A stretch of DNA of 64,000 nt from IMG/VR virus record IMGVR_UViG_3300007512_000001, positions 1 to 64,000 of that record; one strand, given 5' to 3'. The translations under genes were made by a program, and so were the position numbers. Position 1 is the stretch's first letter, and each line of letters opens with the position of its first letter. This DNA comes from a virus. The notes below the pieces were generated by a model that had not been told where the DNA came from, searched no databases, and saw only the letters and a list, made by a program, of their open reading frames with translations. Positions 1 to 64,000 of the stretch are shown here, piece by piece.

Positions 1-144
1 AGGTGTATCCTTGTTGGCATGATGCTGTGTGTCATAAGAAAGGTATACATAAAATTTTTACTGAATGTGATCCGATGGTTCTTCCCATCGACAATTCAGT
101 ATAAAAAAGGAAAAATGAAACCGTTATTTGCATAAGGAGCGACC

Positions 145-450
145 ATGCCTACTACTGCCAACGAAATCATTAATGACGTTTGGATTGAAGGTGGCTATAC
201 TGTTCGCTGGAAATCAAATAACAAAGTTCCGCCCAAGGAGTGTATGGATATGCTTCTTGAAGCGAACTTGATCACAGACACAACCTACAACTGGTCTGCT
301 CGCTCTCGTGACTACGAGATGAAGAAAGAGATTCAGAAGTATGTCGAGTGGCGTATGGCAACACCGTATACTGAAGAAGAACTGGTTGAGATCCGTGCCA
401 ACTTAGGCGAGGATGCGGTTGATGCTCTCACAGGACAAAAAATTGGATAA
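145..450 (+). CDS. hypothetical phage protein
   Basis: 101-aa ORF, GGAG RBS upstream, coupled to the next gene. Confidence 0.7.
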   Translation: MPTTANEIINDVWIEGGYTVRWKSNNKVPPKECMDMLLEANLITDTTYNWSARSRDYEMKKEIQKYVEWRMATPYTEEELVEIRANLGEDAVDALTGQKIG

Positions 451-1303
451 CAAGATTAGGAACAGAGTCGTGCTACAAGTTGGTGACAGTCGTGGTCAAA
501 ATCCCGTAAGCGCATATAAGATCTACAAAGGTCTTAGAACTAAAGAGCATTTACTTGATACGCGAATGTGTATTGAGTTAGCCGCCGCGGCGTATCGCAA
601 GAACGGCATGCAACATGTCAAGAGTAGTGACACCTATATGGCTTATGTCAATAGGCGCCACTCGCAAGTGATCACTGATCCACACACTGGATTGATTGAA
701 GCCGCCGGGAAGGTTAAGAACTTTCTTGCTAACAGGGACCATATGGTTTATGCCATATATGATATTTTAGATGGTGCAGACAAAGGCAAGTATATCAAGA
801 AAAAAGACATTGAACTTGCTGACAGCATGATCGAATACTTCAAAGGTCTGCTATTTAAGCAGTTGGCTGGCACTCTTAGCGAATTCAACGAAAAGGTGCT
901 TAAATTGATCAACACCGAGTCTATTCCAGTAGTTGATCTTGGACTCGTGTCTGCTTTGCCCAAGGCATACTTCTCAAGCATTCAGTGGGACAAACAGGCT
1001 GAATACGAACGTGAGTTGGCTGAAACCAGTGACTACTCCGGTACACTCCATAAACGTTGTGAGTTTACTCTCTCAGTCATCTCCAAACGTTTTATTCCGA
1101 AACACAGTTCACACGTTGTCACAAGCAGAGACGAAGACGGCAATTTAGTAAAGTTCTTTATTGGTGGCTATAATAATCTTTCATGTGAAGTAGGCGATAT
1201 AATGGAAGTTACGGCATACGTCAAGTCACATGAAGTGAGTAAGTTCAACGGCGCAAAGGAGACTGTAATCAACAGAATAAAAATAATAGATCCTCATGTA
1301 TAA
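413..1303 (+). CDS. hypothetical protein with probable C-terminal OB-fold (true start possibly TTG at 443)
   Basis: 296-aa ORF; C-terminal pattern VVTSRDEDGNLVKFF...VGDIMEVTAYVKSH...ETVINRIK resembles an OB fold. Confidence 0.6.
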   Translation: MRLMLSQDKKLDNKIRNRVVLQVGDSRGQNPVSAYKIYKGLRTKEHLLDTRMCIELAAAAYRKNGMQHVKSSDTYMAYVNRRHSQVITDPHTGLIEAAGKVKNFLANRDHMVYAIYDILDGADKGKYIKKKDIELADSMIEYFKGLLFKQLAGTLSEFNEKVLKLINTESIPVVDLGLVSALPKAYFSSIQWDKQAEYERELAETSDYSGTLHKRCEFTLSVISKRFIPKHSSHVVTSRDEDGNLVKFFIGGYNNLSCEVGDIMEVTAYVKSHEVSKFNGAKETVINRIKIIDPHV

Positions 1304-1315
1304 TAAATATACTAA

Positions 1316-1978
1316 ATGGATATCAATATACACTTTTGTACGCCTTGTTATGGTGGTCAAATAAGCGAGTCATGCTTTCAAAGTTATATTAAATGGACTG
1401 TATTTGGTATGCAGAACAAGTTAGCATTCCAAATAGACACTTTGAGCAACGAAAGCAATATTAATCGCGGACGCAATAGTTGTGCCGCGAAGTTCCTTAT
1501 GGGTAAGGGCAGTCATCTAATGTTTGTTGATGCAGACATTGGCTGGGCACCAGAGGATATAGTTAAGTTAGTAACATACGATGTAGACGTTGCGTGTGGT
1601 GTATATCCACAAAAGACTATTCCACCCAAGTATGTGGTAAATATCAAAGAGAATGGCGAACGCAAGGGCGACTTAATAGAAGCACATAGCACAGGCACAG
1701 GCTTTATGCTTATTAAACGCCAAGTATTTGAGAAACTAATCGAAGCAGGTGCTACAAAATATCATGACGATATTGGTTTAGGTCCTGAGACAGAATTTCA
1801 ATATGATTTCTTTAATTGTACAGTAGATAAGACTGGGCAGTATTTAACAGAAGATTATAGTTTTTGTAGAAGTGTTCAACAGGCGGGTCTCAAAGTATGG
1901 ATAGATAAGTCTATCGAATTAAGACATACTGGGTTTTGGCATTTTAATGGCGATAACACATTATTATCTAAATTTTAG
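1316..1978 (+). CDS. glycosyltransferase family 2-like (GT-A) protein
   Basis: TPCYGG N-terminus, ESNINRGRN, HLMFVDADIGW (DxD), YLTEDYSFC, ELRHTG. Confidence 0.8.
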   Translation: MDINIHFCTPCYGGQISESCFQSYIKWTVFGMQNKLAFQIDTLSNESNINRGRNSCAAKFLMGKGSHLMFVDADIGWAPEDIVKLVTYDVDVACGVYPQKTIPPKYVVNIKENGERKGDLIEAHSTGTGFMLIKRQVFEKLIEAGATKYHDDIGLGPETEFQYDFFNCTVDKTGQYLTEDYSFCRSVQQAGLKVWIDKSIELRHTGFWHFNGDNTLLSKF

Positions 1979-1995
1979 ATAAATATTGCTACATT

Positions 1996-2031
1996 CCAAT
2001 TTTATAATTATAAAATTGGTTTTCGCGAAAA
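1996..2031. repeat. two adjacent perfect palindromes (24 + 12 bp)
   Basis: CCAATTTTATAATTATAAAATTGG; TTTTCGCGAAAA. Confidence 0.9.
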
Positions 2032-2049
2032 ACAATAAAGGAACATAGA

Positions 2050-2604
2050 ATGAGCAATATCGGATTTACGTTTAGTAAGGAATCTACAAATGATTCCATG
2101 AAAATTGCAATTTATAAAGACGATCTTCTTAAAGAAGATATTCTAGAAGTTAACGAAGTTCAACCTGATTCTAATCCACTATTAGTATCTGTAACAGACG
2201 GCTATTTAAATGAAGATGACGATGCAAGTACTCACACACTCAAATTACGTTTAGAAGCAGTTGCTAAGACAGATGATGAGGCCGGATTCGAACAAAACGT
2301 TACTGCCTTATTCAACCAAATTCAAATCGACGGATGTATATGTGACGAATCAAACGACTTTCTTAAAGAACACGTAAAAGTATATAATCGATTAACAGAC
2401 GCGGCTGCGTCTGGTATTGTCGAAGGCAGCATCACTAGCGAAAGCACAGGCACTTATGACCTAGGATTGGGGGATGGCTCGCAAGTATACTACGTCACGG
2501 GTCCCTGGGCAAATGCAGGCTGGATGACAGAAGAATCAATACTTGTTTTAACATATGAAGGCAACTTCACAACCTGGTTCGCGGGACTTGGTTACTTCGA
2601 ATAA
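2050..2604 (+). CDS. acidic hypothetical protein, possibly a virion component
   Basis: 184-aa ORF with AAGGA RBS and an upstream TAAATA (1980-1985). Confidence 0.65.
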   Translation: MSNIGFTFSKESTNDSMKIAIYKDDLLKEDILEVNEVQPDSNPLLVSVTDGYLNEDDDASTHTLKLRLEAVAKTDDEAGFEQNVTALFNQIQIDGCICDESNDFLKEHVKVYNRLTDAAASGIVEGSITSESTGTYDLGLGDGSQVYYVTGPWANAGWMTEESILVLTYEGNFTTWFAGLGYFE

Positions 2605-2694
2605 TCAAATACTAAACAACAAACGTAAAGACATAGCATTAATAATGCTATGTCTTTTTTTCATTGGTATAAATTTCAATTTATAAATAGTAAT

Positions 2695-3291
2695 ATGACA
2701 ATAGAAACAATCCCTATTAAAGTATATTTTGAATTAACAGATTACATAGATGGTACTTTACCACTTCCTAGGTGTACTATAAAAATTAATGGAAAGATTG
2801 TAGCAGACAATGAAGAATTAGATAACCCTGATAACGAAACTATTAGTTGGCAGTCAGATAAAAAAATATCTATAAAAACCTTCAATGTTGACTTAGATGA
2901 TGACATAGAAAGCGATAACTTAATAGAAATCATTAGTATGTCTAACCGAGAAGACATTTGGGATTTACTGCCTGAAGATCCAGATTTGCCAGGCGGTAGA
3001 ATAGACTACGGATTTTTCATTAAAGATATAGAACTAAATGACATATCTATTGAATCTTTGCTATATCAGCACGGAAATTTAAAAACCATAGTGTGTCCTG
3101 AATCTGAATTTGAGACACACGGATTCATAGACTATATTCGAAGTGTTGATTTACTTAATGAGGTTACCATTGACAATGGCATGTGTGTATGGAGTACGCA
3201 CGGTGATTATCTTTCTGCAGATAATATGACCTATTCTTTTAAATTTAAAACACCATTATACCTTTGGTTATTGGAATTGCTCTTGCAATAA
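2695..3291 (+). CDS. hypothetical protein, paralogue 1 of the FKF(K/R)TP(L/F)YxW family
   Basis: ATG 2695 follows TATAAATA (2682-2689); C-terminus YSFKFKTPLYLW. Confidence 0.7.
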   Translation: MTIETIPIKVYFELTDYIDGTLPLPRCTIKINGKIVADNEELDNPDNETISWQSDKKISIKTFNVDLDDDIESDNLIEIISMSNREDIWDLLPEDPDLPGGRIDYGFFIKDIELNDISIESLLYQHGNLKTIVCPESEFETHGFIDYIRSVDLLNEVTIDNGMCVWSTHGDYLSADNMTYSFKFKTPLYLWLLELLLQ

Positions 3292-3292
3292 A

Positions 3293-4126
3293 ATGATTAA
3301 ACCCCGTATAGATATTGAATATACGTGTCCTTCATCCGTTAAACCAAGTTGGAATACATATCTATTAGATTCTAATCGCAACAAAATATCAGAAAGTTGC
3401 ATCATATCCGATCGTTCAGAAACTACAGCACTTTTGGAAGCATCGATAGATGATAGTATAGATACTGAATATACGTTAGTATTAGAACTTTACGCAAGCG
3501 AAATAGAAGGAATAGATATATGTAACTTATGTATTAACGATATAGATCTTAATGATTTAATACACAGACGCAGCCACGTATATGCAAATTGCACAGATGA
3601 TCCGAATTATATCTTACAACTTATCAATGATGAACGATTTAGTGTGCATATGCTTCCGCACGAAGTTAATAAAGAACAAAAAAATTATAGATTATTAAGT
3701 TATAGACACAATAAAATAACTGGTAATACTCCTAAAGTTTTTAATAATAGAACTAACGAGTTTACAGAGTATACTGGTTACCTTTTAACAGATAATAATT
3801 ATGTTATTAAAGGTACTGAACTTTATTACGATTGTACTGATGATCTTTGTTTCATTGTTAAACATACAAATAATGAAAATTTATATGTCGAAGGGGAATT
3901 GTATGTGCCAGAACATAGTTACTTAGGAGGGGTGTACGAGCCAAAGTTTACTTATACTGGGTCTGGCAAAGCAGAAAATCTTTTAAATTTTATACATAAT
4001 AAAAAACTTATACACCATATTCCAAACAGCTCTTGTTTAAGTATGCCCGGAAGATGGGAATTTAAGTTTAGAACTCCTTTATACTCTTGGATTACAGATA
4101 ATATTTTTGGTGATGATCTAACTTAA
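3293..4126 (+). CDS. hypothetical protein, paralogue 2
   Basis: 277 aa; IDLNDLIHRR, GRWEFKFRTPLYSW. Confidence 0.75.
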   Translation: MIKPRIDIEYTCPSSVKPSWNTYLLDSNRNKISESCIISDRSETTALLEASIDDSIDTEYTLVLELYASEIEGIDICNLCINDIDLNDLIHRRSHVYANCTDDPNYILQLINDERFSVHMLPHEVNKEQKNYRLLSYRHNKITGNTPKVFNNRTNEFTEYTGYLLTDNNYVIKGTELYYDCTDDLCFIVKHTNNENLYVEGELYVPEHSYLGGVYEPKFTYTGSGKAENLLNFIHNKKLIHHIPNSSCLSMPGRWEFKFRTPLYSWITDNIFGDDLT

Positions 4127-4141
4127 ATTATATGCTACTAT

Positions 4142-4176
4142 TTTAAAATTCAATTGAATTTTAAATATACGTATAT
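4142..4176. repeat. two adjacent perfect palindromes (24 + 12 bp)
   Basis: TTTAAAATTCAATTGAATTTTAAA; ATATACGTATAT. Confidence 0.9.
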
Positions 4177-4190
4177 ATTTTTGTGGATCA

Positions 4191-4943
4191 ATGGAGATAG
4201 AGATAGGAGTCGACTATAAGTATAATTCAGAAAAAACACCAAATGTAACATTTTATCTATTAGATAGTAACGGAAATATTCCTGATTACAATCATAAACT
4301 AAACGTCAATAATAAATTACAAGAAAAGTTTAATTTTAATGTACTTATTGACCAAAAAAAGGAAGAAAATTATACGTTAGTCGTTGAGCATTCAAACGGC
4401 ATATATCCTGACGACTATTTAAATGGTGACTTTGGTATAGACATAACGTCTTTGTATATGGATGGTGTTGATTTATTAGATCTTATACACAGAAGAGGAA
4501 CCGCGTATTTAGACTGTACACGGGATCCATTTTATCTAATTAATCAGATTAATAATGAAAAATTTTCTGTTGAAATTTTACCTACTGAGTTTGATAAATT
4601 TAAAAAAAATTACCATATATTAAATTACAGACATAGTGGAGTTAAGGGACTCAATCCATATACGTATAATAGAGAAAAAGAAGAAAAAGAATTTATAGAA
4701 GGTGTTTTTATTTCAAATTGTGGGACAAAATATATTAAAGATGGACAATTATATTATATCTGTAGCGATGATATACACTTTATTGCTGATAATTCAAACA
4801 ATAAAGATGTGTTTGTTAAGGAAGGAAAACTTATGCATCGAGTTTCTAAGAGTGCATGTTTAAATTTAAACGGAAGATGGGAGTTTAAATTTAAAACACC
4901 TTTTTATGGATGGGTTGTTGACAACATATTTGGTAACGATTAG
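4191..4943 (+). CDS. hypothetical protein, paralogue 3
   Basis: 250 aa; VDLLDLIHRR, GRWEFKFKTPFYGW; aligns with 3293..4126 along its length. Confidence 0.75.
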   Translation: MEIEIGVDYKYNSEKTPNVTFYLLDSNGNIPDYNHKLNVNNKLQEKFNFNVLIDQKKEENYTLVVEHSNGIYPDDYLNGDFGIDITSLYMDGVDLLDLIHRRGTAYLDCTRDPFYLINQINNEKFSVEILPTEFDKFKKNYHILNYRHSGVKGLNPYTYNREKEEKEFIEGVFISNCGTKYIKDGQLYYICSDDIHFIADNSNNKDVFVKEGKLMHRVSKSACLNLNGRWEFKFKTPFYGWVVDNIFGND

Positions 4944-6055
4944 CGGCCAATAGTATTTTTCTCATAAACAGAATTATGAGTTTGTGCGCAACGCACAAAC
5001 GTAGTGCATTTAGATAACTGTTTAAGTTTCCTAGCACCAGCATATGTACAAGTGCTACGAATGCCACCTAATATATCTTGTACAGTATTAGCAACAGGGC
5101 CGCGATACGGCACTAATACTTCACGCCCTTCGGAAGATCTATACTCTTTTAATCCACCAAAGTGTTTATTATTGGCGGCCTGTGAACTCATGCCATAAAA
5201 TTGTACAAACTGTTTCTTTTCCTCTACGTATCTAATATTTGCTGTTATTCCGCGCGGAGCAATTTCGTCTGTTCTATATGTTTTAGTAATAATCTTGCCT
5301 TCACCTTCATCGTGCCCGGCAAGCATGCCGCCCAACATTACGAAATCTGACCCCCCTGCGAACGCTTTCGCAATGTCACCAGGGCTATTGCATCCCCCAT
5401 CAGCAATAATATGCCCGCCAAGCCCATGAGCCGCGTCTGCACATTCAATAATAGAACTAAGCTGAGGGTAGCCAACCCCAGTCTGGAGGCGAGTAGTACA
5501 TACACTGCCAGGACCAATTCCAACTTTAATAATATCCGCTCCATTTAATAATAACTCCTCTGTCATTTCTCCAGTCACTACGTTACCGGCAATAATTGTT
5601 ACTGTTGGGTATTCATCTCTAAACTTCTTTACAAACTCACTAAAACGTTCTGAGTACCCATTTGCGACGTCAATACAGACATAACGCACATCAGTAGCAT
5701 TTCTAACTTCACGCCATTTTTCCAAATCTGTATCAGCAATGCCTATGCTCATTGCTACAGAGTTTAATCTTTTATAGTTTTGTGTGTCTTTAAAATACTC
5801 TATAAGTTCCTTTGCACTATAAGTCTTGACAAGACAAGTGAATAAGTTTAACTCTGTAAGTTTGTCAGCCATAGTAAATGTGCCAACACCATCCATGTTA
5901 GCCGCCATGATTGGAATACTGCCAAACTTCCAACCACTATTTCTAAATACAAATTTTCTATTTAAACTTACTTCTTTGCGGGATCCTAGCGTTGAACGCT
6001 TAGGACGAATAAGGACATCTTTAAAATCTAATTTAATATCTTCTTCCAGGCGCAT
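4940..6055 (-). CDS. guaC: GMP reductase
   Basis: MRLEEDIKLDFKDVLIRPKRSTL, KVGIGPGSVCTTR, IIADGG, FYGMSS, YRSSEG motifs of GuaC. Confidence 0.95.
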   Translation of the reverse strand: MRLEEDIKLDFKDVLIRPKRSTLGSRKEVSLNRKFVFRNSGWKFGSIPIMAANMDGVGTFTMADKLTELNLFTCLVKTYSAKELIEYFKDTQNYKRLNSVAMSIGIADTDLEKWREVRNATDVRYVCIDVANGYSERFSEFVKKFRDEYPTVTIIAGNVVTGEMTEELLLNGADIIKVGIGPGSVCTTRLQTGVGYPQLSSIIECADAAHGLGGHIIADGGCNSPGDIAKAFAGGSDFVMLGGMLAGHDEGEGKIITKTYRTDEIAPRGITANIRYVEEKKQFVQFYGMSSQAANNKHFGGLKEYRSSEGREVLVPYRGPVANTVQDILGGIRSTCTYAGARKLKQLSKCTTFVRCAQTHNSVYEKNTIGR

Positions 6056-6705
6056 TATTTCTTTTCCTTACAGTTATCAAAATGCCACCTAATCATTGCG
6101 TTACTTTTTCCTTCTTTACCGCAATGAGGACAAACGTGAGTAGGTTGAGGTTTGCCTTTATTTGCTTTGCCTATTTTATTTTTTGTTTCTTCTGAACGTT
6201 TTGTTCCTAACATACGTTGTCTTGCGTTTTCTCTAAACTCATCAGTACGCTTTTTTCCTTTAAACTTTTGTCTTGCATGTTCAGCATATTGCTCTTTGCG
6301 TTCCGAGTTTTCTCTCCAAAACTGTTTCATTGATTCTGAACGTCTTTCTAATTCTTCTTTAGAAGGCTTTCTTCCTTTTGCTTTTTCAGACATAAGTTTT
6401 TTTGCTTCTTCTGTATGATGTTTTATACCGTGAGATATAGGACTTGCATTGTATCCGTTATTAAAACTATCAAACTTTTCTATATAAAACTCTTCTCTTT
6501 TGTCTATTATAGTACCATCAGCTTTTTCAAGCAAGTCTATTTTAAAATTTTCAATTCCATGTTTTTTCATAGCTTTGTATAACTTTTTTTCTATACCTTG
6601 CTTACAATCTCTAACATGCCAATTATAACGTTCTTCAATACTGTAAGAAGTAATGCCTATATAAACCTTATCGTTTATAGTGTTGCTGATTTTATAAACA
6701 AACAT
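6055..6705 (-). mobile_element. free-standing GIY-YIG homing endonuclease with NUMOD3-type DNA-binding repeats
   Basis: VYKISNTINDKVYIGIT, REEFYI, GYN motifs; HTEEAKKLMSE / RSEETKNKIG repeats; C-terminal CPHC; stop overlaps the guaC ATG (TAATG). Confidence 0.9.
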
Positions 6706-6738
6706 AATATTCTCCTACTATGTTTATTTATCTCTTTA

Positions 6739-6774
6739 TCAACTCTTATAAGCATTATCTTCTTCAATTCTCAT
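6739..6774 (-). pseudogene. orphaned original 5' end of guaC (MRIEED then stop)
   Basis: ATG AGA ATT GAA GAA GAT = MRIEED, the canonical GuaC N-terminus, directly after a TTGACT-17-TATAAT promoter and upstream of the endonuclease. Confidence 0.75.
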
Positions 6775-6781
6775 AACATAT

Positions 6782-6810
6782 ATTATATATGCTAGGGTAA
6801 AATAAGTCAA
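6782..6810 (-). promoter_or_regulatory. sigma70-type promoter for the guaC/endonuclease unit
   Basis: TTGACT-17-TATAAT on the minus strand. Confidence 0.8.
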
Positions 6811-6822
6811 TAGTATTTTGAA

Positions 6823-6830
6823 TATAAATA
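6823..6830 (+). promoter_or_regulatory. T4-type late promoter
   Basis: TATAAATA ending at 6830, ATG at 6837; similar TAAATA at 1304, 1980, 2682, 9051, 28220. Confidence 0.65.
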
Positions 6831-6836
6831 CATAAT

Positions 6837-7442
6837 ATGAAAGTTAGTGACTTAGCAAGCAAAGTGGGCAGTGCTTTACTTAAAACTAGAAAGAGCGGCC
6901 AAACGAAACACCGAGGAAGGAAGTATAAGATTGGTTATACTCCTGACGGCCTATCCTATAAAAAATATATTCAAGACGTATATGAAGGATTAGACGATTT
7001 ACCTGATGTACTATTTCACGTTACTTTCACAAAGAATGTTGACAACATTAAAAAGAAAGGGCTAGAACAGTTCCACCCAAGTAACTGGGTAAAAGGTCCA
7101 GGCGGCTCACGCTATAACGAAGACGCTGGTATATTTGCATTTGACAATCCAGAAGATGCTATTAACTGGGCAAGCAAAATGCGTTTCGACCATGATGCAC
7201 CTATCTCAATTGTAAGACTTACTATAGATCCAGACAATCCCATATGGGATGAAGATCCAGCGCAAGATGCCATCTTGCAAGCAACACTAAAAGGCAGAGC
7301 ATTACGAAGCGGTTCAAACATAAGCGCAGATCGTATTGTAGACGCTATAGACTTGGCAGATTTAGGCACACCGTTAAGTCATGACATGGGCAGAGATGAA
7401 TGGATCTCAAAAGTTGCCACCCCTGCATTAATTGCCAAATAA
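6837..7442 (+). CDS. ADP-ribosyltransferase-fold (Tpt1/DarT-like) domain protein
   Basis: LFHVTFTKNVDNIKKKGL (HxT..N..I...GL) followed by GIFAF and IVRL strands. Confidence 0.55.
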   Translation: MKVSDLASKVGSALLKTRKSGQTKHRGRKYKIGYTPDGLSYKKYIQDVYEGLDDLPDVLFHVTFTKNVDNIKKKGLEQFHPSNWVKGPGGSRYNEDAGIFAFDNPEDAINWASKMRFDHDAPISIVRLTIDPDNPIWDEDPAQDAILQATLKGRALRSGSNISADRIVDAIDLADLGTPLSHDMGRDEWISKVATPALIAK

Positions 7443-7445
7443 ACA

Positions 7446-7474
7446 TTGACAAAAATCAATTCTAACTATATAAT
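7446..7474 (+). promoter_or_regulatory. sigma70 consensus promoter
   Basis: TTGACA-17-TATAAT; ATG at 7481. Confidence 0.85.
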
Positions 7475-7480
7475 ATATGT

Positions 7481-7786
7481 ATGTCGGAAGTGAAAGAATT
7501 ACATTTTTATATCGATAGCGAATGGGATTTCAAACCCCCTGTTATACGCATATGGATAAATGATTTTCTACTAAGTGAGCGGGGAGTTACTCCCAAAAGG
7601 CAGGAAGGGAAATACTTAGATGAAAAAATTATCTTAGTATTAGAACCGGGGAGTTATAAATTAGTAGTGGAAAATATAAAAACCGCTTTAGCAGAAATAC
7701 AATTACATACTATTACGGTCAATGGTTTAAATTTATCATTCAAGACATTTGATGATATTCATTATGAAGCAACACTAGAAGTATAA
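7481..7786 (+). CDS. hypothetical beta-rich protein
   Basis: 101-aa ORF directly after a perfect promoter. Confidence 0.7.
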   Translation: MSEVKELHFYIDSEWDFKPPVIRIWINDFLLSERGVTPKRQEGKYLDEKIILVLEPGSYKLVVENIKTALAEIQLHTITVNGLNLSFKTFDDIHYEATLEV

Positions 7787-8637
7787 TGTTAAAAATAAAA
7801 CTAGAACAAGACTCCAACACTAACTCTTATTATAGGATTAAAATAAATGGAGAACTACTGGATTATGGATTCTTAGAAAACAAAGAAGAGTTATTATGCT
7901 ATAAAGGCATAAAATTCTCAGATAAAGAAAAAACTTATATAAGCATTTCTTGTTCTGACGATAGATTTTTAAGAGTGAACGAAATTAGTTTTTATACATC
8001 TAGAGTAGTATCTTCAAAAGACAGTAAATATAAAAATTGGAATACTGATCATATTGCTAGTGGGGTTGTTGAAAATATTAATGAAGTAATGCAAGGGGAT
8101 TTCAGCAATGTAATCTTATCAGACGCTGTGGGTGGCAATCGAGAGTGGTTTTTTGTTATAGAAATTGATGAAACAATTTCGTTATGGGATCCTGACATTA
8201 GTTGGCGCAATCAGCCGCTACCGCCACCGCCACCGCCACCGCCGCCGCCACCGCCGCCACCGCCACAGGTTCCTGCAGACGAATTTGGTCCACCTAGACC
8301 TGACTCAGAATTCTGCTCTGATGTTTATAAGTTTGACAACGGCATTACATACGACGGTGAATTTCACCGTATAATATTCAATGATAAAACTATTGATATT
8401 ATAGTAGAAGGTTTTGGAAAAATGACTCTTGTTGACAAAACTTTACTAGATGGTGAATTTATAAATGGTAATTTTATTAGCGGAACAAAAACCAATCCAG
8501 ATAAAACAAAAGAAATAGGATATTTCTTAGGAGATAATAATAATATTAGACTTATTAAAGGAATTTATATAGATATAGAAGGACTCTCTCACAAAATTAA
8601 CACCGGGGAACAACATAACAAAGGAGAAAATCAATGA
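7786..8637 (+). CDS. two-domain protein with 15-Pro linker and MORN-like C-terminal repeats
   Basis: P15 run; YDGEF...GFGKMT...LDGEFING repeats. Confidence 0.65.
   Translation: MLKIKLEQDSNTNSYYRIKINGELLDYGFLENKEELLCYKGIKFSDKEKTYISISCSDDRFLRVNEISFYTSRVVSSKDSKYKNWNTDHIASGVVENINEVMQGDFSNVILSDAVGGNREWFFVIEIDETISLWDPDISWRNQPLPPPPPPPPPPPPPPPQVPADEFGPPRPDSEFCSDVYKFDNGITYDGEFHRIIFNDKTIDIIVEGFGKMTLVDKTLLDGEFINGNFISGTKTNPDKTKEIGYFLGDNNNIRLIKGIYIDIEGLSHKINTGEQHNKGENQ
8221..8265 (+). repeat. (CCR)15 trinucleotide repeat encoding polyproline
   Basis: 15 CCG/CCA codons in a row. Confidence 0.95.
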
Positions 8638-8786
8638 ATCTTAAAAGAGAAATGGAAGCGGTGCATGTTAGACTCGATAAACTTGAAAAATCACTAGCGA
8701 GTATATTAAAGGCAACCAAACCAGCAAAAGAAAAAACTACCAAGAAGGTAGCAAAAAAGAAAACATCTAAAAAGGCGGAGGCATAA
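8634..8786 (+). CDS. small Lys-rich protein (50 aa, absent from the ORF track)
   Basis: AAGGAG RBS; MNLKREMEAVHVRLDKLEKSLASILKATKPAKEKTTKKVAKKKTSKKAEA. Confidence 0.75.
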   Translation: MNLKREMEAVHVRLDKLEKSLASILKATKPAKEKTTKKVAKKKTSKKAEA

Positions 8787-8787
8787 A

Positions 8788-9045
8788 ATGGCAGAAACAT
8801 ATACACCAGAAGAAAAAGCACGACTATCCCAATTGGTCAATGAAGGTACTCGAGTACTGCAAGAAGTAGACGACCTTAAAGAAGGACTTAGAGACACTGT
8901 CAAAGCAATTGCTGAAGAAATGAATGTTAAGCCTTCCGTTCTAAATAAAGCAATTCGCACAGCATATAAATCAGACTGGCAAGATCAACTTGCTGATATT
9001 GGTGAACTTGAAGGTATTCTAGAATCAGTCGGAAAAACGCTGTAA
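8788..9045 (+). CDS. T4 DsbA-like double-stranded DNA-binding protein
   Basis: 85-aa helical protein, LKEGLRDTVKAIAEEMNVKPSVLNKAIRTAYK pattern. Confidence 0.65.
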   Translation: MAETYTPEEKARLSQLVNEGTRVLQEVDDLKEGLRDTVKAIAEEMNVKPSVLNKAIRTAYKSDWQDQLADIGELEGILESVGKTL

Positions 9046-9074
9046 ATAACTAAATACTCCAAAGAGGATTTTTA

Positions 9075-10214
9075 GTGTTAAAACTAACTGATCAACATGT
9101 TGGTGGTTACGAACGAGTAGTTCGTGCAACCAATGACACTACAGGATTAGATGCCTGCATATCCATTCATAATACGCAACTAGGCCCCGCTATCGGTGGA
9201 TGTCGTTATATGGAATATAACGACTTTGAGGAGCAACGCTATGATGCGTTGCGTTTATCAAAGCACATGACATATAAAAATGCATTAGCCGGATTACACA
9301 ACGGCGGCGGCAAAACAACTATTAATACTCGTGCTTATAGTGGCGCAAATTCTTGTGACTTATGGAAATCGTTTGCAGAAGCATTAGAAAAACTAGATGG
9401 TATCTATTATACTGCGGGTGATATCGGAACTACTACTCAAGATCTTAAAGAAATACGTAGGCATACACAATATGTTTTAGGATATGAAGGAGACGATTCG
9501 GGATGGGCTACAGCATATGGTGTTTATAATTCTCTTTGTGGTGCTTACAAGTTCTTTCGAAACAAGCCCGTCATTGAATTCAATAAATATCTGTTAAATA
9601 AAAGGTCAATAGGAATCGTAGGACTAGGAAAGGTAGGAGAAAGATTAGTAAAATTTTTAACAGATAATGACTGTCAACGGTCATTAACTATTTACGTATA
9701 CGATATTCATAAAGAAAAATATGATAAAGTAAAAAAAGATGTAATTTCACGCAATGAACAGTGGCAATTGGGAGGTATATCGAATAGACTACAATGGTGT
9801 GATAGTATAGAAGAAATCAACCAACTTCCTGTAGACGTATATGCTCCTTGTGCCACAGGCGGTATGATTACTGAAAATTTTGCTAATGTTTGCCATGCTA
9901 AAATTATCTGTGGCGGCGCCAATAACCAATTAGAAAACAACGATGTTGCTCAAATATTATTTGATCGTGGTATTTTGTACGTTCCTGACTACTTAGCAAA
10001 TTCAGGAGGTGTTGTTCAAGTACGGTCTTCCTATGACATATCACACGACATAACCACTAGTTTAAATGTGTCGTGGGATAATCCATTAGTAAAAGATAGA
10101 TTAGAAGATCTTGATTTAAGAGCATATGAGATATTAGAACAAAGTCAAGAACAAAATAAACCTACCAATATTGTAGCAAAAGAAATCGTAGAAAACAAAC
10201 TAAAAGGCTTGTAA
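9075..10214 (+). CDS. Glu/Leu/Phe/Val dehydrogenase (leucine dehydrogenase-like)
   Basis: GPAIGGCR, MTYKNALAGL, GGGK, AGDIGT, ATAYGV, GLGKVG, APCA, GGANNQL, PDYLANSGG. Confidence 0.9.
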   Translation: MLKLTDQHVGGYERVVRATNDTTGLDACISIHNTQLGPAIGGCRYMEYNDFEEQRYDALRLSKHMTYKNALAGLHNGGGKTTINTRAYSGANSCDLWKSFAEALEKLDGIYYTAGDIGTTTQDLKEIRRHTQYVLGYEGDDSGWATAYGVYNSLCGAYKFFRNKPVIEFNKYLLNKRSIGIVGLGKVGERLVKFLTDNDCQRSLTIYVYDIHKEKYDKVKKDVISRNEQWQLGGISNRLQWCDSIEEINQLPVDVYAPCATGGMITENFANVCHAKIICGGANNQLENNDVAQILFDRGILYVPDYLANSGGVVQVRSSYDISHDITTSLNVSWDNPLVKDRLEDLDLRAYEILEQSQEQNKPTNIVAKEIVENKLKGL

Positions 10215-10237
10215 AATAGCAAATATTCTGTTATAAT
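10209..10237 (+). promoter_or_regulatory. sigma70-type promoter for DNA polymerase
   Basis: TTGTAA-17-TATAAT with extended TG; ATG at 10245. Confidence 0.7.
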
Positions 10238-10244
10238 ATATTAC

Positions 10245-12899
10245 ATGTATGTAGACGCTTATTTAGATAAGGAACAAAACAAGATACACGTGGCCGAGCG
10301 TGTAGACAGTAAACGCAAGTTTAAAGAGTTTCCAGTAGAATATACCTTTTACTTTGACGACCCAAGGGGCAAGTTCCAAACCATACACGGCTGGCCTGTA
10401 AGCCGTTTCCATTCCAAAAGCAAAAAAGAGTTTAACAGAGAACTAAAAATAAACCGTAGCAATACTGTTTATGAAAGTGATGTTAATCCTGTATTTAGAT
10501 GTCTTTCTGAAAACTATTTAGGTGCAGAATCTCCTAATCTAAATGTTTGCTACGTAGATATTGAGGCAGACTTCGATCCAGAAAAAGGCTTTAGCGAGCC
10601 CGGTGATCCAACAGCACCTATTACTGCTATTACTGTTTATTTGTCACAAATGAAACAGTTAATAACACTTACATTGCGTCCCAAGGGAATGTCTGAAGAA
10701 ATTGGCAAGGGCATTGCTAAAAACTTTGACAATACATTTATATTTGATTACAAAGACGAAAAGAAACTAATAGAAACGTTTCTTGATCTCATACAAGACT
10801 CTGATATTATTACTGGCTGGAATAGCGAAGGGTATGATTTACCATATCTGATTAATAGAACTACAAAAGTAATGAGCAGAGACGATACACGGCGTTATTG
10901 TTTATGGAATCAGTTTCCTAAAAAGTATGAGTATGAAAAGTTTGGAGCGCGGCAAGAAGGCTTTCATTTAATAGGACGCATACATTTGGACTATCTGGAA
11001 CTATATCGTAAGTACACATATCATGAAATGCATTCCTATTCGCTGGATACAGTATCTGAATATGAATTAAATGATAGAAAGGTTCCATATGAAGGCACAC
11101 TTGACCAATTATATAACAGAGACTTCGAGAAGTTTATTGAATACAATAGGCAAGACGTTATGCTTATTGTGCGTATGGATGAGAAACTAAAGTTCATTGA
11201 TCTTGCTAACGTATTGGCACATGAAAATACTGTGCTTATTCCCACAACAATGGGAGCAGTAGCACTTACAGAACAGGCTATTATTAATGACGCCCATTCG
11301 CAAGGACTTATCGTTCCCAACAAACCTGACAGGGATAATGAAAAATCTGCCACGGCTGCCGGCGCTTGGGTTGCTAAGCCACGTAAAGGACTACACCATT
11401 GGATTGGTTCTGTAGATATTAATTCTCTGTATCCATCTGCTTTGCGAGCACTCAATATGAGCCCGGAAACCATCATTGGGCAATTACGTCCAACAATAAC
11501 ACAAAACCATATCAAGAGTGTTATTGATAGTGGTAAAACACATTCAGATAGTTGGGAAGGATTGTTTGGCTCGTTGGAATATGAAGCAGTAATGAACCGT
11601 GATAGAAATACTGAGATTACTATTGATTGGGAGGACGGTAAGATAGAAGTTAAAAACGCTATCGATATACATAAGATGGTGTTTAACAGTGATAATAAAA
11701 TCATACTTAGTGCCAATGGAACATTGTTTAGAAATGACAAGAAAGGCATTATTCCAGGATTGCTTGAAAAATGGTATGCAGAGCGTAAGGTTATGCAGAG
11801 CAAATTGCGTGAAGCAAAGACACCTGAAGAGATTGCGTTCTGGGATAAAAGGCAACTTGTTAAAAAGATTAATCTAAATAGTTTATATGGTGCATTGCTT
11901 AATCCCTACTGTAGATTTTTTGATATGCGTTTAGGTCAAAGCACAACATTATCAGGTAGAACTATTACTAAGCATATGGCTAGTTATATTAATAAGATTA
12001 TTACAGGAGAGTATGACTATCAAGGCGATGCTATTATATATGGCGATACAGACTCTTGTTATTTTTCCGCATATAATGTACTTAAAGATGATATAGACGC
12101 TGGCAATATTCCATGGGACCGAGAAGCAATCATTGAACTATATGACAAAGTGTCTGATGAAGTCAACAAAAACTTCCCTGCGTTTATGCAACAAACATTC
12201 AATTGCAATCATGAACTAGGTGAAATTATTCAATGTGGTAGAGAAATTGTTGCAAGCAGTGGACTATATATTACTAAAAAGAGATATGCGGCCCTTATAT
12301 ATGATTTAGAAGGCAAACGCACAGATCAAGATGGACCAGGTAAAGTAAAAGCAATGGGCATGGATCTCAAGAGATCAGATACGCCGGTGTTTATGCAGGA
12401 TTTTCTAAATATATTATTGCTCGATGTGTTAACCGGAGCAAAAGAAGAAGAAGTGATAGAAAAGATTAAAGCATTTAAACATGACTTTGCTGATAAACCG
12501 GGCTGGGAAAAAGGCACTCCAAAACGTGTAAACAACCTTACAATGTATACAAAGAAAGAAGAACGCCAAGGCAAAGCAAACATGCCTGGACACGTTAGAG
12601 CCGCGATGAATTGGAATACGTTGCGTAATATGAATAGTGACAAGTACAGTATGCAGATTATGGACGGGCAAAAGACAATTGTTTGCAAACTTAAGAATAA
12701 TCCGTTAAATATGACTAGCGTTGCGTACCCTATTGACGAGCAACGAATACCCCAGTGGTTTAAGGAACTTCCGTTTGACCACATAGCGATGGAACAGACC
12801 ATTATTGACAAAAAGGTAGGAAATCTATTAAATGTACTTAACTGGGATTTGCGCCAAGGCACTTCTAGAAGCACGTTTGATGATTTATTTGAATTATGA
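10245..12899 (+). CDS. family B DNA polymerase (T4 gp43-like)
   Basis: DIEAD exonuclease I, WNSEGYDLPY, SVDINSLYPS, KINLNSLYG, YGDTDS, KKRYA. Confidence 0.97.
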   Translation: MYVDAYLDKEQNKIHVAERVDSKRKFKEFPVEYTFYFDDPRGKFQTIHGWPVSRFHSKSKKEFNRELKINRSNTVYESDVNPVFRCLSENYLGAESPNLNVCYVDIEADFDPEKGFSEPGDPTAPITAITVYLSQMKQLITLTLRPKGMSEEIGKGIAKNFDNTFIFDYKDEKKLIETFLDLIQDSDIITGWNSEGYDLPYLINRTTKVMSRDDTRRYCLWNQFPKKYEYEKFGARQEGFHLIGRIHLDYLELYRKYTYHEMHSYSLDTVSEYELNDRKVPYEGTLDQLYNRDFEKFIEYNRQDVMLIVRMDEKLKFIDLANVLAHENTVLIPTTMGAVALTEQAIINDAHSQGLIVPNKPDRDNEKSATAAGAWVAKPRKGLHHWIGSVDINSLYPSALRALNMSPETIIGQLRPTITQNHIKSVIDSGKTHSDSWEGLFGSLEYEAVMNRDRNTEITIDWEDGKIEVKNAIDIHKMVFNSDNKIILSANGTLFRNDKKGIIPGLLEKWYAERKVMQSKLREAKTPEEIAFWDKRQLVKKINLNSLYGALLNPYCRFFDMRLGQSTTLSGRTITKHMASYINKIITGEYDYQGDAIIYGDTDSCYFSAYNVLKDDIDAGNIPWDREAIIELYDKVSDEVNKNFPAFMQQTFNCNHELGEIIQCGREIVASSGLYITKKRYAALIYDLEGKRTDQDGPGKVKAMGMDLKRSDTPVFMQDFLNILLLDVLTGAKEEEVIEKIKAFKHDFADKPGWEKGTPKRVNNLTMYTKKEERQGKANMPGHVRAAMNWNTLRNMNSDKYSMQIMDGQKTIVCKLKNNPLNMTSVAYPIDEQRIPQWFKELPFDHIAMEQTIIDKKVGNLLNVLNWDLRQGTSRSTFDDLFEL

Positions 12900-13807
12900 A
12901 ACTGAAAGAATATATTAAAGAAAAAACATTGTTTGATAGTATTAATACTGATGGTATTAAAAGAAATTATGCCGAAATTAAAAAATATTTGCAAAAAAGT
13001 AATACTAGTATAGATTTAGAAGTTATTGACAAATTTGAAGATAATATTAATGAAATAGATACAGTAATTAAAGATGGATATGAAAACTTACAAGCAAGGT
13101 TTTATAAAAGTGTACAACCTAAAAATCTTGCTCGCAGTTATGATCACTACGAAACGCGAAAATTTAGAGCGTTAGAAGAAGTAAGTAATAGTGAATGGGA
13201 TCATGAACTACAAGAAATAATTTTATCTAGAATAGCAAAATATGTTAACTATCAATATCCGGGCCTAGAAGTAACCCCTAGATCTAAAATCTGGACTAAA
13301 AATATGACTGGCATGGATCCATTTTTCATTGCTAGTAAAGATTTAGATGTAGTACATAATATAAACCAACAATTTCATCCTATGTATCAAAGAAGAATTA
13401 GAGTATATAACTACGAAAACGCAGACTTTTCACAACTTCCACATAATACGTTTGGTTTTGTGTTTAGTTGGAACTATTTTGAGTTTTTACCTTACGACAT
13501 CATTGACAAATATCTAGCAAGCATTTATGATTTACTATTACCAGGTGGCATAATGTTTTTAAGTTATGCTGATTGCTTGTTAGAAAAAACTGCTACAAAA
13601 TTTGAAAATTCATATTATTGTTATATGACTAAAGAATTATTAACAGGACTTGCTGATAAGAATGGATTTGATCTTCTTAAAGAAGAACATTATCAATATA
13701 GAACTAGTTGGGCAATTATAAAAAAGCCAGGAGAACTACCGAAGGGAATAAAACAAGTTCCAAGTCTTGGTTACGTAAAAGACGTTACGTCACATCCAAT
13801 ACCTTGA
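12896..13807 (+). CDS. class I SAM-dependent methyltransferase-like protein
   Basis: LPHNTFGFVFSWNYFEFL...IYDLLLPGGIMFLSY; the glycine-rich motif I is degenerate. Confidence 0.55.
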   Translation: MKLKEYIKEKTLFDSINTDGIKRNYAEIKKYLQKSNTSIDLEVIDKFEDNINEIDTVIKDGYENLQARFYKSVQPKNLARSYDHYETRKFRALEEVSNSEWDHELQEIILSRIAKYVNYQYPGLEVTPRSKIWTKNMTGMDPFFIASKDLDVVHNINQQFHPMYQRRIRVYNYENADFSQLPHNTFGFVFSWNYFEFLPYDIIDKYLASIYDLLLPGGIMFLSYADCLLEKTATKFENSYYCYMTKELLTGLADKNGFDLLKEEHYQYRTSWAIIKKPGELPKGIKQVPSLGYVKDVTSHPIP

Positions 13808-13831
13808 CAATTGTCAAGGTTACCTTGACAA
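13800..13831. repeat. X-X'-X inverted triplication containing the -35 box
   Basis: TACCTTGACAA|TTGTCAAGGT|TACCTTGACAA. Confidence 0.85.
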
Positions 13832-13853
13832 AAAACAAAATACAATATATAAT
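13825..13853 (+). promoter_or_regulatory. sigma70 consensus promoter
   Basis: TTGACA-17-TATAAT, then AGGAG RBS. Confidence 0.85.
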
Positions 13854-13876
13854 ATATCAATTACTAGGAGTAATAT

Positions 13877-14608
13877 ATGAAAGACATTTTAACAGACATT
13901 ATTAGCCACATACATTCTTTAGGCTTTTTAAACATTGTAAAAATAAATGGTTCTACAGAAGGGACAACCATTGAATCAATGGAAGAAAGTAGAGCAGTAG
14001 TATTAATAGCAGAAACACATGATCCGGTTGCTGAATTTATTGGTACATTCGGTATGCCAAACCTAAATAAACTTGATACGTTACTAAAAATTCCTGCATA
14101 TAAAGAGGATGCCGTTCTTACTATTAACCAGCAAGAACGCAACGGAACTGTGATTCCAGTAGGTATTCACTTTGAATCAGATGCCGGTGATTTTCAAAAT
14201 GATTATAGGTTTATGAATGCAGAAATTATTGAAAATAAATTAAAAAGTGCTAAATTTAAGTTATCTGAGTGGGATATTGAATTTGAACCATCTGTGCAAT
14301 CTATACAAAAATTTGGTTGGCAGGCACAAATCAATTCTGAAGAAGACGTATTTACAGTTAAAACCGAGAAAAAGAATTTAATATTTGAATTTGGTGACCA
14401 TAGCACACACGCAGGGCAATTTGTTTTTGAAACCAGTATCGACGGCACACTTAAAGGTAGTTGGTCATGGCCAGTGTTATTTGTACAAAAAATTCTTAAT
14501 TTGGCTGGTGACAAAGTTATGTCAATTAGTGACAAAGGCGCATTACAAATTATAGTAGACAGTGGTCTAGCAAAATACAAATATATTTTACCAGCACAAA
14601 GTAAGTAA
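13877..14608 (+). CDS. DNA polymerase sliding clamp (gp45/PCNA-like)
   Basis: 243 aa, beta-rich two-domain pattern, ends GLAKYKYILPAQ, next to polymerase. Confidence 0.7.
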   Translation: MKDILTDIISHIHSLGFLNIVKINGSTEGTTIESMEESRAVVLIAETHDPVAEFIGTFGMPNLNKLDTLLKIPAYKEDAVLTINQQERNGTVIPVGIHFESDAGDFQNDYRFMNAEIIENKLKSAKFKLSEWDIEFEPSVQSIQKFGWQAQINSEEDVFTVKTEKKNLIFEFGDHSTHAGQFVFETSIDGTLKGSWSWPVLFVQKILNLAGDKVMSISDKGALQIIVDSGLAKYKYILPAQSK

Positions 14609-16098
14609 TGCAATCAGACTTTAGGAAAACACAGAAAGATTACGCAATATATTTGCCAGCAATTAGTTCTTTTTATGCCTCATATATTGGCAAGCAACGT
14701 TATGAAGAATACATTCCTGCTGACAGAATTCCTTCTCGCTTTACCAATGGCGTTGAAGGATTAAACTTTCTCAATATGGATGAAGGATACTTTAAGTATC
14801 CGTGGGCATTGTATTCTGCAGGCCATGCTAATATAAATCTTGATAAGCATGATCCCAAAGAGGATATGATTCGTAATAGAGATAACGCTAATACTATTTT
14901 ACTAGGTGATAGCGGAGGCTTTCAGATTTCTAAAGGTGTGTGGGAAGGACAATGGCTAGAACCATACGGAGTAGATGAAAAAACAGACAAAACTCGTGAA
15001 AAGGTTTTGCGTTTTTTAGAAGGTACCTTCGATTACTCTATGGTGTTGGACCTGCCTACTATGGGCGTTGATTGGGCCGCAGGAACAAAGCACGGATTAG
15101 ATACTTGGCAAAAGTGTTTACAAGGCACATTAAATAATAATGACTTCTTTGCTCAAGCAAGGACACCGGGTGCGACAAAGTTTTTAAATGTTCTGCAAGG
15201 TAATAACTGGGATCAAGCAGAGAAATGGTATGAAGCAGTAAAACCATATAGCACAGGTGAAAAAGCAAACTTTGAATGTTTTGCTATGGCGGGTTGGAAC
15301 AAAAAAGATATTGAGATTGCGTTGAAACGTTTTGTTACATTGCGTAGGGACGGGTTGCTACAAGATTGTGAATGGATACACTTCCTTGGTACAGGTGAAT
15401 TATTATGGAGTATTATGCTAACCGCACTACAACGAACAGTAAGAGATACAACGAGTCCAGATATTATACTTTCATATGACTGTGCTTCGCCGTTTCTAGC
15501 AACAGCATATGGTACAATCTATACAAGCATACATACAGATCATCTACGCAAGGGCGGATGGACTTATAGAATGATTAAAGCTATCGACGACAAGAAGTAT
15601 TCAACTGATAGCAGAATATATGATTATAACATTGAACATCCGGGTGTCGCGTGGGAACCCAGTGTTATTACAGAAATGATTGAAATGAAGGATGTTTGCC
15701 AATATGGTCCGGGCGATTTAAATAAAATAGGCAAGGAAGGAAAAACTAGTTGGGATAGTTTTAGTTATGCAATACAAATGGGGCATAACGTTTATATGCA
15801 TATCCTAGCAACACAGCGAGCAAATGAGTGCTATGACGAAGGAATATATCCCCCTAGTCTAGTAGCACCCAATGGCGCAACTATCTCTGATGTTATTACA
15901 GATATATTTGCCCATAAAGATTATAATAATGCCATGGCAGAAATACATAAGTATAGTAAGTGGTTTGCTAGAATACAAGGCGAATTCAAAGCAGATGCTA
16001 TGGCCGATGAATTTGGTATAGAACCAATGGGCAAAGTAGAAGAAGTAAGAAAAGAAAAATATAGCGCAGATAAGGCGTTCAACGAACTATTTAACTAA
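14608..16098 (+). CDS. dpdA: DpdA/TGT-like 7-deazaguanine transglycosylase
   Basis: DSGGFQ, MVLDLP, NVLQG, IHFLG, SYDCAS TGT motifs; folE/queD/queE nearby. Confidence 0.8.
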   Translation: MQSDFRKTQKDYAIYLPAISSFYASYIGKQRYEEYIPADRIPSRFTNGVEGLNFLNMDEGYFKYPWALYSAGHANINLDKHDPKEDMIRNRDNANTILLGDSGGFQISKGVWEGQWLEPYGVDEKTDKTREKVLRFLEGTFDYSMVLDLPTMGVDWAAGTKHGLDTWQKCLQGTLNNNDFFAQARTPGATKFLNVLQGNNWDQAEKWYEAVKPYSTGEKANFECFAMAGWNKKDIEIALKRFVTLRRDGLLQDCEWIHFLGTGELLWSIMLTALQRTVRDTTSPDIILSYDCASPFLATAYGTIYTSIHTDHLRKGGWTYRMIKAIDDKKYSTDSRIYDYNIEHPGVAWEPSVITEMIEMKDVCQYGPGDLNKIGKEGKTSWDSFSYAIQMGHNVYMHILATQRANECYDEGIYPPSLVAPNGATISDVITDIFAHKDYNNAMAEIHKYSKWFARIQGEFKADAMADEFGIEPMGKVEEVRKEKYSADKAFNELFN

Positions 16099-16109
16099 GG
16101 AGCAATAGT

Positions 16110-16751
16110 ATGGCAGTCAAAAAAATAAAAGCAAAGGTAGAAGATACAGTAGAAACAGACGACGACAAAGGGGGCCCGCGCAAACAGCGTCCACCTGCAG
16201 GACCACAGATGATTGGTGATCCACTTTATGATAACAATATACATATGTTTATGACAGACTTTAACGAAGAGTCATGTGCAATGGCAATTCGTTTTATTCT
16301 TGAGAAGAATGTAATACCTAAAAAACATAGACCAAAGCATTTAACACTTATGATTAACAGCCCCGGTGGTGCAGTACACGCCGCTTTTGCTCTTATTGAT
16401 GTTATGAAAGGATCTGCGATTCCTGTTAGAACAGTAGGTTTAGGAATGATCGCCTCATGCGGAATACTTACATTTATGGCGGGACAAAAAGGACATAGAG
16501 TTATTACTCCTAATACTTCTATTTTGTCACACCAATATAGTTGGGGTTCGCGTGGTAAAGAACACGAATTATTCGCAGTTGTACGTGAATTTGAAATGTC
16601 AACAGACCGTATGATAGCACATTATAAAAAATGCACTGGACTTTCTGAAAAGAAGATTCGTGAAATACTATTGCCGCCAGAGGATGTTTGGTTAAGTGCT
16701 GAAGAAGCAGTAGAATATGGCATTGCAGACGAGATTAGATCTGTTTATTAA
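16110..16751 (+). CDS. clpP: ATP-dependent Clp protease proteolytic subunit
   Basis: INSPGG, GMIASCG (catalytic Ser), LSHQ (His), DVWLSAEEAVEYGIAD. Confidence 0.92.
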   Translation: MAVKKIKAKVEDTVETDDDKGGPRKQRPPAGPQMIGDPLYDNNIHMFMTDFNEESCAMAIRFILEKNVIPKKHRPKHLTLMINSPGGAVHAAFALIDVMKGSAIPVRTVGLGMIASCGILTFMAGQKGHRVITPNTSILSHQYSWGSRGKEHELFAVVREFEMSTDRMIAHYKKCTGLSEKKIREILLPPEDVWLSAEEAVEYGIADEIRSVY

Positions 16752-16778
16752 GATTGTAACATATGTGTAACAATAATT

Positions 16779-17042
16779 ATGGAACTAGGGAAGTTTAAAG
16801 TAGATAAAATAACCCGCCGAGATAGATGGATCGGAGAATCAAACGGAAATAGCGTAGAAGGCGGTGCTTTAAATGCTAACTATCGCACAGTAGAAGCAAT
16901 TGCGATGATATGCAACCACCTAGGCCAACTTGGTTTAATATATGGTGAGGACTTTGTTTGGGACGGTGTATCGAGCGATGAAATTAAAATACGCTACCTT
17001 AAAAATCACAAGACTTTACTTGACACAATCAAGTGGTCATAG
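16779..17042 (+). CDS. hypothetical protein
   Basis: 87-aa ORF in the operon. Confidence 0.65.
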   Translation: MELGKFKVDKITRRDRWIGESNGNSVEGGALNANYRTVEAIAMICNHLGQLGLIYGEDFVWDGVSSDEIKIRYLKNHKTLLDTIKWS

Positions 17043-17048
17043 TATACT
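17020..17048 (+). promoter_or_regulatory. sigma70-type promoter
   Basis: TTGACA-17-TATACT upstream of ferredoxin. Confidence 0.75.
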
Positions 17049-17057
17049 ATATGTATA

Positions 17058-17396
17058 ATGACTTACGTTGTAAATGAAAAGTGTATCAAGTGCAAACTAA
17101 CTGATTGCGTAGAAGTTTGCCCAGTTGATTGCTTTTACGAAGGAGAAAATACACTAGTAATCCATCCCGATGAATGTATAGATTGCGGTATCTGCGAACC
17201 TGAATGCCCAATTGGAGCAATTGATACAGATACCGATTATAAACAAACAGGCTCTATTGACTTTCTAGAGTTCAATAGAAAATATTCACTAGAGTGGCCT
17301 AACATTACAGAAACAAAAAGCCCAATGCCAGGAAGCGATGACTGGCGTGACAAAACAGACAAAGAACCCCTTATATCAACTGAACCTGCGAGTTAA
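17058..17396 (+). CDS. fdxA: FdxA-type 7Fe/8Fe ferredoxin
   Basis: [21 protein letters not shown]...[16 protein letters not shown] and WPNIT tail. Confidence 0.93.
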
Positions 17397-17398
17397 TT

Positions 17399-17854
17399 AT
17401 GAACGAAGTATTCAACATAGACGATCATAGACGTCAACTGAGAACAGAAAAAGTTCAACAAATGCCCAAAATGATTTGGGTTAAATTTCAAAAAGAGGGT
17501 ATACACAAATACCCGGCCGCATTAGAAGATCCCGCATTAGCAACTGGTGATGAGTATGATGTATCCTTTCTCGGATATCCACATCGCCACACATTCCACT
17601 TTAAGGTTACTATACAAGTATTCCACGACGACAGAGATATTGAATTTATTCAATTTAAACGTTGGTTGGAAAATCTTTATTCCACAGGCACTTTACAATT
17701 AGACTACAAGTCCTGTGAAATGATAGCAGACGATCTCTACCTAGCAATCAACGAACGCTATAAAGGCAGAGAAGTCCAAATAGACGTAAGCGAAGATGAC
17801 GAGAATGGATGCCATTGCGTCTATCCTGTAATCGCTTATAAAAACATTAACTAA
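17399..17854 (+). CDS. QueD-paralogous T-fold protein, DpdL-like (candidate CDG decarboxylase)
   Basis: LGYPHRHTF matches the LxxxHRHxF motif I recall for DpdL; RDIEFI..KRWL, SCEMIA, VSEDDENG. Confidence 0.7.
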   Translation: MNEVFNIDDHRRQLRTEKVQQMPKMIWVKFQKEGIHKYPAALEDPALATGDEYDVSFLGYPHRHTFHFKVTIQVFHDDRDIEFIQFKRWLENLYSTGTLQLDYKSCEMIADDLYLAINERYKGREVQIDVSEDDENGCHCVYPVIAYKNIN

Positions 17855-17875
17855 CAACAATAACAAGGTACTGTT

Positions 17876-18097
17876 ATGAAAAAAGCAGTGAAACAAATCT
17901 TTGATGATTTGGATGCATATCGTGACTTCTGTCGAGAATTTGGACGAGTCTTTGATGAGGCACATTTATATAAGGAAAAGAGTCCATATAGCGACTTTTT
18001 ACGCTGGAAGGAGACTGGCAAGGCAAGATATTGGCCAGGGTATCCACATTTTAGAAAACCTTATAAAAAAAGCAATGCAGAACAAAGACAACAATAA
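17876..18097 (+). CDS. hypothetical protein
   Basis: 73-aa ORF, VKQIFDDLDAYRDFCREFG. Confidence 0.65.
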   Translation: MKKAVKQIFDDLDAYRDFCREFGRVFDEAHLYKEKSPYSDFLRWKETGKARYWPGYPHFRKPYKKSNAEQRQQ

Positions 18098-18488
18098 ATT
18101 TGATATCCAACGAGATTGGGGAGTTTATGATGTTCTTGCTAACTTCAAAAGTATGAAGGTTAAGGAGCTAGTCGTAAATCCTAACTCCTGTATGAGTTTC
18201 CAACGTCATGAACATAGAAATGAGTTTTGGATTGTAGAATCTGGTGTTGCAAGACTTATATTAGCACCAAACTATACTGAATCTTGTAGCAAAGGAGATC
18301 TTAGCAATCGGCATAATTTTATAGAACGTGATGCTAGAACTATTATATTAAATAAGCATGAATCTTACCACGTGCCAGCCGGAGAATGGCATCAAATCAT
18401 GAACCCTTCTTATACACCATTGCATATTGTAGAAATACAATATGGAGAATTTTGTGATGAGGTTGATATAGAAAGGCTTTATCAATGA
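18075..18488 (+). CDS. cupin, mannose-6-phosphate isomerase type II C-terminal-like
   Basis: RDWGVY, VKELVVNP, SFQRHEHRNEFW, WHQIMNP, IVEIQYG; start moved to MQNK because 17901 overlaps the previous gene. Confidence 0.8.
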   Translation: MQNKDNNKFDIQRDWGVYDVLANFKSMKVKELVVNPNSCMSFQRHEHRNEFWIVESGVARLILAPNYTESCSKGDLSNRHNFIERDARTIILNKHESYHVPAGEWHQIMNPSYTPLHIVEIQYGEFCDEVDIERLYQ

Positions 18489-18492
18489 ATAG

Positions 18493-18633
18493 GTTTATAC
18501 TTGCAGAGATGCAAATAGAAATTTTTATTTGGGCGAAAAATCTAGATTTGCCGCCTGGAACAAAGCAAGACCTGCACCTGAATGGTATGTAACTGGTCTT
18601 AAGACAACGAACATAGATGGAGTTACTGTTTAG
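18493..18633 (+). pseudogene. startless C-terminal relic of a DenV/pyrimidine-dimer-glycosylase-like phage protein
   Basis: frame reads DANRNFYLGEKSRFAAWNKARPAPEWYV, like the AYRxYYxxEKxxFAxW..R..PxW tail of that family; stop at 18490 and no ATG. Confidence 0.5.
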
Positions 18634-18699
18634 AGGTAATACCAACAACGGCGATGTTTACTGTGCTAATAGCATGGTTCTTACAGTAACGCCCATCTA
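18614..18699 (+). ncRNA. candidate structured cis-regulatory RNA with two exclusive pairings
   Basis: 18683-18699 pairs with either 18614-18629 (15 bp) or 18650-18664 (11 bp). Confidence 0.4.
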
Positions 18700-18722
18700 C
18701 TTAATTACTAAAGGAAAACACA

Positions 18723-19922
18723 ATGCGTAAATTAATATACATGGGACTTGAGCCTTATGAAGGAAGATATACATTACAATTACAAGAATGGAGTGAGCGT
18801 GTATTTAAACGCAGAGGCATAGACTATATAGTTGTGCCCGGTGAGACTATTGACAATACTAAAGCAATATCTGTAGGACAAGTGTTAGACGCACATGGAC
18901 GCAGTTATTTTGGTATGAGCCAAATGATGAACCTAGTCCAAATGATGCGTGATGGAACTGTGACAGGGGAGGATGCTATCTTCTTTGAGGATATGTTTCA
19001 ACCTGGTATAGAATCACTTCCGTATATTATGAACCAGATTCCCGAAAATCAACGCCCCAAAGTTTATGTCCGTTGTCTTGCCCAGGCGGTAGATCCTGAT
19101 GACTTTGTCCATGTATGGGGTATGTCCAAGTGGATGAGTTTGTATGAGCAAATGGTTAATGAGTTTGCTACAGTATTGGCTACTAATGAAGAAATGGTTG
19201 CCCATATGCGTATTGCTAACTGGACTGCTCCTATATACAACATATCAGGATTGAGTTTTGGCAAAAGTGAAGTTCTTGAAAGAGTAGGAAATAAGGTAAA
19301 GAAGTGGAGTGAAAGATCTAATCGTGTTGTATTTGCGGCAAGATTTGATCAAGAAAAACAACCTGACTTCTTTATGGATATTGTTGAAACAGTAACTGGC
19401 CATCTAAAGCACCAAAATCAATATGTAGATAGTATAACTGATGTTGAGTTCGCTGTTCTAAGCGGCGGGCCTTTACGCAGTAACAATCAAAAATATTTAG
19501 ATCGTGCATTGAAATTACAAGCAGAAGGAGTTCTAAAAATTTATACTGACCTAAATAAGAATGATTATTATAATATCGTTAACGACAGTAAGGTATTATT
19601 CAATTGTGCGCTACAAGATTGGGTAAGCAATACTGTAAGTGAAGCGGATACACTAGGGTGTAATGTAGTATATCCTGCATATCGCAGTTTCCCTGAAACT
19701 TTTGCTAATGATGCAGATCGTTTGTATATTCCTTGGAGTATGCACTCTGCTATTGAAAAAATTGATACTGCTCTAAGAATGCCAAGTTTTAACATGGGAA
19801 GAATATCCGATTGGACGAATGGTACTATTGATCGCATATGTGATATTATGGAGGGCAACGGAGAACAGTGGCGCCGTGATGGAAATAGATATAGAGACCA
19901 TGTTGCGGAGTCTAAATTTTAA
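18723..19922 (+). CDS. GT-B (GT4-like) glycosyltransferase
   Basis: VVFAARFDQEKQPDFF, KVLFNCALQDWVSNTVSEADTLGCNVVYP. Confidence 0.8.
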   Translation: MRKLIYMGLEPYEGRYTLQLQEWSERVFKRRGIDYIVVPGETIDNTKAISVGQVLDAHGRSYFGMSQMMNLVQMMRDGTVTGEDAIFFEDMFQPGIESLPYIMNQIPENQRPKVYVRCLAQAVDPDDFVHVWGMSKWMSLYEQMVNEFATVLATNEEMVAHMRIANWTAPIYNISGLSFGKSEVLERVGNKVKKWSERSNRVVFAARFDQEKQPDFFMDIVETVTGHLKHQNQYVDSITDVEFAVLSGGPLRSNNQKYLDRALKLQAEGVLKIYTDLNKNDYYNIVNDSKVLFNCALQDWVSNTVSEADTLGCNVVYPAYRSFPETFANDADRLYIPWSMHSAIEKIDTALRMPSFNMGRISDWTNGTIDRICDIMEGNGEQWRRDGNRYRDHVAESKF

Positions 19923-19929
19923 CAAATAA

Positions 19930-19958
19930 TTGACATTTGCCTAAATAATCTTTATAAT
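19930..19958 (+). promoter_or_regulatory. sigma70 consensus promoter for the folE unit
   Basis: TTGACA-17-TATAAT. Confidence 0.85.
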
Positions 19959-19979
19959 ATATAGTACTTGGAGAAATAT

Positions 19980-20666
19980 ATGAGCATTAGTAAAACAATT
20001 AGAAACAGAATGCTAGAACACGGTGGACGTTTTTGGGCAGGAGACAATATATCAGAATTTATCGAAGAAGAAGAAAAAGATCTGCTCATTGATGAACTAA
20101 CGGAAAAGTTTGAAGGAGTATTGGACACTCTGCTTATTGATAGGCATAGTGATCCTAACTCTATTGACACGCCGCGTCGTTTAGCAAAAATGTATATAAG
20201 AGAACTTATGAGCGGCCGTTTTGATAACATGCCCAATGCAACCGCATTTCCTAATCATGTAGAGGATGGTTACGAAGGCATGCTTGTTGTAAGAAGTGAA
20301 ATACGTAGCGTTTGCTCCCATCATTTTCAACCAGTAACCGGAGTTGCATATATTGGCATTATCGCGGCAGACACACTTATAGGATTATCCAAATATACAC
20401 GTATAGCACAATGGTGTGCCAGACGGGGAACACTACAAGAAGAACTTGCCAACGACATAGCACATGAAATTATTAAAGCAACAGGTTCTAGTAATGTAGG
20501 TGTTTACGTACAAGCAACGCATGGTTGCGTAGAAAATAGGGGTGTCATGGCACACTCTAGTCTAACACAAACAACAGTGCTTAAAGGATCATTTAAAGAA
20601 GATGCTTCTACTAAAAAAGAGTTCTTTGACAATATCAAACTTCAGCAAGAATTTGCTCCGCGATAG
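19980..20666 (+). CDS. folE: GTP cyclohydrolase I
   Basis: DTPRRLAKMY, SVCSHHF, IGLSKYTRI, LQEEL, ATHGCVENRG; GGAG RBS before 19980. Confidence 0.95.
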   Translation: MSISKTIRNRMLEHGGRFWAGDNISEFIEEEEKDLLIDELTEKFEGVLDTLLIDRHSDPNSIDTPRRLAKMYIRELMSGRFDNMPNATAFPNHVEDGYEGMLVVRSEIRSVCSHHFQPVTGVAYIGIIAADTLIGLSKYTRIAQWCARRGTLQEELANDIAHEIIKATGSSNVGVYVQATHGCVENRGVMAHSSLTQTTVLKGSFKEDASTKKEFFDNIKLQQEFAPR

Positions 20667-20683
20667 CAAGGAGACTTAAATAT

Positions 20684-21226
20684 ATGAAAATGATCTATCT
20701 AAATACACAAGACATTAAGTCGCAAGTTTTAGATATTACTCAACAGATTTATGCTGGTAATTGGCGGCCTGAATACATTGTAGGTATTACAAGGGGAGGA
20801 CTAATTCCTGCTACAATGTTGAGTCATTATTTAGAAACACCGTTACATACATTAGATGTTAGATTACGAGATGGACACAATCTACAATCTAGTTTAGAAA
20901 TGGCGGCAGACGCGTCAGGCATAACTAAAACTAGTTTTAGTCATGAAGAAGTAATCGAACCTAAAAATATACTTGTTGTTGATGATATAAATGATTCTGG
21001 TGCTACATTTGATTGGATTGTAAATGATTGGATGAATGCGCCGATACCGGGTGTTAAGTCTTGGGACAAAGTTGTAGGCTCTAATGTTCGTTTTGCTTCG
21101 CTAGTTAATAATGAGGAGAGTAGATTTACAGAAATCTCTTACACCTCATTAGTGATTAATAAAATTGAAGATCCCTCGTGGATTGTTTTTCCGTGGGAAA
21201 ACTGGTGGAGTGATAAAAATTGGTAA
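20684..21226 (+). CDS. type I phosphoribosyltransferase (xanthine/guanine PRT-like)
   Basis: IVGITRGGLIPA, ILVVDDINDSGATF (PRPP loop), WIVFPWE. Confidence 0.88.
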   Translation: MKMIYLNTQDIKSQVLDITQQIYAGNWRPEYIVGITRGGLIPATMLSHYLETPLHTLDVRLRDGHNLQSSLEMAADASGITKTSFSHEEVIEPKNILVVDDINDSGATFDWIVNDWMNAPIPGVKSWDKVVGSNVRFASLVNNEESRFTEISYTSLVINKIEDPSWIVFPWENWWSDKNW

Positions 21227-21260
21227 TAAAAACATTAAAGATCAACTGAGGAGGAAATGA

Positions 21261-21368
21261 ATGTTATCAAAATATTTAGAAGGTGTTGATAAGACGCTAG
21301 TACGCAATCTAGTCATTATGCACACCATTGTATTAGGCTATAATCTTTTATGGCAAGGAGAAAAATAA
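21261..21368 (+). pseudogene. truncated N-terminus of a YhhQ/VUT-family preQ0/preQ1 transporter-like gene (35 aa)
   Basis: strong GAGGAGG RBS; MLSKYLEGVDKTLVRNLVIMHTIV resembles the first YhhQ helix before the SNYLV motif, then ends abruptly. Confidence 0.45.
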
Positions 21369-21845
21369 ATGAGCGGAGTACCTGAATTTACATCTACAAA
21401 AACATTTTATAACTTTCCGTGTGCTCATAGACAACACAAGCATGACGGAAACTGCGCTATGATACACGGCTATAGCCGTAGTTTTCATTTTACGTTTGGC
21501 GCACACACTATGACAAAAGAAGGATTTCTTGTTGATTATAGTGACTTGAAAGAACTAAAGAGATGGTTAGAAGAGAATTATGACCATACGTTTGTTATTG
21601 ATCACGATGACCCATATATGGAAACATTCCAAATGCTACACGATGCGGGTGTATGTAAATTAATTGTACAAGAAGAAGGGCCAGGTATGGAAGGCACTGC
21701 TATGCGTATCTGTAATTATGCTGATGGATGGTTACGCGAAAGAACAGGTGGCAGAGCATGGGTTATTAGTGTAGAAGCAAGAGAAAATGACAAGAACAGT
21801 TCAACCTATCATAACCCCGAAGCAGGGTTTAATGGATGGGTGTAA
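21369..21845 (+). CDS. queD: 6-carboxytetrahydropterin synthase
   Basis: CAHRQ, CAMIHGYS, VDYSDLK, YDHTF, PGMEG. Confidence 0.9.
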   Translation: MSGVPEFTSTKTFYNFPCAHRQHKHDGNCAMIHGYSRSFHFTFGAHTMTKEGFLVDYSDLKELKRWLEENYDHTFVIDHDDPYMETFQMLHDAGVCKLIVQEEGPGMEGTAMRICNYADGWLRERTGGRAWVISVEARENDKNSSTYHNPEAGFNGWV

Positions 21846-23038
21846 TCAATTGTAACACAGGATTCCAACCACTAAAAGAATGTTGGTTAGGCGATTGCTA
21901 TCGTCCGGAGTTCTTTGACTACGTTGATAATATTAAAGTAAAAAATATTCTGCAACAAATTACTGAAGAAACCATAGAAGATTTAGAGAACATTAAAGAA
22001 GTATTAGAAAGTTATGGCGTAACTGTTAAACGCCCGAAACTTTTTGATTTTGATCAAGTATATAATATATACAAAGTTGGTGGAGCTTGTGTTGATGAAA
22101 ACTTAAACATTATTATTGATGAAGTATTAAATTATTTTCCAAGATTAATTGATAGGAAAGGTGTCGAAAGTTTTTTAGCAAACTACGATATATATGCAGA
22201 TCCAGGCGCACTCACCCGACCGCCATTATTTCCACGGGACGATCAAATCATAGTAGGAGAAACTTTTTATAAGTTAAGACCGTACAGCATGCCAGAAGTA
22301 AACCCGGCTTGTATAAATACTATTAATCCATTATATCCACAGGGAGGTGCCAGCCGAGCCCTTGCTATATTTTATGAACCATTATTCAAAGAATTAAAAG
22401 AACAAGGCGCAAATATTATTGAATTCCCGTGGAAAGACGATTATTTGAATGAGGGACCAAATATTGTGCGGCTTGGGGATACAATAATATTAGATGGATT
22501 GCGGCCGCATGTTTACAAATACTTTAAAAATCATTTTAAAGACAACTATAATATTATAACTGCTTTTAACGACGGGCATTCGGATGGTATATACGCACCA
22601 ATAAAACCCGGCGCATTTATATCAAATGGCGAAGCACTACAGTTTAAAAAGTATTTTCCAAATTGGGACGTATTCTACTTGCCAGACGCCCAATGGTCTA
22701 ATATGTCACCATTCTTAGAAGTTAGAGAAAAAGTACAAGGAAAATGGTGGATTCCAGGCGAAGAACACAACGACGAACTTATTGACTACGTAGATAAATG
22801 GTTTAGCGAGTGGGTAGGATTTTGTGAAGAAACAATTTGGGACGTTAATGTATTGATGGTAAATCCTGAAACTGTACTGTGCCTAACCGAAAATAAAGAA
22901 TTATTTAAATGGTTTAGAAAGCATAATGTAGAGCCTATAGTAACTCCGTTTAGGCATAGATTCTTTTGGGATGGTGGATTGCATTGCTTAACGTTAGACA
23001 TACACAGGGAAGGAGGCATTGAGAGTTATGCAAGATGA
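21836..23038 (+). CDS. amidinotransferase (glycine/inosamine amidinotransferase-like, pentein fold)
   Basis: FQPLKECWLG, FPRDD, GHSDG, WDVNVLMVNP, RHRFFWDGGLHCLT (catalytic Cys). Confidence 0.85.
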   Translation: MGVINCNTGFQPLKECWLGDCYRPEFFDYVDNIKVKNILQQITEETIEDLENIKEVLESYGVTVKRPKLFDFDQVYNIYKVGGACVDENLNIIIDEVLNYFPRLIDRKGVESFLANYDIYADPGALTRPPLFPRDDQIIVGETFYKLRPYSMPEVNPACINTINPLYPQGGASRALAIFYEPLFKELKEQGANIIEFPWKDDYLNEGPNIVRLGDTIILDGLRPHVYKYFKNHFKDNYNIITAFNDGHSDGIYAPIKPGAFISNGEALQFKKYFPNWDVFYLPDAQWSNMSPFLEVREKVQGKWWIPGEEHNDELIDYVDKWFSEWVGFCEETIWDVNVLMVNPETVLCLTENKELFKWFRKHNVEPIVTPFRHRFFWDGGLHCLTLDIHREGGIESYAR

Positions 23039-23354
23039 CATTAATAAGGCAAAAGACCTAATAGACAAATGCTTCGATAATTTTAAAATACCTCGACACA
23101 GTGTATACATATCACGAACTGAACGTAATACACTTGACAATCTTAAAGAAATTGTTATAATATTAGATAAACTTCCAAAAAGATTAGAAGAAGAAAAGCA
23201 AGAATGGAAAGAAGAATACGACGATATGCAAATTAAAATACAGCGAATGTTAAAGGGGCCTAGTTGGGGTATGACTAAGGAAGAACATCAAGCAATACCA
23301 CTACATAAATTATTTGGCGATAAATGGCAAGGAAATAAACCCGATGAAGATTAG
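23028..23354 (+). CDS. hypothetical coiled-coil protein
   Basis: ORF coupled between the amidinotransferase and queE. Confidence 0.55.
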   Translation: MQDDINKAKDLIDKCFDNFKIPRHSVYISRTERNTLDNLKEIVIILDKLPKRLEEEKQEWKEEYDDMQIKIQRMLKGPSWGMTKEEHQAIPLHKLFGDKWQGNKPDED

Positions 23355-24228
23355 ATATACAGAAATATTTTATAGTTTACAAGGAGAGGGTAAGTTTACA
23401 GGCGTGCCGTCTGTTTTCTTGCGACTGTTTGGTTGTAATTTAAAATGCCAAGGTTTTGGAATGCCACGCGGTGAGTTAAGCAAAGAGCGACTCGGCGTTT
23501 TTGCCGCTGATTATACACACTTTGATGATTTGCCATTAGTTAGCACAGGATGTGACAGTTATGCAAGTTGGGATCCACGATTTAAATATTTAGCAACAGA
23601 TGTAGACTTAGACAAATTAGTAGATGATCTATTGGCAAAAACGCCCAATGGCAGTTGGATAATGCCCAATGGGCAAGACATACATTTAGTTATTACGGGC
23701 GGTGAGCCTATGATGTGGCAAAAAATATATCCTGATTTATTTGCACATGATCGTATGCAGGATTTAAAAAATGTTACATTCGAGACTAATACTACTAGAA
23801 ATTTAACTGACAAAATTTTTGAATGGTTTTACGACTGGCGAAATTGGACCGGTGATTTTGCTAATTACAGGACTCCTATCAGACCATATGTTACCTGGTC
23901 GTGCTCTCCTAAACTATCAGCAAGCGGCGAACCATGGGGAAAAGCAATTAAGCCTGATGTGGCGGCCGCATATTATAAAATGCCTTTCTCAGACATGTAT
24001 TTTAAATTTGTTATTGATAGCGAAGAAAGCATGGATGAAGTAGAAAAAGCCATTGCAGTATATAAAGAAGCAGGCGTTGACTGTCCTGTTTATTGTATGC
24101 CTGTAGGTGGTTTATATGATGATTATAAAAAGAATACACGCATTGTCGCAGAAGCAGTTATGAAACATGGATTACGTTATAGTCCAAGACTACACTCTGA
24201 TCTGTTTGGTAATGCATGGGGAACATAA
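23344..24228 (+). CDS. queE: 7-carboxy-7-deazaguanine synthase (radical SAM)
   Basis: EIFYSLQGEG, FLRLFGCNLKC...CDS, VITGGEP, FETN, SPKL, PRLH. Confidence 0.92.
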   Translation: MKIRYTEIFYSLQGEGKFTGVPSVFLRLFGCNLKCQGFGMPRGELSKERLGVFAADYTHFDDLPLVSTGCDSYASWDPRFKYLATDVDLDKLVDDLLAKTPNGSWIMPNGQDIHLVITGGEPMMWQKIYPDLFAHDRMQDLKNVTFETNTTRNLTDKIFEWFYDWRNWTGDFANYRTPIRPYVTWSCSPKLSASGEPWGKAIKPDVAAAYYKMPFSDMYFKFVIDSEESMDEVEKAIAVYKEAGVDCPVYCMPVGGLYDDYKKNTRIVAEAVMKHGLRYSPRLHSDLFGNAWGT

Positions 24229-24602
24229 TGGATATATTTGAAAAACTAAAAAATGCATTTGGTTCTGAGCCAACCCCAGAACCAGTTAAAGAACCAAAGA
24301 AAAAATTGACGCCAAAGGAGAAAGCGACAAAAAAGGGTGAACCATGGTTTACCATTGTGGATGTAGAAATTAATAGTGAGAACCCACTTAATGGTGCGTT
24401 TGAATTAGATTGGAACGACCCATTCGTTAAAATGTTACGTGGTCACGGATTAACTGGTGAAACAGACGAAGAAGTGGTGGATCAATGGTTTCAAGACTTA
24501 TGTAGACAAATTGCTATGGAAACATATGATGAAGACGTCGTAGGTAGCAATATTAATATACAAATGCGAGACATACAAAACGGGAAAAAAGAATATAAAT
24601 AA
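24228..24602 (+). CDS. conserved hypothetical phage protein
   Basis: TAATG coupling; AFELDWNDPFV..L..G motif. Confidence 0.7.
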   Translation: MDIFEKLKNAFGSEPTPEPVKEPKKKLTPKEKATKKGEPWFTIVDVEINSENPLNGAFELDWNDPFVKMLRGHGLTGETDEEVVDQWFQDLCRQIAMETYDEDVVGSNINIQMRDIQNGKKEYK

Positions 24603-24607
24603 TTTAA

Positions 24608-25207
24608 ATGAATACCATTAGTTCTATCATATGCGTAGGAGGGGCACATACATCAGGCGTTCAATGCGTCAATGATCATATATATGCCAACGAAGATTCA
24701 TTATATAAAACGCATGGTGATGACTCACACCCAGAAAATAAAGCACAGGCGTTCTGGATACATTTTACGCCTGTTATGAAAATAGGCACTTTTAATATAT
24801 CTAAACCAGGTTGGGTAAATAAAACCATTATAAATGAAGTAATGAAATATATTAGCAATAAGCCTAATCCAGAAGACACAGTTGCGGTAGTAGGTTTTGA
24901 GGAATGGAATTATTCCCTTGCTACTCCACAGGATCACTTAAAAGACGTGATTCAATTACACGAAGATTTAAAAACATTAGATGTTAAACATTTAATGTTC
25001 AATGCACAAAATTGCTTAGATGTTTCTACTGACGAGCAATATGATTTTGGCGATTCTTATATTAGTCCATATGATTCCGATGAAACCATGGTTTCTCAGT
25101 TAAAAGCACAAAATTTTGATTTTAACTCCGGAACACAGTATTTCGGACCTGCCGCACACAGAAAGTGGGCGAGAATATTATTAAAATACTTGACACAGTT
25201 AGTATGA
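24608..25207 (+). CDS. SGNH-hydrolase-like protein (degenerate)
   Basis: CVGGAHTSG N-terminus, NISKPG, HLMFNA, YFGPAAHRKWA. Confidence 0.5.
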   Translation: MNTISSIICVGGAHTSGVQCVNDHIYANEDSLYKTHGDDSHPENKAQAFWIHFTPVMKIGTFNISKPGWVNKTIINEVMKYISNKPNPEDTVAVVGFEEWNYSLATPQDHLKDVIQLHEDLKTLDVKHLMFNAQNCLDVSTDEQYDFGDSYISPYDSDETMVSQLKAQNFDFNSGTQYFGPAAHRKWARILLKYLTQLV

Positions 25208-25219
25208 CAATGTTATACT
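25190..25219 (+). promoter_or_regulatory. sigma70-type promoter
   Basis: TTGACA-18-TATACT with extended TG. Confidence 0.6.
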
Positions 25220-25306
25220 GAAAGTGTTGTAAAAATTCTGTAGTAATACAGAGTAACAACGATATAAAATATTTTATATCAAAAACAACCAAAAAGGAGG
25301 TAAGAT

Positions 25307-25540
25307 ATGGCTGGAAATATCGTTGACACAGCGTTAGGCTGGGTAAGAAAATTGACTGAAGTAGGCGTTGCTCTAGTTTCACTAGCAGTAGTCCTACAAA
25401 TCATTTTCGGCCCTGGTGTAGCGTTTTTGCCAGGCGATGTAGTAGGTAACATTATCGGACTTGTAAATGCACTAGGTAGCAACGGACTTGTTGGCTTAGT
25501 AGCGGTTGCAGTTCTTTATTGGCTATTTACGAAGAAGTAA
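25307..25540 (+). CDS. small two-helix membrane protein
   Basis: AAGGAGG RBS; two hydrophobic segments. Confidence 0.85.
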   Translation: MAGNIVDTALGWVRKLTEVGVALVSLAVVLQIIFGPGVAFLPGDVVGNIIGLVNALGSNGLVGLVAVAVLYWLFTKK

Positions 25541-25565
25541 TATCGCTTACTCTGATAAAGTGGTT

Positions 25566-25595
25566 CGGCTAGGCAGAGCTAGCCGTTCTACTTTT
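25566..25595 (+). terminator. probable intrinsic terminator
   Basis: CGGCTAG-6-CTAGCCG followed by a T-rich tail. Confidence 0.6.
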
Positions 25596-25596
25596 C

Positions 25597-25777
25597 ATGT
25601 TTTTTAATCGGACATATAACGGACAAAGATTTAGATAAAAAATTAGACAGAGAATTAGCTAATACAATCTGGCTAGTTGTTAAGGGTTATGATATGCCCA
25701 GCGATTGGACAGATAAAGATGTACAAGAAATTATTGTTCGTTATTGGTCCAGAGCCATCGCAAAAGCAGAAGGTTAA
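25597..25777 (+). CDS. small protein lacking an in-frame canonical start (ATA start or indel in T6)
   Basis: open frame ITDKDLDKKLDRELANTIWLVVKGYDMPSDWTDKDVQEIIVRYWSRAIAKAEG ends directly before the rnh ATG. Confidence 0.35.
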
Positions 25778-26746
25778 ATGAAATATCTATTAATAGACAC
25801 CGCTAATATGTTTTTTAGAGCAAGGCACGTAGTTGCCAAAAGTGTTGATACTGACACTAAACTAGGTCTTGCTATCCATGTAACTCTTGGATCCGTGGCC
25901 AAAGTATGGCGTGAGTTTAATGCTGACCATGTTATATTTTGTTTGGAAGGCAGAAGTTGGCGCAAGTCCTTTTATGAGCCATACAAAAAGAATAGAGTAG
26001 TAGCACGACAAGCACTTACTGAAAAAGAACAGGAAGAAGATGAATTGTTTTGGGAAGTGTTTGAAGATTTTACTGCATTTCTTAGAAGCAAAACCAATTG
26101 TACTGTAATTCAAAATCCAACACTTGAAGCGGATGATCTTATTGCTGGATTTATACAAGGACATCCAGATGACGAACATTTTATCATTAGCAGTGACAGT
26201 GATTTTTATCAACTGCTAGATACTAATGTTAAACAGTATAATGGCATTACGGATCAGTTAATAACCAACGAAGGCATTTTTGACAAGAAGGGCAATATGG
26301 TTATTGATAAGAAAACTAAAGAGCCCAAAGAGATTCCTAATCCAGAATGGTTATTGTTTGAAAAGTGTATGCGTGGTGATCCAAGCGATAACGTGTTTAC
26401 TGCTTATCCACGTGTTCGTAAGACTGTGTTAAAAGAAGCATTTGAGGACAGGCACAATAAGGGTTATGTTTGGAACAATATGATGTTACAGCGATGGATA
26501 GACCATAACGAAATAGAACACCGCGTAAAAGATGATTATGAGCGTAATCGTATATTAATTGATCTTACAGCACAACCTGAAGAAATTCGTAATGAAATAG
26601 TCGAAACCATCGGAGAAATTGTCCAAAAAGACAATGGCAACGTTGGACTACACTTTCTTAAATTTTGCGGTAAGCACAATTTACTTAAACTAGGCGAAGA
26701 AGCAAACAAATTTAGCGACTTATTAAACGCAAGGTATTCACAGTGA
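25778..26746 (+). CDS. rnh: T4 RNase H-like 5'-3' exonuclease
   Basis: LIDTAN, WRKSFYEPYKKNR, LEADDLIA, IISSDSDFYQL, RGDPSDNV, YERNRILIDL. Confidence 0.92.
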   Translation: MKYLLIDTANMFFRARHVVAKSVDTDTKLGLAIHVTLGSVAKVWREFNADHVIFCLEGRSWRKSFYEPYKKNRVVARQALTEKEQEEDELFWEVFEDFTAFLRSKTNCTVIQNPTLEADDLIAGFIQGHPDDEHFIISSDSDFYQLLDTNVKQYNGITDQLITNEGIFDKKGNMVIDKKTKEPKEIPNPEWLLFEKCMRGDPSDNVFTAYPRVRKTVLKEAFEDRHNKGYVWNNMMLQRWIDHNEIEHRVKDDYERNRILIDLTAQPEEIRNEIVETIGEIVQKDNGNVGLHFLKFCGKHNLLKLGEEANKFSDLLNARYSQ

Positions 26747-26946
26747 CTACAGATATAAAAGAAAAAATAGAAGAATTTGAAAAGTGGTATTTTTATCAAA
26801 AAATGCCAAGAGAAGTTTCAGTAATGTATATGGACTATTATTGGGACTTATATTGTGATAATTTCCAAAACAATGATGATGTTACAATACAAGATTTTGT
26901 ATTATCAGTAGCAAACGATAACTTAAATGACGATCAAAAAAACTGA
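26743..26946 (+). CDS. hypothetical protein
   Basis: GTGA overlap with rnh. Confidence 0.55.
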   Translation: MTTDIKEKIEEFEKWYFYQKMPREVSVMYMDYYWDLYCDNFQNNDDVTIQDFVLSVANDNLNDDQKN

Positions 26947-27172
26947 AAAGCAAAAAGCAATCGAAGAACTCATTAAACAGCAAAGAGAGTTCATGGAAAA
27001 CGTTAACAAAAGTGGATACACTGAAGAAGAGTATTGGCTCAAGCAAGGCGAATATCGTGAACGTCAAGCGAAACTTGCTAAGTTAATTCATACTGAAGCA
27101 CACAAGAAATACTGGGACGAATACAGAATAAACCTCAAAGTAGATATTGGTGATATAAACAAAGACGATTAA
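26927..27172 (+). CDS. hypothetical protein
   Basis: 81-aa ORF in the operon. Confidence 0.6.
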   Translation: MTIKKTEKQKAIEELIKQQREFMENVNKSGYTEEEYWLKQGEYRERQAKLAKLIHTEAHKKYWDEYRINLKVDIGDINKDD

Positions 27173-27178
27173 TATCAC

Positions 27179-27207
27179 TTGACTATATAAACTTTTTCAA
27201 TTATAAT
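27179..27207 (+). promoter_or_regulatory. sigma70-type promoter
   Basis: TTGACT-17-TATAAT; ATG at 27215. Confidence 0.75.
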
Positions 27208-27214
27208 ATTATAT

Positions 27215-27487
27215 ATGAGCACGTATCAAGAAAGGCAAGTAAGGGCGGCGCGGAAGAAGCGTCTAAAGGTATTTGGCCGGAAAAAGAAAATAAGATTAAC
27301 TTCTACGGTTAATCCCTTTCCCAATTACGAAACTAATAGCCCTAATTATCCTTCATTAGACACACGAATCCCATTGGGCCCGTGCCGTGATTCATTGAAA
27401 TCAACAAATCATACAATCGCTCCTGCTTATAATAAAGGAGCATATCAAGTTATCAGCAAAGACTGTATCAAGGACATAGGTAGATAA
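27215..27487 (+). CDS. basic hypothetical phage protein
   Basis: TIAPAYNKGAYQVIS motif common in T4-like phages. Confidence 0.7.
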   Translation: MSTYQERQVRAARKKRLKVFGRKKKIRLTSTVNPFPNYETNSPNYPSLDTRIPLGPCRDSLKSTNHTIAPAYNKGAYQVISKDCIKDIGR

Positions 27488-27976
27488 ATGACAGATGACA
27501 CTGTAGCAAAACCACTAGTAAAAGACAGATTTTGGATACTATCACGAAATGGTGAAAGTGTCGGCTTATTAAACAGAATAGGAGACTCTCACTATGTTGT
27601 TACGCAACACGGCAAAAAGATAGCATTCAATTCTAAAAAAACATTGTTAGATAAGTATCCACTTCGCTTTATTAAATATAAAGCAAGTGATAAACCAACA
27701 AAAGCATCTGAAGAAGTACACAACTATCCAATTAATTCTAAGAATGCATATAATGTTATATATGATCTTAAAAGAAAACTTCCGATGTTTAATAAAAGAG
27801 AGGATAGTAAATGTTGGTTTTGTGCCGGATATTATATTGTTAACTTTATAAAAATAGGATGGACATCGGCGTTTTGTCCTAAACTTATTACATTAGATAG
27901 ATACGGATATAAAGGCCCGTTTAAAACGATTGAAAAGGCAAAGGAAGCATTAAGATATGCCAAATCCTCAACTTAA
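27488..27976 (+). CDS. conserved hypothetical phage protein
   Basis: AGYYIV..W...FCPKLITL.RY.YKGPFKT. Confidence 0.75.
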   Translation: MTDDTVAKPLVKDRFWILSRNGESVGLLNRIGDSHYVVTQHGKKIAFNSKKTLLDKYPLRFIKYKASDKPTKASEEVHNYPINSKNAYNVIYDLKRKLPMFNKREDSKCWFCAGYYIVNFIKIGWTSAFCPKLITLDRYGYKGPFKTIEKAKEALRYAKSST

Positions 27977-28199
27977 TTTGCGCCCTGTAGAAAATCTACT
28001 TAACCAAATTGCCGGAATTAGACACACCGGACAAAATGAGTTAAGGATAGGCAAGCAACATTGCCAAGATCTTGAACATTGTTTGGCTGTACTTTTGACT
28101 CATATTGCAACTTGTCAAGAAGAAATCATTAGATTACAAAAAGAAAAACTTGAAGACAACGTTATTAAAGTAGAGTTTGACGCTGGAGAATTCGAGTAA
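27957..28199 (+). CDS. hypothetical protein
   Basis: 80-aa ORF, ends VEFDAGEFE. Confidence 0.65.
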   Translation: MPNPQLNLRPVENLLNQIAGIRHTGQNELRIGKQHCQDLEHCLAVLLTHIATCQEEIIRLQKEKLEDNVIKVEFDAGEFE

Positions 28200-28276
28200 T
28201 AAAATATTTAATCTGCGGATAAATAGTTATATGTACATATTATGCCTTGTACATATAATGGAGAAGCAGATTAAAT

Positions 28277-28570
28277 ATGAGCAGGCCAAAACCTAAAGTT
28301 CTTTTAGAACACATTAACAAGGACACATATAAGTCAGACCAGATTTTAGAAGTAGAAGGTATCTGGACAGTGTTCTATGACGGTCAGCCAATCAACCTTA
28401 AGACAAGTAATCTATTAGTCAATTACCCTGGGCCAAAATACAAAAGAATAGCCTTTGGTAATCCAGGTCACGCACATAACTTGGCTAAAAAATTAAATTC
28501 CCAATTTAAGACAGATAAATTCTCAGTGTTTTTATTATCTAAAGGGAAAAAAGTAAAACCTAGTGAGTAA
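28277..28570 (+). CDS. conserved hypothetical phage protein
   Basis: MSRPKPKVLLE...YPGPKYKR..F.NPGHA.NLAKKLN. Confidence 0.75.
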   Translation: MSRPKPKVLLEHINKDTYKSDQILEVEGIWTVFYDGQPINLKTSNLLVNYPGPKYKRIAFGNPGHAHNLAKKLNSQFKTDKFSVFLLSKGKKVKPSE

Positions 28571-28979
28571 GCAATTAACAAAATTAGACTACACAACAAA
28601 ATTTTTTAGTCTGCTAGATATACCAGATAATCAAAAAAATAGAAAAAAATATCTTGATTTCTGGTGGTATAATATTAGAGAATCTAGCAATGGACTACGA
28701 CTTACTAAGCCGGGATATCTAACAATAACAAAAGAGTTGGATATAAAGGAATACAAGTTCGATCTAGATATAGATGATTACGAAGGGAAACTGCATCTGT
28801 ATCTAGATTTGGACCACTATATCCCAAGCCCGTATTTCATACATTCTAATAAAATAGGGAAATTACATAAAGCAATGAAAATCTCGATTTTTGAAGAAAA
28901 ACTGGCTACAATGTTTTATTTAAGCGGAAATTCCCTTAATAAAATTGTGGAATCTATGCGATTATCGCTTGAATTCTAG
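28563..28979 (+). CDS. hypothetical protein
   Basis: WWYNIR...GLRLTKPG, PYF motifs. Confidence 0.7.
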   Translation: MSKQLTKLDYTTKFFSLLDIPDNQKNRKKYLDFWWYNIRESSNGLRLTKPGYLTITKELDIKEYKFDLDIDDYEGKLHLYLDLDHYIPSPYFIHSNKIGKLHKAMKISIFEEKLATMFYLSGNSLNKIVESMRLSLEF

Positions 28980-29011
28980 TATTTTTTAGCATTTTTTTAA
29001 AAGTCCTTTAA

Positions 29012-29024
29012 AATCAACAACTTA
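29012..29024 (+). promoter_or_regulatory. IHF-consensus box upstream of an early promoter
   Basis: AATCAACAACTTA = WATCAANNNNTTR. Confidence 0.55.
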
Positions 29025-29038
29025 CATCACCTTTTTTC

Positions 29039-29067
29039 ATGACAATTTCGCCCAGATCCCGTATAAT
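29039..29067 (+). promoter_or_regulatory. early sigma70-type promoter
   Basis: ATGACA-17-TATAAT; similar to the promoter at 36546. Confidence 0.7.
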
Positions 29068-29098
29068 GTATATATACGCTAAAGAAACAGGCAGAAAT

Positions 29099-29590
29099 AT
29101 GAAAATCGTTATTACTACACAGATTCTCGAAAACTACGGCGCCCATGATTGGGACGGCCAGGGTGAATGTCCTCAATACTGGAAAGCCAAGGGTGGCGAA
29201 CTTTATGTGGTTGAAAACCTGTCACCCATGGAAGCCATTGAGGCTGTTAAACCCGGCGGTCTTGCTGATCGTGTTGGTGACGCGGTTACCGTCCGGGACA
29301 ATCCCGCCTTTGAGGAGTATGTGATCGGTTGTAACTTGCTCGACGAGTGCGAGCCGGTTGGCGAGGAGTGGGAAACTCCTTGGATCCTGGTCGAAACTGA
29401 TATCGGCTTTTATGCTGAACAGTTCCGCGCTCGGGACTACAGTTGGTCCGATGACGCTGAAGGCGTCATTGGAATGCGGTCGTCCAAGACCATCGTTGCT
29501 GGTGAAGCGGACAAATACAATCCTGTCCTTTATGTTTATGAGGACGGTGAAACCAAAACTTTCGAAGAATTTCGTGCGGAGGCCGCGTAA
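29099..29590 (+). CDS. hypothetical early protein
   Basis: MKIVITTQILENYGAHDWDG.GECPQYWK.KGG; start at 29099 downstream of the promoter. Confidence 0.8.
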   Translation: MKIVITTQILENYGAHDWDGQGECPQYWKAKGGELYVVENLSPMEAIEAVKPGGLADRVGDAVTVRDNPAFEEYVIGCNLLDECEPVGEEWETPWILVETDIGFYAEQFRARDYSWSDDAEGVIGMRSSKTIVAGEADKYNPVLYVYEDGETKTFEEFRAEAA

Positions 29591-30156
29591 TGGCATGGTA
29601 TAATCAAGAACGGAAGAAAGCAGTTCAACCCGCAATGCGAAAACTGCTGAAGGAGTACGGACTCAAAGGTTCATTGTCCGTCCAAAATCACAGCACAGTG
29701 GTCCTTACCATCAAGTCTGGTGCCATCGACTTTGAAAATTCCAGAACCGCAGAGCATACCCATAACCAGGTAAACGTATACTGGATCGATAGTCATTGGA
29801 CTGGCAAAGCCAAGGAGTTTTTGACCAAGGCCAACGATCTGCTCAACATCGATAACTACGATAACTCCGACATTATGACAGACTACTTTGATGTTGGTTG
29901 GTATGTTGACATTAATCTCGGCAAATGGAACCAGCCGTATGTTTACGAGCCTGGTGCGAGCGATCGAGTAAAGAAGGCGTCATCCAAGAAAAAGAAGGCC
30001 GCCAAGAAGAAGTCCGTAAAGAAGTGGACTGCTCTCGAAGGCGAAGCGACCAAGAAGCAGTTGTGGGCCTTGTTTTGTATCACCAAGAAGGACCATCGCG
30101 ATATGGGACTTTCGCGACAAGAAGCGTATGATATGATTCAGGAGTTGAACTCGTAA
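29590..30156 (+). CDS. hypothetical early protein with Lys-rich linker and extra C-terminal domain
   Basis: DNSDIMTDYFDVGWYVDIN motif; KKASSKKKKAAKKKSVKK; EATKKQL. Confidence 0.8.
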   Translation: MAWYNQERKKAVQPAMRKLLKEYGLKGSLSVQNHSTVVLTIKSGAIDFENSRTAEHTHNQVNVYWIDSHWTGKAKEFLTKANDLLNIDNYDNSDIMTDYFDVGWYVDINLGKWNQPYVYEPGASDRVKKASSKKKKAAKKKSVKKWTALEGEATKKQLWALFCITKKDHRDMGLSRQEAYDMIQELNS

Positions 30157-30446
30157 TGGCACATCGAAAGACAATCGAAGTTGAGAAAGTTAAGGGTATG
30201 GCAAATCGAGCCCTTGAAGCATCTATGCGTTGGAGCGAGGTAGAAAGCAAATACGTTCCTGTTGATCGCTACTGGCGCCAAGGCGTGATGTTGATGGTTG
30301 AGCAAGTCCTTATGGACTCTGGCAATTACAAGGGGTTTGGCTACTTGACTGAAAACGAAGTTCCGAAAGGAGCATTGCCCGGTATACGGCGCAACAAAGC
30401 GGATAAATTCGAAAACACTGACAATACTCGCGTGAGGTATTTTTAA
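30156..30446 (+). CDS. hypothetical early protein
   Basis: GNYKGFGYL; TAATG coupling. Confidence 0.75.
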   Translation: MAHRKTIEVEKVKGMANRALEASMRWSEVESKYVPVDRYWRQGVMLMVEQVLMDSGNYKGFGYLTENEVPKGALPGIRRNKADKFENTDNTRVRYF

Positions 30447-30447
30447 A

Positions 30448-30858
30448 ATGGTTGACTACACTATCACAGCATTGGGTGATGACGTTAACATTCACCTGAC
30501 AACCTATCAAGGGGCAGTTGTCGCAACCTACGAGGAGATTCGATCTCTCTTTATTTTTAATGTAGGTATGGACAAAGACCCCGAATACTCATTTGAGGAT
30601 GCGCGGATCCGCGCTTCGCGAGGATATCAAAACGTACATAACGAGTTTCGTGTAGAGATGAGCGTTACAGGAGATGATGTTGAACCAGAATATTGGAAGC
30701 ATAAACTAGTCGCTACTATATACGACTGGAAACCGAAAAAATCTGACGACGCGATGAAGGGATACTACCATTGGCGCGTCGGTGGCCACGAATCGTGTGT
30801 AGAAGGCTACATCAACGATATGGTTAAACGACAACGAAAGGTATTAACCAATGGTTGA
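30448..30858 (+). CDS. hypothetical early protein
   Basis: ATIYDWK...WRVGG motif. Confidence 0.7.
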   Translation: MVDYTITALGDDVNIHLTTYQGAVVATYEEIRSLFIFNVGMDKDPEYSFEDARIRASRGYQNVHNEFRVEMSVTGDDVEPEYWKHKLVATIYDWKPKKSDDAMKGYYHWRVGGHESCVEGYINDMVKRQRKVLTNG

Positions 30859-30928
30859 TGTTATTATCGAGTTGTTTATTATGGCAGGCTTAGTTCTGAC
30901 TTTGTGGGCAACACTGACACAGCCATGA
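30851..30928 (+). CDS. 25-aa hydrophobic peptide
   Basis: MVDVIIELFIMAGLVLTLWATLTQP, coupled at both ends. Confidence 0.45.
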   Translation: MVDVIIELFIMAGLVLTLWATLTQP

Positions 30929-31113
30929 GCAAGATTAATCCAAAGAAAATGTCTGATGTTGATCTTTACTTTGAAATGGATCGCATCTGGATAGCAGACG
31001 ATTGCCCTGAAATGACTACAAAACTGTTTAACAGATATATCTCAGAAAATTTCGCCGGCGAAACGGTGCAGAAGCGTCTTAATTATTATACCTGGAAAGA
31101 GGATAGGTGGTAA
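30925..31113 (+). CDS. hypothetical protein
   Basis: ATGA coupling; MSKINPKKMSD. Confidence 0.55.
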   Translation: MSKINPKKMSDVDLYFEMDRIWIADDCPEMTTKLFNRYISENFAGETVQKRLNYYTWKEDRW

Positions 31114-31114
31114 T

Positions 31115-31444
31115 ATGTATAATATTCATGTCAATCATGACGAAATGAGTTCGGCGTTCAAACGAATCATGAACACTGATTTTCGAGATCTATCCATGGA
31201 TGAGTTGGATATGATTCATCAAAATATTATTCGAGAACGCAGACGGAAAGGTAACACATTAATAAAATCTCTAAAAGTAGGAGATAAGGTTACTGTTGAC
31301 ACAGGACGCAAAACTAATAGAGGAAAGGTCCCCCCTACAATGTCTGGAGTAGTACGAGAAATAAAACGCTCTAGGGTTGTTGTGGATTGTATGCAACACG
31401 GCTTATGGAGAGTGCCTAGCACTCGTTTATCAGTAGAGGCATAG
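31115..31444 (+). CDS. hypothetical protein with SH3/KOW-like C-terminus
   Basis: LKVGDKVTV...GVVREIKRSRVVV...WRVP. Confidence 0.7.
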   Translation: MYNIHVNHDEMSSAFKRIMNTDFRDLSMDELDMIHQNIIRERRRKGNTLIKSLKVGDKVTVDTGRKTNRGKVPPTMSGVVREIKRSRVVVDCMQHGLWRVPSTRLSVEA

Positions 31445-31448
31445 CATA

Positions 31449-31619
31449 ATGTGGTTATTCATTTTGTTAGTGGTGCCAGTGTTAAGTGTTGGTATTAATA
31501 TCCACTATCTAGTAAACGATCCCGAAGGGTTTTTCAAAGGACTCGTTAAATCTTTTGCTGTATTCGGAATTGCGATCGGTGTAATAATTCTTTTGGCCAT
31601 CACAGGACATATAGATTAA
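31449..31619 (+). CDS. 56-aa two-TM membrane protein
   Basis: MWLFILLVVPVLSVGINIHYLVNDPEGFFKGLVKSFAVFGIAIGVIILLAITGHID. Confidence 0.6.
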   Translation: MWLFILLVVPVLSVGINIHYLVNDPEGFFKGLVKSFAVFGIAIGVIILLAITGHID

Positions 31620-31630
31620 GGAGAAGCACA

Positions 31631-31828
31631 ATGAGAACTAATTTAACAATGTTGACCGATTACCAAGGTCCTGGGTTCTATGACGAGAATGGTGCTCGAG
31701 TATGCTCACTTCATCCGGATGCGATGATGTGGTTTATCGAGACGCTGGGCTACGCTCGCATAGATTCACCCAGTGACTTTGGCCAATTTTCTAACAAGTC
31801 TGAAAGAAAACAAGATGAGCATGTATGA
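31631..31828 (+). CDS. hypothetical protein
   Basis: AAGGAG RBS, 65 aa. Confidence 0.6.
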   Translation: MRTNLTMLTDYQGPGFYDENGARVCSLHPDAMMWFIETLGYARIDSPSDFGQFSNKSERKQDEHV

Positions 31829-32060
31829 CACACCAAAATGTACGTACAAGAAGAAGTTTCCTGTGGACCAGTTTGGACGCCCGGGCGGATCATATTCGAC
31901 ATCCGATCTTCCAGTAGCAGGTGAAAAATCCCTAAACCGAGTAGGAATGATCATGGCCATGGATCTTGAGACTCAAGTCTATGAAATAAAAGACCATGAA
32001 AAAGGCTGGGTTTTTCTAGTGCCTTTCGCTGATGTAGAAATAGTTGAAAATAATTCATAA
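31815..32060 (+). CDS. hypothetical protein
   Basis: MSMYDTPKC..., overlaps the end of the previous ORF. Confidence 0.6.
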   Translation: MSMYDTPKCTYKKKFPVDQFGRPGGSYSTSDLPVAGEKSLNRVGMIMAMDLETQVYEIKDHEKGWVFLVPFADVEIVENNS

Positions 32061-32103
32061 AAAGAATTTATAATTGCTATAAGTTTATTTTATGTAGAAA
32101 TGC

Positions 32104-32132
32104 TTGATTTCTGTTATTGTCTTTGCTATATT
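32104..32132 (+). promoter_or_regulatory. sigma70-type promoter
   Basis: TTGATT-17-TATATT. Confidence 0.5.
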
Positions 32133-32164
32133 ATTATATACGATAAACACAACACGGAGCGTAA

Positions 32165-32344
32165 ATGTCTACTAAAAGACAAAAAAGACAAAAGCAATTA
32201 GCAGAATTAAGCATTGTATGGGGAAGGTTAGCAGACACACAAGCCTTGCTCATAGAGCTGCAACAAAATGAGATAAAATCTCTAGAAAGCCTTGTACAAG
32301 TTTTAACAGGACACGACGAAGACGAGGAAGTCACAATACACTAA
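32165..32344 (+). CDS. 59-aa hypothetical protein (absent from the ORF track)
   Basis: GGAG RBS; MSTKRQKRQKQLAELSIVW...EEVTIH. Confidence 0.65.
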   Translation: MSTKRQKRQKQLAELSIVWGRLADTQALLIELQQNEIKSLESLVQVLTGHDEDEEVTIH

Positions 32345-32358
32345 GTAGAAACCACACA

Positions 32359-32386
32359 GATTGCCCGGGATTAATCCCGGGCAATC
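32359..32386. repeat. perfect 28-bp palindrome (terminator/cruciform)
   Basis: GATTGCCCGGGATTAATCCCGGGCAATC. Confidence 0.9.
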
Positions 32387-32405
32387 AAAAAGTTAGTAAA
32401 AAAGG

Positions 32406-32434
32406 TTGACAAATAATGGTAGTGAGTATATCAT
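32406..32434 (+). promoter_or_regulatory. sigma70-type promoter
   Basis: TTGACA-17-TATCAT. Confidence 0.75.
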
Positions 32435-32530
32435 TATATATAGTTGTAAAGAATTTCGCGATATCGCGAAAGAGGTTGGCAGACCTTTTCTGCTATAGTA
32501 AATAGGGCTCGAGCCCAAGGAAAATGTAAA

Positions 32531-32776
32531 ATGAGCAATACTGATAAAGTACTAAACGCACTTCAAGAAGGACAGGAACTTTCAGCGGCGCAGATCTCTG
32601 CTCGTTGGGGAGTTGGTAACCCGGGTGCGACCATTCAGAATCTTCGATTCAAAGGTCACTCGATTTACTTGAATGCACACACCGACACAAAAGGTCGTGT
32701 TGTCAACAAGTATCGCATGGGTACTCCTTCTCGCGCAGTTGTAGCCGCTGGTTACCGCGCACTTGCTGGTCAGTAA
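32531..32776 (+). CDS. winged helix-turn-helix DNA-binding protein
   Basis: VLNALQEGQELSAAQISARWGVGNPGATIQNLRFKGHSIY. Confidence 0.75.
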   Translation: MSNTDKVLNALQEGQELSAAQISARWGVGNPGATIQNLRFKGHSIYLNAHTDTKGRVVNKYRMGTPSRAVVAAGYRALAGQ

Positions 32777-32799
32777 TCATTACTAACCACACAGGACAC

Positions 32800-32820
32800 A
32801 GGGGGGCGCTGCCCCCCTTA
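32800..32820 (+). terminator. GC hairpin, probable terminator
   Basis: AGGGGGGC-GCT-GCCCCCCT. Confidence 0.6.
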
Positions 32821-32904
32821 CTCCTGAACTGATGTTGGCTTAGACCGAAGACATCATGTAAACAAAGTTGTAAACAAAATCATCATTCCACAGGAGAAAA
32901 AAAG

Positions 32905-33000
32905 ATGGCATACAATTCTAAACTGTTTCCAAGATACATCCTAAGGATCCCCTTTATAAAGAAACGCAGCCAGGCACCGGTAAAGCACCCGGATGGTTGA
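32905..33000 (+). CDS. 31-aa ORF, possibly frameshifted
   Basis: CAGGAG RBS; an alternative frame runs to TAA at 33018-33020, which abuts the next RBS. Confidence 0.35.
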   Translation: MAYNSKLFPRYILRIPFIKKRSQAPVKHPDG

Positions 33001-33032
33001 TGACCGTTATCGATTATTAAGGAGACAGTATC

Positions 33033-34253
33033 ATGTATCCAGACAAAGATCCGAAAGAGATTTTCGGCGAAGACCTACTTCAGGTCTTCGGACCGAAGAC
33101 AAAGCGTAAGCATATCAGCAAACTTACTACTTCTGAAAGAATTGAACTTTGTAGTAAAGTACCTGAATATGTAGACACAAGCGGATTAGGCGATGATCCA
33201 TCCCTATTTCAAATTGCCAATCAAATTCTAACAGTACTGAAGAACTCACAGGCATTGCTTGGTATTGATTTAGATTGGTTAACCTCTAATGACTTAATAG
33301 AAAAAGGATTAAAAAGGCATCCTGATGCCTTTAAGCCAGTCATAAAAGTAGTAAAGAATAACCAAGTTCAACGCGGTATACAACTACGCCATTTGCTATT
33401 AGATATTCTTTTTGTATTTGACCCCAAATGGGTCCTTATGGGAACCGCGCGGTATAGTAAAAAAGAAGATCTATTTTATCTTAATGATGCACAACATCGT
33501 TATCTGTCATGCGTGATATTAGGCGTTCGTGACATTCCTTTAGAGTACGAAGAGAGTGAGCGCCGTAGTGTTGATGTATGGCAATATGCCGCAGTTAATC
33601 TAAACAGCCTTGTGGCTAGCCATTACGATAGATACCGCAACATGGTACAAGCAGTTAAATCTTTAATAGAAGAAGGCGCAAAGGATGAGGTACAGGCTTT
33701 AGAAGATACTAAACCAGCGTACACAACTGCTTGGAACATCTATAACATTTTAAAGCGTGTACAGGCTAAGATGATAGAGAAAGGTGGAGAAAAAGCAAAA
33801 TCAAAAGAGTGTACAGGTGTGTTCAATATGTCACGTCACTATGATGATTATGGCCAGGAAATATTTGAACGTGCTGTAAGAATCCACGTTGGCGCCCTTA
33901 GCAGTAGTCCTATTGCTAGTCCTAATATTTGGGGCATTTGTGAGTTTATTAAGAATCAAGAAGGACTTGATTTAGACATCTATCAAATAGACTATGAAAT
34001 AGGGCAAGCCATTAACCATAAGTACCTTCCTAGTAGGAATGGTTTGCACCTTGATGCCAAACGTGCCAAAAAGGAGGGAGTTGGAGAAGAACTAAACATT
34101 CCAGAGCCCTCTATTATTGCAGGCGCATTGCATAAGTTGATAAAAACTACTGCACCGCATGTTAAATGGAAGCCGATTACATTTAACAACAAGGTAATTG
34201 CCGACAAGTACCTTAAAGACTTTCGCGTAATGCCCTTACAAAAGGCGGCCTAA
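33033..34253 (+). CDS. ParB/Srx-fold (DGQHR-like) domain protein
   Basis: VQRG...FYLNDAQHRYLSC...VNLN; TAAGGAG RBS. Confidence 0.65.
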   Translation: MYPDKDPKEIFGEDLLQVFGPKTKRKHISKLTTSERIELCSKVPEYVDTSGLGDDPSLFQIANQILTVLKNSQALLGIDLDWLTSNDLIEKGLKRHPDAFKPVIKVVKNNQVQRGIQLRHLLLDILFVFDPKWVLMGTARYSKKEDLFYLNDAQHRYLSCVILGVRDIPLEYEESERRSVDVWQYAAVNLNSLVASHYDRYRNMVQAVKSLIEEGAKDEVQALEDTKPAYTTAWNIYNILKRVQAKMIEKGGEKAKSKECTGVFNMSRHYDDYGQEIFERAVRIHVGALSSSPIASPNIWGICEFIKNQEGLDLDIYQIDYEIGQAINHKYLPSRNGLHLDAKRAKKEGVGEELNIPEPSIIAGALHKLIKTTAPHVKWKPITFNNKVIADKYLKDFRVMPLQKAA

Positions 34254-34254
34254 T

Positions 34255-34767
34255 ATGCCTACGTTAAATGAGCAAATACAAAACAGAGTCTTTACTACTC
34301 AGTATGATGATGACACGTATTATACTCAAGACCTTTATGATTACTTAATAGATAATATTAACGATCCCGATATACTTTTCAAGCATAAAATTTTAGGATT
34401 TTATAAACAAAAGTATAAGTGGACTAAAGAAGAAGCATTAGAATTTATTGAGAATAATCTAGAAAAAAGTAGAGGTCATTACGTAATTGACGAATGGTTT
34501 TCATATGATTGGGGCAGTGGATTGAATTCCATTACCAAGGACAAAATGTACAGTCCCCAATTGGATCATATTATACCCAAAGCAGAAGGAGGCACAGACC
34601 ATCCTAGTAATATGCGTATAAGGGCTGCCAGGCTAAATCAAAATAAAGGAGACACTAATACAGATATAGAATTTGTTGCTAGTATTCTGGATATGATATC
34701 TGATTTAGAGAACCCCGAAAAATATGCTGAGCATATTATTCAAGCAATTAATGAAAAACTAGGCTAG
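34255..34767 (+). CDS. HNH endonuclease domain protein
   Basis: PQLDHIIPKAEGGTDHPSNMRIRAARLNQNKGD. Confidence 0.85.
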   Translation: MPTLNEQIQNRVFTTQYDDDTYYTQDLYDYLIDNINDPDILFKHKILGFYKQKYKWTKEEALEFIENNLEKSRGHYVIDEWFSYDWGSGLNSITKDKMYSPQLDHIIPKAEGGTDHPSNMRIRAARLNQNKGDTNTDIEFVASILDMISDLENPEKYAEHIIQAINEKLG

Positions 34768-34771
34768 GAAG

Positions 34772-34800
34772 AAGGGGCGAATCGCCCCTTTTTCTTTCTT
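34772..34800 (+). terminator. intrinsic terminator
   Basis: AAGGGGCGA-A-TCGCCCCTT plus T tract. Confidence 0.85.
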
Positions 34801-34810
34801 TTTAAAAAAA

Positions 34811-34866
34811 CCCTTATTTTTCAAGCATTTACGTTATCTAAAAAGCCCTTATTTTTCAAGCACTTA
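34811..34866 (+). repeat. 21-bp direct repeat of IHF-like boxes
   Basis: CCCTTATTTTTCAAGCATTTA (34811) / CCCTTATTTTTCAAGCACTTA (34846). Confidence 0.85.
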
Positions 34867-34880
34867 GGTGTTCAAAATAT

Positions 34881-34909
34881 TAGACTTTTGCACCAAAATA
34901 CGATATAAT
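34881..34909 (+). promoter_or_regulatory. early sigma70-type promoter
   Basis: TAGACT-17-TATAAT. Confidence 0.65.
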
Positions 34910-34946
34910 ATATGTATAGGCTAAAGAAATAAGGTAACCCAAGTAC

Positions 34947-35309
34947 ATGAAAAACACCCGTGAAATGAATGACCGAATCTATGAATATTGCGATTTGGTC
35001 CAGAGACTGCAAGATGAGTATTTTGAGCGCATGAAATTTACTCATTCTCCGTCAGACTACATCACTGTCAATTTTGGTAATCGCTATGCGAAGGTTATCA
35101 AAGTCAGTCGCGATTACGACGACAACGGCAATGAAGTGTTGCGTGACCGAAGCCAGTCTGTCCACAGTTTTGTTGATATGAACAACGGCGACATTCTTAA
35201 GGGCTCGTGGAAAGCGCCTGTCAAGAACGGAGTTCGTGGCAACATCTTCAGCGATGACTGTGGTGAGAGTGTCATCACCGAGCATGGTTGCGTATACCTC
35301 AGACGATAA
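34947..35309 (+). CDS. hypothetical early protein
   Basis: SVHSFVDMNNGDILK.SWKAP.KNGVRGNI motif. Confidence 0.8.
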   Translation: MKNTREMNDRIYEYCDLVQRLQDEYFERMKFTHSPSDYITVNFGNRYAKVIKVSRDYDDNGNEVLRDRSQSVHSFVDMNNGDILKGSWKAPVKNGVRGNIFSDDCGESVITEHGCVYLRR

Positions 35310-35329
35310 CTCAAGGAGACCCAAGTACA

Positions 35330-36454
35330 ATGAGCAAAAATCAAACAAGCGAAGTTCGCACTAATACCCTGAAGGAGGCCAAGAAGGCGATTCGTCGCGC
35401 GATGCTTCGTAAGCGACCCGTATTCCTTTGGGGACCTCCCGGAGTTGGCAAGTCTGATCTCGTGAGTCAGTTGGCCGATGACGTCAATGGTCTCATGTTG
35501 GACCTGCGTATGGCTCTTATGGAGCCTACTGATCTCCGTGGTATTCCTTACTACAACCAGACAGAAAACAATATGTCATGGGCTCAGCCAGTTGATCTTC
35601 CTTCAGAAGAATTGGCTAGCCAGTATGATGTCGTCGTCCTGTTTTTGGACGAGATGAACTCTGCTCCCATGGCTACTCAGGCGGCCGCTTACCAGTTGGT
35701 GCTTAACCGCAGAATTGGTACTTACAACCTGCCCGATAATGTCGTTATTGTGGCGGCTGGTAACCGCGAGACTGACCGTGGTGTCACTTATCGTATGCCA
35801 GCACCGTTGGCTAATCGCTTCGTTCATGTTGAAGTGGCGGCTGATTTTGAGACCTGGCAGGATTGGGCGATCGAAAATCAAATACATCGTGACGTTCTTG
35901 GTTACCTTACATTCGCCAAAAACGACCTTTATAACTTTGATCCGGGCTCAAATGAGCGGTCCTTTGCTACTCCCAGATCCTGGGTGTTCGTGAGTGAATT
36001 GCTTCAGGATGAAGATGGCGATCCTGAAATGACTGAAAGCGAAGTTTCGGATCTCGTTGCCGGTACTGTAGGCGAAGGTATGGCGATCAAGTTCAACGCC
36101 CATCGTAAACATTCTGGCAAATTGCCTAACCCAACCGACATTTTGGAAGGGAAGGTGAAAAGCCTTACGGTAAAGGAAGTGTCAGCGATGTACTCACTGA
36201 CGATTGCCATGTGCTACGAGTTGCGTGATGCTTTTAAGAAGTCAAAGAAAGCCAATCCGGGCAAAGAGTGGCATGAAATGTGCGATAACTTCTTCCGCTT
36301 TATGATGGATAACTTCCTTACAGAAGTTACGGTAATGGGTGCTAAGATGGCGCTCACTAACTATAACCTCCCGCTAGTGCCGGGCAAACTCAAGTCGTTC
36401 GACGAGTTTCATAAACGCTTCGGCAAGTATGTGATCTCAGCGATGGAGGGCTGA
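35330..36454 (+). CDS. MoxR-like AAA+ ATPase
   Basis: WGPPGVGKS, LFLDEMN, AAGNR, LANRF, TPRSW; AAGGAG RBS before 35330. Confidence 0.92.
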   Translation: MSKNQTSEVRTNTLKEAKKAIRRAMLRKRPVFLWGPPGVGKSDLVSQLADDVNGLMLDLRMALMEPTDLRGIPYYNQTENNMSWAQPVDLPSEELASQYDVVVLFLDEMNSAPMATQAAAYQLVLNRRIGTYNLPDNVVIVAAGNRETDRGVTYRMPAPLANRFVHVEVAADFETWQDWAIENQIHRDVLGYLTFAKNDLYNFDPGSNERSFATPRSWVFVSELLQDEDGDPEMTESEVSDLVAGTVGEGMAIKFNAHRKHSGKLPNPTDILEGKVKSLTVKEVSAMYSLTIAMCYELRDAFKKSKKANPGKEWHEMCDNFFRFMMDNFLTEVTVMGAKMALTNYNLPLVPGKLKSFDEFHKRFGKYVISAMEG

Positions 36455-36456
36455 CA

Positions 36457-36513
36457 GAGTACTTGGGAACCCCCTGGAGCCAGCGCAATGCTGGAATAAC
36501 TCCAGGGGGACTC
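36457..36513 (+). other. strong intergenic stem-loop
   Basis: CCCCCTGGAG/CTCCAGGGGG 10-bp stem with an inner CCAGC/GCTGG stem. Confidence 0.7.
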
Positions 36514-36518
36514 ATTTA

Positions 36519-36574
36519 AATCAAGCACTTAGAGCACCATTTTTCGTGACAAATCGCCCGAAAAATGCTAAAAT
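36519..36574 (+). promoter_or_regulatory. IHF box plus sigma70-type promoter
   Basis: AATCAAGCACTTA (36519-36531); GTGACA-17-TAAAAT (36546-36574). Confidence 0.6.
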
Positions 36575-36607
36575 ATTAGTATAGAAAGTAAAAACTCGAG
36601 TACAAAA

Positions 36608-37906
36608 ATGTCCGATAATTCTACTACCGCTGACAAAAAACTGAAGAATAATCCCAACCTTAAGGTCGGGTTTGAAACAGATCCGGATCTAGACAAAGAG
36701 ATTCGCGAAGCCCTTACTACAGCAAGAATTGGCTTGTTGCTCAAAGAACCGTTTTTTGGTAATTTGGCTACTCGCTTAACCCTTGTAAACGCTGACGCAT
36801 GGTGTCCTACTGCCGCCACAGATGGCCGCAGGTTCTACTACAATACTGAATTCTGCAAAATGCTGTCATCTAAAAATATGGAATTTCTGTTTGGACACGA
36901 AGTTCTTCATGTTGTATACGATCACATTGGTCGTAGAAACGACCGAGATCCGCAGTTGTCAAACATCGCCGCAGATTATTGCGTTAATGGTGATTTGATC
37001 AGATACAGAATCGGTGAGCCGATTGACGTAGTTCCTATCGTATACGACCGAAAATACGATGATTGGTCATATGAAGAAGTATATGACGATCTGTATGAGA
37101 ACGCTGAAAAGATCGATATTGACGATCTATTAAATCGTGTACTGGATGACCATCTTGATCAGGATGGAGATAGCGAAGACGGATCTGGTGATTCCGAAGA
37201 TGGTAATGAAAGCGGCAAGCGTCCGGTACTTTCGGAAAAGGAAAGAAAAGAAATCCGTGATGAGATGAAAGAAGCAATCATGTCAGCGGCTCAGACTGCT
37301 GGTGCTGGTAATGTGCCGGCAGGCGTCAAACGTATGCTCAGGGAACTCACAGAGCCTAAGATGAATTGGCGAGATCTGTTGGACGTCCAAATTAAGAGCA
37401 CTATTAAAAGCGACTTTTCCTGGATGAAACCCAATCGAAAGGCCTGGCATACTGGCGTGATGTTGCCTGGTATGATGCCTGATGATACGATCGATATTGT
37501 AATAGGTATCGACGTAAGCGGCAGTATCAGTGAAGATATGGTTCGAGACTTCTTGTCAGAAATCAAAGGCATTATGGATGCCTACACTACATTCAATATC
37601 AAGGTGTTTTGCTTTGATACTGACATATACAGCGTCAAAGATTTCACTGCTGACAATCTCTTCGAAATAAACGAGTATGAAATTGTTGGCGGTGGCGGTA
37701 CAAGTTTTGAAGCAGTATATGAATACCTAAAGGAAAACGCAATCGAACCTAAGAAACTTGTTATGTTCACGGATGGTTATCCGTGGGGTTCTTGGGGCGA
37801 TGAACAGTATTGTGACGTATGCTGGATTATTCATACTCACAATTTAGAGGGAGCACCGACACCACCGTTTGGTGCTCATGCATACTATGAAACATCTTAC
37901 AGTTAA
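36608..37906 (+). CDS. metallopeptidase-like + VWA domain protein (DUF2201-type), MoxR partner
   Basis: TAATDG, FLFGHEVLHVVYDH (HExxH), IDVSGSI (MIDAS), GGGGTSF, FTDG. Confidence 0.9.
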   Translation: MSDNSTTADKKLKNNPNLKVGFETDPDLDKEIREALTTARIGLLLKEPFFGNLATRLTLVNADAWCPTAATDGRRFYYNTEFCKMLSSKNMEFLFGHEVLHVVYDHIGRRNDRDPQLSNIAADYCVNGDLIRYRIGEPIDVVPIVYDRKYDDWSYEEVYDDLYENAEKIDIDDLLNRVLDDHLDQDGDSEDGSGDSEDGNESGKRPVLSEKERKEIRDEMKEAIMSAAQTAGAGNVPAGVKRMLRELTEPKMNWRDLLDVQIKSTIKSDFSWMKPNRKAWHTGVMLPGMMPDDTIDIVIGIDVSGSISEDMVRDFLSEIKGIMDAYTTFNIKVFCFDTDIYSVKDFTADNLFEINEYEIVGGGGTSFEAVYEYLKENAIEPKKLVMFTDGYPWGSWGDEQYCDVCWIIHTHNLEGAPTPPFGAHAYYETSYS

Positions 37907-37916
37907 GGAGATAGGA

Positions 37917-39986
37917 ATGAAGATAATAAAGGTGGTCGCTCTAATGGCTTTGGTAATTGGTTACCATAGTACAGCAGATGCATTAGAGGGACCGTATAGT
38001 TTCAAAGCAGGTCACGGAACCGTCCCGTGGCTTGAGCACTTTGCGGATAGCGGGAATGCCGTTGCAAGAGATTGGAACGGTGATGGAAAAACTGATGTGA
38101 TGGTTTTTCCAGCGGCCCATGGCGTTTACTGTAATCAAGGCTGTCCGATGGGCTGGACTAAGAGTGTTCCACCTTTTGTGTTTCTCAGTAATCCAGACGG
38201 ATCTTATAGTCCGACGAGAGCCGGGGGTGTTCCCTCTGCTTCGACAGTAAGCGAATGGACTGGAAATTATTTTGCCCAAGGGCCTATTGCGCTAGGAAAT
38301 GGTTGGGGTGGAGACCTACGTCCTGCTTTAATCTATAACGGCATTAATGCGGCCCCTGGCCCTAGTTTTCATTGGCACGGTTCAGCAATAGGAGATGTCA
38401 ATAAAGACGGGCGTTTAGATATTGTTGGCTTCTCTGGTGGTACGGTGGTTTATCTTGGCTTCAATCCTGGCGCAAGAGGAATGAACGTAAACGGGGAGAT
38501 CAGTGACCTCGGACAAATAAGGATGATGAACCAGGCTTTTGCAGGAACACTTATGGATCTGGACGGTGACGGGTATCCTGAACTTATTTCCGGAGATATG
38601 GACTCTCGTTCCTCGGGAGGCTACATGGATGATCACTCAACTATTGCGTTGGATGGTGTGTCAGCAAGGCGTGGCGCTATTAACGTGTATAAGAACAATG
38701 GGGGTAAATCATTCTCATTGATGCAAATATATCCAGATACGATTCCCGGCGTAGCAGGACTGAGGGCCGTCTATAACAACGGCCGCGACATCATTGTGCA
38801 TGACGAATGCGGTGACGTATGTGCCACAAATAGTTGGATTCGTGTTTTTGCTACAGGCCCAGGCGGTGTGAGTTTAAAACAGCAATTTGGTCTAAATGGT
38901 GTTGTCCCACACACAAAGGGCCAAGCGCCGATGCTGGTTGACCTAAACGGCGACGGTAGAAACGACCTTTTTATTAACCATTTTTTTAATTATGGAGGCA
39001 ATGTTGGTTCACAACACGGAGGGATCTGGTTAAACAACGGAAATGGAACATTCCGACAACTTGGCACTCCTATCTTTGCAAACGTGCCGAAGGCAGGATC
39101 CAAAGGCGCGTTGTTTCCCACTCATGCTAACAACGACGGCCGCATGGATTGGATTATTGTGTATGAAGACGGTTCCTTCGGAACGTTACTTTCTCCTGCA
39201 CCTGCGGCTGTGTCGACATCTAGCGACGACGAGACAGAAGAGCAAGATACTGGCGGCGGGTTTCATCGATTCAGGTTTGCTGAAGTGATGCAAGGCGGGC
39301 CGAATTTTTGGCAGTTAAGTTTTGTGCAGGATCAACTATTAAATATGCAAAATAGTTTTGTAGATAACAGCAAAATCATGTCCTTTAGTGACATTAATAT
39401 GGTTCCTGTGTTTGATTTTAATGGCAATACTGCTCTAACGTTTGGTGCTACTAAAGCAGACGAATATGGTGAGATTGACAATGCCGTCGTGGGTTTGCGT
39501 TACGGAGAAGTTGATGTCGCAATTGGTATGGATAACAGCCTTTTGGGTTGGTCACCTGGACAGAGCCTGATGCATATTAATAATCCTAACACTCGTTATA
39601 TTAATATTAGCCGTAAGAAAAGCATTGGTGAATGGAACTTTAGTGCTAATGCCACTTATGCATTTGGTACAGCAAACGGCAGTTATGGTTACGTCAAAGA
39701 CGTAGAAGACTTTCATGCTATGGGTTTTGGTGCTAACATGTCTTACAAGAAGTTAAAACTTAAAATCGCACAACCACTACGCATTGAGCAAGGTGGATTG
39801 CAATTTTCAGACTTTATTGCAGACATGGAGCCAAATGGCCGGCACATTGATTATACTATGTCATACGAGGAAAAAGTTTCTAAGAACAGTAACTTTGAGT
39901 TGAGCCTTAAGTATACGGACGATGTTAACCATGTGCAAGGCGATAATAACGCTCGTCTAATGGCGGCGGTTAAGGGTATATGGTAA
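37917..39986 (+). CDS. secreted FG-GAP/VCBS-repeat beta-propeller protein with C-terminal beta-barrel-like domain
   Basis: signal peptide MKIIKVVALMALVIGYHSTADA; DWNGDGKTD, DVNKDGRLD, DLDGDGYPE, DLNGDGRND, ANNDGRMD; amphipathic strands and terminal Trp. Confidence 0.75.
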   Translation: MKIIKVVALMALVIGYHSTADALEGPYSFKAGHGTVPWLEHFADSGNAVARDWNGDGKTDVMVFPAAHGVYCNQGCPMGWTKSVPPFVFLSNPDGSYSPTRAGGVPSASTVSEWTGNYFAQGPIALGNGWGGDLRPALIYNGINAAPGPSFHWHGSAIGDVNKDGRLDIVGFSGGTVVYLGFNPGARGMNVNGEISDLGQIRMMNQAFAGTLMDLDGDGYPELISGDMDSRSSGGYMDDHSTIALDGVSARRGAINVYKNNGGKSFSLMQIYPDTIPGVAGLRAVYNNGRDIIVHDECGDVCATNSWIRVFATGPGGVSLKQQFGLNGVVPHTKGQAPMLVDLNGDGRNDLFINHFFNYGGNVGSQHGGIWLNNGNGTFRQLGTPIFANVPKAGSKGALFPTHANNDGRMDWIIVYEDGSFGTLLSPAPAAVSTSSDDETEEQDTGGGFHRFRFAEVMQGGPNFWQLSFVQDQLLNMQNSFVDNSKIMSFSDINMVPVFDFNGNTALTFGATKADEYGEIDNAVVGLRYGEVDVAIGMDNSLLGWSPGQSLMHINNPNTRYINISRKKSIGEWNFSANATYAFGTANGSYGYVKDVEDFHAMGFGANMSYKKLKLKIAQPLRIEQGGLQFSDFIADMEPNGRHIDYTMSYEEKVSKNSNFELSLKYTDDVNHVQGDNNARLMAAVKGIW

Positions 39987-41263
39987 ATCTGGAGATACTA
40001 AAAGCCCTGGAGAATCAGGCAACTTCTTCGGGGTTGCCTGTTTTTTCTACGAGTGAATGGCAGGAGTTTAAAGAGCACTACGAAAAGAAAGAAGCAATAG
40101 AAGCACTCGCTCATTATATCACAGAAAATAACATTCCATTTCCATTTCAAGATATAACTGAAAACGATGTAATAGAAAAGTTTAAAAAACTTAAAGGAAT
40201 GGACCATAACAAACTATTATATGGTTACACTACAAGCATCACAGATAAATTTAATGATTACAAATATTCCTGCCAAGACTATTGTAAAGACGTTATAGAC
40301 ATTAATCATTATTATAATGACATTAGCAATTATTTTCAGCAACAGAACAGACTAAAATGTGGTGGCTGGTCACACAATAGTCCATTAGATATATGGAGCA
40401 GTAAAGAAGCATTAAAATCCCTTAACTGGACATTTTGGCGTGATGGTGTTGTAAAGTTTGTAGATGAAAGCAAATACAGAGAAGCATTCAGACTCGGTGC
40501 TTATGTTGCTACCCAATTTAAACCAACTGTAGCAAAATACATTTATAACAGATTTAATGCTAAAACAGTTTTGGATACTAGTTGTGGGTGGGGAGATAGA
40601 TTAGCAGGCTTTTGGGCAAGTAATGCGGAAGTTTATGTAGGGTGTGATCCAAATCCTGATGTTTATAAAGCATATATGGAACAATGTAAGTTTTATGACA
40701 AGCATATTTTTAACAACGATGGACAGTTGATGCAGTTTAATGCCTGTAATGGATTAGAATGGTTTACCTACACAGGTGCAAAAACAGTAACCATTTTCAA
40801 TGCGCCTGCTGAAGATATAAAAGACTTCCCCAAACTAAACTATGATTTAGCATTTACTAGTCCGCCATATTATAATACAGAGCGTTACGCAGAGGGCATT
40901 AAAGAGGAAACACAAAGTTGGTTTAAGTATAAAGAGTTTGACAGTTGGCTTAAAGACTTTTTATTTGTGACATTAGAAAATGTTAGTAATCTAATTAATC
41001 CGCAAACAGGTGTTATAGCAGTAAATATAATAGATGCCAATATTAAAAACAAAAGACATTATGTTTGTGATCCAATGACAGACTTTATGGCTAGTGTTGG
41101 GATGCCGTTACAAGAAGTTATTGGTATGCGAATGAAACAGAGACCAAAAAATGAAGAAGGCGGCAATAAAGAGCATATGAAAGATTGTTTTATTGAGCCA
41201 ATTTGGGTTTACAGTTCTTCCAATGACAATACTTTAACACAATTTGAGAGATTATTCGAATAA
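39980..41263 (+). CDS. DNA amino-methyltransferase (N4-C/N6-A)
   Basis: VLDTSCGWGDRL (motif I), AFTSPPYY (motif IV). Confidence 0.8.
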   Translation: MVNLEILKALENQATSSGLPVFSTSEWQEFKEHYEKKEAIEALAHYITENNIPFPFQDITENDVIEKFKKLKGMDHNKLLYGYTTSITDKFNDYKYSCQDYCKDVIDINHYYNDISNYFQQQNRLKCGGWSHNSPLDIWSSKEALKSLNWTFWRDGVVKFVDESKYREAFRLGAYVATQFKPTVAKYIYNRFNAKTVLDTSCGWGDRLAGFWASNAEVYVGCDPNPDVYKAYMEQCKFYDKHIFNNDGQLMQFNACNGLEWFTYTGAKTVTIFNAPAEDIKDFPKLNYDLAFTSPPYYNTERYAEGIKEETQSWFKYKEFDSWLKDFLFVTLENVSNLINPQTGVIAVNIIDANIKNKRHYVCDPMTDFMASVGMPLQEVIGMRMKQRPKNEEGGNKEHMKDCFIEPIWVYSSSNDNTLTQFERLFE

Positions 41264-41265
41264 AC

Positions 41266-41487
41266 ATGAGTACTAAAAAACCTTATCAAACACTTGCATG
41301 GATGAGTACTGCGATATTAATACTGGCGGCTACATTAGCGGCCTTTAATATACATCCGCAGTATGTTTGGATGTTTATTGTTGCTAATAGTATGTGGACG
41401 CTCACAGGTATATTATGGAAGGAAACCAGCCTTGTAGTTCTTAACGCAGGTCTTACGCTGATATACGTTATTGGAATGTTATGGTAG
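41266..41487 (+). CDS. small membrane protein
   Basis: three hydrophobic segments. Confidence 0.75.
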   Translation: MSTKKPYQTLAWMSTAILILAATLAAFNIHPQYVWMFIVANSMWTLTGILWKETSLVVLNAGLTLIYVIGMLW

Positions 41488-41609
41488 ATAAAATAAAACA
41501 GATCTGGAAACTTTTTAGCAATATTGAAAGGATTATTTTCTCTCTTGCAATATGTTTATTGACAGGTTCTGTACTATTTTTGCTATATATTATATATGGG
41601 TCTATATAA
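41481..41609 (+). CDS. 42-aa membrane peptide
   Basis: MVDKIKQIWKLFSNIERIIFSLAICLLTGSVLFLLYIIYGSI. Confidence 0.45.
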   Translation: MVDKIKQIWKLFSNIERIIFSLAICLLTGSVLFLLYIIYGSI

Positions 41610-41976
41610 TACAAGAACGGTTAATCCACACAATGTTTTAAACACTAGAAAGTGTGAAAACATTCCACCTTATTTCACACCTGTAACAATTCCTATTAGA
41701 TCTAAATCATTTGCCACAAAATTAGACCTAGTACAAGACATGGATAGATGGATTTATCTTACACTCAATGGACGCTACTGTATTACAAAAAAGGTTTTAT
41801 TGGGCTTTGATACTAAAATATCACTTAATAAAACAATAGAAATAACCTCACCAATTAAGAATCAAACTAGTACATTTGATATGCTTTGGTCATTGGAATG
41901 GGTAGTGGGGTTTGAAGAACCCAGTGAAGCAAGTTATTTTGTTTTAACATGCCCACTTTTAAATGAAATTAATTAA
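41596..41976 (+). CDS. conserved hypothetical phage protein
   Basis: NPHNVL, WI...LNGRY, VGFEEPSEASYF.L.CP. Confidence 0.7.
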   Translation: MGLYNTRTVNPHNVLNTRKCENIPPYFTPVTIPIRSKSFATKLDLVQDMDRWIYLTLNGRYCITKKVLLGFDTKISLNKTIEITSPIKNQTSTFDMLWSLEWVVGFEEPSEASYFVLTCPLLNEIN

Positions 41977-42472
41977 TAGCAGTTTCGCCCAAACCTTCTT
42001 TAATCCAGTTTCTGCACCATCTTACATATTCAAACGTTTCTATTATTTGTTTTCGAATTTGTATTGGATCCGTAACGTCGCGGCGATAATATAACTTTTC
42101 ATAAGTTTTATCTCTGTTTTCATTAATAAACTCTGTTAATTGTTCTTCAGTAACATCTGGAATACTATCTAGATATCCAATTGTACTATAAACAAATTGT
42201 TCAAACAATTCTATATTTTTACCTAGCCTTACATCAACATCATTTATTCTATCTGGCGCCATTACTTGAAATATTTCGTTAAATGACTTATATGTATCCA
42301 TTAATCGTATAAGTTCTTCGTTAGCGTATAAACATTCTAAACCTTCTTGAGCATATGTAAAGAATTTTAGTACTGTTTCTGTCGATGGTTGCTCTGGTTC
42401 AGAATTTTCTTGTGCTGATGATATAGTAATAAATACTAGTGAAAGGATTATAGTTAATATGGTTCTTTTCAT
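41969..42472 (-). CDS. secreted/periplasmic hypothetical protein
   Basis: signal peptide MKRTILTIILSLVFITISSA at 42472; lone minus-strand gene in a plus-strand run. Confidence 0.65.
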   Translation of the reverse strand: MKRTILTIILSLVFITISSAQENSEPEQPSTETVLKFFTYAQEGLECLYANEELIRLMDTYKSFNEIFQVMAPDRINDVDVRLGKNIELFEQFVYSTIGYLDSIPDVTEEQLTEFINENRDKTYEKLYYRRDVTDPIQIRKQIIETFEYVRWCRNWIKEGLGETAIN

Positions 42473-42498
42473 ACAATTAATTATCAGGAGAAAAACTA

Positions 42499-42789
42499 AT
42501 GTCGGACAATACTGAAAATGCAACAGAAACCCCAGTAGATGTTCTTGATGGCACGTCACAAGCATCCCCTGATGCAGGACAAGCACCAGAATTTAATCTT
42601 AAAGATTTGGCCGCTGTAAAGCAAATCATTGAAGTCGGAGCACGCCGTGGCGCATGGAATGCCGCAGAAATGACTGCTGTGGGTGTAACTTATGATAGAC
42701 TAGTACTATTTTTAAGACATCATATTCCTACAACAGAACCAGCAGAACAAGAAGTACAAGCAGACGCACCAGACGCGACTGCTGAATAA
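42499..42789 (+). CDS. acidic hypothetical protein
   Basis: AGGAG RBS; DL..VKQIIEV...RGAW...EM..VG.TYDRL. Confidence 0.75.
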   Translation: MSDNTENATETPVDVLDGTSQASPDAGQAPEFNLKDLAAVKQIIEVGARRGAWNAAEMTAVGVTYDRLVLFLRHHIPTTEPAEQEVQADAPDATAE

Positions 42790-42813
42790 TCAATAATATA
42801 AACGGAGAAATAT

Positions 42814-43362
42814 ATGAAACACGTTGGCAAGCAAATTTCAACTAACGATAAAATCGTATTACTTTTTAGGGAAGTACCCGGCGAGCCAGATAATTGTTTG
42901 GTAGCGCGAACAGCATCATTATCTCAAGATGATCACGATTCTTTAATAACAGTTTTAGAAAGTGATGAAGGTCAACAAGCCAACACACTAGCAGAAGTAT
43001 TACATACTAGAATGAATGGTGCAGGGAGACCAATTTTAGAAAGTTTGCATACAAGCGGACGAATTATGAAACTTCCAGCATCTGATGTTGCACTTACGCC
43101 AGACACAAAAACTAGTATTGCTTTAAATGAAGTTAATGCCGCAATACGCGGACAGGAAGCCACAACTTCAGAAGATACGGACGGCGCCTTAACAGACGAA
43201 AATATTGCGTCTGATTTGCGTAGGCAAGCCGCAGGACTACAAGCAGAAGCAGAAAGATTACTTACTAAAGCAGAAGAACTTTCACCTACTAAGAAAGCAA
43301 AAAAGACAACTAAAAAGAAAACTTCCAAGAAGAAGGCTACCAAGGCCCGTGTCTCAGCATAA
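42814..43362 (+). CDS. conserved phage protein with Lys-rich tail
   Basis: MKHVGK..., C-terminus KKAKKTTKKKTSKKKATKARVSA. Confidence 0.8.
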   Translation: MKHVGKQISTNDKIVLLFREVPGEPDNCLVARTASLSQDDHDSLITVLESDEGQQANTLAEVLHTRMNGAGRPILESLHTSGRIMKLPASDVALTPDTKTSIALNEVNAAIRGQEATTSEDTDGALTDENIASDLRRQAAGLQAEAERLLTKAEELSPTKKAKKTTKKKTSKKKATKARVSA

Positions 43363-43666
43363 CGAAGTTTTCTTAACCGAATCTTTCAAAAAGCGATGGG
43401 AAAACATTATTGAAAACATTAATATCACTAATGTTCCCATCGAATATATTGATCACTTAATATTACACGACGAAAAAGGCAAGGAATTTGTGGTTAGTGT
43501 GATAGATCTCCTAGCAGAAGGAGTAGATCCGCGTGATTTAGAAGAAGAACTTACACACCGCATAGAAAGTTATGATGGTGTACTTTCAATTGACTATGTT
43601 TTAAACATTGAAAAAGTTACTACAGATATACAATCATCAACAAATAAAGTTTTAAAAAACTTATAA
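43349..43666 (+). CDS. hypothetical protein
   Basis: GTG start at 43349; WENIIENINITNVPIEYI. Confidence 0.65.
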   Translation: MSQHNEVFLTESFKKRWENIIENINITNVPIEYIDHLILHDEKGKEFVVSVIDLLAEGVDPRDLEEELTHRIESYDGVLSIDYVLNIEKVTTDIQSSTNKVLKNL

Positions 43667-43673
43667 TATTGCA

Positions 43674-43702
43674 TTGACAAAAATCAATTATAATCATATA
43701 AT
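43674..43702 (+). promoter_or_regulatory. sigma70 consensus promoter for thyX
   Basis: TTGACA-17-TATAAT; CATTGACAAAAATCAATT is identical to the 7444 site; ATG at 43709. Confidence 0.85.
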
Positions 43703-43708
43703 ATTAAT

Positions 43709-44620
43709 ATGACAAAAATTTCAGACATTAATTTTGAAAAAGATGAAAACTATGTAAAGTATTTGGACTATGGTTTTGTAGGACTCGTTGACACTATGGG
43801 TTCAGACGAAGCAATTGTCCAAGCTGCAAGAGTATCATATGGTAATGGTACCAAAGGTACTCGTAACGACAGGGCACTTATCAGATATCTAGTTAAGCAC
43901 CGACACACATCACCGCTCGAGATGTGTGAGGTTAAATTCCATTTGAAAATGCCCATTTTTGTTATGAGGCAACACGTAAGACACAGAACGGCAAACTTGA
44001 ATGAATATTCTGGCAGATATAGTATTATGTCAGATGAGTTTTATGTTCCTGATAAAGCAAACCTTAAACCACAAAGTGTCATCAATAAGCAAGGTAGGGA
44101 CGGTACGTTAATTCCCATTGAAGAAACTATGTGCCATAACACTATTAAGCGAATTGGAAGAGAGAACTATAAAGATTATTTGTCTCTATTAGGGGAGAAT
44201 CCCAATGACAATTATAATATTGATAGTGATCTTAGGCAAGGATTATCAAGAGAGTTGGCCCGTGCGGTGTTGCCTCTCAACAACTATACAGAATTATATT
44301 GGAAAATAGATTTAAACAACTTTTTTCATTATGTAAAACTAAGAGCAGACTACCATGCACAATGGGAGATACAAGAACTAGCAAAAGCAATGTATGGTTT
44401 AATTGTAAATAAGTTTCCATTGGCGTGTGAGGCATATGAAGATTATATTGAAAACGCAACTACTGTGAGTCGCATGGAAAAAAGTCTTATTAAACGTATT
44501 ATGTCAGGTAAACGCTGGTTTGATATTTTAGAAGATTATAGATCTGAAGAACTTCTCGCGAAACACTTTGATATGAGCAAGCGTGAACTTTCTGAATTTA
44601 AAGACAAGTGGGAATTATGA
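43709..44620 (+). CDS. thyX: FAD-dependent thymidylate synthase
   Basis: IVQAARVSY, HTSPLE, RHRTANLNEYSGRY, ELARAVLP, LRADYHAQWEI. Confidence 0.96.
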   Translation: MTKISDINFEKDENYVKYLDYGFVGLVDTMGSDEAIVQAARVSYGNGTKGTRNDRALIRYLVKHRHTSPLEMCEVKFHLKMPIFVMRQHVRHRTANLNEYSGRYSIMSDEFYVPDKANLKPQSVINKQGRDGTLIPIEETMCHNTIKRIGRENYKDYLSLLGENPNDNYNIDSDLRQGLSRELARAVLPLNNYTELYWKIDLNNFFHYVKLRADYHAQWEIQELAKAMYGLIVNKFPLACEAYEDYIENATTVSRMEKSLIKRIMSGKRWFDILEDYRSEELLAKHFDMSKRELSEFKDKWEL

Positions 44621-45189
44621 AAACTATCTTAGCTCTTAGTCCGCACCCAGATGATGTAGAGTTAGGAGCCGGCGGATTTTTGTTAAGCGAACTTAGCAAT
44701 AATAGTTTTGTTAAAATTGTTTATTTTTATAAGGAAAAAGAAGAATCGGTTGACATTAATTCTTTTAATTTAAAATATGAATATGAATTTTTTGACGATG
44801 TCCAAAGACCCTTCTTTAGTAGTGATAGTATTTCTAGACTAGACGATATATTATACAATAATAATTACGATTATTTGTTAATACCTCATTACGGCGACAG
44901 CCATCAAGACCATCAAACTGTAAATCAACTAGCATTAGCAAGTAGTAGAAAATTTTCTGGCATTATATTGCAATATGAAGTTACTGCTTATGTAAACAAT
45001 AATAAATCATTTAATCCAAATGTGTTTTTTGGAATGAATACTATACAAGATAAGTTAGATTGGTGCTCATCATTTATTGATGTAAGTGATGAATTATTAG
45101 AACAAACTCGTGCTCTTGCTATATTACGGGGGACATCTACGAAAAATCCTTATGCGGAGAGTTTTGAACTAGTTAAATGGACGATGTAA
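44617..45189 (+). CDS. PIG-L/LmbE family N-acetyl deacetylase
   Basis: SPHPDDVELG, HYGDSHQDH, QYE, YAESF. Confidence 0.88.
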   Translation: MKTILALSPHPDDVELGAGGFLLSELSNNSFVKIVYFYKEKEESVDINSFNLKYEYEFFDDVQRPFFSSDSISRLDDILYNNNYDYLLIPHYGDSHQDHQTVNQLALASSRKFSGIILQYEVTAYVNNNKSFNPNVFFGMNTIQDKLDWCSSFIDVSDELLEQTRALAILRGTSTKNPYAESFELVKWTM

Positions 45190-46235
45190 AAGTATTTAAT
45201 CTTGATAGACTTTGGAATGAAATAGGGTCTAATGTTAAGCAAGATATAGATTCAGTTTTGTCTACCGGAGTATGTCAGGGTGGAGATATAACTAAACAAG
45301 TCGAAAATAAAATATCTTTTTTAATTAATACAAAAAATACAACATTGTTCCATAGTTGTACAGACGCCCTTGTACAAGGTTTACGCAATCTAAATTTACC
45401 TAGCAATAGCGAAGTAATTGTTCCTGCTTATACGTTTATTGCAACAGCATCTAGCATTTTACTTGCGGGACTAAAACCCGTGTTTGTAGATGTTGGGGAT
45501 GATTATCATCTAGATTTAACTAAAGCAAAAGAAAAAATCACTAACAACACAAAGGTATTATTATATGTTACATTATGGGGAAGCCCCGCAAATAAACTAG
45601 TTGAAACGTTTTGTAATGATAATAACTTATTACTAGTCGAAGACGCGGCGCAAAGTCTAGGAGCACCATTAAGTAATTCTGCGTTTAGTGTGCTAAGTTT
45701 TAGTCCTACCAAGCCCTGTACTACATTAGGAAGCGGCGGCGCATTAGTTACTAATAGCGATAACTTTGCTAAGTTAGCAACTCTAGGAAGATTACACGGA
45801 AAAATAAACAATTCTACTCCTAGTGAAGTTTTAGGAATGAATAGCATGATTAGTACCACAGAATCTGTGGTATTAAATAACACGTTAGATTTATTAACAG
45901 AACATAAAAATAAAAGACGATATATTGCTAAACTATATACCACAGAAATAGGCAACAAGTATGAACTTCCTGTATATAAAGAAGATTGTACCTATAGTAA
46001 ATTTGTAATTAAGTGCGAAAGCAGAGATAAATTAATAAAACATCTTAAATCTAATGGTATATTAACACAAATACATTATAGTATTTTACCTATACAAGAA
46101 AAACTGTTCAATATTAATATAAAAGAATATAATAATAGTTTAAGTTTACAACAAACTAGTCTAACAATACCCAATTGTCCTTATATGACAAATAATGAAA
46201 TAGAAAGAGTTATACAATGTCTAAAAGAATTTTAA
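45177..46235 (+). CDS. DegT/DnrJ/EryC1/StrS PLP aminotransferase
   Basis: EVIVPAYTFIATAS, PVFVDV, VEDAAQSLG, SFSPTK (PLP Lys), GSGG. Confidence 0.92.
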   Translation: MDDVKVFNLDRLWNEIGSNVKQDIDSVLSTGVCQGGDITKQVENKISFLINTKNTTLFHSCTDALVQGLRNLNLPSNSEVIVPAYTFIATASSILLAGLKPVFVDVGDDYHLDLTKAKEKITNNTKVLLYVTLWGSPANKLVETFCNDNNLLLVEDAAQSLGAPLSNSAFSVLSFSPTKPCTTLGSGGALVTNSDNFAKLATLGRLHGKINNSTPSEVLGMNSMISTTESVVLNNTLDLLTEHKNKRRYIAKLYTTEIGNKYELPVYKEDCTYSKFVIKCESRDKLIKHLKSNGILTQIHYSILPIQEKLFNINIKEYNNSLSLQQTSLTIPNCPYMTNNEIERVIQCLKEF

Positions 46236-47212
46236 TATTAGGTGGCCACGGTTTTATTGGATCGCATACTAGCGACATACTACGTAAACAAGGTCACGAA
46301 ATAGCGGTAGTAGACTGTTACCACCAGTATTATATTTTTCCAGACGATGAATACTTTTGTATATTGCAACAACGACAAGAACTTGCTTGTGCTGATCATA
46401 TGTTTCAAGGAAAAATAGAAGATACAGAGTTTATGTCCGGTGTTTTTTCTACTTTTAAACCAAATATAGTAATACATCTAGCAACATATCCAAACGCTTA
46501 CATGGTAAAACGCAATGTTGTTGATGCTACCAACAATATGATTACAGCAACAGCAACAACACTAGATTTATGTACAGAATATAACGTAGAAAAGATTGTG
46601 TTTTCTAGCAGTAGTATGGTTTATGGTAATTTTGAAAGTGAAGCGCCAGATGAAACAAGCAAGACAGATCCTAAAACATTGTACGGGAGTTATAAACTAC
46701 AAGGCGAACGTATGTGCGAAATATGGCATAGAGAAAAAAGATTAAACTATGCTATACTTCGACCTAGTGCTTTGTATGGCACAAGAGATATGATAGTTAG
46801 AGTAATTAGTAAAATGGCAGAATCTGCGTTAACTACAGGAAAAATACATGTCCACGGCGCAGAAAATAAATTAGATTTTAGTTGGGTAGAAGATGTCGCT
46901 AGTGCATTTGCTGTCTGTGCTATAAATGAAAACACCACTAACGAAATTTTTAATTGCACCCGTGGTAATGGAAAAACTATTTTAGAAGCAGCCATGCGGG
47001 TACAAGAAAGATTAGGTGGAGATATGGAAATATTGCCACATGACAGTTTTTATCCTAATAGAGACACATTAAACAGCAACAAACTAAAAGAATATACAGA
47101 CTGGAATCCTACAATGGATATTGAGATAGGAATTCCTACTTATTTAAATTGGTTTTTAGAACAACCATTTGTTAAAACTCTTCCTCGGTATCAAGAGGTA
47201 ATGGGTTGCTAA
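46217..47212 (+). CDS. NAD-dependent epimerase/dehydratase (extended SDR)
   Basis: GGHGFIG, FSSSSMVYG, YGSYK, LRPSALYG, DFSWVEDVA. Confidence 0.93.
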   Translation: MSKRILILGGHGFIGSHTSDILRKQGHEIAVVDCYHQYYIFPDDEYFCILQQRQELACADHMFQGKIEDTEFMSGVFSTFKPNIVIHLATYPNAYMVKRNVVDATNNMITATATTLDLCTEYNVEKIVFSSSSMVYGNFESEAPDETSKTDPKTLYGSYKLQGERMCEIWHREKRLNYAILRPSALYGTRDMIVRVISKMAESALTTGKIHVHGAENKLDFSWVEDVASAFAVCAINENTTNEIFNCTRGNGKTILEAAMRVQERLGGDMEILPHDSFYPNRDTLNSNKLKEYTDWNPTMDIEIGIPTYLNWFLEQPFVKTLPRYQEVMGC

Positions 47213-50200
47213 TATTAGAATAACGTTCTTCGAAAAAGGCTTTTAACCATGGCCAATCATAACTGTTTAACAATGCGTTATAATCACCATTTTCTTGTTC
47301 GTAATACTCTAATGCATCATTTGCTCCTGCCAAGCACCATTCCGCGTTCTGCCCTTCTGCAATAGTACACCATACTTTAAGTCTATATGCAATTTCTGGT
47401 CTAGGATCACCTAAATCTACTTCACGTTTAAGTTTTAATACTTCTCTAAATGCACTTCTCCAAGTTACCCATGGATCTTCATTGAATCTACTAATACTAG
47501 CAACAATAGGAATAGTGTCGTGATTGCTACTTAAAGTAAAGTCTAATCCGGGCTTAGTATCTAAAGTTAACTGTCTATTATACATGTTAATATTCATAGC
47601 ACCATATTCTAATCCGTTAAGAGGATTACGACTGTGTAACATATAATGTTTTGTTTCTTCTAAATAATTAGGAACTAGGTCAAATTTAAAATCTGGCATC
47701 ACTTCTGTTTTTGCAAATACAGCATAAAACCATTCTGTTCTGCTAAGATTCGCGGCCGCTTGATATGCCTGTGTTCTACCATTCACGCCGCTACTTCTTA
47801 ATAGTGTATTTGTACAGTTGTTATTCTTATATACTTCTACTAAGTGATCCCAATTTTTATTGGCGTTTTTTTCTCCATTGGAAATAAACACAATATCTAG
47901 TGGTTTATCTTCGCATTTGAACCCCGAATGGCGCAATATATGCGGGTAGTCATATAATTGTGTTCGAAATTCCCTTTTACAGTCACGGGGTACTAAGGAC
48001 ACGCTACCACTCCTGTTAAAAACGTGAAGTTCTGGCGTTTTCCAGAAAGGAGGATCATAATCTATAGTCTTTTGATTGTTGTGTAAAATCCATCCATATA
48101 ATGTATCTAGTTCATGTATATTATTAACTATAGGCCAACTACAACGCGAAACATTAATATCTTTAACATAGTTAACTGTATCAAACCAACCCAATACTTT
48201 TAAATTACTAGATTGTTCTTTAAACTTTTTAACAGGTACATAAAAAGTGTCGCCTTCAAGTTGCTTATTACTAGGAAATACATGAAGCATGTCTTGTTGC
48301 CATGGCTCAGGTTCCCAGCCGAAGTCAAATGATGAATAATCACATATACTCCCGCATACCCATATATAATCTTCGTCTGTTCTTTCTACAATACGTGTTA
48401 ATGTTTCTAACCAATTACCAAAGAATCTTGCTTTATTATATTCTAGTAATGGCGCAAAATCTACGTTGTTACCAAAATCAACATACCATATTTCTCTATT
48501 GTCGTCGTACAATTGTACCTGTTGATCTTCTACAAAATTTAAATTATAAACATCTTCAATATTTTCTGCCCAGTCAAAGGTGCGAATAAAATCATCAGCA
48601 TTTACTAAAAACGTGTTACTCCACTTGTTCCACTTACTGCCAAATACATGTAGCATTCCATTTTGCCATGGTTCGCAATGCCAATCAAAGTTAAAACTGT
48701 CATAATTGTTCTCGCTCGAAATCGCCCAGAATCGCCCTGTATTGGATTTTTTAGCACACCGTAGTAGTGTATCACGTATATTCCCAAAGAACCGTGTCTT
48801 GACCATCTGTGGGTGTCTTAGAAGCAGTGATTTAAAGCGTTCTGCGCTATTTTCTCCTCCCTTGTCGATATAGAAGATATCCAGGGTGCTATTCGCTACT
48901 ACCTTCTGATCTCCCACAAAATTTAAGTGGGTATTGCCTTTTAAGTAGGCAGGAGCATTTACGTAGAATGTTTGGCTATGCTTTTGCCATTGAGACCCAA
49001 ACACGTGAACATAATCCATTTGGCTTGCGTCTGGGTGCCAACTAAAGTCAAACTCTTCATAATCCATTTCTGAATTCAACGCCCAAAAGCGTTCAGTAGG
49101 ATGATCGTTTATTAAATCCTCTAGTGTTGTTTCAATATTATAACGAGGCAATGTGTCGCTTTTACTTGTTACACGTTGGTCTGTTACATAGTTTATTTTT
49201 GGATTAGAATTATTGCCATTGTAGTAAAACGTCTTACTAGTCTTTTGCCATTGTGATCCAAACACATGTTTAAAGTCTTTTTGTGACTCTTCTGGATGCC
49301 AGCTAAAATCAAATGTGCTATAGTCTGTTTCACTATCTGTATGCCAATGTTCTGTAGTGGGCAATGCTTTTGCTCTTGGTTCATCAATATAATTTATTTT
49401 AGTCGCACCTTCTACTTCATATATAGGTCCACCATCTTCCTGCCATTGTGTACCAAAAACATATATGTATGGGGGATCATCTGGATCAGGCATCCAACTA
49501 AAATCAAAACTATCTTCGTCTATATTACTAGGAATAATCCAATCTTCTTTTTTAGGTAGTGGTCTAATAACCTGGTCGCTTACGTATTTCTTTGGTGCAC
49601 CTTCTTTTGTAGTATAACAAACATTGCTATTACGTTGCCATAATGAAGGAAATACATATGTGTAGTCGCCGTGCGAGGGATCAGGATGCCAACTAAAGTC
49701 AAACTCACTTGTGTCTATATTGTCTGGCAATTCCCAATTATCTAGACAGTTGGTACGTTTTGTTACTTGGTCGCTAATATACTTTTTAGGCGAATCGAGG
49801 GCAGTTACATAATATGTGCCGCCATCACGTTGCCATTGCGAAGGGAAAACATACGTGTAGTTACCATATGATGGGTCAGGATGCCAGCTAAAATCGAAAT
49901 TAGTATAGTCAGTATATTTGTTGAGACTCCAATTATCTTTATTTGGTATTCTTTTTGTTACCTGATCACTAACATACTTACGCGGTGCATTAGGACTTGT
50001 AACATAGTATGTACCGCCATCTCTTTGCCATTGTGAAGGAAACACATAAGTAAAATCTCCGTGTGATGGATCAGGATGCCAACTAAAGTCAAAGTTACTG
50101 TAGTCTGTATCTTCATGTAGTTTCCAACCGTGTTTAATATCGCTAGTATGTTTAATATTATCTGCAGACACAACACTAGTATCGGAACTAACAGGAACAT

Positions 50201-50846
50201 CTCTTATTGTTGTTTGGTCATTAGCGTACTTACGCGGTGCGCCGGGTTCTGTAATATAGTGTGTTCCACTATCACGTTGCCATTGCGAAGCGAAAACATA
50301 CGTGTAAGGTTTTTCAGCAGGATCGGGGTGCCAACTAAAGTCGAACTCAGTTGTGTCTACATTCGGTAGTTTCCAGTTATCCAAACAGTTTGTGCGTTTT
50401 GTTACCTGATCACTAACATACTTCTTAGGCGCGCCAGGCTCTGTAACATAGTACGTGCCACCATCTCTTTGCCACTGCGAAGGAAAGACGTATGTAAAAT
50501 CGTCATCCAAATTGTCAGGATGCCAACTGAAGTCGAAGTTACTGTAATCAGTATCGTCATTGAGAATCCAATTTCTTTTCGTAGATTCTCGTGGAACAAC
50601 ATTACTATTATGTAATTTTATTTGTTCTTCGGGATGTTGCTTATTGACTAATCTTATTCCGCCGTCACGTTGCCATTTGCTTGGGAAGATATGTACAAAC
50701 TCGGATTCCCATGGTACAGGAACCCAATTGAAATCAAACCCAGTACAATCAACACCATGATCAACGTACCAAAAATATCTCGTTTTGCATTTGGCGGCCG
50801 CCTCGTGAATGTCATCGATGTCATCCCTGCTTATTATGTCATACAT
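47172..50846 (-). CDS. 1224-aa protein: about 11-12 FDFSWHPD...VF.SQWQ repeats plus C-terminal GT-A-like domain
   Basis: repeats of about 65 aa; C-terminal DIVFISNGE...GVNG...AYQAAA...WFYAVFAK...WRSAFRE. Confidence 0.85.
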   Translation of the reverse strand: MYDIISRDDIDDIHEAAAKCKTRYFWYVDHGVDCTGFDFNWVPVPWESEFVHIFPSKWQRDGGIRLVNKQHPEEQIKLHNSNVVPRESTKRNWILNDDTDYSNFDFSWHPDNLDDDFTYVFPSQWQRDGGTYYVTEPGAPKKYVSDQVTKRTNCLDNWKLPNVDTTEFDFSWHPDPAEKPYTYVFASQWQRDSGTHYITEPGAPRKYANDQTTIRDVPVSSDTSVVSADNIKHTSDIKHGWKLHEDTDYSNFDFSWHPDPSHGDFTYVFPSQWQRDGGTYYVTSPNAPRKYVSDQVTKRIPNKDNWSLNKYTDYTNFDFSWHPDPSYGNYTYVFPSQWQRDGGTYYVTALDSPKKYISDQVTKRTNCLDNWELPDNIDTSEFDFSWHPDPSHGDYTYVFPSLWQRNSNVCYTTKEGAPKKYVSDQVIRPLPKKEDWIIPSNIDEDSFDFSWMPDPDDPPYIYVFGTQWQEDGGPIYEVEGATKINYIDEPRAKALPTTEHWHTDSETDYSTFDFSWHPEESQKDFKHVFGSQWQKTSKTFYYNGNNSNPKINYVTDQRVTSKSDTLPRYNIETTLEDLINDHPTERFWALNSEMDYEEFDFSWHPDASQMDYVHVFGSQWQKHSQTFYVNAPAYLKGNTHLNFVGDQKVVANSTLDIFYIDKGGENSAERFKSLLLRHPQMVKTRFFGNIRDTLLRCAKKSNTGRFWAISSENNYDSFNFDWHCEPWQNGMLHVFGSKWNKWSNTFLVNADDFIRTFDWAENIEDVYNLNFVEDQQVQLYDDNREIWYVDFGNNVDFAPLLEYNKARFFGNWLETLTRIVERTDEDYIWVCGSICDYSSFDFGWEPEPWQQDMLHVFPSNKQLEGDTFYVPVKKFKEQSSNLKVLGWFDTVNYVKDINVSRCSWPIVNNIHELDTLYGWILHNNQKTIDYDPPFWKTPELHVFNRSGSVSLVPRDCKREFRTQLYDYPHILRHSGFKCEDKPLDIVFISNGEKNANKNWDHLVEVYKNNNCTNTLLRSSGVNGRTQAYQAAANLSRTEWFYAVFAKTEVMPDFKFDLVPNYLEETKHYMLHSRNPLNGLEYGAMNINMYNRQLTLDTKPGLDFTLSSNHDTIPIVASISRFNEDPWVTWRSAFREVLKLKREVDLGDPRPEIAYRLKVWCTIAEGQNAEWCLAGANDALEYYEQENGDYNALLNSYDWPWLKAFFEERYSNISNPLPLDTEEEF
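48900..50570 (-). repeat. tandem approx. 195-nt coding repeats (boundaries approximate)
   Basis: recurrent GGATGCCAACTAAAGTC / TTGCCATTGCGAAG on the plus strand. Confidence 0.85.
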
Positions 50847-50894
50847 GTGGGAAATCTTACTGTATATAATATTTAATTTTGTTAATAGAATTTA

Positions 50895-51824
50895 CTACAA
50901 TTCTTGAATCAATAAATCTGAATTATGATAATTATGATAATCATCTACAATATAGTTTATTTTACCAAGCGGAATGCCACACATTCTAGGATCATATTCT
51001 AAGTTATATTGTTGCAACCATTTGTAAAATATTTTGTTTTTGCAAAAATCTACTGGCGTTTTGTTAGGATAAAGTACAAACATACCAGTATAATTATTTA
51101 AATATTGTATATCCCATTCAGTAGGATTATCATGATTTATAAATCCTGTTATGTAATCTTTGCCTAGTAAATCTACTTTTAGCCACACATTCCAATTATT
51201 ACTATCATCTGCCGCACTTAAACATTCTTCGGGTGTAATAGGACAATGAACACTTTCTGACAGATACATGTTTTCATTATATAAATGATACTGTATACTG
51301 AAATAATCTAAAATAGGAATACTTTGCAAATGGGGAGTTCTTGTATAACTATCTAAGTCATGAACTGCTTGGTTGATTTCTTGTATTCTGTTAATCCAAT
51401 TGGATGTATCCTCTTCTTTTTTAATCATTCCATTTTTTAATAAATCTCTTCCATGAGGTTCGCGAATACCATTAGTAAAATGCCTATGGAATGTGTTTAA
51501 ATATTGCTGTGCTTCTAATCCATTTTCTAAGAAAATATCATAACTTGGAAAATTATCTGAATCATATGGGAATATATGTGTATTTGTAATAGAGTTTAGG
51601 TATAACCCCGCGTCTCTAATAGAATCAATTGATTTTTTAACTATGTCTATAGACGGTGCTGGCTTCCACGAATTTGTTGGATATAGATAATTTAGCGTAT
51701 ATGCTTGGAAATTAGAGTTTATATATTTCCAATGTTCGAACCATTTGTTAACAAATGGATGATTCCGAAACTCAATAACTGCCAAAGAACGCCCTTGGCT
51801 AACTAGTTCAATCCTGTTCATCAA
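50895..51824 (-). CDS. hypothetical protein, paralogue of 57061..58167
   Basis: LNTFHRHF, INQAVHDLD, LGKD, WL..YNL..DP. Confidence 0.7.
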   Translation of the reverse strand: MMNRIELVSQGRSLAVIEFRNHPFVNKWFEHWKYINSNFQAYTLNYLYPTNSWKPAPSIDIVKKSIDSIRDAGLYLNSITNTHIFPYDSDNFPSYDIFLENGLEAQQYLNTFHRHFTNGIREPHGRDLLKNGMIKKEEDTSNWINRIQEINQAVHDLDSYTRTPHLQSIPILDYFSIQYHLYNENMYLSESVHCPITPEECLSAADDSNNWNVWLKVDLLGKDYITGFINHDNPTEWDIQYLNNYTGMFVLYPNKTPVDFCKNKIFYKWLQQYNLEYDPRMCGIPLGKINYIVDDYHNYHNSDLLIQEL

Positions 51825-51951
51825 ATGTTTTCCTAATCGAAAAACTATTTGATCGAATTTAATTATTAATTAATTGAAAATATTATTTGATTGAACTTGT
51901 TTATATTAATTTTATAGAAATTTTTATAGTATTAATTATATTTATATTATG

Positions 51952-52524
51952 TCATACATTTGCTAATTCAGGATAAAAAACTGTTTGTTGAAGATTAAAC
52001 GCTCGCCATATTTTTAAACAATATTCTTCTATGTCGCTTCTATTAAGCACATCTAAAATACCATCATAATTTAAGATTGCTTTTTTATAATATTCTAGAT
52101 CGCGTTTTGTGTATATACTGTTTAAATTTTTCTGTGCTATGGTATCATATAATATGAACTGGTATGGGCGAGTTGCTATAAGCGGTACCATGGTATCTGT
52201 AAAATCTTTAAGGTATTGGCATGCTGAACCAACAACTTGATATGGTATTTCTTGCGGAGATAAATCTGTTAATGGTCGATTTTTTGTGCCCACGCTATAC
52301 CCATCTTTATCAGCATTAAACATACTATAAGAGTTAGATATAATTTGGTCTCTAGGATTACGCACTAAAACTATTAGATGTTTTCCTTTTTCATCATATA
52401 ATTTTTTAGCGTAATCTGCTTCATGTCTAAATTCGCACTCATGCCCTTGGTTTTTAAAATAACTTTGCAAATAATGATTACCACTCCTTTTTGCGCCATA
52501 TATTACTATTGTATTTTTATCCAT
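51952..52524 (-). CDS. sulfotransferase-like P-loop protein
   Basis: IYGAKRSGNHYL (PSB-loop-like), LVRNPRDQIIS. Confidence 0.6.
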   Translation of the reverse strand: MDKNTIVIYGAKRSGNHYLQSYFKNQGHECEFRHEADYAKKLYDEKGKHLIVLVRNPRDQIISNSYSMFNADKDGYSVGTKNRPLTDLSPQEIPYQVVGSACQYLKDFTDTMVPLIATRPYQFILYDTIAQKNLNSIYTKRDLEYYKKAILNYDGILDVLNRSDIEEYCLKIWRAFNLQQTVFYPELANV

Positions 52525-52528
52525 TATA

Positions 52529-54196
52529 TTAAAACCTCACATGCCTACCCATGGTAACTGCACCGGCGGCAGTATATACAGGAATGCCATATTTTTTAGT
52601 AAATCTTATAGCATCGGCAACATCATTTACCATTGGCTCACCTCTAATATTTAAACTGGTATTTAATAACATTGGACAACCTGTATAGTATTCCCACATT
52701 TTAAGTAAATTTCTTACATTTGGATTATCATTTGGGCCTACTGTTTGCACTCTACTTGTTCCGTCTGCATGTACAATAGCCGGGAACTCTTTTGGCTTCT
52801 TACATTTGGCTACAAACTGCATATAAGGAGATGCTAATTTCCTTTTATTGCGATGTAGTATTACGCCATGTTTGTTTGCATAATCTGCTCTAGTTGCTGT
52901 TTCAAACAATAAAGTATCTGGCATATCAAAATACTCATGTGCTCTTTCTTCTAATATCATTGGCGCAAATGGACGAAACTTTTGTCTGCGTTTTATTTCA
53001 TTTACTTTATCTTTAATATCATCACCGCGTGGATCTGCTAATAAACTTCTATTGCCTAATGCTCTTGGACCAAACTCTGCTTTACCGTTAGCAACACCCA
53101 CGATGTTTCCTTCTAACAACTCTTTTATAATCTCTGCTTCTGGATATTGGCCACTAATATCATAGCCGAGATATGGATGCTCCCAATTTAATTTTTTACC
53201 ATATGTTAATGCGGCGGCACCTAAACTGCTACCAGCATCTCCTGGATTAGGCATAATCCAAATATTATTCCAGTTATTTGCTACTTTTGTATTTGCAACG
53301 CAATTTAATGCAACGCCGCCCATATAAACTAAATTTGTAGATTTGCAATGTTTTTTAGCGTGAGTCATAATATGGCCTACCATAAACTCTAAAACTTGTT
53401 GCGAAGATGCCGCAATGTCATAATTATCTTGATCTTCCATTTCTGCCAAGTAATTGGCCGCGAGCCGTGCGCCGTACCGAAGTTCATTACTTCGCCAATT
53501 TGTACCAGCGTGTAAGTTCTCTTTTAGTTTAAAAACTATTTTATTTAAGTTATTTGTTTCCCAAAAGGTATCAATTAAGTCTCGCGAATATATTGGAAAT
53601 CCATATGCGGCCATTCCCATTAAAATGTATTCTTCATCTAGTGGGCGTAGGCCTACGCGATCAGTCATAGCACTATAAAACAAACCAATACTATTTGGAT
53701 ATTTTGCACCCCAAACTTTTTCGTATTTTGCATAACCATTGTGATTGTATTGTGCATTCCATATTGTAATAGTATCCCATTCTCCTATCGCGTCAATAAC
53801 TACTATAGTTGCATCATTAAATGGACTTGTTTGAAAGCCCGCGGCGGCATGGGATAAATGGTGATTATGATAATTAAAATGTTTGGTAAAATTCCAACTT
53901 AATTCAGTTTGCTTAACAAGCATTTTTTTAATGGAAAGATTTTTTAAACTTAATGCATCTTTCCATTGTCCGGAATATGCTTGGCGAGTTTTTTTAATCC
54001 ATGGATTTTCGTAATACGAAACAACTTCGGGAAATCCATGTTTAAGTGCGTCAATTATTAATTCATAATTTAAGTTATTGTCGTGTTTTTGCTTACTATA
54101 TCTTTCCGCGTGTCCAGCAAAAAGTATATTTCCAGAATCGTCTATTAAACTGGCGGCAGCGTCATGAAACCCGCAACTTATTCCTAATATTTTCAT
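52529..54196 (-). CDS. NodU/CmcH/TobZ carbamoyltransferase
   Basis: GFHDAAA, HHLSHAAA, IDAIGE, YILMGMAAYG, GGVALNC, GDAG, EFGPRALGNRS, RPFAP, LLNTSLN. Confidence 0.95.
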   Translation of the reverse strand: MKILGISCGFHDAAASLIDDSGNILFAGHAERYSKQKHDNNLNYELIIDALKHGFPEVVSYYENPWIKKTRQAYSGQWKDALSLKNLSIKKMLVKQTELSWNFTKHFNYHNHHLSHAAAGFQTSPFNDATIVVIDAIGEWDTITIWNAQYNHNGYAKYEKVWGAKYPNSIGLFYSAMTDRVGLRPLDEEYILMGMAAYGFPIYSRDLIDTFWETNNLNKIVFKLKENLHAGTNWRSNELRYGARLAANYLAEMEDQDNYDIAASSQQVLEFMVGHIMTHAKKHCKSTNLVYMGGVALNCVANTKVANNWNNIWIMPNPGDAGSSLGAAALTYGKKLNWEHPYLGYDISGQYPEAEIIKELLEGNIVGVANGKAEFGPRALGNRSLLADPRGDDIKDKVNEIKRRQKFRPFAPMILEERAHEYFDMPDTLLFETATRADYANKHGVILHRNKRKLASPYMQFVAKCKKPKEFPAIVHADGTSRVQTVGPNDNPNVRNLLKMWEYYTGCPMLLNTSLNIRGEPMVNDVADAIRFTKKYGIPVYTAAGAVTMGRHVRF

Positions 54197-54821
54197 AGAT
54201 AATCTCTGCTATTTCAGCATGTGCCAATTTTCCTGGATGGCCTTTAGGACCGTGATCCATACCATACACCCAATTAACTATTGCTTGGTTTGGCCACCCT
54301 ATAAAATACTTATCGTCAACTAGGTCTTTAAACTCAGAATTACATTGTGGTATTACTTTTTCATTATCAAAAGCATTAAGCATCAAATAAGGTATACGTC
54401 TAGACTCGAAAAAATCCTGTAATTCTCTTATTTGTACAAAAAAATTATCTAATAGATAATTTTTTTCATTCTCTCCTAACACAATATTCTTTGGTATAGT
54501 TTCGTTTGGCCCCAATCGAATATACGAAGTCCATTGTATTACAGCACATTCTATTTCAGTTACTGAATTCAATGATTTCCTTTTACCAGTATTAAAAACA
54601 GATAGTCTGGCCAAATCGTTAAAAAAGTTTTTGGTAGTTTCTACTATACGATTATTTGCGGCACCGGAACGTGCAAAATTAACTACTTGAAGTCTAGTTA
54701 TTTCACCCAACTTGGCTGGCCAACATTCAGAAAACGGATGTTCTAACTCATCCCCAAACGTAAAACTATCACCGTTTGTGAATATTATTTTTTCTTGACT
54801 AATATCCATAGGTAAAAGCAC
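54162..54821 (-). CDS. SGNH/GDSL hydrolase-like protein
   Basis: NGDSFTFG, NFARSGAAN, HPGKLAH. Confidence 0.7.
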   Translation of the reverse strand: MLLPMDISQEKIIFTNGDSFTFGDELEHPFSECWPAKLGEITRLQVVNFARSGAANNRIVETTKNFFNDLARLSVFNTGKRKSLNSVTEIECAVIQWTSYIRLGPNETIPKNIVLGENEKNYLLDNFFVQIRELQDFFESRRIPYLMLNAFDNEKVIPQCNSEFKDLVDDKYFIGWPNQAIVNWVYGMDHGPKGHPGKLAHAEIAEIIYENIRNKLRVS

Positions 54822-55018
54822 CCGCCGTCGTCGCTTTGTTCTATTTTTCTTACTAGTGGGCTACATTCGATCCACTGTGGGAATTCTTGGCAAATACTTC
54901 CTTTGCCTGTAATTATTTTTATTTTTTTAATTCTTTCTTCATGGCATTCTTTAATAGTAGCAATAATGTCATCATATGCTTCTTGTATGGAATAGCCGTG
55001 GTAGTCGATTACTATCAT
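54785..55018 (-). CDS. stand-alone Smr/MutS2 domain protein
   Basis: IDYHGYSIQEA, IKIITGKG, DGGCF. Confidence 0.8.
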   Translation of the reverse strand: MIVIDYHGYSIQEAYDDIIATIKECHEERIKKIKIITGKGSICQEFPQWIECSPLVRKIEQSDDGGCFYLWILVKKK

Positions 55019-56085
55019 ATATTAATTAATGAACCCTTTAATGTTATATATCCATTTTTATAATGTTGGTGATTTTTAAGTTTGTTTAACATGTTTATGC
55101 AATCACTGTACAATGAATTGTTTGGCAAAAAAACTGCTTGCTCTAAAAATAAGTTGGTATTGTAATTGTTAACCCACCAAGAACCCCAATCTTCTATACT
55201 ACTAATAGTGGCACCAACATTGTACTTTTGACATAGGTTTGCAAAATTTATAACATCCCTATAATTATTTTTTTGTAATACGAATGATAAATGAAAATAA
55301 CGATTGTTCTCTTTCAAAAAGTCTAGACTATCAATAACAGTACTCCAGTTACCTGGGTAACGCACTTTTCTATATACTTCTTCACTTCCTGCATCAATAC
55401 TAACTGCAAAAGATGTTACTTGATCCATAACTTTTGAATTTAAAAGCTTTTTATAATTTATGCGTGTGGCGTTTGACCGAATTGTAAATTTATGATTTTT
55501 TCTAGGAATATAATTATAGATTATATCACCATAAATTCCACTAGCAAATGGTTCTCCGTCGCCTCCCAATTCTATTAAAGACGCGTGTTCAAAGTTTGAC
55601 ACCAAATCTAAAAAATGCATTGCATAACTTTTTCTTAACTCAAATTCAGGACCCTTATTAATAAACCTAAATTCTGGCCGGCAACTTGGACATTGTAAAT
55701 TGCAACTATCATCAATAGCAAATATAAATGAATACCTTTGAGGGAAATCACCGAATCGTATAGGCCCGGTGCATTTTGCTGTATTACAAAACTTAAAACT
55801 GCTTCCTGCTGAAGTATGTTCTTGTAGTTTTTTAGCAATTGAATTGTTCCATATTTCTTCTATAGTGTTAAAATCTTTTATATTACCAATTAGATAAGGT
55901 AAATGACCATGGCATGAACAGATGAATACGTGGCCAAGTTTGTTAACAAGAATTGAACTGCTTGGCATTATACAATAAACATCTTCTTTAAAAGGATGTA
56001 ATTGGTTATCTCCCAATTTATACTTGTGTCTAATAGAACTTATTGAAGGTGTGCTTCTTATATAACGTAAGTAATCAACTTTCAT
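55015..56085 (-). CDS. radical SAM protein with N-terminal twitch/SPASM-like domain
   Basis: YCIMP...FICSC...KFCNTAKC before CNLQCPSC; GGDGEPF. Confidence 0.88.
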   Translation of the reverse strand: MKVDYLRYIRSTPSISSIRHKYKLGDNQLHPFKEDVYCIMPSSSILVNKLGHVFICSCHGHLPYLIGNIKDFNTIEEIWNNSIAKKLQEHTSAGSSFKFCNTAKCTGPIRFGDFPQRYSFIFAIDDSCNLQCPSCRPEFRFINKGPEFELRKSYAMHFLDLVSNFEHASLIELGGDGEPFASGIYGDIIYNYIPRKNHKFTIRSNATRINYKKLLNSKVMDQVTSFAVSIDAGSEEVYRKVRYPGNWSTVIDSLDFLKENNRYFHLSFVLQKNNYRDVINFANLCQKYNVGATISSIEDWGSWWVNNYNTNLFLEQAVFLPNNSLYSDCINMLNKLKNHQHYKNGYITLKGSLINI

Positions 56086-56113
56086 TTAAATATTTATTAA
56101 TAAATATTTAAAT
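56084..56113. repeat. perfect 30-bp all-AT palindrome
   Basis: ATTTAAATATTTATT|AATAAATATTTAAAT. Confidence 0.85.
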
Positions 56114-56115
56114 AT

Positions 56116-56250
56116 TTATTTGTATATAAATGGATCTCTCTTTTTAAGTTCTTTTAAACGCTTTCTATATCGTATCTCACGCTTAATTGCGTTAATAGGA
56201 CGCATAGCTTGATACTTTGCTTTTTTATAGTATTTTTTTAATGTGTTCAT
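56116..56250 (-). CDS. 44-aa basic peptide (absent from the ORF track)
   Basis: MNTLKKYYKKAKYQAMRPINAIKREIRYRKRLKELKKRDPFIYK. Confidence 0.7.
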   Translation of the reverse strand: MNTLKKYYKKAKYQAMRPINAIKREIRYRKRLKELKKRDPFIYK

Positions 56251-57052
56251 AAATTATCTCTGCCGCGTCTTCGTGTGCTTTCTCTAAAGGATGCGAAGTT
56301 GCAAATTCATAATTATTTATAAGTGCCCAGTCATTGAATCCCAAATACTTACTTGTTGGCCATGCTCCGGGAAAATGAAACCATACATCTTTATCAATTA
56401 ATGTTCTTAAATTAATAGTATATTGATTAGTATGATCTTCAAATAATTGCGAAGGCGTATGATGTCCTACGTATGTGAATAAGTATTTAATATTTTTACT
56501 ATTCAAAAATTCTTGAAGTAATAATATTTCTTTTAAACTGGTATATACATCGTCTTCATCGCTTACAGTATAATACCATGCTTTTGCTAAGTCTACAATG
56601 CCTGCTTCTTTATATATATTATATTTTCTTTCTAAAGTGGCTTTAGTACTTTCGTAATTGGGAGCATCAGAACTAACCTTTTTAAACCATTCAGATTTTA
56701 CTTCATTGGTTGCGGCATAAGGATCTAACGATAACCACTCTGAATCTACTTTATACATTTGGTCATTCAATGTTCCATTTATTAATTTGAACTCGCGCCT
56801 TGCAATAAATGTATACATGACTTGTACAAAAACATCTTCAGGATCATACTTCTTTAAGAATTCAATAGTATAATATAACACTCGCCGTGCCATAAATGCA
56901 TTGCCTCTTCCACTAGCTGCCGTGTTTATGTGCTTGGCTCCTAGTTTATTAGATACTAAATTACTCCAAGCATATTTACTAGGTCCAATACTATCATTTG
57001 GTAATTCAGCACCATAAGTAAAACTATCTCCGGATGAGATGCATATTTTCAT
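56225..57052 (-). CDS. SGNH/GDSL hydrolase-like protein
   Basis: SGDSFTYG, NTAASGRGN, HPLEKAH. Confidence 0.7.
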   Translation of the reverse strand: MKICISSGDSFTYGAELPNDSIGPSKYAWSNLVSNKLGAKHINTAASGRGNAFMARRVLYYTIEFLKKYDPEDVFVQVMYTFIARREFKLINGTLNDQMYKVDSEWLSLDPYAATNEVKSEWFKKVSSDAPNYESTKATLERKYNIYKEAGIVDLAKAWYYTVSDEDDVYTSLKEILLLQEFLNSKNIKYLFTYVGHHTPSQLFEDHTNQYTINLRTLIDKDVWFHFPGAWPTSKYLGFNDWALINNYEFATSHPLEKAHEDAAEIIYEHIKKIL

Positions 57053-57060
57053 ATTCTTAT

Positions 57061-58167
57061 TTAACGTATTTGATCTATTTGTAATTGTTTAAAGTTACTA
57101 TCGTGCCAAAAATAATCGAATGTAGCACTTGCGTCAGATGTTTGTAACTTATAAACATCTAAATAGTCATTCATAATATACCAAGTTAGATAAGGTATGT
57201 CAGTATTAAAAGACTTTTGTAAGTTAACTTGTCCTACCTGTGGATGCCCCAATGTTAATGTTGGATCATCAGGATCTAATCCGTTTTGCCTTAACCAATT
57301 TATAAATTCATTAATTCGTTCATTATGATGTGGGAAATCTGACTTCCTTGACCAACTAATATCAAAATCACCTGCGGCTTTTGTTTGTGATCGGCATGCA
57401 ATAGTAATTTCACCCAATGTCATTGTATTGCCACCACTGATATCTAATGCACCACCTTCATCTATAAAAACTTCCCAATGCGTTTTACCAACTGCTTTAT
57501 TAACACCTACATAAACACCGCCAAACACTTTGTCTAAGCTACCAATTCCAAACCCTTCGAAGTCTGATTCATCTACTAAATCAAAGCGTGGTGCATTTAA
57601 CCAACACATTAATTGTGACTTCTGCATCCACTCAGGCGCCTGTACTAACTTACGATTAGTTAATGCCCATGTTTCAAACTCGTGACATAACAAATTAAGT
57701 TGCCTTATATGATACTTTTCTTCAGGTGTGGCGTTTTTAAAATGCCGAGACATTGACGTTGACGTATCACCTGTATCAATGCCTTGTAATTCTTCAAACC
57801 ATCTATGTAACCAATTAAACTTTTCATGTTTAATGGATAGTCCTGGATGGCCAAACCCTACTTCACCATAATTAATACAATTTTCTAATGTATATGGCGC
57901 TGTTTCTATATTATAGTTTAATGAACTACTGTTAATAAAGTCTATCGTATCGTTGATTTCATCAAGAATCAATTGCCCTGATCGTTTTCCGTTTACAAAA
58001 CCCAAAAAGCAATAGTTTTTTTCAAGTATTAAATTGTCGTTAAGTATTCCGTTTAACGCTGTAAGCCATTTGCGACTTAACCCTGTATCATATACGTCAA
58101 TATAGACATCCATAGTACTATGATATCTTGTTCTTAACGTCATTACAATTTCATCTAATTTTTTCAT
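57061..58167 (-). CDS. hypothetical protein, paralogue of 50895..51824
   Basis: NWLHRWFE, LNLLCHEFE, VGKTHWEVF, WLRQNGLDPDDP. Confidence 0.75.
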   Translation of the reverse strand: MKKLDEIVMTLRTRYHSTMDVYIDVYDTGLSRKWLTALNGILNDNLILEKNYCFLGFVNGKRSGQLILDEINDTIDFINSSSLNYNIETAPYTLENCINYGEVGFGHPGLSIKHEKFNWLHRWFEELQGIDTGDTSTSMSRHFKNATPEEKYHIRQLNLLCHEFETWALTNRKLVQAPEWMQKSQLMCWLNAPRFDLVDESDFEGFGIGSLDKVFGGVYVGVNKAVGKTHWEVFIDEGGALDISGGNTMTLGEITIACRSQTKAAGDFDISWSRKSDFPHHNERINEFINWLRQNGLDPDDPTLTLGHPQVGQVNLQKSFNTDIPYLTWYIMNDYLDVYKLQTSDASATFDYFWHDSNFKQLQIDQIR

Positions 58168-58927
58168 TGATTAGTTTCTCCTTTACTTCTTCAAATGTTT
58201 TACCATATAGGCATACTCTAAGCGTAAGTCTTTCATTTGGTGTTGCTTCTACACGATGTTCTATACCACTATTAATTAACGCTACCTTGTAGGTATCTAC
58301 TTTATAATAATTGTCACCTTCTCTAAACTCTGTTGCTCCACGTTTACTAGTTTCGCTATCTAAGTTAATAGCTATAACAATAGGTGTAAAAGTAGTGTTA
58401 TTAGACTTTAACAATCTATCCGGAACTGTTATAACATTATCCACATGCCAGTCGATGCAAGTATTTTTTGCTGACCATACGTAATTTACATCATAATCTA
58501 AAATAAAGTCTTGCAAATTTAAATGTTCAATTAATTGTTTTCCTATTTCTTGCATGTATTTTTTATTATCAGTAAACTCTTTAATATTGTGTTGGTCCTC
58601 AAGAACATTAAAACGAGAGTACAACGGATTATCTGCTTGCCCTACTAATATAACTCCTTCTGTTCCTTTTTTGTCAGTAACTAGTGGGCGAATTTTTTCC
58701 ATATCTATAGAATCATAATAATCTTTGTTTTTTACTATTAGATCTAAGACTTTTTTCAGTGCTTTAGATTTATCTTTTTCCTCAACTGAATAATATGTTT
58801 CTCTATATTTTCTAAGTATAGAAAAAACTTCTCTTAACTTAGCAATATCAAACATGTCATATTTGTCGTTAAAATCAATGTGTTGTGAACCAACCCATGG
58901 TTCAGATTTGTCTAATATCTTATCCAT
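58151..58927 (-). CDS. 2OG-Fe(II) oxygenase-like protein
   Basis: WHVD, GATEF, EHRVE, RLTL. Confidence 0.65.
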   Translation of the reverse strand: MDKILDKSEPWVGSQHIDFNDKYDMFDIAKLREVFSILRKYRETYYSVEEKDKSKALKKVLDLIVKNKDYYDSIDMEKIRPLVTDKKGTEGVILVGQADNPLYSRFNVLEDQHNIKEFTDNKKYMQEIGKQLIEHLNLQDFILDYDVNYVWSAKNTCIDWHVDNVITVPDRLLKSNNTTFTPIVIAINLDSETSKRGATEFREGDNYYKVDTYKVALINSGIEHRVEATPNERLTLRVCLYGKTFEEVKEKLINEKIR

Positions 58928-58928
58928 T

Positions 58929-59477
58929 TTATATTCCTCCTATTGTTGTAGTATCAAACTTTAGAAATTCTTGTTCATCAATACTGGTGCGTATCCAAGC
59001 TGCCTTAGCAAATCCTCCATTTAACCTAATAGACTCGACATTGAGTCTATACATATTAAAGTCTAAAAAGTCAAAAAATCCTCTTGCTTTCTTATGCTTT
59101 TCTAAAAACTTTGATTTGTGTTCATTCTTGTCTACTAATTCTACTCTGCCTATAAAAGTGGCTCTGGGACTATTCATTCTCATACGTCCATGTAAACTAC
59201 CGTCAATTGTGCCATCTAATAATAAAGATATCTTTTTGTATGTTTGAATATTTTTACTATGGTCTGACAAATCTGATATAAAAATATAAGGAACTTTTCT
59301 AATAAAGCATGACTGAACCAAACTTACATATGGATGAGTTTGTAATGCATCATGACCATTTCCTAATGAAGTGGCCATATACATAAAACCACTATCAGCA
59401 GTTATTAAATTTTCAACAATATGTATTGCGTCTACTGTAGTAAAATTTGTTTCTAAACTTTTATCGTCTTCCACCAT
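58929..59477 (-). CDS. HugZ/pyridoxamine-5'-phosphate-oxidase-like split-barrel protein
   Basis: PYVSLV, FISDLSDHSKNI, PRATFIG, FLDFNMYRL, GGFAKAAW. Confidence 0.8.
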   Translation of the reverse strand: MVEDDKSLETNFTTVDAIHIVENLITADSGFMYMATSLGNGHDALQTHPYVSLVQSCFIRKVPYIFISDLSDHSKNIQTYKKISLLLDGTIDGSLHGRMRMNSPRATFIGRVELVDKNEHKSKFLEKHKKARGFFDFLDFNMYRLNVESIRLNGGFAKAAWIRTSIDEQEFLKFDTTTIGGI

Positions 59478-60766
59478 TCTAAAATCTCGCCATTCAAAAT
59501 ATTATCTATAGTATAACTGGTTTTACGCAGATTGTCAATTTTTGCCATGCGTTGTTTGCCTTTCAAGATGCCTTGTTCGTACTCGTCGGACCACTCTTCT
59601 TGGAAAGTTGGTCTTTCTTTTAGATTTTTTAATACATCTATTAGCGGTTGTTGTTTCCATGTTGCCTCCTTACATTCTTCTAATAATTGATCTACTTTGT
59701 CGTTTAATAAGTTACGTGGTAAACACAATGGACTCATTATAATGTCCGGTGTAAAAGCAAAAGTAACTTTTGCTAATAACATCGTATCTAACTCCTTACT
59801 TAATTCAAACATATTTTTTACTTCATATAATCCAGGTAAGGTTAAAGTAAAGTCTAAACGCATTTGGTTTGGATGCTTTTGTGCCGCCATACCTTGTTTA
59901 TAATAGTGTAAAAACTTACTCCAATCTAAACCATCGCGTATGTATTCTCCTATAGCACCTGTACCATCAATTGATGCACATATTTGCCAGTCGCGTATAT
60001 TGTCTAGTATATTTCTAAACAAATGCGTTCCTTTATACTCTATACGAGATAAGTTTGTATTATATCTTGCGTATACTTTACTTCCGTGTCCTTGTTCTAT
60101 AATTTGTTTCATATACTTCCAATGTTCTTCAAACATTAGAGGTTCGCCACCTACCCAGTATATCTCTTCTACTTTGCCATTTGCTACTGCATCAGCAAAT
60201 TCTTTTTCTACTACTTGCGATTGAACCTCGCTTATTTGTTTTCTTACAGTTGGGTCCATCCAATTATTTTTTGGATTACTGTAATCAATCATGTTGTTGT
60301 TACGTTGTTCTGTTTCCCAACTACTACTTAACATATCGCCACACATACGACATTTAAAATTACATAAATTACTAAAGCGATAATCCCAACTTACTGGCTT
60401 CATTGTAGTGTAGCCTGTTTCGTCTGTACTTGCTATCACTTCGTCGTATTTGTGTTTAAATAAATTCCAAAAATAATCTCTATATACGTCAGTGTTTAGT
60501 AATTTTTTATTACATACTTGGCAAGCATCTATTTCTTCTCCCGCCATGTGTGCTCTACGTACACTTTTCATATATTCACTATTCCAATGTTCTTCTAATG
60601 ATATTGGATTATATTCACCTGTGCCGGCTTCAGTGTCTATATATTGCTTAAAGCTTTGTGCAGGCTCGCGTGAAGCGCAACACAATCTACGTTCTGTTTG
60701 TGGACTTAGGTAAGTATGCACCCACGGTGCCATACACATTGTTTCTGGTTTTTGTATTTTTTTCAT
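59453..60766 (-). CDS. N-terminal twitch-domain radical SAM protein
   Basis: CMAPW...RLCC...CQVC before SNLCNFKCRMC; YWVGGEP, YNTN. Confidence 0.9.
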   Translation of the reverse strand: MKKIQKPETMCMAPWVHTYLSPQTERRLCCASREPAQSFKQYIDTEAGTGEYNPISLEEHWNSEYMKSVRRAHMAGEEIDACQVCNKKLLNTDVYRDYFWNLFKHKYDEVIASTDETGYTTMKPVSWDYRFSNLCNFKCRMCGDMLSSSWETEQRNNNMIDYSNPKNNWMDPTVRKQISEVQSQVVEKEFADAVANGKVEEIYWVGGEPLMFEEHWKYMKQIIEQGHGSKVYARYNTNLSRIEYKGTHLFRNILDNIRDWQICASIDGTGAIGEYIRDGLDWSKFLHYYKQGMAAQKHPNQMRLDFTLTLPGLYEVKNMFELSKELDTMLLAKVTFAFTPDIIMSPLCLPRNLLNDKVDQLLEECKEATWKQQPLIDVLKNLKERPTFQEEWSDEYEQGILKGKQRMAKIDNLRKTSYTIDNILNGEILEWWKTIKV

Positions 60767-60767
60767 T

Positions 60768-61904
60768 TTATTTTTTGGGTATTAATAATGAATCTTTACT
60801 AATGCTTATATTTCTGTTGAAAGTGATCGGAGGTACTTCCGGAGCGTGAAACCACGGATGTGTTATGATATTATTATAGATTTTAACCCATTCATCATAT
60901 AATTCGTGGTCAGGCATGAATACTTGTTGTCTTTTAAAATTTGTGTAGCGGTCTGCTTCCGTCAAGCCGTTATTCTGATCTACCACTGGCCATGTTATGC
61001 CCCACGCCGTGCCCCAATCGTGTACAGGGTTAAGAAATCCTTTAACTTCAAACTTTTCGCAAAGATTTATAAAATTTATAATATCTTTAAAATTATTTTT
61101 TTGCACAACAAAAGTCATATGAAATACATAATTATTATCTTTCAAAAATTGTAAATTATCTAGAACAGTTTCCCATTTGCCAGGAGGTCTAACAATGTTA
61201 TATACGTCCTTAGTGCCTGCATCAATGCTTATTGAAAATTCTTGTATATTATTTTTTAACATAGTAGATGTTTCAAACTTGGATTGATCTATTAATGTTG
61301 CATTTGATCTAATTGTAAAACGATGTTTTGGATTTGGTTTATAATTATATATAATTTCACTATATATTTTACTAGCAAAAGGTTCACCGCCGGCGAATTC
61401 TATAAGTACTGATCCTTTATATTTGTCCAAAAGTTCTAAGAATTTTTTTACATAACTTTTTTTCTTTTCAAACTGTTTTCCAGATTTATAATACATCAGT
61501 TCATTTCTGCAACTAGGGCACTGTAAATTGCAACTATCATCCGTTGTTATATTAATTGTAAAATCATGAAATGGATCCTCCTCCTCAAAAGGACCATGAC
61601 AATGTTTTAGATCACAAAATTTAAATGTTGATCCTGCTTTTGTGTTTTCTTGTAGTTTTTTAGCAACTGGGTTGTTCCATATATCATGCAATCTATAAAA
61701 ATCAAAAATATGGCCAACAGGATAAGGTAAGAATCCTTCACAACTACATATAAAAATATATCCATCTTTATCCATCGTCATGTTGGTTTCAGGAAGAATA
61801 CATGTAAAATTTTTAGCAGATAAGTCGACTTTATTTCTATACTTATTTTTTAAGGAGAAATTACCGCCGGTTTTTCGAACAAGGGTTAAATATTTTGTAT
61901 CCAT
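60768..61904 (-). CDS. N-terminal twitch-domain radical SAM protein (close paralogue of 55015..56085)
   Basis: TCILP...FICSC...KFCDLKHC; CNLQCPSC; AGGEPF. Confidence 0.9.
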   Translation of the reverse strand: MDTKYLTLVRKTGGNFSLKNKYRNKVDLSAKNFTCILPETNMTMDKDGYIFICSCEGFLPYPVGHIFDFYRLHDIWNNPVAKKLQENTKAGSTFKFCDLKHCHGPFEEEDPFHDFTINITTDDSCNLQCPSCRNELMYYKSGKQFEKKKSYVKKFLELLDKYKGSVLIEFAGGEPFASKIYSEIIYNYKPNPKHRFTIRSNATLIDQSKFETSTMLKNNIQEFSISIDAGTKDVYNIVRPPGKWETVLDNLQFLKDNNYVFHMTFVVQKNNFKDIINFINLCEKFEVKGFLNPVHDWGTAWGITWPVVDQNNGLTEADRYTNFKRQQVFMPDHELYDEWVKIYNNIITHPWFHAPEVPPITFNRNISISKDSLLIPKK

Positions 61905-63232
61905 TTTTTATAGTCATAATTTATGAATTCTGCTAACACAGAATCAACATCATTTAAAGTTTTGCTTCTTACACTATCTACTTTACAGATAATGGTATGT
62001 AACATGGTGTCTAGATATTCTTCACCATCTTTTTCCTTTCTAAGATCTTCACTATACATATAAGAAATTAAAGACTCTACTTCTTTTACGTTATCAAAGT
62101 TTTTATCTATTAACTCTTGCCAATTATATGCTCTTAACTTATTTGCAATAATATCTTTTACTTCAGGTGAATGCATTTGTATATTAAAATGTTTGGGATA
62201 ATGCATTAAATTTAGATACCAAGAATCTAAGTCTTTAATTTCTTTAACCCAGTCTGCAACATCTGTTATGTTATGGAAATTAAACAAGTTAAATGTAGTG
62301 CATATTTCTGTTTCCATGTTACTGGTTTTGTTCTCAGAAATATACAGTATATTACTGTTTACTTCATCCCATTTTGCACCATAACGTTGGTATTCAAATT
62401 TATCGCCAATATCATCTACACTAAAAGATATTCTACAATGTTTAAAATGTGGTAAAATATCATGAAATTCATCTTTTGGCAACTGAGTGCCATTTGTATT
62501 ATAATGAATATTTATATTTTTTGCGTGTCCGGATTCAATTAATGTTTCTAATACTGTAAAGTGTTCTTTAATCATCCAGGGTTCACCGCCTGTAAACTCT
62601 AAATGCTTTACGTTAGGCAATATTTCCTTTAGGTCTTCCCAAAATTGCGGACTTTTGCGTGGCCATTCGCCTTGCTTTAGATAGTAATATGCTGATGATT
62701 TTTTTGCATCTTCTTTTTTAAGTCCATGGAACTTTATATCTAATTCTATTTCTTCTTGCGCCCATTTGCTACTACTCCATGATCCGCATATTCTACATTT
62801 TAAATTACAAATAGTTCCTAACTTTAAGTCTAAATATGCAATATCATTTTCTGTAATATCTTTACTAAAAATATCACGCATTTCAGGCAAGTGATGTGTA
62901 AAGTAGTGTGCCCAATTTATACGTTTACTTTCCAATCCAGCGTCTTCCTCATCCCAACACTTTTTGCAAATCTCAGGCTTTTTGCCGTCTAAGAAGTCTT
63001 GTCGTAACTTTTGCATATCAGGACTATTAAACGCATTTGTAATATTGTCGCCATTGTTTAAATTATACGGCTCATTTGTTCCTTCTTTACGCACAGGCCC
63101 TTCTGTCATACAACAAGGTTTAAGCCATCCTTTAGCATCTGCTTCCATATGCATAAAGGGCAAGTAGCATAGTGTAGGTGTTTCCTTAAAAGAGTCTACT
63201 TTATGTATAACAGTTTTTAGTTTTTCATTCAT
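61886..63232 (-). CDS. N-terminal twitch-domain radical SAM protein
   Basis: CYLPF...KPCC...CKKCW; GTICNLKCRIC; FTGGEP, YNTNG. Confidence 0.9.
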   Translation of the reverse strand: MNEKLKTVIHKVDSFKETPTLCYLPFMHMEADAKGWLKPCCMTEGPVRKEGTNEPYNLNNGDNITNAFNSPDMQKLRQDFLDGKKPEICKKCWDEEDAGLESKRINWAHYFTHHLPEMRDIFSKDITENDIAYLDLKLGTICNLKCRICGSWSSSKWAQEEIELDIKFHGLKKEDAKKSSAYYYLKQGEWPRKSPQFWEDLKEILPNVKHLEFTGGEPWMIKEHFTVLETLIESGHAKNINIHYNTNGTQLPKDEFHDILPHFKHCRISFSVDDIGDKFEYQRYGAKWDEVNSNILYISENKTSNMETEICTTFNLFNFHNITDVADWVKEIKDLDSWYLNLMHYPKHFNIQMHSPEVKDIIANKLRAYNWQELIDKNFDNVKEVESLISYMYSEDLRKEKDGEEYLDTMLHTIICKVDSVRSKTLNDVDSVLAEFINYDYKKWIQNI

Positions 63233-64000
63233 AGTTCACTCAACTCTGGAAATGTTTCTTTAAAGTTTTCATTTCTTACATCGTCTACTTGGTTGGTTAG
63301 TTTTAAAAAGTCTTGTAGCAATTGTTCGTTGGCAGGTTGATTAATAAAGTTAATAGCACTTTCATAACCGTTTGTTGCTCGTTGCAAGCCGTCCAACGGT
63401 CTAATATATTCAATATGCTCTTTGTATTTAGCGATTAGTTTTTCTTTAAGATTATTTGGTAGATTGTCTATGCGATAGTGTGGTGGATTCATTAATATGT
63501 TTATGTTAAAGTCTTGTGCTTGTATTAAACCTCTATCCATCCAATCACGATGAAAGTCTGGCATATGGAAACTGTTCATTATGCTTAACGTGCAACTAAT
63601 ATAAAAATCCACGTTAGGACAAATTTCTAACATTTCAAATCTATTTTGTTCAGTCTCTTTCCAAATAGTTCCTTTACGTATATACTCGGCACGTTTGCCC
63701 ATGCCATCCAAACTTGCGCCGACACTAACACTATCAAAATGTTTCCACATTTCAAAAATACTTTTTCCTTTAAACTTCATTTCGCTCATATTAGTGTTGT
63801 AAATAAGTTTTACATCAAAACGCTCTTGTCGTATAAGTTCTTCTAAAATTTTCCAATGCTCAACCATTGTAAGTGGTTCACCACCCGCAAAATAAAATTG
63901 CTCAATGTATGGCATATGTCGCTTTGCTTCTTCATAAAAGTCTTTGTCATCACCACATCGTATTACTTTGGGATGATTTGGCGTTTGTCCTAACTTAACG
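63229..64000 (-). CDS. radical SAM protein, 5'-truncated by the window edge
   Basis: YFAGGEP, YNTN, SLDG, CTLSIMN as in its neighbours; frame is open to 64000. Confidence 0.85.
   Translation of the reverse strand, partial: VKLGQTPNHPKVIRCGDDKDFYEEAKRHMPYIEQFYFAGGEPLTMVEHWKILEELIRQERFDVKLIYNTNMSEMKFKGKSIFEMWKHFDSVSVGASLDGMGKRAEYIRKGTIWKETEQNRFEMLEICPNVDFYISCTLSIMNSFHMPDFHRDWMDRGLIQAQDFNINILMNPPHYRIDNLPNNLKEKLIAKYKEHIEYIRPLDGLQRATNGYESAINFINQPANEQLLQDFLKLTNQVDDVRNENFKETFPELSEL

Follow-up and report, generated by a model that had tools for sequence, protein, structure and literature searches.

A GIY-YIG homing endonuclease gene within guaC of a marine T4-like phage appears to travel with a replacement guaC start

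Results

Organization of the guaC locus

The DNA analyzed here is a 64,000-nt window (positions 1–64,000 of IMG/VR record IMGVR_UViG_3300007512_000001) from a marine T4-like phage. The layout described in an initial annotation of this sequence is present on the minus strand of the window, to which all coordinates refer. At its upstream end is a σ70-type promoter of the native guaC gene (6782–6810; TTGACT at 6810–6805, a 17-nt spacer, and TATAAT at 6787–6782) that matches the consensus at 11 of 12 positions, more closely than any other site in the region. Because the native ATG lies 7 nt past the −10 element and is not preceded by a Shine-Dalgarno sequence, the native guaC mRNA is probably leaderless. 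This ATG opens R_new (6757–6774; ATG AGA ATT GAA GAA GAT), the displaced native guaC codons 1–6. The annotation was right to place a canonical MRIEED start behind the promoter; the stop that it placed directly after MRIEED lies further on, as the frame runs for 11 codons (MRIEEDNAYKS) and ends in TGA at 6741–6739.

A 7-nt spacer, AATGCTT (6750–6756), separates R_new from R_old (6732–6749), a probable older and decayed copy of guaC codons 1–6 in which ATG has become ATA. The leader continues with a T4-type late-promoter-like motif (GATAAATA, 6725–6732) located 19 nt 5′ of the endonuclease ATG, then AGGAG, and then that ATG. The motif falls within the 5′ arm of a predicted regulatory hairpin (6694–6731) composed of a 5′ arm (6731–6716), the loop GGAGAA (6715–6710), and a 3′ arm (6709–6694). 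The downstream gene (HEG, 6055–6705) encodes a free-standing GIY-YIG/NUMOD3 homing endonuclease of 216 amino acids, as identified by Pfam; 69 nt of noncoding DNA precede this ORF and 0 nt follow it. Its TAA overlaps a replacement guaC start (ATG CGC CTG GAA GAA GAT, 6055–6038) in the sequence TAATG, and guaC then continues as an intact gene for a 371-amino acid GMP reductase (4940–6055). The 10-nt repeat GAAGAAGATA is found twice, at 6765–6756 and 6046–6037. It does lie at both ends of the cassette, as first reported; the length, given earlier as about 720 bp, is exactly 726 nt when the window is compared with an empty-site allele, the inserted segment (6037–6762) replacing the 7 nt ACAGACG.

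The product of guaC matches the Pfam IMPDH/GMPR family (1.2e-69) and, among PDB entries, the human GMP reductases GMPR1/2 (1e-127, aligned from residue 2–3) and IMPDH (1e-47), and it contains the GIGPGSVCTTR catalytic Cys loop. It has an IMPDH/GMPR barrel without the CBS insert, and GMP reductases are its nearest matches, which places it among the GMP reductases.

The endonuclease belongs to a conserved GIY-YIG family

The endonuclease scored above the Pfam cut-offs for GIY-YIG (PF01541; 24.5 versus 22.6 bits) and NUMOD3 (25.3 versus 20.4 bits), and its residues 3–90 matched the I-TevI catalytic domain (1MK0, 1LN0) at 2e-9. Residues Tyr4, Tyr15, Arg26, His30, Glu71/72, and Asn86 are invariant across 25 relatives (45–100% identity), as are Cys192, Cys195, His208, and Cys212 of a C-terminal CxxC...H...C motif in the relatives. 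Given these domain matches and the invariance of the catalytic positions in the 25 relatives, the endonuclease looks active. Its protein relatives P0002–P0015 are 55–79% identical to it, those in cultured phages are Seg-like enzymes with 31–34% identity, and one relative sits in the split DNA polymerase gene of phiAS4. A metagenome scan with an alignment of the endonuclease family returned, among the matches listed, only distant GIY-YIG genes, and a search of prokaryotic genome contigs with a subfamily-specific DNA pattern gave no match.

Endonuclease-free alleles define the insertion

Seven endonuclease-free contigs contain the same promoter and start followed by an uninterrupted guaC gene (MRIETDVKLDFK...), and the sequence of the native promoter is identical in the endonuclease-free relatives L162–L168. 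The endonuclease is thus present or absent at a fixed site between otherwise homologous genomes. These empty-site alleles support the earlier proposal that the element was inserted after guaC codon 6, and alignment with them revealed the duplicated start in 0 of 7, so the pattern that would argue against insertion was not found.

The closest empty-site allele, L164, is 95.9% identical to the window from guaC nucleotide 20 onward (blastn). Within the first 176 guaC nucleotides the two sequences have eight mismatches, at nucleotides 4, 6, 7, 9, 13, 14, 18, and 19; the 157 nt from nucleotide 20 to 176 are identical, and the next mismatch is at nucleotide 177. By this sequence comparison, the donor-type tract is exactly guaC nucleotides 1–19, which correspond to N_start (6037–6055; the codons for MRLEED and the base that opens codon 7). 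On the other side of the insert, the promoter and the first 12 nt of R_new are identical to L164 at 68 of 68 positions. Codons 5–6 of the remnant are GAAGAT, compared with ACAGAC/T in every empty-site relative, which leaves room for more than one recipient allele or left crossover point.

A weight matrix trained on 62 natural guaC starts was used to score the ∼128,000 18-mers of the window. The native and replacement starts ranked first and second, R_new having the top score of 25.7. Because of these ranks and the 68/68 identity to L164, the duplicated start is not due to chance. Start-like 18-mers within 1200 nt 5′ of endonuclease-free guaC genes occurred at the background rate (19 in ∼96,000 positions), and the cassette is carried by <1% of the >600 guaC-bearing viral contigs. 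A target-site duplication made by a staggered cut, or transposition, is an unlikely origin of the two copies, as GIY-YIG enzymes produce overhangs of 2 nt and the copies differ at 4 of their first 9 nt.

Two further occupied alleles and a candidate loss footprint

Three endonuclease-bearing alleles were read as DNA: the window, L249, and L250. The endonucleases of L250 and L249 are 52 and 51% identical, respectively, to that of the window, and the L250 GuaC protein is 61% identical. Both loci contain an 18-nt remnant that begins MRIE, a leader with TAAATA, the endonuclease gene, an ATGA stop/start overlap, and a replacement guaC start (MIVENELKLDFK or MIIESDIKLDFK), and the neighboring upstream genes are unrelated among the three alleles. 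Endonuclease-free kin of L250 that have the same upstream gene begin guaC with MRIEEDIKLDFK, which identifies the L250 start as foreign; comparison of L250 with L332, L334, and L339 reveals the same pattern of a displaced native start and an imported start as in the window. The repetition of this layout in L249 and L250, along with the tract of nucleotides 1–19, upholds the claim that the start used by guaC is a replacement, carried along with the endonuclease.

One additional locus, L358, lacks the endonuclease apart from ∼22 nt of its tail, has a foreign start, and was the top scorer among 160 loci; by its sequence, it looks like a footprint of endonuclease loss. When viral contigs were searched with a pattern for the junction of the endonuclease tail with guaC (DFKDV), only the L250 contig was recovered, plus 11 chance matches.

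Endonuclease-linked guaC starts encode Arg2-Ile3 in 0 of 4 cases, compared with 100 of 128 other starts (Fisher p = 0.003). MRLEEDI, the version in the window's replacement start, is natural in endonuclease-free phages (e.g. L018 and L022). The missing Arg2-Ile3 fits immunity to the nuclease, and the natural occurrence of MRLEEDI runs counter to it. It is plausible that the replacement start is immune.

A probable second remnant in the leader

R_old occupies the exact position of the 18-nt remnants in L249 and L250, with which it was aligned by MAFFT. Its weight-matrix score of 6.9 ranks 19th of ∼128,000 and is the best in the leader after R_new; for this single 18-mer, the probability of a chance match is ∼1.5e-4 at a fixed position and ∼0.008 across the whole leader. 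R_old has lost its ATG, and 5 of its 18 positions are gone. The window thus probably holds a second, decayed remnant of a guaC start, and the spacer AATGCTT may be the sequence that was just 5′ of the start in an earlier host. A longer remnant, in which the leader past the first 18 nt would be decayed guaC codons 7–13, was rejected as its local alignment was no better than that of shuffled sequences; the position-anchored 18-mer was kept when this idea was dropped. The sequence TTGA..GGATAT, which follows the upstream gene in L250, was considered as a third-level remnant but set aside because the match was too weak.

The endonuclease start is predicted to lie in a hairpin

In all three alleles the leader folds into a hairpin of 14–16 bp that buries the endonuclease AUG. 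The window hairpin (16 bp, −14.8 kcal/mol, z = −6.9) was matched in stability by 0 of 200 shuffled sequences, and the equivalent hairpins of L250 and L249 have z-scores of −6.1 and −4.3, respectively. The 3′ arm in the window holds the endonuclease AUG and codons 2–4, and the loop GGAGAA is part of the Shine-Dalgarno sequence. Hairpin cells are paired in register in 93.8% of cases, compared with 29–54% when the partner is slid. Among the changes across the three alleles, one is compensatory and four are one-sided, and covariation in these three sequences was not significant relative to shuffles (183/500); the case for the hairpin is made by the per-sequence z-scores and the in-register pairing. 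Since transcripts from the upstream promoter would have the AUG buried in the hairpin, the endonuclease is probably untranslated when guaC is first expressed.

The late-promoter-like motif is kept in the other alleles (GATAAATA in L250, AATAAATA in L249). The phage genome encodes gp23 (2e-99) and a gp55-like protein (6.5e-7, a weak match), and across the whole genome NATAAATA is found ≤60 nt before an ORF start at 27 of 52 sites, compared with 14.6% of random positions. This looser association with ORF starts was used in place of enrichment of the strict TATAAATA motif, which shows no enrichment in the window (7 sites versus 12 expected). With gp23 and a gp55-like protein encoded and NATAAATA associated with ORF starts, a functional late promoter in the leader is plausible. 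The predicted folds combine a stem that sequesters the start with a promoter within the 5′ arm region, and the occurrence of such a hairpin with a late motif in all three alleles is new here.

Discussion

Proposed origin and operation of the cassette

The insertion polymorphism, the shared three-part layout, the tract of nucleotides 1–19, the catalytic motifs, and the L358 footprint are the comparisons that lead us to consider it likely that the window contains a free-standing, I-TevI-like GIY-YIG cassette specialized for the 5′ end of phage guaC genes. The cassette would consist of a leader with a late promoter in a hairpin, the endonuclease gene, and its own guaC codons 1–6 placed over the endonuclease stop. 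It would lie between resident guaC codons 6 and 7, with the resident first six codons displaced upstream and dead; full-length GuaC would be made from the imported start, making splicing unnecessary. We propose that the endonuclease gene originally lay just 5′ of guaC in a donor and entered a recipient by copying at a cut near nucleotide 18/19; with homology on the downstream side only, the segment from the start codon to the cut site would have become duplicated. Later spread could then occur by ordinary homing, with the remnant and promoter as the left homology arm, and the two nested remnants of the window would record at least two homing steps. In early transcripts, which start at the upstream promoter, the hairpin would block endonuclease translation, with guaC translation initiating independently at an ATG that has AAGGA on its 5′ side, whereas late transcripts would begin within the 5′ arm and so free the endonuclease start. 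The cut site, immunity, and expression timing are all features that we infer from sequence.

A broader reading, which we offer tentatively and as one joint proposal, is that the cassette represents a third way, besides introns and inteins, of living inside a coding sequence, namely as a portable start-codon module. Such a module might enter any guaC gene whatever lies upstream, with entry in the absence of upstream homology leaving a native remnant, and nested remnants might be a record of serial host jumps. The constant 18–19-nt remnant might mark the cut site, and a remnant next to the late promoter may be an operator.

Alternative explanations

The remnant could itself be functional, as a putative autorepression operator like that of I-TevI or as a short ORF that tunes opening of the hairpin. 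In each of the three alleles an 18-nt remnant is found immediately beside the ATAAATAA motif, always in the same place, and the decayed copy in the window has this placement as well; half of the putative homing site would adjoin the late promoter of the endonuclease. In I-TevI, the operator is similar to the homing site and lies across the late promoter (PMC2988022). The L250 remnant ORF ends in an ATGA that overlaps the endonuclease start, and that of L249 reads through the hairpin. However, insertion at the site automatically leaves a remnant in this adjoining position, which therefore proves nothing, and decay has cost R_old its ATG and 5 of its 18 positions. We regard a functional remnant as rather unlikely.

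It was also proposed that the cassette repairs guaC with a start deliberately recoded for nuclease immunity and that GuaC synthesis depends on TAATG coupling to the endonuclease. The stop and start overlap by 1–4 nt in each of the alleles, as TAATG in the window and as ATGA in both L249 and L250, and the avoidance of Arg2-Ile3 in endonuclease-linked starts fits recoding. Yet the hairpin hides the endonuclease AUG on read-through transcripts, and therefore no coupling is expected during normal expression of this early nucleotide-metabolism gene; the replacement guaC ATG has AAGGA ∼9 nt to its 5′ side, where the RNA is unstructured (z = 0.44), and L358 retains its start although the endonuclease is gone. 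These three observations speak against a dependence of guaC on coupling, and the match of the replacement codons to the natural starts of L018 and L022 makes them look like donor flank, not purpose-made sequence. This explanation as a whole seems to us improbable.

Our reading of a mobile cassette can also be set against an old, vertically inherited arrangement in which loss produced the endonuclease-free alleles and the endonuclease has ceased to move. The ∼51% identity of the three endonucleases does suggest a long history, and L358 demonstrates that loss occurs. L164, however, differs only by the insert and the 19-nt tract, with an identical promoter and next 157 nt, and a precise loss that restores a different native sequence would require an endonuclease-free template anyway. 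The presence of the cassette in three hosts with unrelated upstream genes, its rarity among guaC-bearing viral contigs, and the unchanged catalytic residues in 25 relatives likewise weigh against purely vertical descent, which we judge to be very unlikely.

A group I intron, intein, or translational bypass that restores the original frame from the upstream start is hardly credible: the JGI name “group I intron endonuclease” for relatives is only a domain-family name, Rfam gave no match at E ≤ 1 over 4500–7500, the 69 nt before the ORF and 0 nt after it bear out the reported absence of a ribozyme core, the endonuclease ORF is equipped with a Shine-Dalgarno sequence, start, and stop of its own and has no Hint domain (Pfam finds GIY-YIG and NUMOD3 only), in agreement with the reported absence of an intein, and it is the upstream copy that decays (R_old), the downstream copy being in frame in every allele.

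Significance and comparison with known systems

If the preferred reading of a mobile cassette is correct, a selfish endonuclease needs neither a ribozyme nor a protein-splicing domain to live within a useful gene, provided that it replaces the first codons of that gene with its own copy. A strategy so far documented at the 3′ ends of genes in fungal mitochondria would thereby be extended to 5′ ends and to phages. With an empty site, one loss footprint, and three occupied alleles, the locus provides matched natural states in which the target site, cut position, immunity, and hairpin/late-promoter switch are directly testable. There is also a warning for annotation, in that short dead starts 5′ of endonuclease genes can be footprints of endonuclease traffic, which odd residues 2–3 in a conserved enzyme can also signal. 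Our literature search found no paper joining a homing endonuclease, GMP reductase, and phage.

Several known systems share parts of this arrangement. In the “intronless homing” of Seg-type enzymes (SegF, SegG), a GIY-YIG/NUMOD3 endonuclease with its own ORF likewise adjoins its target gene, with presence/absence polymorphism and co-conversion of a short tract next to the insert (PMC2988022). Seg genes are intergenic, whereas the guaC cassette is inside a coding sequence, after codon 6, with its own codons 1–6 fused to its stop. The split genes of Aeh1 (nrdA/mobE), T4 (39/60/mobA), and phage 25 (gene 43) similarly contain an unspliced, free-standing endonuclease in a conserved gene that retains function (PMC2988022), but they yield two polypeptides that reassemble, and guaC would yield one full-length protein, its 6-codon upstream piece being dispensable and decaying.

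For I-TevI, I-TevII, I-TevIII, segB, and Aeh1 mobE, a stem sequesters the start on long early/middle transcripts, and a late promoter is placed such that late transcripts miss the 5′ arm (PMC2988022). The predicted folds of the window, L249, and L250 share the geometry of I-TevI, segB, and mobE; unlike I-TevI-type hairpins, they would place the AUG and first codons in the stem and most of the Shine-Dalgarno sequence in the loop, and the 5′ arm directly abuts a remnant of the target gene.

A further parallel is provided by fungal mitochondrial ORFs (Allomyces macrogynus atp6; Glomus atp6, atp9, cox2, and nad3) that carry a foreign C-terminal gene segment (PMC3630166). There, as here, a traveling copy of a gene end replaces the resident end in frame, and the displaced native end is closer to endonuclease-free relatives than is the imported copy (PMC3630166). 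The guaC cassette is the mirror image of this type, as it replaces the 5′ end and start codon instead of the 3′ end; it replaces six codons only, its imported piece overlaps the endonuclease stop whereas the fungal one precedes the endonuclease, its host is a T4-like phage and not a mitochondrion, and it appears to add regulation by a late promoter and hairpin.

Organization of the guaC locus

All of the elements listed in the initial annotation were found, on the minus strand. The best promoter of the region, a near-consensus TTGACT-17-TATAAT (11/12 positions, 6810-6782), is followed after 7 nt by the native start of the GMP reductase gene guaC (ATG AGA ATT GAA GAA GAT, 6774-6757), from which the reading frame runs for 11 codons to a TGA at 6741-6739. 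A short leader with the motif GATAAATA (6732-6725), which also contains AGGAG, precedes a 216-aa endonuclease ORF (6705-6055) with Pfam GIY-YIG and NUMOD3 domains, both above cut-offs. The TAA of this ORF has one base in common with a replacement guaC start (ATG CGC CTG GAA GAA GAT, 6055-6038) that opens a GMP reductase of 371 aa (Pfam 1e-69). Human GMP reductases match this protein at 1e-127 in alignments beginning at residue 2-3, so the second start yields a complete GuaC N terminus.

An intron, an intein, or bypass is excluded for practical purposes, as the initial annotation had claimed for a ribozyme core and an intein, because Rfam gave no match at E≤1 over 4500-7500, the endonuclease ORF has 69 nt before it and 0 nt after, this ORF has start and stop codons of its own and lacks a Hint domain, and the upstream guaC copy decays while the downstream copy remains in frame.

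Convergent with guaC are adjacent plus-strand ORFs of 277 and 250 aa (3293-4126 and 4191-4943), clear paralogues with common DLIHRR, YRH, and GRWEFKFxTP motifs; a Pfam scan of the 250-aa ORF gave no match. A 283-aa plus-strand ORF (7786-8637) contains an unbroken run of 17 prolines.

Empty-site alleles and extent of the insert

Empty-site alleles were sought among viral contigs containing the exact promoter-plus-start string. In the 7 contigs recovered, the same promoter and ATGAGAATTGAA are continuous with an intact guaC (MRIETDVKLDFK...). No endonuclease was seen in these contigs, and none (0/7) carries the second start. Upstream of 80 guaC genes that lack the endonuclease, 18-mers resembling the start occurred no more often than background.

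The window and L164, the closest empty-site allele, are identical at 68/68 positions from the promoter through nt 12 of the start and share 95.9% identity from guaC nt 20 on. This identity on both sides defines the insert as 6762-6037, 726 nt in place of 7 nt. The working guaC differs from that of L164 at nt 4, 6, 7, 9, 13, 14, 18, and 19 and next at nt 177, so the foreign tract is exactly the first 19 nt of guaC and its boundary lies between codons 6 and 7, in agreement with the proposed insertion after codon 6. Separately, ∼600 nt of L164 (6975-7576), with a ∼190-aa ORF between a 201-aa divergent gene and the guaC promoter, are missing from the window; this spot is a mosaic junction.

The layout is shared within an endonuclease family

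A protein search recovered about 25 clusters of endonuclease relatives (45-100% identical), and the family alignment keeps all I-TevI catalytic positions and a CxxC...H...C tail. Two members, in viral contigs L250 and L249 (52 and 51% identical to the window endonuclease, respectively), could be read as DNA. Both have an 18-nt guaC-like start remnant (ATGCGAATTGAAGTTGAG and ATGAGAATCGAAGACGAA) directly abutting an A-T-rich leader with TAAATA and a Shine-Dalgarno sequence, followed by the endonuclease, whose stop overlaps the new guaC start as ATGA (MIVENELKLDFK and MIIESDIKLDFK). The upstream genes differ in all three endonuclease-bearing genomes. Three endonuclease-free kin of L250 (L332, L334, and L339) have the same upstream 62-aa gene and a different guaC start (MRIEEDIKLDFK); the L250 start is therefore imported, like that of the window. 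The usual Arg2-Ile3 is present in 0/4 endonuclease-linked starts versus 100/128 distinct free alleles (Fisher p=0.003). Judged from these sequences, the order of remnant, endonuclease, and replacement start is a family trait, and an assembly artefact is unlikely because the design is common to three independent assemblies. A pattern search of prokaryote genome contigs for the endonuclease subfamily gave no match, and a search of viral contigs for the endonuclease-tail/guaC junction pattern gave no further alleles. Among the matches listed in a metagenome scan, all were distant GIY-YIG genes.

At L250:2938-2954, the remnant is preceded by 15 nt (ATATAGTAATATATT) that look like the -10 region of the window type (ATATATAATATATGTT) and are unlike those in the endonuclease-free kin of L250. 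Part of the promoter of an earlier host may have moved along with the remnant.

L358, another viral contig, has a guaC without a preceding endonuclease and with an unusual start (MLIENEP). The ∼22 nt between its upstream gene and the ATG match the last codons of the endonuclease (..DNCRK..), with a similarity score of 15, the top of 160 loci (median 8, 95th percentile 10). This footprint indicates that a locus can lose the endonuclease and go on using the imported start. Distantly related GIY-YIG genes, with 29-42% identity over parts, are located immediately 3' of guaC in L358 (2698-3315) and in three more contigs (L398:3030-3251; L375 and L376:3466-3915), so both ends of guaC seem to attract endonucleases.

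A probable second remnant and a proposed origin

MAFFT aligned the L249 and L250 remnants not with the first start of the window but with ATAAGAGTTGATAAAGAG (6749-6732), which directly adjoins ATAAATAA, as those remnants do. Scored with a weight matrix derived from 62 natural guaC starts, the 18-mer reached 6.9, ranked 19 of ∼128,000 18-mers, and was the best leader position after the intact remnant. It is probably an older guaC-start remnant, its ATG changed to ATA, that was carried along with the cassette; the intact remnant (6774-6757) and its 7-nt spacer are the probable record of the latest entry. Both window remnants end at nt 18-19, which would fit a fixed cut site there, some way from where the endonuclease itself lies. 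Cleavage at a distance from the insertion site is known for GIY-YIG enzymes, I-TevI among them (PMC2988022).

We propose that an endonuclease positioned immediately 5' of guaC in a donor cut the guaC of a recipient near nt 18/19. The downstream cut end would have paired with its homology. The upstream end would have had none, and repair would have joined it to the donor sequence that precedes the endonuclease, so that nt 1-18 became duplicated. In later, ordinary homing, the remnant, plus the promoter where shared, would serve as the left arm. Codons 5-6 of the window remnant are GAAGAT versus ACAGAC/T in all empty-site relatives; an EED-type recipient allele would account for this, as would a left crossover at nt 12/13 that brought these bases in from the remnant carried by the donor.

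Predicted control of endonuclease and guaC expression

RNA folding predicts a 16-bp stem (arms 6731-6716 and 6709-6694, loop GGAGAA; -14.8 kcal/mol, z = -6.9) in which the candidate late-promoter region is base-paired with the AUG and codons 2-4 of the endonuclease. L250 and L249 are predicted to form equivalent stems (z = -6.1 and -4.3, respectively), and across the three sequences in-register pairing occurs in 93.8% of cells versus 29-54% with the partner slid. Of the stem changes, four are one-sided and one, which tracks codon 2, is compensatory (A-U to U-A); with n=3 sequences this is no better than shuffles. A gp23 match (2e-99) and a weak gp55-like match (6.5e-7) mark the genome as T4-like, and an ORF begins no more than 60 nt after NATAAATA at 27/52 sites versus 14.6% of random positions. 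This design matches the documented control of I-TevI, I-TevII, I-TevIII, segB, and mobE, in which the start is hidden in early read-through RNA and late RNA begins within the 5' arm (PMC2988022). By this scheme, RNA from the upstream promoter would hide the endonuclease start in the stem and leave the endonuclease silent; late RNA would begin inside the 5' arm, with the start no longer hidden. If T4-type control holds, guaC cannot rely on coupling while the endonuclease is silent. The predicted hairpin, together with an AAGGA of guaC's own ∼9 nt before its ATG in an unstructured stretch (z = 0.44), argues against the dependence of guaC on TAATG coupling put forward in the initial annotation.

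Eleven NATAAATA motifs lie 5-7 nt before the ATG of an ORF that encodes 70 aa or more, leaving no space for a Shine-Dalgarno sequence (window 1302, 2682, 6823, and 24594, plus strand, and 56098, minus strand; genome positions 76640, 112791, 136390, 151274, 162381, and 169068); fewer than 1 would be expected by chance, as estimated from the 14.6% random-position rate. The native guaC start likewise lies 7 nt after the -10 box. From this spacing, leaderless mRNAs appear to be many in this T4-like phage, including that of the 201-aa gene divergent from guaC.

Comparison with known systems

The endonuclease belongs to the GIY-YIG enzymes of the Seg/I-TevI type. Its relatives in cultured T4-like phages show 31-34% identity, and one of these lies within the phiAS4 split DNA polymerase. 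Among the papers searched, none joined a homing endonuclease, GMP reductase, and a phage. In fungal mitochondria, endonuclease ORFs (Allomyces atp6; Glomus atp6, atp9, cox2, and nad3) bring an imported gene end that replaces the native one and leaves a remnant (PMC3630166). The phage guaC case is the mirror image of these, involving the 5' end and start codon, and, unlike split genes such as Aeh1 nrdA, it gives one full-length protein.
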